From: Giardia intestinalis
Lineage: Eukaryota
Direction: 5' to 3' (one strand)
Length of the DNA: 8,483 nt
NCBI GenBank assembly: GCA_000002435.2
Contig: AACB03000021.1
In this document: piece after piece, positions 1 to 8,483 of the stretch
Layout of the letters: each line of letters begins with the position of its first letter
Position numbering within the stretch: the first letter of the stretch is position 1
Program-made: the position numbers and the translations under genes
Notes under the pieces: model-generated
What the model saw: only the letters and a program-made list of their open reading frames with translations
What the model was told of the DNA's origin: nothing
Database searches by the model: none

Positions 1-3000
1 GCAGCAAGAGGCGCCCGTCGAAGAACCTGAAGCGCCCGTTGAGGAGCCCGAGGAGCACGCCTTGCAGACCCCGCGGAGCCCGTCGAAGAACCTGAAGCGC
101 CCGTTGAGGAGCCCGAGGAGGCAGGCCTTGCAGAGCCCGCGGAGCCCGTCGAAGAACCCGAGCAGCAAGAGGCGCCCGTCGAAGAACCTGAAGCGCCCGT
201 TGAGGAGCCCGAGGAGGCACGCCTTGCAGACCCGCGGAGCCCGTCGAAGAACCTGAAGCGCCCGTTGAGGAGCCCGAGGAGGCACGCCTTGCAGAGCCCG
301 CGGAGCCCGTCGAAGAACCTGAAGCGCCCGTTGAGGAGCCCGAGGAGGCACGCCTTGCAGACCCGCGAGCCCGTCGAAGAAAACCTGAAGCGCCCGTTGA
401 GGAGCCGAGGAGGCACGCCTTGCAGAGCCCGCGGAGCCCCGTCGAAGAACCCGAGCAGCAAGAGGCGCCCGTCGAAGAACCTGAAGCGCCCGTTGAGGAG
501 CCCGAGGAGGCACGCCTTGCAGACCCGCGAGCCCGTCGAAGAACCTGAAGCGCCCGTTGAGGAGCCCGAGGAGGCACGCCTTGCAGAGCCCGCGGAGCCG
601 TCGAAGAACCTGAAGCGCCCGTGAGGAGCCCGAGGAGGCACGCCTTGCAGAGCCCGCGGAGCCCGTCGAAGAACCTGAACGCCCGTTGAGGAGCCCGAGG
701 AGGCACGCCTTGCAGAGCCCGCGGAGCCCGTCGAAGAACCCCGCAGCAAGAGGCCCGTCGAAGAACCTGAAGCGCCCGTTGAGGAGCCCGAGGAGGCACG
801 CCTTGCAGACCCGCGGAGCCCGTCGAAGAACCCGAGCAGCAAGAGGCCCGTCGAAGAACCTGAAGCGCCCGTTGAGGAGCCCGAGGAGGCACGCCTTGCA
901 GAGCCCGCGGAGCCCGTCGAAGAACCCGAGCAGCAAAGAGGCGCCCGTCGAAGAACCTGAAGCGCCCGTTGAGGAGCCCGAGGGAGGCACGCCTTGCAGA
1001 GCCCCGCGGAGCCCGTCGAAGAACCTGAAGCGCCCGTTGAGGAGCCCCGAGGAGGCACGCCTTGCAGGAGCCCGCCGGCGAGGCCCCGTCGAAGAACCTG
1101 AAGCGCCCCGTTGAGGAGCCCGAGGAGGCACGCCTTGCAGAGCCCGCGGAGCCCGTCGAAGAACCCGAGCAGCAAGAGGCGCCCGTCGAAGAACCTGAAG
1201 CGCCCGTTGAGGAGCCCGAGGAGGCACGCCTTGCAGAGCCCGCGGAGCCCGTCGAAGAACCCGAGCAGCAAGAGGCGCCCGTCGAAGAACCTGAAGCGCC
1301 CGTTGAGGAGCCCGAGGAGGCACGCCTTGCAGACCCCCGCGGAGCCCGTCGAAGAACCTGAAGCGCCCGTTGAGGAGCCCGAGGAGGCACGCCTTGCAGA
1401 GCCCGCGGAGCCCGTCGAAGAACCCGAGCAGCAAGAGGCGCCCGTCGAAGAACCTGAAGCGCCCGTTGAGGAGCCCGAGGAGGCACGCCTTGCAGACCCG
1501 CGGAGCCCGTCGAAGAACCCGAGCAGCAAGAGGCGCCCGTCGAAGAACCTGAAGCGCCGTTGAGGAGCCCGAGGAGGCACGCCTTGCAGACCCCGCGGAG
1601 CCCGTCGAAGAACCTGAAGCGCCCGTTGAGGAGCCCGAGGAGGCACGCCTTGCAGACCCGCGGAGCCCGTCGAAGAACCTGAAGCGCCCGTTGAGGAGCC
1701 CGAGGAGGCACGCCTTGCAGAGCCCGCGGAGCCCGTCGAAGAACCTGAAGCGCCCGTGAGGACCCGAGGAGCACGCCTTGCAGAGCCGCGGAGCCCGTCG
1801 AAGAACCTGAAGCGCCCGTTGAGGAGCCCGAGGAGGCACGCCTTGCAGAGCCCGCGGAGCCCGTCGAAGAACCCGAGCAGCAAGAGGCGCCCGTCGAAGA
1901 ACCTGAAGCGCCCGTTGAGGAGCCCGAGGAGGCACGCCTTGCAGAGCCCGCGGAGCCCGTCGAAGAACCCGAGCAGCAAGAGGCGCCCGTCGAAGAACCT
2001 GAAGCGCCCGTTGAGGAGCCCGAGGAGGCACGCCTTGCAGACCCCGCGGAGCCCGTCGAAGAACCCGAGCAGCAGAGGCGCCCGTCGAAGAACCTGAAGC
2101 GCCCGTTGAGGAGCCCGAGGAGGCACGCCTTGCAGACCCCGCGGAGCCCGTCGAAGAACCTGAAGCGCCCGTTGAGGAGCCCGAGGAGGCACGCCTTGCA
2201 GAGCCCGCGGAGCCCGTCGAAGAACCTGAAGCGCCCGTTGAGGAGCCCGAGGAGGCACGCCTTGCAGACCCGCGGAGCCCGTCGAAGAACCTGAAGCGCC
2301 CGTTGAGGAGCCCGAGGAGGCACGCCTTGCAGAGCCCGCGGAGCCCGTCGAAGAACCCGAGCAGCAAGAGGCGCCCGTCGAAGAACCTGAAGCGCCCGTT
2401 GAGGAGCCCGAGGAGGCACGCCTTGCAGACCCCGCGGAGCCCGTCGAAGAACCCGAGCAGCAAGAGGCGCCCGTCGAAGAACCTGAAGCGCCCGTTGAGG
2501 AGCCCGAGGAGGCACGCCTTGCAGACCCCGCGGAGCCCGTCGAAGAACCCGAGCAGCAAGAGGCGCCCGTCGAAGAACCTGAAGCGCCCGTTGAGGAGCC
2601 CGAGGAGGCACGCCTTGCAGACCCCGCGGAGCCCGTCGAAGAACCCGAGCAGCAAGAGGCGCCCGTCGAAGAACCTGAAGCGCCCGTTGAGGAGCCCGAG
2701 GAGGCACGCCTTGCAGACCCGCGGAGCCCGTCGAAGAACCCGAGCAGCAAGAGGCGCCCGTCGAAGAACCTGAAGCGCCCGTTGAGGAGCCCGAGGAGGC
2801 ACGCCTTGCAGACCCCGCGGAGCCCGTCGAAGAACCTGAAGCGCCCGTTGAGGAGCCCGAGGAGGCACGCCTTGCAGAGCCCGCGGAGCCCGTCGAAGAA
2901 CCCGAGCGCGAGGCGCCCGTCGAAGAACCTGAAGCGCCCGTTGAGGAGCCCGAGGAGGCACGCCTTGCAGAGCCCGCGGAGCCCGTCGGAAGAACCTGAA

Positions 3001-6000
3001 GCGCCCGTTGAGGAGCCCGAGGAGGCACGCCTTGCAGAGCCCGCGGAGCCCGTCGAAGAACCTGAAGCGCCCGTTGAGGAGCCCGAGGAGGCACGCCTGC
3101 AGACCCCGCGGAGCCCGTCGAAGAACCCCTCGGACCAGCGCCCGTTGAGGAGCCCGAGGAGGCACGCCTTGCAGACCCCGCGGAGCCCGTCGAAGAACCC
3201 GAGCAGCAAGAGGCGCCCGTCGAAGAACCTGAGCGCCCGTTGAGGAGCCCGAGGAGGCACGCCTTGCAGACCCCGCGGAGCCCGTCGAAGAACCCGAGCA
3301 GCAAGAGGCGCCCGTCGAAGAACCTGAAGCGCCCGTTGAGGAGCCCGAGGAGGCACGCCTTGCAGACCCGCGGAGCCGTCGAAGACCCGAGCAGCAAGAG
3401 GCGCCGTCGAAGAACCTGAAGCGCCCGTTGAGGAGCCCGAGGAGGCACGCCTTGCAGACCCCGCGGAGCCCGTCGAAGAACCCGAGCAGCAGAGGCGCCC
3501 GTCGAGAACCTGAAGCGCCCGTTGAGGAGCCCGAGGAGGCACGCCTTGCAGACCCGCGGAGCCCGTCGAGAACCCGAGCAGCAAGAGGCGCCCGTCGAAG
3601 AACCTGAAGCGCCCGTTGAGGAGCCCGAGGAGGCACGCCTTGCAGACCCCGCGGAGCCCGTCGAAGAACCCGAGCAGCAAGAGGCGCCCGTCGAAGAACC
3701 TGAAGCGCCCGTTGAGGAGCCCGAGGAGGCACGCCTTGCAGACCCCGCGGAGCCCGTCGAAGAACCCGAGCAGCAAGAGGCGCCCGTCGAAGAACCTGAG
3801 CGCCCGTTGAGGAGCCCGAGGAGGCACGCCTTGCAGACCCCGCGGAGCCCGTCGAAGAACCCGAGCAGCAAGAGGCGCCCGTCGAAGAACCTGAAGCGCC
3901 CGTTGAGGAGCCCGAGGAGGCACGCCTTGCAGACCCGCGGAGCCCGTCGAAGAACCTGAAGCGCCCGTTGAGGAGCCCCGAGGAGGCACGCCTTGCAGAG
4001 CCCGCGGAGCCCGTCGAAGAACCCGAGCAGCAAGAGGCGCCCGTCGAAGAACCTGAAGCGCCCGTTGAGGAGCCCGAGGAGCACGCCTTGCAGACCCCGC
4101 CGGGAGCGCCGTCGAAGAACCTGAAGCGCCCGTTGAGGAGCCCGAGGAGGCACGCCTTGCAGACCCGCGGAGCCCGTCGAAGAACCTGAAGCGCCCGTTG
4201 AGGAGCCCGAGGAGGCACGCCTTGCAGACCCCGCGGAGCCCGTCGAAGAACCTGAAGCGCCCGTTGAGGAGCCCGAGGAGCACGCCTTGCAGAGCCCGCG
4301 GAGCCGTCGAAGAACCTGAGCGCCCGTTGAGGAGCCCGAGGAGGCACGCCTTGCAGAGCCCGCGGAGCCGTCGAAGAACCCGAGCAGCAAGAGGCGCCGT
4401 CGAAGAACCTGAAGCGCCCGTTGAGGAGCCCGAGGAGGCACGCCTTGCAGACCCCGCGGAGCCCGTCGAAGAACCTGAAGCGCCCGTTGAGGAGCCCGAG
4501 GAGGCACGCCTTGCAGACCCGCGGAGCCCGTCGAAGAACCTGAAGCGCCCGTTGAGGAGCCCGAGGAGGCACGCCTTGCAGACCCCGCGGAGCCCGTCGA
4601 AGAACCTGAAGCGCCCGTTGAGGAGCCCGAGGAGGCACGCCTTGCAGAGCCCGCGGAGCCCGTCGAAGAACCCGAGCAGCAAGAGGCGCCCGTCGAAGAA
4701 CCTGAAGCGCCCGTTGAGGAGCCCGAGGAGGGCACGCCTTGCAGACCCGCGGAGGCCCCGTCGAAGAACCTGAAGCGCCCGTTGAGGAGCCCGAGGAGGC
4801 ACGCCTTGCAGAGCCCGGCGGAGCCCGTCGAAGAACCTGAGCGCCCGTTGAGGAGCCCGAGGAGGCACGCCTTGCAGACCCCGCGGAGCCCGTCGAAGAA
4901 CCTGAAGCGCCCGTTGAGGAGCCGAGGAGGCACGCCTTGCAGAGCCCGCGGAGCCCGTCGAAGAACCTGAAGCGCCCGTTGAGGAGCCCGAGGAGGCACG
5001 CCTTGCAGAGCCCGCGGAGCCCGTCGAAGAACCCGAGCAGCAAGAGGCGCCCGTCGAAGAACCTGAAGCGCCCGTTGAGGAGCCCGAGGAGGCACGCCTT
5101 GCAGACCCCGCGGAGCCCGTCGAAGAACCGAGCAGCAAGAGGCGCCCGTCGAAGAACCTGAAGCGCCCGTTGAGGAGCCCGAAGGAGGCACGCCTTGCAG
5201 ACCCCGCGGAGCCCGTCGAAGAACCTGAAGCGCCCGTTGAGGAGCCCGAGGAGGCACGCCTTGCAGAGCCCGCGGAGCCCGTCGAAGAACCCGAGCAGCA
5301 AGAGGCGCCCGTCGAAGAACCTGAAGCGCCCGTTGAGGAGCCCGAGGAGGCACGCCTTGCAGAGCCCGCGGAGCCCGTCGAAGAACCCGAGCAGCAAGAG
5401 GCGCCCGTCGAAGAACCTGAAGCGCCCGTTGAGGAGCCCGAGGAGGCACGCCTTGCAGACCCCGCGGAGCCCGTCGAAGAACCTGAAGCGCCCGTTGAGG
5501 AGCCCGAGGAGGCACGCCTTGCAGACCCGCGGAGCCCGTCGAAGAACCTGAAGCGCCCGTTGAGGAGCCCGAGGAGGCACGCCTTGCAGACCCGCGGAGC
5601 CCGTCGAAGAACCCGAGCAGCAAGAGGCGCCCGTCGAAGAACCTGAAGCGCCCGTTGAGGAGCCCGAGGAGGCACGCCTTGCAGACCCCGCGGAGCCCGT
5701 CGAAGAACCTGAAGCGCCCGTTGAGGAGCCCGAGGAGGCACGCCTTGCAGAGCCCGCGGAGCCCGTCGAAGAACCTGAAGCGCCCGTTGAGGAGCCCGAG
5801 GAGGCACGCCTTGCAGAGCCCGCGGAGCCCGTCGAAGAACCTGAAGCGCCCGTTGAGGAGCCCGAGGAGGCACGCCTTGCAGAGCCCGCGGAGCCCGTCG
5901 AAGAACCTGAAGCGCCCGTTGAGGAGCCCGAGGAGGCACGCCTTGCAGAGCCCGTCGAAGAACCTGAAGCGCCCGTTGAGGAGCCCGAGGAGGCACGCCT

Positions 6001-8483
6001 TGCAGAGCCCGCGGAGCCCGTCGAAGAACCTGAAGCGCCCGTTGAGGAGCCCGAGAGGCACGCCTTGCAGAGCCCGTCGAAGAACCTGAAGCGCCCGTTG
6101 AGGAGCCCGAGGAGGCACGCCTTGCAGAGCCCGCGGAGCCCGTCGAAGAACCTGAAGCGCCCGTTGAGGAGCCCGAGGAGGCACGCCTTGCAGAGCCCGT
6201 CGAAGAACCTGAAGCGCCCGTTGAGGAGCCCGAGGAGGCACGCCTTGCAGACCCGCGGAGCCCGTCGAAGAACCTGAAGCGCCCGTTGAGGAGCCCGAGG
6301 AGGCACGCCTTGCAGAGCCCGTCGAAGAACCTGAAGCGCCCGTTGAGGAGCCCGAGGAGGCACGCCTTGCAGAGCCCGTCGAAGAACCTGAAGCGCCCGT
6401 TGAGGAGCCCGAGGAGGCACGCCTTGCAGAGCCCGCGGAGCCCGTCGAAGAACCTGAAGCGCCCGTTGAGGAGCCCGAGGAGGCACGCCTTGCAGAGCCC
6501 GTCGAAGAACCTGAAGCGCCCGTTGAGGAGCCCGAGGAGGCACGCCTTGCAGAGCCCGCGGAGCCCGTCGAAGAACCTGAAGCGCCCGTTGAGGAGCCCG
6601 AGGAGGCACGCCTTGCAGAGCCCGTCGAAGAACCTGAAGCGCCCGTTGAGGAGCCCGAGGAGGCACGCCTTGCAGAGCCCGCGGAGCCCGTCGAAGAACC
6701 TGAAGCGCCCGTTGAGGAGCCCGAGGAGGCACGCCTTGCAGAGCCCGCGGAGCCCGTCGAAGAACCTGAAGCGCCCGTTGAGGAGCCCGAGGAGGCACGC
6801 CTTGCAGACCCCGCGGAGCCCGTCGAAGAACCCGAGCAGCAAGAGGCGCCCGTCGAAGAACCTGAAGCGCCCGTTGAGGAGCCCGAGGAGGCACGCCTTG
6901 CAGACCCGCGGAGCCCGTCGAAGAACCTGAAGCGCCCGTTGAGGAGCCCGAGGAGGCACGCCTTGCAGAGCCCGCGGAGCCCGTCGAAGAACCTGAAGCG
7001 CCCGTTGAGGAGCCCGAGGAGGCACGCCTTGCAGAGCCCGCGGAGCCCGTCGAAGAACCTGAAGCGCCCGTTGAGGAGCCCGAGGAGGCACGCCTTGCAG
7101 ACCCGCGGAGCCCGTCGAAGAACCCGAGCAGCAAGAGCGCCCGTCGAAGAACCTGAAGCGCCCGTTGAGGAGCCCGAGGAGGCACGCCTTGCAGACCCCG
7201 CGGAGCCCGTCGAAGAACCTGAAGCGCCCGTTGAGGAGCCCGAGGAGGCACGCCTTGCAGAGCCCGCGGAGCCCGTCGAAGAACCCGAGCGCAAGAGGCG
7301 CCCGTCGAAGAACCTGAAGCGCCCGTTGAGGAGCCCGAGGAGGCACGCCTTGCAGAGCCCGCGGAGCCCGTCGAAGAACCTGAAGCGCCCGTTGAGGAGC
7401 CCGAGGAGGCACGCCTTGCAGACCCCGCGGAGCCCGTCGAAGAACCCGAGCAGCAAGAGGCGCCCGTCGAAGAACCTGAAGCGCCCGTTGAGGAGCCCGA
7501 GGAGGCACGCCTTGCAGAGCCCGCGGAGCCCGTCGAAGAACCCGAGCAGCAAGAGGCGCCCGTCGAAGACCTGAAGCGCCCGTTGAGGAGCCCGAGGAGG
7601 CACGCCTTGCAGAGCCCGCGGAGCCCGTCGAAGAACCTGAAGCGCCCGTTGAGGAGCCCGAGGAGGCACGCCTTGCAGACCCCGCGGAGCCCGTCGAAGA
7701 ACCCGAGCAGCAAGAGGCGCCCGTCGAAGAACCTGAAGCGCCCGTTGAGGAGCCCGAGGAGGCACGCCTTGCAGACCCGCGGAGCCCGTCGAAGAACCCG
7801 AGCAGCAAGAGGGCCCGTCGAAGAACCTGAAGCGCCCGTTGAGGAGCCCGAGGAGGCACGCCTTGCAGACCCGCGGAGCCCGTCGAAGAACCTGAAGCGC
7901 CCGTTGAGGAGCCCGAGGAGGCACGCCTTGCAGAGCCCGCGGAGCCCGTCGAAGAACCCGAGCAGCAAGAGGCGCCCGTCGAAGAACCTGAAGCGCCCGT
8001 TGAGGAGCCCGAGGAGGCACGCCTTGCAGACCCCGCGGAGCCCGTCGAAGAACCTGAAGCGCCCGTTGAGGAGCCCGAGGAGGCACGCCTTGCAGAGCCC
8101 GCGGAGCCCGTCGAAGAACCTGAAGCGCCCGTTGAGGAGCCCGAGGAGGCACGCCTTGCAGAGCCCGCGGAGCCCGTCGAAGAACTGAACGCCCGTTGAG
8201 GAGCCCGAGGAGGCAGCCTTGCAGAGCCGCGGAGCCCGTCGAAGAACCTGAAGCGCCCGTTGAGGAGCCCGAGGAGGCACGCCTTGCAGACCCGCGGAGC
8301 CCGTCGAAGAACCTGAAGCGCCCGTTGAGGAGCCCGAGGAGGCACGCCTTGCAGACCCCGCGGAGCGTCGAAGAACCTGAAGCGCCCGTTGAGGAGCCCG
8401 AGAGGCACGCCTTGCAGACCCGCGGAGCCCGTCGAAGAACCTGAAGCGCCCGTTGAGGAGCCCGAGGAGGCACGCCTTGCAGA
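1..8483 (+). CDS. Internal fragment (no start, no stop) of a putative giant acidic Pro/Glu-rich tandem-repeat protein with repeat PVEEPEAPVEEPEEARLA[E/D]PAE, with or without the PVEEPEQQEA pre-insert. As given, the frame is interrupted by many 1-nt indels, so this may be a pseudogene or an error-containing read.
   Basis: The core consists of three 18-nt sub-repeats (cccgtcgaagaacccgag / cccgtcgaagaacctgaa / cccgttgaggagcccgag). These differ only at positions 6, 9, 12, 15 and 18, which are the third codon positions of this frame, so all three encode PVEEPE. Almost all unit-length variants are multiples of 3 (57, 66, 96, plus 27-nt inserts and +3/+6 core variants). The longest clean stretch in this frame is about 6261-6913 (about 217 codons). 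A minus-strand Ser/Gly-rich frame (SAGSARRASSGSSTGASGSSTG) shares the same wobble positions and cannot be excluded. Confidence 0.4.
240..305. repeat. Reference canonical 66-nt unit (core 240-293, linker gagcccgcggag 294-305)
   Basis: Read directly from the sequence. The adjacent unit 175-239 is the 65-nt variant with linker gacccgcggag at 229-239. Confidence 0.9.
1067..1090. other. Divergent linker island 'ggagcccgccggcgaggccccgtc' replacing the canonical 'gagcccgcggagcccgtc'
   Basis: Direct comparison with the canonical unit. This is the local maximum of irregularity in the indel-rich 5' part of the window. Confidence 0.6.
2344..2822. repeat. Run of five consecutive insert-bearing units (96, 96, 96, 95, 96 nt), each being the 30-nt pre-insert plus core plus D-type linker
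   Basis: Units fall at 2344-2439, 2440-2535, 2536-2631, 2632-2726 (CCC linker at 2716-2726) and 2727-2822. Each begins with cccgtcgaagaacccgagcagcaagaggcg. Confidence 0.85.
3128..3140. other. Unique 13-nt segment 'cctcggaccagcg' replacing the canonical 7-nt 'tgaagcg' inside a core (net +6 nt, in-frame)
   Basis: This is the only place in the window where the core sequence is substituted rather than changed by a 1-nt indel. In the PVEEPE frame it reads EEPLGPAPVEE instead of EEPEAPVEE. Confidence 0.6.
5696..6818. repeat. Insert-free sub-domain of 18 units lacking the 30-nt pre-insert. It contains all nine 57-nt units, alternating with 66-nt units as a 123-nt higher-order repeat (5894-6674).
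   Basis: The 'gag' short linkers lie at 5948-5950, 6070-6072, 6193-6195, 6315-6317, 6372-6374, 6495-6497 and 6618-6620. Full linkers interleave at 6005-6016, 6127-6138, 6429-6440, 6552-6563 and 6675-6686. No 'cagcaagagg' pre-insert occurs between 5624 and 6818. Confidence 0.85.

Follow-up and report, generated by a model that had tools for sequence, protein, structure and literature searches.

The whole stretch of DNA analyzed here (8483 nt, hereafter the window) is a single tandem array of 111 near-identical units of 57, 66 or 96 nt. It probably lies within a much extended tandem repeat that codes in frame on the plus strand, and in which the one-base irregularities are sequencing errors. 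Under this interpretation the repeat would encode an acidic Glu/Pro/Ala/Val polypeptide of at least 2841 residues, and the 46 frame breaks in the raw window would reflect long-read homopolymer errors and not biology. The array itself is real, yet a fairly ordinary kind of feature.

Architecture of the array

Aligning the window to a graph of five modules (A, B, C, D and E; Table 1) yields a compact unit grammar, in which A (15 nt) is followed by an optional B (30 nt), then by C (42 nt), and finally by an optional junction that is either D or E (9 nt), giving units of 57, 66 or 96 nt. All these module and unit lengths are multiples of three. The grammar leaves no base unexplained, at a cost of 107 edits (1.26%), and the periods of 66, 96, 123, 131 and 162 recovered by TRF together span positions 1-8483. 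The first-pass annotation had described the window as wholly tandem array without unique sequence, comprising about 111 copies of a 57-96-nt unit; this description is borne out by the grammar, which explains all 8483 nt, and by the recovery of 111 A and 111 C modules. In addition to the two cut ends there are 109 complete units, 60 of 66 nt, 42 of 96 nt and seven of 57 nt. Because both ends are cut mid-unit, it is plausible that the array continues past both edges of the window. The units show no divergence by substitution toward either end, and this, together with the mid-unit ends, is consistent with a larger array.

The unit variants are distributed in a structured manner. The 30-nt insert (module B) is associated with the DPA junction (Fisher p = 7e-6), and the clustering of the 57-nt units in 5891-6617 was equalled in none of 20000 random placements. 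The linkage of insert with junction and the confinement of the 57-nt units mark this as a real array and not noise. The variants follow one another in a non-periodic order, with the longest repeated run of unit types being seven, as in shuffles, and no higher-order periodicity or large internal duplication beyond chance was detected in the unit order across the whole window. The earlier description of the array as highly prone to assembly collapse or expansion would hold for short reads, but it carries less force here, given the long-read consensus, the non-periodic variant order and the lack of a large internal duplication. Unequal recombination or replication slippage between units may explain both the growth and uniformity of the array, and would also account for its locally clustered length variants.

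The raw window contains 98 SacII sites (CCGCGG) and the corrected sequence 103, one for each unit with a 9-nt junction; the 57-nt units have neither junction nor site. The predicted fragments are of 66 (54), 96 (42), 123 (5) and 180 (1) bp. The 66/96-bp ladder expected in the first-pass annotation is therefore nearly right, but it leaves out the 123- and 180-bp fragments, which arise because the 57-nt units lack the site.

Table 1. Modules of the repeat unit and features located in the window
Feature	Position	Strand	Length	Details
Module A			15 nt	GAGCCCGTCGAAGAA
Module B			30 nt	CCCGAGCAGCAAGAGGCGCCCGTCGAAGAA; optional
Module C			42 nt	CCTGAAGCGCCCGTTGAGGAGCCCGAGGAGGCACGCCTTGCA
Module D			9 nt	GAGCCCGCG; junction, EPA; optional, alternative to E
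Module E			9 nt	GACCCCGCG; junction, DPA; optional, alternative to D
Tandem array	1..8483	+		111 units (109 complete); grammar with 107 edits
First unit, truncated	1..75	+		Starts at base 6 of module B; left edge mid-unit
Garbled patch	1066..1085	none		Several insertions in one junction (GCAGGAGCCCGCCGGCGAGGCCCCG); local consensus noise
Run of 96-nt DPA-junction units	2341..2819	+		Five in a row (type ABCE)
Garbled patch	3121..3140	none		AAGAACCCCTCGGACCAGCGCCC in place of expected AAGAACCTGAAGCGCCC
Run of 96-nt DPA-junction units	3183..3939	+		Eight in a row
Garbled junction	4095..4110	none		GACCCCGCCGGGAGCGCCG
Sub-block of 57-nt units	5891..6617	+		All seven 57-nt units, mostly alternating with 66-nt units
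Longest error-free stretch	6258..6902	+	215 codons	In frame, no stop; pure EPVEEPE... repeat
Start of next module	8482..8483	+		First two bases (GA); right edge mid-unit

Sequencing errors and the reading frame

The edits comprise 74 deletions and 31 insertions (105 indels) as against 2 substitutions. Nearly all of them are homopolymer-length changes, and 28 of the 31 insertions lengthen an identical adjacent base. A recurrent 8-nt junction, GACCCGCG, was assigned by the aligner to the EPA junction minus a G; we dropped this assignment, since all other indel classes track homopolymers, and infer instead that it is the DPA junction with its C4 run shortened to C3. Given this reading of the C4 runs, the per-run deletion rate grows with run length, from 0.24% through ~2% and ~3% to 43% in the C4 runs themselves (23 of 54). 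As nearly all edits are homopolymer-length changes, the window is an uncorrected long-read consensus. Its errors are densest in 1-1500 and 3000-5000 and sparsest in 5000-7000, with a raised density at the right end. Passages in two published accounts describe residual homopolymer-length errors as a typical defect of long-read-only assemblies, which survives short-read polishing within repeats (PMC8812927, PMC9262707).

In the raw window one-base indels, which the first-pass annotation did not mention, shift the phase at 46 of 109 successive unit starts, each plus frame contains 62-80 stops, and the longest open plus stretch is of 449 codons. The corrected plus frame, in contrast, has no stop over 2841 codons, an openness that depends on reading the indels as errors, and it reads EPVEEPE[QQEAPVEEPE]APVEEPEEARLA[E/D-PA]. 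There is no ATG on either strand of the window, no start or stop in its corrected coding frame, and no promoter- or terminator-like site was found in it. Hence any gene boundary must lie outside the window, as the first-pass annotation had held for gene start, stop and regulatory signal, although its use of the word "gene" presupposed a strand and a frame that it had not established.

The phase of the coding frame is indicated by the differences between the heptads, of which there are three in each 96-nt unit and two in each 57- or 66-nt unit. Heptad copies h2 and h3 differ at five positions, all five of them third codon positions and synonymous in the plus frame; likewise, both differences between h1a and h1b are at third codon positions. 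For a single named frame, differences scattered at random among first, second and third codon positions would produce the h2/h3 pattern by itself with a probability of ~0.004. These third positions are common to the plus frame and the minus-strand SGSSTGA frame (minus frame 2), and wobble-only differences fit both strands equally; they therefore fix the phase but not the strand. Plus frame 2 (SPSKNLKRPLRSPRRHALQ) and minus frame 1 (RGLCKACLLGLLNGRFRFFDG) show 100% G+C at third positions and would be favored by a GC frame-plot, but both were rejected as every sub-repeat difference in them is non-synonymous and radical. Plus frame 3 was rejected for its two TGA stops per unit.

Gene callers are thus faced with 46 frameshifts, the two decoy frames with their 100% G+C third positions and a stop-free minus strand, and in consequence any automatic gene model here will be wrong. 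The frameshifting homopolymer errors are a more immediate quality problem than the copy number, which is not quotable without spanning reads. For assembly validation with such reads, a ready fingerprint lies in the way the 57-, 66- and 96-nt variants succeed one another without periodicity.

Alternative readings of the array

A gene on the minus strand would specify a basic Ser/Gly/Thr/Ala-rich repeat, AGSARRASSGSSTGASGSSTG(ASCCSGSSTG)S, of a mucin-like or serine-rich surface protein that is perhaps glycosylated. Across the 8483 nt all three frames of this strand are free of stop codons, but this follows from base composition, as the plus strand (58% purine) contains 8% T. In the minus frame AGSARRASSGSSTGASGSSTGS (corrected composition S 41%, G 22%, A 17%, T 9%) all heptad differences are synonymous too (TCG/TCA, GGC/GGT, TCC/TCT), and the G/C variant of the junction, which exchanges E and D on the plus strand, is synonymous as well (GGC/GGG). 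On the other hand, the Arg codons of the minus frame are AGG and CGT, which are rare in G+C-rich prokaryotes, whereas Arg is encoded by CGC in plus frame 1. Moreover, a Cys-Cys pair would enter an otherwise S/G tract with the 30-nt insert, the minus strand is pyrimidine-rich, and its product has neither a Pfam match nor a homolog. In all eight independent public loci that match the degenerate pattern PVEEPEAPVEEPE, a scan biased toward E/P codons, which qualifies the count, the sense is E/P, with this frame continuous with a long ORF and with non-repetitive flanks. The minus-strand reading invites comparison with the serine-rich repeat glycoproteins of Gram-positive bacteria, which likewise are very long, near-perfect Ser-rich tandem arrays. 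These are proteins of low-G+C Firmicutes, thousands of residues long, with arrays of SX dipeptides (SASA/SVSE type), a special signal peptide, an LPXTG motif and a dedicated accessory Sec (SecA2/Y2) locus; the minus repeat consists instead of SGSSTGA/SARRAS with Arg and Cys, and any signal peptide, anchor or accessory locus would lie beyond the window. We consider a minus-strand gene quite unlikely, and infer that the plus strand is the sense strand and is translated.

It is conceivable, but rather unlikely, that a real array owes its present length and unit order to assembly, the window being either an orphan contig made up of repeats or a consensus, over-expanded or wrongly joined, of reads that all end short of unique sequence. 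Such an origin would fit the indel error rate of 1.26% in an uncorrected long-read consensus, the uneven error density expected from uneven or ambiguous read support, the odd length with both ends mid-unit, and the lack of any further piece of the array in the collections scanned. However, the non-periodic order shows no large duplicated block of the kind that mis-joining or expansion would leave, the variants are biologically structured (the insert-junction linkage and the local cluster of 57-nt units), and the three length variants let long reads align by fingerprint. In such a case 8.5 kb could be far from the true length of the locus, in either direction; nothing but length is at issue here, and there is no conflict with the coding explanation. 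Very improbable is the alternative of a satellite that does not code, or of a once coding repeat now in decay, in which the GACCCGCG junction and the other indels are real and no plus frame is maintained. The stops in every raw plus frame and the limit of 449 open codons would agree with it, as would the 19-23 occurrences of GACCCGCGG, some of them within the otherwise clean 5200-7100, and the failure to find a homologous protein. Yet decay accumulates substitutions, of which there are two against 105 indels; the indels follow homopolymer length, as is characteristic of sequencing errors; every true length variant is divisible by three; and the sub-repeat differences are limited to one codon position. 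A structured RNA, CRISPR-like or regulatory repeat was also rejected, as there is no Rfam match, no inverted repeats and no unique spacers. The RNA of the array folds worse than shuffles (z = +2.8).

The predicted polypeptide and comparable proteins

The corrected plus frame predicts a polypeptide of at least 2841 residues (about 312 kDa), composed of E (40%), P (22%), A (17%) and V (9%) and devoid of Lys, with a net charge of ~-1048. Its heptad, [A/E]PVEEPE, is arranged in units of 19, 22 and 32 residues that end in EEARLA(E/D)PA. A single-sequence AlphaFold2 model, made with no alignment, has a mean pLDDT of 52.7 and no secondary structure, and none of the four open frames matched a Pfam family above threshold. 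On account of charge repulsion and proline, the Glu/Pro-repeat chain is predicted to be intrinsically disordered and extended.

Exact unit searches of genome, metagenome and viral collections gave no match, degenerate scans of such collections recovered no further piece of the array, and a blastn search in distant mode against phages and plasmids was equally negative. Protein searches with the E/P consensus, with the whole minus-strand translation (a mosaic of three minus frames) and with a plus frame 2 ORF of the gene-caller type gave no match; an exact look-up of the ORF at 6286-6930 returned no record, and the peptide strings of the array had no match in the literature. An exhaustive phmmer search of 1.84 billion representatives gave a best E-value of 5.5e-9, with none below 1e-10; these composition-driven matches belong to unrelated families, and none has the EEARLA tail. 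Short PVEEPE linkers from the PVEEPEAPVEEPE scans and from phmmer were rejected as homologs and retained as analogy only.

These PEAPVEE/PVEEPE linkers (loci L001-L006; proteins P0006, P0011 and P0013) are known from secreted and surface proteins of bacteria and share with the array the heptad, its sense and a composition of Glu, Pro, Val and Ala. They either connect folded extracellular domains (Big_4, S-layer-like, CarboxypepD_reg) or directly precede a C-terminal membrane anchor, and the proteins that contain them are unrelated and come from Firmicutes as well as from eukaryotes. Such an anchor is present in some of the eight loci matching the degenerate pattern. However, the linkers contain 5-25 heptads as against roughly 330 heptad copies in the array, and neither the EEARLA(E/D)PA tail nor the QQE insert nor a higher-order 19/22/32-residue unit occurs in them. 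The array, for its part, is no short domain-joining tract, with its at least 2841 residues and no folded domain in the window. The likeness is one of convergent low complexity and not of homology.

The PEVK segment of titin, a long disordered elastic segment of hundreds to thousands of residues in animal muscle, consists of tandem Pro/Glu/Val-rich modules of ~26-28 residues that expanded by unit duplication; its units are exon-encoded, diverged, Lys-rich and of mixed charge. The array has tandem Pro/Glu/Val-rich modules in common with it, but differs from a PEVK segment in the lack of Lys, in a charge of ~-1000 and in units of 19, 22 and 32 residues that are near-identical at the DNA level. 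Glu-Pro repeats also occur in the (Glu-Pro)n-(Lys-Pro)n spacer of TonB, an extended rigid spacer across a compartment; that spacer is tens and not thousands of residues long, has a basic half and lacks a higher-order unit. Highly acidic, disordered tandem repeats of ~19-90 residues, with strain-variable copy number, are known from the bacterial proteins TRP47 and TRP120 of Ehrlichia and from the central acidic repetitive domain of MamJ. In comparison with the array these have few copies (units to tens), other motifs and a different genomic G+C, and the searches run showed no sequence similarity between them and the array.

By composition, and by analogy with the non-homologous PEAPVEE linkers, the polypeptide would most likely belong to a secreted or surface protein, in which its long polyanionic chain would act as a spacer, as a brush or in cation binding; both this cellular location and a function based on disorder are presumed. 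If its length is real, the array product would be a candidate surface or matrix component. Between-strain variation in copy number is likely, and would turn the array into a possible typing marker. A more tentative proposition, which we hold to be possible and not probable, is that the assembled array is close to its true size and that translation yields a single polyanionic domain of >2800 residues, without interruption and with no detectable relative. If this presumed length is real, it would be an exceptionally long polyanionic Glu/Pro repeat without a known relative and, should the source be a bacterium or archaeon, would rank with the largest purely low-complexity disordered domains of prokaryotes. 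This would suggest a dedicated role, for example in the envelope as a spacer, outside the cell as a polyelectrolyte brush, or as a sponge for cations or minerals.

Modular organization of the array

Arrays of period 66, 96, 123, 131 and 162 recovered by Tandem Repeats Finder together span the entire window, along which G+C is flat at 68-70%. A custom graph aligner was used to walk the window through five modules, A to E (see table), which account for 8483 of its 8483 bases at a cost of 107 edits (1.26%). The first-pass annotation had proposed about 111 copies and no unique sequence at either end. The alignment agrees on both points, with 111 copies each of modules A and C and no unique sequence anywhere in the window. 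Complete units total 109, in three lengths: 57 nt (seven units), 66 nt (60) and 96 nt (42). A truncated unit flanks them on either side; the window opens with the sixth base of module B and closes two bases into the following module. Because each end interrupts a unit and the copies show no substitutional decay, the array plausibly runs past both window edges. The proposal that gene start, stop and signals lie outside is likewise supported, as there is no ATG on either strand (1-8483) and no promoter- or terminator-like site in the window. The raw window contains 98 SacII sites and the corrected sequence, from which the module-grammar indels are removed, contains 103; the 66/96-bp ladder suggested earlier is nearly right, with predicted fragments of 66 and 96 bp and additional ones of 123 and 180 bp.

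Modules and located features of the array
Feature	Position	Sequence or remark
Module A		GAGCCCGTCGAAGAA
Module B, optional		CCCGAGCAGCAAGAGGCGCCCGTCGAAGAA
Module C		CCTGAAGCGCCCGTTGAGGAGCCCGAGGAGGCACGCCTTGCA
Module D, optional, alternative to E		GAGCCCGCG
Module E, optional, alternative to D		GACCCCGCG
8-nt junction, examples	229-237, 5525-5533, 6248-6256, 6903-6911	GACCCGCG
Garbled patch	1066-1085	
Garbled patch	3121-3140	
Garbled patch	4095-4110	
Sole two substitutions	124, 742	One GCACGCC to GCAGGCC; the other within the 30-nt insert
Run of five 96-nt DPA units	2341-2819	
Run of eight 96-nt DPA units	3183-3939	

One-base irregularities and the order of variants

The edits comprise 74 deletions, 31 insertions and two substitutions, and 28 of the insertions extend a run of identical base. 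The 8-nt junction GACCCGCG occurs 23 times as against 31 intact copies of GACCCCGCG, even in an otherwise clean region, and can arise by a single deletion from either junction type. We interpret it as a GACCCCGCG whose C4 run has contracted to C3; on this interpretation, the longer a run, the more often it carries a deletion, from 0.24% for single bases through about 2% for two and about 3% for three to 43% (23/54) for four. The variant also overlaps the SacII site CCGCGG; base modification there may, besides homopolymer length, contribute to the frequent C4 miscall. Edit density varies about five-fold (34 edits in 1-1500, 37 in 3001-5000, 7 in 5001-7000), and the raised error at the left and right ends is compatible with declining read support at contig ends. 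Both substitutions fall in the noisy left part and may be errors too. From this indel-only, homopolymer-dependent pattern we conclude that the window is an unpolished consensus; PMC8812927 and PMC9262707 describe such errors as a known residue of long-read-only assembly, persisting within repeats despite short-read polishing. The unit copies are probably identical except for three real variations, namely whether the 30-nt insert (module B) is there, whether the unit carries the 9-nt junction, and whether that junction has G or C (GAG/GAC).

The GAC (DPA) junction is found in 34 of 43 units with the insert versus 20 of 60 without it (Fisher p = 7e-6). All seven 57-nt units lie within 5891-6617, among twelve consecutive units, a clustering matched by 0 of 20000 random placements. 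Beyond this, unit types follow one another without periodicity; the longest string of types to recur is seven units, a length that shuffles also reach. These structured, locally clustered variants in non-periodic order are evidence that local duplication and unequal exchange shaped the array. On this pattern as a whole we rejected a rolling-circle concatemer as well as a duplicated assembly block. The earlier caution that copy number is unknown is fair. No internal sign of the accompanying collapse or expansion was found, and since the non-periodic order provides a fingerprint for long-read alignment, concern over collapse is tempered; the demonstrable defect of the window is frameshifting homopolymer error.

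Coding frame, strand and predicted product

Every module length is a multiple of three, and in the corrected sequence + frame 1, EPVEEPE[QQEAPVEEPE]APVEEPEEARLA[E/D-PA], is open over 2841 codons, with two or three copies per unit of the heptad [A/E]PVEEPE. Five of the six corrected frames are open, and the absence of stop codons from all three minus-strand frames of the window reflects composition, T making up 8% of the + strand and TGA being the sole stop triplet. Five sites distinguish the heptad versions h2 (GCGCCCGTCGAAGAACCTGAA) and h3 (GCGCCCGTTGAGGAGCCCGAG), each of them a synonymous third position of + frame 1; both differences between h1a and h1b are also at third positions. This confinement argues for protein-level selection in the phase of + frame 1. 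Third-position G+C is 100% in + frame 2 (SPSKNLKRPLRSPRRHALQ) and minus frame 1 (RGLCKACLLGLLNGRFRFFDG), and would draw a frame-plot gene finder to them; both were rejected because each heptad difference would be a radical amino acid change there; the 100% first-position G+C of + frame 1 follows from the codons of E, P, A, V, R, L, Q and D.

The wobble positions of + frame 1 coincide with those of minus frame 2 (AGSARRASSGSSTGASGSSTGS), in which all heptad differences are synonymous too and which would encode a Ser/Gly/Thr-rich repeat. The G/C junction variant is also synonymous in that frame (GGC/GGG), as against E/D on the + strand; the 30-nt insert, however, would bring Cys-Cys into a Ser/Gly tract, and codon-usage background speaks for the + strand, arginine being AGG and CGT in the minus frame versus CGC in the + frame. 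The + strand is purine-rich, and at all eight public loci matching a degenerate PVEEPEAPVEEPE pattern the E/P frame leads on into a long ORF containing ordinary sequence outside the repeat. On the E/P sense of these loci, purine richness, arginine codons and the Cys-Cys insert, none of them decisive, we regard coding on the + strand as somewhat probable and coding on the minus strand as unlikely. Many TTG starts fall in + frame 2, where all 24 mechanically listed ORFs begin; with ORF starts in this decoy frame, automatic gene callers probably mis-annotate the region.

The corrected segment in + frame 1 would encode 2841 residues (about 312 kDa; E 40%, P 22%, A 17%, V 9%; net charge about -1048), with one Arg and one Leu in each unit. 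An AlphaFold2 model, made without an alignment, of the error-free 215-codon stretch 6258-6902 has a mean pLDDT of 52.7 and lacks secondary structure, which would fit an intrinsically disordered, extended polyanion. No Pfam or Rfam family and no inverted repeat was found in the window. The + strand RNA of 6258-6617 is predicted to be less stable than 99 of 100 dinucleotide shuffles (z = +2.8), compatible with a purine-loaded strand of little self-complementarity.

Relatives of the repeat

The exact unit sequence had no match in genome, viral and metagenome collections, nor did blastn find one among phages and plasmids. Word-indexed protein searches with the E/P consensus, the entire minus-strand translation and a + frame 2 ORF, an identity look-up for a single ORF of the window, and a literature search for the repeat peptide strings were equally negative. 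None of the scans recovered a further piece of the array. Phmmer against 1.84 billion representatives gave 34 matches at E <= 0.001, the best at 5.5e-9 and none below 1e-10. Those inspected are short PVEEPE-like linkers, none longer than about 25 heptads, from unrelated proteins (Big_4, S-layer-like, GDSL lipase, AIG1 GTPase, FAM186). The heptad acts there as a spacer, separating extracellular domains or standing ahead of a membrane anchor. We rejected these proteins as family members, as they are unrelated and none inspected has the EEARLA tail; the matches are convergent low complexity. Across the public loci and phmmer matches, PEAPVEE-type linkers occur in many unrelated proteins of bacteria and eukaryotes at G+C of 28-63%; bacterial ones often lie directly before a C-terminal membrane anchor (loci L005, L006) or between extracellular domains (L002, protein match P0006). 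Loci L007 and L008 represent one AT-rich protein in two closely similar versions, both carrying this short tract.

The array is real and very long, and probably codes for an acidic Glu/Pro repeat. It is of a known kind, the low-complexity tandem-repeat regions of proteins, unusually long and with no relative found in our searches. That the window is internal to such an array, unsurprising in itself, is correct and a useful warning for annotation.

Follow-up and report, generated by a model that had tools for sequence, protein, structure and literature searches.

An 8,483-nt tandem array that probably encodes an internal repeat of a giant acidic, proline-rich, disordered protein

Introduction

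Acidic, proline-rich, disordered tandem repeats are well known as a general class. The PEVK region of titin, with its PPAK motifs and poly-E segments, is made up of Pro/Glu/Val modules of ~20 to 30 residues and is a disordered, extensible entropic spring or spacer; it is rich in lysine and near charge balance, and its modules have diverged. Tandem acidic repeats dominated by Glu, Pro, and Ala are also present in the EP/GPEET procyclins of trypanosomes, in the central acidic repeat of the magnetosome protein MamJ, and in GPA of coccolithophores, all of which are extended polyanions that serve as surface coats or bind cations or minerals. At the DNA level, coding minisatellites and VNTRs (e.g., those of mucins) have units that are tens of bases long and multiples of three, extend over kilobases, and are kept uniform by unequal crossing-over; they form higher-order blocks, pose problems for assembly, and tend to collect errors in long reads. 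Finally, tracts of xPVEEPE heptads occur in real proteins that also carry unique domains (P0001, P0002, P0005, P0008, and P0033). P0001 and P0002 consist of a signal peptide, a domain, an (EAPVEEP)n tract, and a C-terminal membrane helix, and the tract acts as a spacer between the N-terminal secreted domain and the helix.

Here we describe a stretch of DNA of 8,483 nt (the window) occupied by a tandem array that most likely belongs to this familiar kind, the acidic disordered spacer repeats. The array and the xPVEEPE linkers of bacterial surface-type proteins (P0001, P0002, and P0008) have in common the tandem (E/A)PVEEPE heptad and an acidic, Pro-rich character. The linkers, however, contain ~10 to 15 plain heptads, whereas the 111 units of the array contain more than 250, and they have no composite unit of 22 or 32 residues; EARLA(E/D)PAE and QQEA are found in the array units but not in the linkers, which sit beside unique domains, while the window shows repeat only. 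The similarity between the two, which is weak and a matter of composition, suggests convergence rather than homology. The resemblance to PEVK that was proposed in an earlier reading of the DNA letters (the sequence-only reading) is borne out by the composition, but the array encodes no Lys, is strongly acidic, and consists of near-identical DNA copies, and no Pfam family, PPAK included, matched it at E <= 1. The procyclins, MamJ, and GPA differ from the array in repeat unit and length and were not recovered in the protein searches, and they serve as leads only. With coding minisatellites, the array shares units that are multiples of three, high uniformity, a kilobase scale, and higher-order blocks; the Ser/Thr/Pro-rich repeats of mucins would fit only its antisense frame, which is disfavoured (see below).

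Results

Architecture of the tandem array

A single tandem array fills the whole window (TRF periods of 66, 96, and 123), and a dynamic-programming parse divides it into 111 units arranged head to tail without spacers, in agreement with the ~111 counted in the sequence-only reading. The parse assigns 61 units to a 66-nt class, 42 to a 96-nt class, and 8 to a 57-nt class; the last 57-nt unit is actually a truncated unit, and the genuine 57-nt units number seven. Five modules (M1 to M5) make up the units of the three classes, which are read in the + frame as (E/A)PVEEPE-APVEEPE-EARLA(E/D)-[PAE]-[PVEEPEQQEA], where the bracketed modules are optional, and which correspond to 19, 22, and 32 residues. 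Two heptads are present in each 57- or 66-nt unit and three in each 96-nt unit. The window starts inside M5 and ends inside M3; with both of its edges falling inside a unit, the array must extend farther. Within the window, which is repeat from base 1 to 8483, there is no start, stop, signal peptide, anchor, or unique domain. The main features are as follows.

1..8483, + strand: tandem array of 111 units (TRF and dynamic-programming parse)
240..305, + strand: reference error-free 66-nt unit, E form (comparison of units with the consensus)
1182..1277, + strand: reference error-free 96-nt unit, PVEEPEA PVEEPEE ARLAE PAE PVEEPEQQEA, identical to the class consensus (translation)
1182..1202, + strand: module M1, CCCGTCGAAGAACCTGAAGCG (PVEEPE-A), the GAA/CCT/GTC codon version of the heptad (parse and translation)
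1203..1223, + strand: module M2, CCCGTTGAGGAGCCCGAGGAG (PVEEPE-E), the peptide of M1 with five third-codon differences, at heptad positions 9, 12, 15, 18, and 21 only
1224..1238, + strand: module M3, GCACGCCTTGCAGA[G/C] (ARLA-E/D) (parse and variation counts)
1239..1247, + strand: module M4, CCCGCGGAG (PAE), optional, missing from 57-nt units (parse)
1248..1277, + strand: module M5, CCCGTCGAAGAACCCGAGCAGCAAGAGGCG (PVEEPE-QQEA), optional, in 96-nt units only; its 18-mer is an M1/M2 hybrid (parse and translation)
2081..2146, + strand: reference error-free 66-nt unit, D form, with C at 2137 (comparison of units with the consensus)
3114..3877, + strand: eight 96-nt units in succession (unit order)
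5894..6620, + strand: block to which the seven genuine 57-nt units are confined, most of them in alternation with 66-nt units (unit order and TRF period of 123)
6255..6899, + strand: longest uninterrupted PVEEPE stretch, 215 codons (frame scan)

Module M4 carries a CCGCGG palindrome, of which there are 98 in the window. The block at 5894..6620 constitutes a local 123-nt higher-order repeat, and the E and D states of M3 likewise form local patterns along the array. The sequence-only reading had described a contiguous 54-nt core of three 18-mers; the parse instead places the 18-mers 21 nt apart, with one codon between them, and the third occurs only in 96-nt units. The 21-nt sub-period and the classes of 57, 66, and 96 nt are every one a multiple of three, and these structural classes are the only true 3n length variants. 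Among the 109 anchor-to-anchor spacings of the uncorrected record, 45 are not multiples of three, and the apparent variants of 93, 69, 99, and 102 nt are summed from separate 1-nt indels and are not in-frame events. For these two reasons, the earlier argument from unit-length polymorphism, said to be almost always 3n, fails.

Divergence between the PVEEPE sub-repeats

The 18-mer that encodes PVEEPE exists in two versions, CCCGTCGAAGAACCTGAA and CCCGTTGAGGAGCCCGAG, with exactly five differences between them (t/c, a/g, a/g, t/c, and a/g at positions 6, 9, 12, 15, and 18). As the sequence-only reading had noticed, all five lie at third codon positions and are silent. A comparison of M1 with M2 that also takes in the preceding Ala codon finds changes at 5 of the 7 third positions and at none of the 14 first or second positions (Fisher p = 0.001). 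A third version found in the 96-nt units, CCCGTCGAAGAACCCGAG, is composed of the first 12 bases of one version and the last 6 of the other. Judged from the codon positions that are affected, this silent-only divergence is the footprint of selection on a protein. Variation in a satellite would be indifferent to codon phase, whereas here both the sub-repeat divergence and the structural lengths follow a strict 3-nt phase.

Between units, on the other hand, there is almost no variation to interpret. The array has one genuine variable site, a G/C site that specifies E or D (31 units), and 53 of the 111 units match their class consensus at every base. Units so nearly identical cannot support the earlier claim of purifying selection across all 111 of them; per-position diversity across the units, which had been proposed as a check, is uninformative with one G/C site and 2 substitutions in 8.4 kb.

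Single-base indels and the corrected PVEEPE frame

As recorded, each + frame contains 62 to 80 stops, and the reading frame shifts ~106 times without compensation. These frame breaks, with their sequencing-error profile, were overlooked in the sequence-only reading. Outside the polymorphic site there are 106 single-base indels (75 deletions and 31 insertions) against 2 substitutions. The overall density of indels is ~1.25%; it is higher over the initial 1.5 kb and the final 500 nt, with secondary peaks at 3,000-4,500, and the longest run of error-free units (nine units, 6261-6848) lies inside the uninterrupted stretch at 6255..6899. Homopolymer runs hold 41 of 51 deletions, compared with 50% expected (p = 1.5e-5), and 28 of the 31 insertions duplicate the neighbouring base. 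The indels are mostly one-off events and leave a net shift of -44. Because of their location in homopolymer runs and because most are unique to one unit, we read the ~106 frame-breaking indels as long-read sequencing or consensus errors and not as decay, a reading based on the indel profile rather than on the reads themselves. The last base of M3, the one position at which the array is truly polymorphic, is also a deletion hot spot, where 24 of 55 D-type units have GACCCG in place of GACCCCG, among them units in the cleanest part of the window. The short form sits where the E/D pattern predicts the D form; it could be a real variant, since the rate is high for a four-base run.

Once the indels are corrected, the PVEEPE frame runs without a stop over 2,838 codons. 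The length of at least 2,800 aa that the sequence-only reading gave for an intact frame is thus reached in the corrected consensus, whereas in the record the frame is broken. An unbroken frame is nevertheless a weak discriminator that carries little weight, because five of the six consensus frames are open owing to base composition; ORF length was rejected as coding evidence on the same grounds. First codon positions in the + frame are 100% G/C, mostly G, while GC2 is 45% and GC3 is 64%; as far as base composition can tell, this bias is the typical asymmetry of a coding frame. The coding origin proposed earlier is retained on the silent sub-repeat divergence, the 3n sub-period and unit classes, and the frame that is open after indel correction, with the length-polymorphism argument removed.

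The predicted product contains 40.8% Glu, 22.3% Pro, and no Lys, with a pI of 4.05 and a net charge of approximately -8 per 22 residues, close to the ~40% Glu, Pro-rich composition and very low pI expected from the sequence-only reading. AlphaFold2, run without an alignment, returned a mean pLDDT of 52.4 and a pTM of 0.11 with no secondary structure, in keeping with the disorder that had been predicted.

The stops and the ~106 uncompensated shifts would also be found if the array were a non-coding satellite or the dead remnant of a gene with a coding repeat, in which the indels are real and no protein is made now. This reading would accommodate the 24 occurrences of GACCCG, the cleanest region included, and the lack of a homologous protein in the searched databases. 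We regard it as unlikely: real decay gives more substitutions than indels, and the ratio here is 2 to 106; indels in homopolymer runs that mostly affect a single unit are a technical pattern; the silent-site pattern and 3n architecture are the mark of past selection on a protein; and homogenization at the level of substitutions would likewise have homogenized or purged the indels.

The antisense and other frames

On the minus strand, the frame with the same wobble positions is ...SGSSTGASGSSTGSAGSARRAS..., and the five sub-repeat changes are silent there too, so that the wobble pattern leaves the strand unsettled, as the sequence-only reading had stated. The G/C site is also silent in this frame (GGC/GGG, Gly), whereas on the + strand it changes E to D. 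In addition, all three minus frames are free of stops throughout the 8,483 nt, without any correction of the indels. Minus-strand coding would yield a mildly basic, mucin-like protein rich in Ser, Gly, Thr, and Ala (...SGSSTG-A-SGSSTG-SAGSARRAS...(ASCCS)), an outcome that we consider quite unlikely. The stops are missing because TCA, TTA, and CTA are lacking on a T-poor strand, which applies to all three minus frames, and the first codon position of the Ser/Gly/Thr frame is 41% T, in contrast to the usual G-rich position in the + frame. The minus frame query found no protein at E <= 0.001, whereas the + frame finds real heptad proteins, and in the real gene at locus L002 the equivalent ASGSSTG frame is a spurious antisense ORF of a PVEEPE-type tract. 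By this analogy, the antisense frame is disfavoured only because PVEEPE heptads exist in real proteins; arguments from transitions and transversions and from the E/D site were not decisive for the strand. Peptides such as ASSGSSTGASGSSTGSAGSAR would be expected from the minus frame, and peptides such as APVEEPEEAR (trypsin cuts after the Arg) from the + frame.

Two further arrangements were rejected. A basic + frame (RSPSKNLKRPLRSPRRHALQ) is open, but in it the differences between M1 and M2 are nonsynonymous and the sub-repeats vanish. Programmed frameshifting at GACCCG, which would produce a protein of acidic and basic blocks, fails at the second -1 shift, which enters a frame with two TGA codons per unit.

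Searches for related sequences

No homologue in any frame was found among ~15 billion proteins by three-frame searches and exhaustive phmmer. The matches of the + frame were weak and compositional (E from 2.7e-5 to 1.7e-7) and aligned only through the heptads, and a second + frame query found no homologous protein; its "Mucin-like" match was below threshold (E = 0.045, 14.5 bits against a cutoff of 28.7) and was dismissed. The protein searches of both strands that had been proposed earlier thus gave heptad-tract matches for the + frame and nothing for the minus frame. None of ten candidate products (three full-length minus frames and seven + ORFs) had an exact entry in the protein collection. 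Searches of NCBIfam, PHROGs, PDB, and Rfam gave no match, nor did blastn against plasmids and phages, and a literature search on the peptide strings found no papers.

Back-translated PVEEPEEARLA[E/D] and EEARLA[E/D]PAEPVEEP were absent from viral contigs, species-representative genomes, and JGI metagenomes. The sole metagenome match to the pattern ARLA[E/D]PAEPVE[E/D] (L004) arose by chance and lies on the strand opposite to a large, unrelated ORF. The plain double-heptad pattern was found in only three MAGs of gut Clostridia and in no viral contig; the heptad-bearing loci L001 to L003 are in Oscillospiraceae, Intestinimonas, and Agathobaculum MAGs. With regard to RNA, there was no structured element in the window (no Rfam match, a folding z of +1.92, i.e., weaker than shuffled sequence, and no inverted repeats), and a CRISPR-like array was rejected, there being no unique spacers between the units.

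Discussion

Taken together, the window is probably an internal piece of a + strand coding repeat that specifies an acidic, Pro-rich, disordered region of at least 2,800 aa, in which the indels are errors and which likely serves as a spacer or stalk. In the scheme we propose, an old duplication of the APVEEPE heptad would have been followed by divergence at silent sites only, under selection on the peptide. The composite unit would then have been amplified very recently, or homogenized by unequal crossing-over, and the outcome would be the 111 near-identical copies with local higher-order blocks.

A further reading, in which the unit is real but the length, order, and uniformity of the array stem mostly from faulty assembly or consensus calling on a thinly covered, repeat-only long-read contig, so that a length of at least 2,800 aa would be unreliable, is very unlikely. 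In its favour, the window is all repeat and begins and ends in mid-unit, an indel rate of ~1.25% is typical of an unpolished or low-coverage consensus, and no independent copy of the locus turned up in the searched collections; against it, the unit types are unscrambled (seven 57-nt units together at 5894-6620 and eight 96-nt units in a row), the E/D states are locally patterned as in a genuinely resolved array, and even a single long read or a consensus of few reads gives the right order of magnitude for the length.

By analogy with the heptad tracts, the putative product of the preferred + strand reading is most likely an extended polyanionic spacer or stalk. A cation-binding matrix would be the alternative role, one to which the heptad-tract analogues lend no support. 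Both roles are inferred, while the sequence properties given above were observed directly. More tentatively, as a serious possibility, the array may encode the core of an orphan giant protein that is real and expressed, exceeds 2,800 residues, and is almost a pure polyanion (~41% Glu, no Lys). The source of this protein would be absent from the searched collections, and the DNA-identical copies of its repeat, more than 100, would stem from very recent amplification; it would belong to a family, not seen before, of giant acidic proteins that act as spacers or as a cation-binding matrix.

Where an array has been homogenized, coding is to be recognized from the old divergence among its sub-repeats and from its 3n architecture, not from between-unit diversity or ORF length. 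Giant low-complexity genes escape catalogues, as they are lost from short-read assemblies and missed by gene calls on noisy long-read contigs. If the array is real, few known polyanionic Glu/Pro repeat regions would match it in length and purity, and it is without relatives in ~15 billion predicted proteins; its product would be a candidate surface stalk, entropic spring, or cation-binding matrix.

Architecture of the array

The window has a GC content of 69%, with A far commoner than T and the TA dinucleotide absent, and all 8,483 bases are filled by a single head-to-tail repeat array, both ends of which fall inside a unit. Tandem Repeats Finder gives periods of 21, 66, 96, 123, and 162 nt. 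The repeat unit is assembled from the following modules.

Modules of the repeat unit
M1, + strand, PVEEPE heptad: CCCGTCGAAGAACCTGAAGCG
M2, + strand, PVEEPE heptad: CCCGTTGAGGAGCCCGAGGAG
M3, + strand, ARLA-E/D, polymorphic last base: GCACGCCTTGCAGA[G/C]
M4, + strand, PAE, optional: CCCGCGGAG
M5, + strand, PVEEPE-QQEA, optional: CCCGTCGAAGAACCCGAGCAGCAAGAGGCG

A dynamic-programming parse yields 111 units, of 57 nt (M1 to M3, n = 8), 66 nt (M1 to M4, n = 61), and 96 nt (M1 to M5, n = 42); the final "57" is a unit truncated by the window end, which leaves seven genuine 57-nt units. The translation in the + frame is PVEEPEA-PVEEPEE-ARLA(E/D)-[PAE]-[PVEEPEQQEA]. Exact matches to the class consensus account for 53 of the 111 units, and the cleanest run comprises nine units (6261-6848). 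All seven genuine 57-nt units, which lack PAE, lie at 5894-6620, where they mostly alternate with 66-nt units to give a local 123-nt higher-order repeat; this cluster indicates local expansion through unequal crossing-over. Eight 96-nt units follow one another at 3114-3877.

Coding signature of the sub-repeats

The sub-repeat pattern of the array is real and non-random. As the sequence-only reading had noted, the two PVEEPE 18-mers differ only at five silent third positions (GTC/GTT, GAA/GAG twice, CCT/CCC, and GAA/GAG). With the Ala codon that precedes both copies included, changes affect 5 of 7 third positions and none of the 14 first and second positions (Fisher p = 0.001), a bias that is unlikely to arise by chance even when the choice among three frames is allowed for. 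That reading had also placed three 18-mers side by side in a 54-nt core; the actual spacing is 21 nt, and the third 18-mer, a hybrid of the other two located in M5, is restricted to the 96-nt units. Both the 21-nt sub-period and the unit classes of 57, 66, and 96 nt are divisible by three. A coding origin of the array is well supported.

Broken frame and indel profile

In the record, 45 of the 109 spacings between anchors are not multiples of three, each + frame contains 62 to 80 stops, and the translation slips repeatedly from PVEEPE to the basic frame RSPSKNLKRPLRSPRRHALQ and then to a TGA-containing frame. When each unit is aligned to the consensus of its class, 75 single-base deletions, 31 insertions, and 33 substitutions emerge; 31 of the substitutions are one and the same replacement of G by C at the final M3 base, which converts Glu to Asp. 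The per-codon diversity over the 111 units, proposed earlier as a measure of coding constraint, is therefore formally biased to position 3 and, because the bias is this single site, adds nothing beyond the sub-repeat comparison.

Outside the polymorphic site, 106 indels stand against 2 substitutions, whereas in genuine sequence decay the ratio is reversed and substitutions outnumber indels. With the deletion hot spot left out, 41 of 51 deletions lie in homopolymer runs (50% expected, p = 1.5e-5), and 28 of the 31 insertions copy the adjacent base. Most of the indels are one-off events, and they do not cancel out, the net shift being -44; their density rises within the first 1.5 kb and over the final 500 nt, and secondary peaks lie at 3,000-4,500. 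Units of 93, 62, 69, 99, and 102 nt, the counterparts of the in-frame length variants claimed previously, are sums of separate 1-nt indels. The indels thus carry a technical signature, and the frame breakage is most likely a sequencing artefact. From this error profile, rather than from reads, we infer that the true array is essentially perfect and that the record derives from long reads left unpolished or sequenced at low coverage. That the array is decayed or non-coding appears unlikely.

The hot spot is a one-base loss at the sole polymorphic site, GACCCCGCGG to GACCCGCGG (e.g., 6241-6254, 6901-6914, and 7091-7104). Of the 55 D-type units (C at the last base of M3), 24 have GACCCG instead of GACCCCG, clean regions included; the share is approximately 44%, versus approximately 4% at the CCC run of E-type units (G at that base). 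Since these units fall where the E/D pattern along the array predicts D units, GACCCG is read as a systematic under-call of the four-C run. The rate is high for an under-call, and GACCCG could instead be a real variant or an artefact of consensus calling where the site is mixed.

Short messy patches with several clustered insertions or substitutions occur at 1061-1095, 3121-3140, and 4091-4117 (e.g., gcaggagcccgccggcgaggcccc and gaacccctcggaccagcg); they resemble locally poor consensus more than separate repeat variants. A CCGCGG palindrome (SacII-type site) is found at the M3/M4 junction, one per 66- or 96-nt unit, in 98 copies; its methylation, if present in the host, could be one source of systematic base-calling errors in the vicinity.

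Strand and frame

All but one of the six consensus frames are open. The minus strand is stop-free in all three frames over the window (2,827 codons each) because TCA, TTA, and CTA are absent from the T-poor + strand. ORF length is uninformative as coding evidence here, and gene prediction on the minus strand would probably yield a giant but spurious antisense ORF.

The sub-repeats stay identical as protein in just two frames: the + PVEEPE frame and the minus frame with the same wobble positions, which reads ...SGSSTG-A-SGSSTG-SAGSARRAS..., with ASCCS in 96-nt units. The strand ambiguity seen earlier in the wobble pattern persists to the extent that this minus frame is equally silent. The codon positions of the + frame are asymmetric: the first is 100% G/C, mostly G, with 45% GC at the second and 64% at the third, and a G-rich first position with such values is the usual coding asymmetry. 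In addition, xPVEEPE heptads occur in proteins with unique domains (P0001, P0002, P0005, P0008, and P0033) and in three gut Clostridia loci, whereas the minus-frame query found no match in the protein search. On the asymmetry and on this analogy, which is not proof, the strand of the array is probably +, and we lean towards + strand coding.

Coding in the antisense Ser/Gly/Thr frame would also render the G/C polymorphism at the end of M3 silent, but its first codon position is 41% T, and its counterpart in a bacterial locus is a spurious reading. At L002 448-999 (+), from a Candidatus Intestinimonas stercoravium MAG, an ORF containing ...STGASGSSTGASGSSTG... lies on the strand opposite a genuine (PVEEPEA)n tract, and its ASGSSTG reading is visibly a spurious antisense ORF. 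This locus illustrates that PVEEPE repeats routinely leave the Ser/Gly/Thr frame on the other strand open, where it can be mis-called. We regard antisense coding of the array as quite improbable.

Searches for relatives and known systems

No close relative of the array was found in any collection searched. There was no DNA match in plasmids and phages or in IMG/VR viral contigs, and the composite-unit DNA pattern had no match in 185,579 species-representative genomes or in JGI metagenomes; the 35-nt unit-internal pattern should be detectable even in collapsed short-read contigs, and its lack of a match in the representative prokaryotic genomes hints, speculatively, at an unsampled source organism that may be a eukaryote. 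The single looser-pattern metagenome match (L004 47-81 (-), contig Ga0190265_10028461) is due to chance and lies within or antisense to an unrelated 559-aa ORF, whose C-terminal repeats are apparently TPR-like. Word-index protein searches in three frames gave nothing close. Exhaustive phmmer against 1.84 billion representatives returned 32 matches (best E = 7.3e-9, none reaching 1e-10); in every case the similarity is a low-complexity heptad tract, and the proteins are unrelated in other respects. A 15-billion-protein collection contains none of ten candidate gene products from the window; Pfam, NCBIfam, PHROGs, PDB, and Rfam gave no match, nor did the peptide strings in the searchable literature.

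In manner of working, the predicted peptide resembles the acidic Pro-rich disordered repeats of bacterial surface-protein linkers and titin PEVK; procyclins, the MamJ acidic repeat, and coccolithophore GPA are further repeats of this type. Unlike titin PEVK, it lacks Lys and matches no Pfam family, PPAK included; its likeness to bacterial heptad-linker proteins is confined to the low-complexity tract. Membership in these named families is not demonstrable, and we rate the array as an acidic disordered repeat of an already known general kind, without relatives in the collections searched.

The uncharacterised proteins P0001 and P0002 share a layout of a signal peptide, a domain of approximately 250-280 aa without a Pfam match, (EAPVEEP)n, and a C-terminal membrane helix with a basic end (KRR and RKRK, respectively). 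The pair may belong to a family of surface proteins of gut Clostridia that has not yet been described.

Predicted protein and array growth

The composition proposed from the sequence alone is borne out (40.8% Glu, 22.3% Pro, 16.8% Ala, pI 4.05, GRAVY -1.24). With 9 Glu/Asp to 1 Arg per 22 residues, the + frame peptide would be extremely acidic. Prolines recur every 3-4 residues and, apart from one Leu and two Val per unit, aromatic and large hydrophobic residues are absent. A single-sequence AlphaFold2 run without secondary structure (mean pLDDT 52.4, pTM 0.11) is consistent with disorder. An RNA-level function is unlikely, since the RNA folding z-score is +1.92 and inverted repeats are absent from the window.

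The array appears to have grown in two steps, an older heptad duplication with silent divergence only, followed by multiplication of the composite unit. Unequal crossing-over is suggested for the latter by the 57/66 alternation, the eight successive 96-nt units, and the near-zero substitution divergence.

With its charges repelling one another and its prolines adding stiffness, the polyanionic chain would be extended and highly hydrated. The short heptad tract of P0001 and P0002 occupies a spacer position between the secreted domain and the membrane anchor; by extrapolation, a 2,800-residue tract would serve either as a stalk or spring of great length or as a matrix that binds cations.

Follow-up and report, generated by a model that had tools for sequence, protein, structure and literature searches.

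The window, the whole 8483-nt stretch of DNA analysed here, is in its entirety a single tandem array in which the reading frame is broken roughly 100 times, and these breaks are very probably residual long-read sequencing/assembly or low-coverage consensus errors that are not part of the organism's DNA. The frame breaks look like an ordinary matter of sequencing or assembly error rather than biology, and the analysis serves mainly as a caution. Annotation of the contig in its present form would yield a series of short fragments, a pseudogene or a spurious antisense open reading frame (ORF) of 2827 codons, the last because the minus strand contains zero stops in all three frames, and each of these would be wrong. 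Were the indels real, the array would be a giant repeat gene that had only just lost its function, and the interest of such a finding would be modest.

Array architecture and coding frame

The array is built from in-frame modules of 66, 96 and 57 nt, corresponding to 22, 32 and 19 residues, and TRF reported periods of 66, 96, 123 and 162. The segment census showed that these module lengths and the differences between them (30 and 9 nt) were all multiples of three. The main features are listed below.

1-8483, + strand: tandem array of about 111 modules, extending past both ends of the window (TRF, segment census and graph parse)
66-nt module: EPVEEPEAPVEEPEEARLA[E/D]PA
96-nt module: the 66-nt module plus 30 nt, with the extra residues EPVEEPEQQEA
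57-nt module: the 66-nt module minus 9 nt
2421-3990, + strand: two runs of 96-nt modules, 2421-2803 and 3167-3924 (module order with coordinates)
5941-6667, + strand: region to which all seven of the seven 57-nt modules are confined (segment census and module order)

Three kinds of variant were present in multiple copies and in frame, namely the Glu/Asp linker (E and D forms), the 30-nt insert and the 9-nt deletion. They were clustered or linked to adjacent modules and look inherited, and every variant that had clearly spread across the array preserved the reading frame. Linkers following the 96-nt module runs (2421-2803 and 3167-3924) were of the D form or a one-base-shorter form in 12 of 12 cases and of the E form in 0 of 12; the final linker among those 12 begins the 66-nt module at 3925-3990. 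The 9 nt missing from the 57-nt modules (CCCGCGGAG) are located between two GAGCCCG direct repeats, and their removal results in the in-frame loss of Pro-Ala-Glu. The 57-nt and 66-nt modules mostly alternate, giving a 123-nt higher-order repeat that TRF reported as period 123 over 5825-8483. The 57-nt module is thus an inherited variant with local spread.

When the indels were removed, the window yielded one acidic frame of 8526 nt with 0 stops, about 2840 aa long, whose repeat peptides are AEPVEEPEAPVEEPEEAR and LADPAEPVEEPE. EPVEEPE and APVEEPE, the two subrepeats, are separated by 6 base differences; 5 of these fall at third positions and are synonymous in the acidic frame only. Because of this, and because all module lengths are multiples of three, the acidic frame is the one under selection. 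The basic + strand frame (SPSKNLKRPLRSPRRHALQSPR) and the in-register antisense frame (RGLCKACLLGLLNGRFRFFDGL) were also considered as coding, because third positions are 100% GC in both. Both were rejected, as the subrepeat differences are non-synonymous in the other + frames and, with codons read by eye, in the antisense frame.

As written, the longest + strand start-to-stop ORF was 645 nt (6286-6930), in agreement with an earlier reading of the sequence only, which had put the upper limit at about 650 nt. With two of the unit's three + frames open, the + strand had stop-free stretches of up to 449 codons. Searches of Pfam returned nothing for the acidic frame and just sub-threshold or repeat-driven noise for the other frames; the sole nominal match over its cut-off was Phage_holin_4_1 (24.7 versus 22.2 bits), in an artificial antisense translation. 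Rfam gave 0 matches.

The array could also be regarded as a non-coding satellite, perhaps descended from a coding repeat; the frame would then be meaningless, and variants of 65, 66, 95 and 96 nt would coexist. The window is purely repeat with no flanks, no protein family matches any frame, and with all three minus frames and two + frames open, open frames alone prove little. We nevertheless consider a satellite highly improbable, as it does not account for modules of 66, 96 and 57 nt that differ by 30 and 9 nt, all multiples of three, or for subrepeat divergence that is synonymous at five of six positions in one frame only. Moreover, the sole common substitution is Glu/Asp, acidic repeats of the PVEEPE type exist in real proteins, and indel-only, one-off changes would still resemble errors even in a satellite.

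Spectrum and distribution of the edits

The whole window was aligned as a graph to five in-frame canonical modules, and the alignment gave 8450 matches, 2 substitutions, 31 insertions and 74 deletions. The ratio of indels to substitutions was therefore 105:2; if half of real mutations were substitutions, two or fewer among 107 would have a probability of 4e-29. We counted about 80 frame-shifting events, 93 codon-level switches of the acidic frame and 84 sporadic edits. The sequence-only reading had underestimated these numbers (about 70 frame breaks and about 50 sporadic changes), while its statement that substitutions were almost absent was borne out and the sporadic examples that it quoted (at about 55, 380, 414, 438 and 623) are visible in the sequence.

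The sporadic edits are nearly all one-offs, prefer base runs and lean towards deletion. In the segment census the edited units were almost all unique, and only 2 sporadic-edit variants were seen twice, one of them at the distant positions 1776 and 8217. Runs of two or more bases contained 41 of the 51 sporadic deletions, compared with 51% of the bases (p=1.5e-5), and 27 of 31 insertions extended an adjacent run, compared with 44% expected (p=7e-7). The deletion rate per run was 0.24% at single bases, 2.0% at runs of 2, 3% at C3 and 43% (23/54) at C4. The earlier claim that run lengths alone were altered therefore holds as a bias beyond chance and fails as a rule, since there were also 10 deletions at single bases, 4 isolated insertions and several garbled bursts.

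1068-1087, + strand: garbled burst with six inserted bases (GGAGCCCGCCGGCGAGGCCCCGTC)
3128-3136, + strand: garbled burst with six inserted bases (CCCCTCGGACCAGCGCCC)
4101-4108, + strand: garbled burst with three inserted bases
1-2000, + strand: noisy 2 kb containing 34 sporadic edits (per-kb counts)
6251-6903, + strand: longest edit-free stretch, 653 nt, with a short linker at each end

Furthermore, the sporadic edits were clumped, at 19, 15, 5, 16, 15, 2, 1 and 4 per kb (Poisson dispersion p=2e-6), with 31 in 3001-5000 versus only 7 in the 3 kb of 5001-8000. Within the longest edit-free stretch, 6252-6902 translates to 217 aa of acidic repeat without interruption. The cleanest region is also where the array looks youngest, and the uneven edit density alone could consequently also reflect copy age.

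Phase-variable contingency loci, which act by slipped-strand mispairing, likewise show one-base run-length changes that shift the frame. Such loci have a single long tract, typically of at least 7 bases, near the 5′ end of the gene, whereas the roughly 100 changes found here are scattered over runs of 1-4 bases and the longest run is C4, with C5 seen once.

We also weighed whether all of the approximately 105 indels might be real mutations that accumulated after loss of function of a repeat gene, leaving a decayed pseudogene. Such decay would fit the + strand ORFs, all of 645 nt or less as written, and the finding of no intact homologous protein in very large collections. This explanation is extremely improbable. 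Every spontaneous mutation spectrum known to us runs the other way from the 2 substitutions versus 105 indels seen here (p<1e-28), neither substitution has created a stop codon, and the indel-free frame has no stops. In addition, multi-base garbled bursts and strong clumping suit read quality and not decay, and the edits are one-offs although the array clearly continued to duplicate blocks. The suggestion in the sequence-only reading of a decayed pseudogene or a non-coding satellite is accordingly disfavoured by the scarcity of substitutions, the module lengths in multiples of three and the synonymous subrepeat divergence.

Collectively, these patterns show how, even without reads, error can be told from inheritance within a tandem array: an inherited variant is multi-copy, in frame, and clustered or linked to its neighbours, whereas errors are one-offs, nearly all indels, run-favouring and clumped. 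We propose that the window is the interior of a very long, recently homogenised tandem-repeat coding region, the protein of which would be extremely acidic and rich in Glu, Pro and Ala, with no fewer than about 2840 residues in pure repeat. The approximately 105 one-base indels would be leftovers of a long-read single-molecule assembly or of a low-coverage consensus. As the contig is all repeat, reads would lack a unique register and polishing would probably fail. One component of the error would be random noise, comprising the 84 run-favouring, deletion-leaning edits and concentrated in what may be poorly supported stretches.

Long-read consensus is known to retain homopolymer indels that frameshift genes (PMC9262707). 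Repeats, where reads cannot be placed reliably, are especially prone to keep such errors (PMC8812927, PMC12007338). The window resembles the residual indels of nanopore or PacBio CLR consensus assemblies (PMC9262707, PMC8812927, PMC12007338) in being nearly all indel, run-length-dependent and deletion-leaning, with one ORF split into many and with errors left in repeats to which polishing reads cannot be assigned uniquely. It differs in that the runs here are of 2-4 bases, whereas longer homopolymers are usually the most affected, and in that a 43% miscall at C4 needs an added, array-specific cause. The counts, the error spectrum, the coding frame and the linkage of the real variants were established here, whereas we infer the platform. 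Of the long-read and flow-based errors that had been suggested, the former is best supported by the 105:2 ratio, the run dependence, the excess of deletions over insertions, the clumping with garbled bursts and the one-offs, and only this version is plausible, because a flow-based short-read platform could not assemble an 8.5-kb near-identical array.

Origin of the short linker

Exact linker counts were 29 for GACCCCGCGGAG (D form), 21 for GACCCGCGGAG (short form) and 44 for GAGCCCGCGGAG, with C5 found once, GAGCCGCGG twice and GAGCCCCGCGG once. The earlier figures of about 29 D-type and about 21 short copies thus proved exact, and the five short-linker positions quoted with them were all correct.

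229-239, + strand: one copy of the short linker GACCCGCGGAG, which lacks one base; the window has 21 exact copies and 2 more with an additional deletion nearby
Starts of the short linker, + strand: 229, 808, 1495, 1655, 2267, 2716, 3365, 3551, 3932, 4162, 4516, 4744, 5524, 5589, 6250, 6903, 7100, 7774, 7868, 8289, 8417
Linker-spanning forms: GCAGACCCCGCGGAG, GCAGACCCGCGGAG (the short form) and GCAGAGCCCGCGGAG

The short linker GACCCGCG is one edit away from the D form, by loss of a C, and equally from the E form, by loss of a G; the opposite chimera, GAGCCCCGCG, occurred once. Its earlier description as a CCC/CCCC polymorphism of the D linker was therefore an assumption, although one that the statistics favour. 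Judged by the module types upstream of it, the short linker could derive from the D form (Fisher p=0.38), whereas derivation from the E form only, by deletion, was rejected (p=0.010). Consistently, the short form takes D positions inside the 96-nt module runs. The copy at 6250 is an exception, as it lies in the 57/66 higher-order repeat, where E and not D is expected. Linker state was linked to the type of the upstream module (chi-square p=1.3e-4), which lies more than 60 nt upstream, and this observed linkage ruled out the E/D difference as a base-calling artefact. Compensating indels beside the short linkers were ruled out as well, eleven 65-nt units being otherwise perfect.

Unlike the sporadic edits, the short linker had a flat density along the window (4, 2, 2, 3, 3, 2, 2 and 3 per kb), and the per-kb counts over the whole window showed no correlation with local noise. 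In the cleanest 3 kb (5001-8000) it kept its share of D-type sites, with 7 short versus 8 D; a constant share of D sites in clean and noisy parts is also expected of a real variant. No clustering was detected, with only 2 short-short neighbours (clustering p 0.95-0.98).

The likeliest explanation for the short linker is a systematic miscall at the C4 run of the D linker (GAC CCC GCG), the array's only four-base run. Because its frequency is independent of local noise, a systematic cause is needed, unlike for random errors. From about 3% at C3 to 43% at C4 the rate also climbs more sharply than homopolymer under-calling normally would in a consensus of good coverage, so an extra mechanism is needed, for which we propose a mixed pile-up or modification. 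This second component of the error would leave about 43% of Asp-linker copies short at any local quality. We infer that the Glu-type (GAG CCC) and Asp-type (GAC CCC) units, being otherwise identical, might cause reads to pile up together. A consensus that votes base identity and run length separately could then call 'no G' and 'three C', and the short form would be the intersection of both real alleles. The miscall could also stem from modification of the overlapping CCGCGG site.

Alternatively, the 84 sporadic indels could be errors and the short linker a real 1-nt deletion allele, carried to about 22% of the units by unequal exchange or gene conversion; the array would then be either a gene that was inactivated recently or a repeat whose translation no longer gives one long protein. 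A flat density independent of local noise would be in keeping with this, and the short linker is the sole out-of-frame change in many copies. It follows 66-nt modules 10 times and 96-nt modules 12 times, a distribution between those of D and E, as a third allele might show, and the apparent error jump from C3 to C4 is unusually steep. We still regard this combination as unlikely. The short linker is found at the array's only four-base run, precisely where a run-length miscall is most expected, and the surrounding sequence carries about 1% indel error. It is unclustered, whereas the 57-nt module, a variant that did spread, forms one local block; in the 96-nt module runs it replaces D like a random subset; and all other spread variants are in frame. 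A real short linker would mean that concerted evolution had spread a frame-breaking allele to about one-fifth of a giant acidic repeat gene's units, an improbable outcome in our judgement, with the gene just dead or, less likely, the array read in alternating acidic and basic frames.

Relatives of the encoded repeat

No independent copy or related locus was found in genome, metagenome, viral, plasmid, phage or protein collections. A 50-mer taken from the unit core had no exact occurrence in the genome, viral and metagenome contig collections, and blastn and tblastn gave no matches to plasmids and phages. Word-indexed protein searches found nothing for the acidic frame and one chance-level match only for the minus-strand translation; exact-product look-ups of that translation and of the longest + ORF returned no record, and no paper turned up when literature text was searched for the peptide motifs. 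Degenerate peptide scans gave just two composition-driven matches, L001 (a Clostridia MAG, 53% identity) and L002 (49%). The underlying gene would encode an orphan protein of more than 2800 residues made of near-identical 22/32-residue Glu/Pro repeats, with no relative among about 15 billion predicted proteins, and we consider this more probably true than a real short linker.

In a full HMMER search of 1.84 billion representatives the best E-value was 2e-10, and the matches were to PVEEPE linkers of a generic kind, carried by unrelated proteins. The array shares (E/A)PVEEPE motifs, extreme acidity and a tandem layout with the acidic Pro/Glu 'PVEEPE' linker repeats of bacterial surface and secreted proteins, examples of which are P0001 (S-layer SbsC and CarboxypepD_reg domains), P0007 (Big_4 domain) and the Clostridia MAG locus L001. 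In contrast to the array, these linkers have periods of 6-8 residues, span fewer than 200 residues and belong to low-GC genomes, and none has a 22-residue unit with EEARLA(E/D)PA. The relationship is one of resemblance and not homology, and the best E-value is composition-driven.

Repeat array and its coding frame

The window has a G+C content of 69%, and a single array of head-to-tail repeats fills it completely. It begins within a module and stops within a linker, so that no unique flank is present. When it was cut at the anchor CCTTGCAG, a small set of clean segments was obtained, with the following modules and subrepeats.

Modules and subrepeats of the array (+ strand)
66-nt module, first part: GAG CCC GTC GAA GAA CCT GAA GCG CCC GTT GAG
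66-nt module, second part, continuing the first: GAG CCC GAG GAG GCA CGC CTT GCA GA[G/C] CCC GCG
96-nt module: the 66-nt module with a 30-nt insert, which contributes EPVEEPEQQEA
57-nt module: the 66-nt module minus the 9 nt CCCGCGGAG
Subrepeat a: GAG CCC GTC GAA GAA CCT GAA, read as EPVEEPE
Subrepeat b: GCG CCC GTT GAG GAG CCC GAG, read as APVEEPE

The 66-nt module translates as EPVEEPEAPVEEPEEARLA[E/D]PA, and the three module lengths and both length differences are all divisible by three. Open frames carry no information in this array: two of the unit's + frames are open, and all three minus-strand frames run through the 8.5 kb free of stops. Third-position G+C was 100% in the basic + frame and in the in-register antisense frame, and a frame-plot method would favour frames of this kind. 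We found that the unit is built of diverged 21-nt subrepeats. Of the six bases at which subrepeats a and b differ, five occupy third codon positions in the acidic frame, the + strand frame reading the Glu/Pro-rich repeat; these five are synonymous in that frame and change the amino acid in the other + frames. Two further third-position differences, again synonymous, separate the insert copy from subrepeat a. These synonymous differences, with the lengths divisible by three and the conservative Glu/Asp exchange, single out the acidic frame as the one on which selection acted, the internal subrepeat evidence being decisive. What the window really contains is a tandem-repeat coding region of giant size and with a very acidic product, in which the real variants are the Glu/Asp linker polymorphism, the 30-nt insert and the 9-nt deletion. 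Its product would be about 41% Glu, 23% Pro and 18% Ala, and Pfam and Rfam returned nothing meaningful for any frame. The codon choices might hint at a moderately G+C-rich microbe as the source.

The + strand unit is without TTA, CTA and TCA, which is why the minus strand is stop-free in three frames, and automated gene calling would probably predict a false antisense ORF of some 2827 codons over the window. An artificial antisense translation of the consensus modules, rich in Leu, Phe and Cys, matched Phage_holin_4_1 at 24.7 bits (Pfam cut-off 22.2); we attribute this score to the repeated hydrophobic pattern and regard it as an artefact, not a real domain.

Three multi-copy variants keep the frame, namely the E or D linker (GAG CCC or GAC CCC), the 30-nt insert and the 57-nt modules. 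Linkers following a 66-nt module were D in 9 cases, E in 35 and short (one base fewer) in 10, and those following a 96-nt module were D in 21, E in 9 and short in 12. Linker state depended on the upstream module type, more than 60 nt away (chi-square p=1.3e-4), and the downstream module type had no link to the Glu/Asp state (p=0.74), so that the natural evolutionary unit has the linker at its end rather than at its start. No base-calling context effect is known to act over more than 60 nt, and the E/D state is therefore inherited variation. The other two variants were grouped along the array.

Blocks of variant modules (+ strand)
3167-3924: eight 96-nt modules in succession, an example of the runs in which the 30-nt insert occurs
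5941-6667: contains 7 of 7 57-nt modules, arranged for the most part in alternation with 66-nt modules and so forming a 123-nt higher-order repeat

The confinement of the 57-nt modules to one block is evidence of recent local amplification in the array. The 9 nt absent from them lie between two GAGCCCG direct repeats, as is typical of a slippage deletion. The cleanest part of the window is also where block 5941-6667 lies.

Sporadic edits

For the alignment of the whole window, five canonical modules in frame (66E, 66D, 96E, 96D and 57E) were joined into a cyclic graph, and mismatches and gaps cost the same. The alignment contained 8450 matches, 2 substitutions, 31 insertions and 74 deletions; 23 deletions fell at the linker site, and the other 84 edits, termed sporadic, elsewhere. 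The frame is shifted in about 80 events, and at codon level the acidic frame switches 93 times. The longest start-to-stop + ORF was 645 nt, and removal of the edits gave an 8526-nt sequence with 0 stops in the acidic frame. The sequence-only reading had the linker counts exactly (GACCCCGCGGAG 29, GACCCGCGGAG 21, GAGCCCGCGGAG 44) and quoted correct coordinates, and its estimates of about 70 breaks and 50 sporadic changes were both somewhat too low. It had described the changes as homopolymer-length changes. A run bias was indeed found, since 41 of 51 sporadic deletions lay in runs of at least two, where 51% of bases lie (p=1.5e-5), and 27 of 31 insertions extended an adjacent run (p=7e-7), but not all edits alter run length, the exceptions being ten deletions of single bases, four insertions standing alone and three garbled bursts.

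Garbled bursts (+ strand)
1068-1087: first burst
3128-3136: second burst
4101-4108: third burst

Nearly all sporadic edits were one-offs with substitutions almost absent, and they numbered 19, 15, 5, 16, 15, 2, 1 and 4 in successive kb (Poisson dispersion p=2e-6). Real new mutations are mostly substitutions, and at most two among the 107 edits would have p=4e-29 if half of real events were substitutions; a block-duplicating array would also be expected to carry real mutations along into copies. One-off occurrence, near-zero substitutions and uneven spread point to errors of sequence determination. These one-off, indel-only, clumped edits support long-read sequencing error, the explanation originally preferred, as the source of the sporadic frame breaks, which would then be no biological feature and of low interest. 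Mutation spectrum and codon-phase evidence both speak against the alternatives raised with it, a decayed pseudogene or a non-coding satellite derived from a coding repeat. Residual frameshifting homopolymer indels are a known signature of long-read consensus sequences (PMC9262707), and two further reports describe them as surviving above all in repeats, where placement of the polishing reads fails (PMC8812927, PMC12007338). A flow-based short-read origin of the contig was ruled out, because 8.5 kb of near-identical units can be spanned only by single-molecule long reads.

Recurrent short linker

A single edit separates the short linker GACCCGCG from the D form GACCCCGCG (C lost), and likewise from the E form GAGCCCGCG (G lost), the aligner having assigned it to E by tie-break only. 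Its density along the window was flat (4, 2, 2, 3, 3, 2, 2 and 3 per kb) and unrelated to local sporadic-edit density (Mann-Whitney p=0.24 and 0.49), and in the cleanest 3 kb it still made up 7 of the 15 linkers that were not E. The short linker therefore lies outside the random noise, leaving systematic miscalling and a real allele as its two possible origins. A real allele would fit this even, noise-independent density, but we consider it quite improbable, as short linkers are unclustered (only 2 short-short neighbours), are the only multi-copy variant breaking frame and sit at the array's only four-base run. The apparent deletion rate was 0.24%, 2.0%, 3% and 43% for runs of 1, 2, 3 and 4 bases. 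By upstream module type the short linkers were distributed as random thinning of D would allow (Fisher p=0.38), and all 12 linkers that followed modules in the 96-nt runs were D or short, none of them E. Systematic miscalling of the D form is the favoured origin. Derivation from E alone was rejected, the upstream-module split being incompatible with it (p=0.010).

The step from 3% to 43% between runs of three and four exceeds ordinary under-calling in steepness. E-type and D-type units are otherwise identical, and we infer that their reads may have been superimposed. A consensus deciding base identity and run length separately could then yield 'G absent' and 'three C', giving the short form as the intersection of the E and D alleles. 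Under such a mixed pile-up the reciprocal chimera GAGCCCCGCG would be expected to be rare; it occurred once. The short linker at 6250 stands where the 57/66 higher-order repeat predicts E. A CCGCGG (SacII) palindrome overlaps the variable C run in every 66-nt and 96-nt module linker (98 sites), and its modification could disturb base calling and contribute to the short form. The 57-nt modules are without CCGCGG and carry the E form in 7 of 7.

Search for relatives

The 50-nt unit core was absent from genome, viral and metagenome contig collections, and plasmid and phage searches at the DNA and protein levels gave no match. A word-indexed protein search found none for the acidic frame and one chance-level match (E=5.7e-4) for a minus-strand translation. 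Exact-product look-ups of a minus-strand translation and of the longest + ORF found no record, and the repeat motifs did not occur in the searchable literature. Among 1.84 billion cluster representatives scanned in full with HMMER, the best E-value was 2e-10, the matches being short PVEEPE-type linkers in unrelated proteins with S-layer, Big_4, GTPase or LPXTG-anchored protease domains. As no independent copy was found in the contig, plasmid, phage and protein collections searched, the array is an orphan. Peptide-pattern scans gave composition-level matches only, L001 and L002. The former (L001 7033-7389, Clostridia MAG JAZQOX010000012.1) is on a low-GC contig ending in an (EAPAEPVEEP)n repeat preceded by a coiled-coil-like N-terminal region; its motif is convergent with that of the window, but unit and composition differ.

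Follow-up and report, generated by a model that had tools for sequence, protein, structure and literature searches.

Evidence for local block amplification and a 123-nt higher-order repeat within a very long, likely protein-coding tandem array

The stretch of DNA analysed here (the window; 8,483 nt) most probably represents the interior of a very long array that specifies a likely disordered acidic repeat domain, that evolves by local block amplification and whose one-nucleotide indels are errors; we assign this reading a probability of about 0.68. Segmentation and TRF placed the window (1-8483) wholly within a single uninterrupted tandem array, which exits both window ends and comprises at least 8.4 kb and at least 111 units. 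The features of the array were as follows.

1..8483, + strand, tandem array (TRF, segmentation and frame analysis)
3174..3931, + strand, eight consecutive identical units of 96 nt with D linker and insert (permutation p about 0.003-0.004)
5684..5947, + strand, 5' part of the insert-free block, four 66-nt units, one with a D linker followed by three with an E linker (segmentation; permutation p = 0.0027 for the 18-unit run; Fisher p = 5e-4 for D depletion over the whole block)
5948..6674, + strand, cluster of all seven 57-nt units, forming a 123-nt (57+66) higher-order repeat (P = 1.4e-6; alternation p = 0.024)
6675..6806, + strand, 3' part of the insert-free block, two 66-nt E-linker units (segmentation and exact-repeat analysis)

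For segmentation, the unit boundary was set between ...CGCCTTGCA and GA, using a short anchor and two-template splitting, and the class of each unit was assigned by edit distance to five templates. This resolved the array into 110 full units and a partial, insert-bearing first unit. The full units were distributed among lengths of 57 nt (seven units), 66 nt (61 units) and 96 nt (42 units), with the 66-nt units divided between a GAGCCCGCG 'E' linker (GAG; 29 units) and a GACCCCGCG 'D' linker (GAC; 32 units). Once one-nucleotide errors were removed, five unit types remained, namely the 57-nt unit and the 66- and 96-nt units with either a GAG or a GAC linker. The 66-nt (22-residue) base unit is composed of 21-nt heptad sub-repeats, PVEEPE[A/E/Q]. 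The 30-nt insert, carried by 38% of all units and 46% of those outside the insert-free block, has the 14-nt direct repeat CCCGTCGAAGAACC on either side. The 57-nt variant proved to be an exact in-frame 9-nt deletion, as had been proposed, with all seven copies free of other edits; the deletion takes out one copy of GAGCCCGCG, equivalent to the loss of 'EPA' from the protein, and in the E-type linker the GAGCCCGCG removed is flanked by 7-nt direct repeats (GAGCCCG...GAGCCCG). The sequence places both length variants at short internal direct repeats, at which they would have arisen.

The original prediction had counted nine 57-nt units in this region, which was too many: positions 5943, 6065, 6188, 6310, 6367, 6490 and 6613 are the sole sites of the junction TTGCAGAGCCCGTCG, giving seven units (5948-6004, 6070-6126, 6193-6249, 6315-6371, 6372-6428, 6495-6551 and 6618-6674 in the register used here). 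The predicted clustering was borne out, with all seven falling within a 12-unit span (exact P = 1.4e-6 for a span of at most 12 of 110 units), as was the alternation of 57- and 66-nt units with a period of 123 nt. The unit string over the span is 'sesesdsseses' (s, 57 nt; e, 66 nt with E linker; d, 66 nt with D linker), corresponding to six 57+66 dimers plus one extra 57-nt unit at 5948-6674, with the D linker found in one dimer (unit 80). This alternation is the maximum possible for the unit counts (p = 0.024). The longest exact internal repeat in the window, 310 nt (6315 versus 6438, lag 123), lies within the block, and perfect 123-nt periodicity over 6315-6747 extends into the first 66-nt unit of the block's 3' part. 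The arrangement is that of a higher-order repeat, in which at least two distinguishable monomers recur several times head to tail in a fixed order; after error correction, nothing but the 9-nt indel and the base that sets the E/D linker type distinguishes the monomers of the 57/66-nt dimers.

The absence of the insert from 18 consecutive units, also predicted, was recovered at units 71-88 (5684-6806; permutation p = 0.0027 for a run of at least 18), which is the same block as the 5696-6818 given earlier with the register shifted by 12 nt. The linker in this block is nearly pure GAG, with GAC ('D') present in 2 of 18 block units versus 52 of 92 elsewhere (Fisher p = 5e-4). Three markers set the block apart, the 57-nt variant, the missing insert and the scarce D linker, and these are not fully independent since one and the same linker is involved in both the 57-nt deletion and the E/D state. 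Placement of unit variants was checked against a random distribution and found to be non-random (P = 1.4e-6; p = 0.003; p = 5e-4).

Departures from the unit consensus comprised 73 deletions and 31 insertions (104 indels) versus 2 substitutions, and the per-base deletion rate climbed with homopolymer length, being 0.24% at single bases (runs of 1) and 10.6% in the CCCC run. Based on the 104:2 ratio, the deletion bias and the homopolymer-length dependence, the scattered one-nucleotide indels are long-read sequencing or consensus errors and carry no evolutionary signal. Residual indel errors amount to about 1.3%, with a strong regional spread. This has cautionary value, as the one-nucleotide indels are technical, and reading unit age, decay or frameshifts from them would mislead. 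The CCC form replaces CCCC in 23 of 54 D linkers (~43%), and stands at about 40-50% of D linkers in high-error and low-error regions alike. Random error would not readily explain a CCC share that is the same at any local error rate; the cause could be either a systematic basecalling error or a real variant.

A low density of indels had also been taken as a sign of homogenisation in the block. The block does have the lowest density of any 18-unit stretch, at 1.8 edits per kb, but this is not specific to the block: its flanks have 5-6 edits per kb, the whole 5.0-8.0 kb part being low, versus 17 per kb in units 1-61, and the difference between the block and its immediate flanks gave p = 0.085. 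The CCCC run of the D linker, where errors are most frequent, is largely missing from the block. Since the indels are sequencing or consensus errors, their low density is unusable as a sign of recent homogenisation, and this argument fails; local block amplification itself is supported by the clustering.

Both sub-domains, the 57/66-nt block and the run of identical 96-nt units, are most simply explained by local duplication of neighbouring units. The 57-nt variant would have been born once, by replication slippage, in the insert-free E-linker part of the array. The resulting 57+66 dimer (123 nt) would then have been multiplied about six-fold through out-of-register recombination or slippage between neighbours. 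At the one place where two 57-nt units adjoin, a segment of 5-7 units may have been duplicated once more or one 66-nt unit lost, and the eight identical 96-nt units at 3174-3931 would have arisen by the same process. Under local block amplification, the spacer-like domain of the protein would therefore change in length stepwise, by 19 to 41 residues per step. Unequal crossing-over, slippage and gene conversion are indistinguishable in this array, an assembler's miscount of copies would likewise leave no distinguishing marker, and a neighbour-joining tree of units is uninformative, because the corrected units amount to five haplotypes without further markers (2 substitutions in 8.4 kb). The corrected units vary only in the three class-defining variants, which supply no independent marker for the proposed common ancestry of the 123-nt dimers.

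A long-read assembler could have joined or collapsed near-identical units out of register, producing the 57/66 pattern, or at least its number of copies and the extent of the insert-free run, in which case the genome itself would differ. The arrangement rests on a single error-laden sequence; the order and number of units in near-identical arrays are what long-read assemblers most readily mistake, and the residual errors (~1.3%) and regional quality swings are those of an under-polished long-read product whose otherwise identical units make register errors easy. However, the 9-nt deletion is exact in 7/7 units with no other edit in them, whereas long-read errors here are nearly all one-nucleotide events, and the block falls where sequence quality in the window is highest. 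Judged by exact repeats, none of them longer than 310 nt and the longest located in units free of errors, there is no sign that a stretch was used twice; mis-joining may alter copy number but cannot create a new unit variant. We consider an assembly or consensus artefact unlikely. Recurrent independent slippage, in which the direct repeat GAGCCCG(CG)GAGCCCG is especially prone to deletion and the 57-nt units arose one by one with no block duplication, has a plausible substrate, as only E-type linkers, in which the block is rich, carry the 7-nt repeat flanking the deletion in perfect form. Nevertheless, 45 E-derived units beyond the span are without the deletion, and all seven deletions are among the span's 11 of 56 E-derived units (P = 1.4e-6 with the span chosen post hoc, or roughly 1e-4 allowing for about 100 spans). 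Strict alternation and the 310-nt perfect identity at lag 123 are likewise unexpected from independent events, leaving recurrent slippage highly improbable.

The array could also be a GC-rich minisatellite, that is, a non-coding satellite or decayed pseudogene with no long frame, in which the one-nucleotide indels are real, especially CCC versus CCCC in the D linker. As read, each + strand frame has 62-80 stops and the reading frame is broken about 100 times; the CCC form persists in about 40-50% of D linkers whatever the regional error level, and protein searches found no protein homologue. Yet the 104:2 ratio of indels to substitutions, the deletion bias and the homopolymer dependence are unlike mutational decay. 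The larger length variants are all multiples of 3 (units of 57, 66 and 96 nt, indels of 9 and 30 nt and a sub-repeat of 21 nt), and every third base is strictly G or C. The two heptads within the unit differ at six sites, five of which are third positions of frame +0 and synonymous, with PVEEPE kept. A non-coding satellite would be expected to lack codon periodicity and frame-specific constraint, whereas the array shows both periodicity and constraint. A satellite or pseudogene is accordingly a distinctly unlikely explanation.

For the preferred reading of the array as coding, frame +0 (GAG CCC GTC ..., giving EPVEEPEAPVEEPEEARLA(E/D)PA) is, from sequence features, the likely coding frame. The coding reading follows from treating all one-nucleotide indels as errors, and frame +0 is open over 2,819 codons when units are swapped for their templates, a correction that rests on the error interpretation. 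Near-identical PVEEPEAPVEEPE linkers are present in natural proteins with unrelated domains, and this was counted in favour of coding in frame +0. Third-position GC is only 63% in frame +0 versus 100% in frames +1 and -0. Frame +1 (SPRSPSKNLKRPLRSPRRHALQ) and antisense frame -0 (CKACLLGLLNGRFRFFDGL) were considered on this basis and rejected, as all sub-repeat differences in them are non-synonymous. A Pfam holin match of frame -0 (30 bits) looks spurious, since it is one match only and covers just positions 8-53 of the 116 in the profile. The antisense strand has zero stop codons, and gene callers may easily report spurious ORFs here.

The corrected frame +0 domain has 2,819 residues, a mass of about 309 kDa and a net charge of about -1,040, with a composition of 39% E, 22% P, 17% A, 9% V and 0% K. 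The array product is most likely an intrinsically disordered, extremely acidic Pro/Glu/Ala/Val-rich repeat domain. An AF2 model had a pLDDT of 55, a pTM of 0.11 and no secondary structure, which as a single-sequence model is weak evidence for disorder. No ATG start codon occurs on either strand of the window, which begins and ends inside the array, and neither the end of a gene nor a folded flanking domain lies within it.

Searches for relatives were negative across several levels. No relative was found by blastn (distant setting) against plasmids and phages, by exact 41-mer scans of genome, viral and metagenome contigs, by a degenerate 36-nt back-translated pattern in viral contigs or by exact look-up of three full-length antisense translations, and PDB and Rfam searches and a literature search on the peptide and DNA motifs gave no match. 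Pfam returned no family for frame +0 at E <= 1, and protein searches with frame +0 and a chimera of four other open frames returned compositional noise only. Pattern matches in genome, metagenome and viral contigs failed tblastn confirmation, and this is not a valid negative: the confirmation was blind because the default SEG filter hides even the window itself from the same query, as seen in a local test. An exhaustive phmmer search gave 29 weak matches, the best at 62 bits, which were rejected as homologues on account of their unrelated domain architectures (peritrophin, S-layer, Big_4, KH and GDSL lipase).

Some of the proteins with repetitive linkers nonetheless resemble the array product. 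In the Pro/Glu-rich spacers of surface or secreted proteins (P0010, with Big_4; P0006, with an S-layer SbsC-type C-terminal domain; and P0009), the motif is near-identical, acidic, proline-rich and presumably extended, and P0010 contains EAPVEEPEAPVEEPE seven times. These spacers are 100-200 residues of simple heptad adjoining folded domains, whereas the unit here is a 22-residue composite with an EEARLA(E/D)PA segment, present in at least 111 copies with no folded domain within the window. The resemblance is taken as convergent because the domains of these proteins differ from protein to protein. The PEVK region of titin is long, disordered and P/E/V-rich, with ~28-residue repeats and Glu-rich segments in super-repeats, and acts as an entropic spring or spacer. 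By analogy, the product here would also be a long disordered P/E/V-rich repeat region and a candidate spacer, but it differs in its 0% lysine and net charge of about -0.37 per residue and has no sequence relation to titin. A titin-type PEVK repeat was rejected on the lysine content and as no Pfam titin repeat model matches frame +0 at E <= 1.

In higher-order satellite repeats such as alpha satellite, a fixed series of distinguishable monomers is amplified as one block, and homogenisation is local so that neighbours resemble each other more than they do distant units; alpha-satellite monomers differ by roughly 20-40%. The array here is similar in its ordered, distinguishable monomers, probably amplified as a block, and in its probable local homogenisation. 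It differs in having coding periodicity (multiples of 3, a G/C third base and synonymous sub-repeat differences), and in that its monomers differ by one 9-nt indel only, unlike those of alpha satellite. Reviews of satellite higher-order repeats include PMC8122249.

The dragline silk genes of spiders (Latrodectus MaSp1/MaSp2) are very long coding arrays in which a short motif builds an ensemble repeat and this a higher-level aggregate; the copies are nearly identical in nucleotides, with length variants ascribed to slippage and block duplications to unequal crossing-over (PMC1885213). The array here shares with silk (PMC1885213) its very long, likely coding array, nested repeat hierarchy and near-identical copies. 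It is unlike silk in being Glu/Pro- rather than Gly/Ala-rich, the sequences being unrelated, and while the silk higher-order unit spans the whole gene, the 123-nt repeat takes up only about 0.7 kb in an array of 8.4 kb or more. Both coding tandem arrays (silks, mucins and surface antigens) and non-coding ones (satellites) are well known to show local block amplification and higher-order periodicity. Local block amplification in an orphan array is an ordinary phenomenon, and the present case adds an example rather than a principle.

If truly expressed, the array would be of moderate interest, as its predicted product exceeds 2,800 residues, is 39% Glu and lacks detectable relatives; such a giant polyanion could serve as a spacer or bind ions. 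We hold only tentatively, at somewhat less than even odds, that this is a real expressed gene segment whose Pro/Glu-rich polyanionic product exceeds 300 kDa, has a net charge below -1,000 and lacks a homologue among about 15 billion predicted proteins. Such a protein would be a new giant disordered spacer or cation-binding protein, its length tuned by block amplification of 19-41-residue modules. The unit holds a single Arg, and trypsin would therefore yield unit-length peptides of the EPVEEPEAPVEEPEEAR type, 19-32 residues long.

Overlapping periods of 21, 66, 96, 123, 131 and 162 nt were detected by Tandem Repeats Finder across all 8,483 bases, with GC content even at 68–70 % and A strongly outnumbering T. 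The array was segmented by cutting at the conserved boundary between ...CGCCTTGCA and GA, and units were classified by edit distance to five templates. This gave 110 complete units and one partial insert-bearing first unit, the array extending past both ends of the window.

Unit classes, with the letters used for unit order
57-nt units (s): n=7
66-nt units: n=61; 29 with the E linker GAGCCCGCG (e), 32 with the D linker GACCCCGCG (d)
96-nt units, carrying the 30-nt insert CCCGTCGAAGAACCCGAGCAGCAAGAGGCG: n=42; 20 E (E), 22 D (D)

The complete units follow the order dEdedEdeeEDEeeEEdEDddeeEEDdedEDDDDdEeedDDDDDDDDdEdddeEdddEdedeEDdEEddDdeeesesesdsseseseeDdeeDdEeDEeDDdEdeeeddd. Within the 66-nt unit are 21-nt heptad sub-repeats encoding PVEEPEA or PVEEPEE, to which the insert adds PVEEPEQ (e.g. 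5696–5737); these sub-repeats represent an older tier in the hierarchy of repeats.

As originally predicted, the array is divided into sub-domains, to a degree well above chance expectation, as seen in the insert-free run, the clustering of 57-nt units, the depletion of D linkers and a second sub-domain.

Sub-domains of the array (given strand)
5684–6806: insert-free block, units 71–88, 18 consecutive units without the 30-nt insert
5948–6674: 57-nt unit cluster, units 75–86, all seven 57-nt units inside 12 consecutive units
3174–3931: second sub-domain, eight identical consecutive 96-nt D units (D linker and insert), permutation p about 0.003

The 18-unit run matches the predicted 5696–6818 with the register shifted by 12 nt. 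A run of at least 18 insert-free units occurred in 0.27 % of permutations of unit order, the insert being carried by 38 % of all units and by 46 % of those beyond the block. The predicted clustering of 57-nt units also held, but seven rather than nine were counted: the diagnostic junction TTGCAGAGCCCGTCG was located solely at 5943, 6065, 6188, 6310, 6367, 6490 and 6613, and segmentation of the whole window gave no other unit of 54–60 nt. The exact probability of 7 of 110 units falling within 12 consecutive units is 1.4e-6. Their order in the cluster, s e s e s d s s e s e s, has the maximum alternation attainable with seven s and five other units (p = 0.024; reached by 6 of 252 arrangements). 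No exact internal repeat in the window is longer than the 310 nt shared by 6315 and 6438, at a lag of 123, so that 6315–6747 is perfectly 123-periodic. The proposed 123-nt period is real. A marker not used in the prediction, the D linker, is nearly absent from the block, occurring in 2 of its 18 units but in 52 of the 92 others (Fisher p = 5e-4).

This non-random clustering indicates block amplification, although the mechanism is not separable. The 9-nt deletion sits between 7-nt direct repeats, GAGCCCG(CG)GAGCCCG(TC), perfect in E-type linkers alone, and the 14-nt direct repeat CCCGTCGAAGAACC bounds the 30-nt insert; both settings are classic slippage substrates. Independent, recurrent slippage could in principle have produced each 57-nt unit but is unlikely, as 45 other E-derived units lack the deletion, and all 7 deletions would fall among the span's 11 E-derived units with a probability of 1.4e-6, which rises to about 1e-4 once the selection of this span is taken into account. 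Block amplification would instead involve a single origin of the 57-nt variant within insert-free, E-linker surroundings, followed by multiplication of a 57+66 dimer via out-of-register exchange or slippage among neighbours. The single s–s adjacency and a lag-7 match (sesesds followed by seses, p about 0.05) hint that a larger segment may have been duplicated later.

With a single sequence behind the analysis, creation of the block pattern by the assembler is also possible. Against this, the deletions are exact in the 57-nt units, which are otherwise error-free, and sequence quality in the window is highest in the region that holds the block. Exact repeats reach at most 310 nt, the longest being in error-free units, and these exact repeats gave no sign of a stretch having been used twice.

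Across all aligned units, edits relative to the templates comprised 73 deletions, 31 insertions and 2 substitutions (1.26 % of bases), indels outnumbering substitutions 52:1.

Deletions per base by homopolymer run length
1: 0.24 %
2: 0.88 %
3: 1.15 %
4: 10.6 %

Edit density
Units 1–61: 17 per kb
Units flanking the block: 5–6 per kb
Block: 1.8 per kb
3' end: 28 per kb

PacBio and ONT error profiles are characterized by indels far outnumbering substitutions, deletion bias and homopolymer dependence, a pattern not given by mutation. Because all three features are present here, the sporadic 1-nt indels are probably technical, arising during long-read sequencing or consensus building. Among 18-unit stretches, indel density is indeed lowest in the block, as predicted, but this is uninformative on unit age, since the indels are technical, the difference from the flanks is non-significant (p = 0.085) and the CCCC hot spot occurs twice in the block vs 14 times in the flanks. 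This sole 4-base run belongs to the D linker, which reads CCC in 23 of its 54 copies, with GACCCGCGG in place of GACCCCGCG G (e.g. 229–239, 1655–1665, 6250–6260). The CCC share is 40–50 % at high and low local error rates alike, which suggests a systematic error at GACCCCGCGG; a real variant is less likely. The hot spot overlaps CCGCGG, and basecalling error there might be systematic, possibly methylation-related, rather than random. In units 14, 39 and 50 the sequence is scrambled over a short distance by multiple base insertions or changes (1067–1090, 3125–3145, 4093–4112), unlike the usual 1-nt indels, and these three places look like local consensus failures.

The stretch at 3174–3931 is a second locally amplified sub-domain. 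Four further 96-nt D units precede it at 2428–2810. Traces of multi-unit order were observed elsewhere (dEde dEde, 67–649; EdddeEddd, 3998–4646; eeDd eeDd, 6675–7259); lag-4 autocorrelation of unit type was significant for the whole array (p = 0.006), with none of the individual runs significant.

Unit lengths (57, 66, 96), the 9- and 30-nt length variants and the 21-nt sub-repeat are all multiples of three, and G or C occupies each third position, a periodicity compatible with three frames.

Candidate coding frames
Frame +0: EPVEEPEAPVEEPEEARLA(E/D)PA, invariant G/C at codon position 1
Frame +1: SPRSPSKNLKRPLRSPRRHALQ, invariant G/C at codon position 3
Antisense frame -0: CKACLLGLLNGRFRFFDGL, invariant G/C at codon position 3

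Six sites distinguish the intra-unit sub-repeat CCCGTCGAAGAACCTGAAGCG from its partner CCCGTTGAGGAGCCCGAGGAG; at five of them, all frame +0 third positions, the change is synonymous, keeping PVEEPE; in frames +1 and -0, which were rejected, every difference would alter a residue. Near-identical peptides occur in natural proteins with unrelated domains, such as P0010, a Big_4 domain protein whose Pro/Glu-rich linker bears EAPVEEPEAPVEEPE..., and the protein search found nothing comparable for the other frames. On both grounds +0 was taken as the putative coding frame. The 9-nt variant then represents loss of EPA, and the insert gain of PVEEPEQQEA, a third heptad. With units replaced by templates, frame +0 predicts 2,819 residues (E 39 %, P 22 %, A 17 %, V 9 %, R 4 %, L 4 %, Q 3 %, D 2 %; about 309 kDa, net charge about -1,041, computed pI 4.05). 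A single-sequence AlphaFold model (pLDDT 55, pTM 0.11, no secondary structure) is weakly consistent with disorder. Third-position GC in frame +0 is 63 %, which would fit a moderate-GC genome, the array's 69 % probably being due to amino-acid composition. The minus strand has no stop codons in any frame, plus-strand stops are TGA alone in one conceptual frame, and ATG is absent from both strands; such a stop-poor array could yield long spurious ORFs from gene callers. One apparent artefact of this kind is a holin match of 30 bits in Pfam, obtained with the antisense translation.

No match was found in plasmid and phage collections, by exact 41-mer scans of genome, viral and metagenome collections, by a degenerate pattern in viral contigs or by exact look-up of antisense translations. 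Word-indexed protein search with all five open frames, PDB, Rfam and Pfam returned no relative, and no account of the array was found in the literature. Exhaustive phmmer matches were rejected as homologues, since all were EP-rich linkers that resemble the array by convergence and belong to proteins whose domains are unrelated. In a local test the default SEG filter of tblastn wholly masked the low-complexity query and the window itself was unrecoverable; absence of tblastn matches with SEG on is uninformative for EP-rich repeats, and this applies to the three related-locus searches of genome, metagenome and viral contigs that relied on tblastn confirmation.

Local homogenisation of coding arrays via slippage and unequal crossing-over is well known, and satellite DNA displays the same hierarchy and local homogenisation. 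A hierarchy in which short motifs form units and units form higher-order ones is shared by this array and is well known in coding arrays such as black-widow MaSp1 silk. In this silk, 20 copies of an aggregate of about 120 residues show 97.5 % nucleotide identity, and unequal crossing-over has been invoked (PMC1885213). The array adds one more case to a known type of repeat, and block amplification itself is ordinary. The predicted peptide is similar to Pro/Glu-rich spacers and bears a loose resemblance to titin PEVK. Lysine is absent from it, and no Pfam profile was matched. Follow-up might be worthwhile solely for the predicted protein, an orphan, hyper-acidic giant repeat protein.
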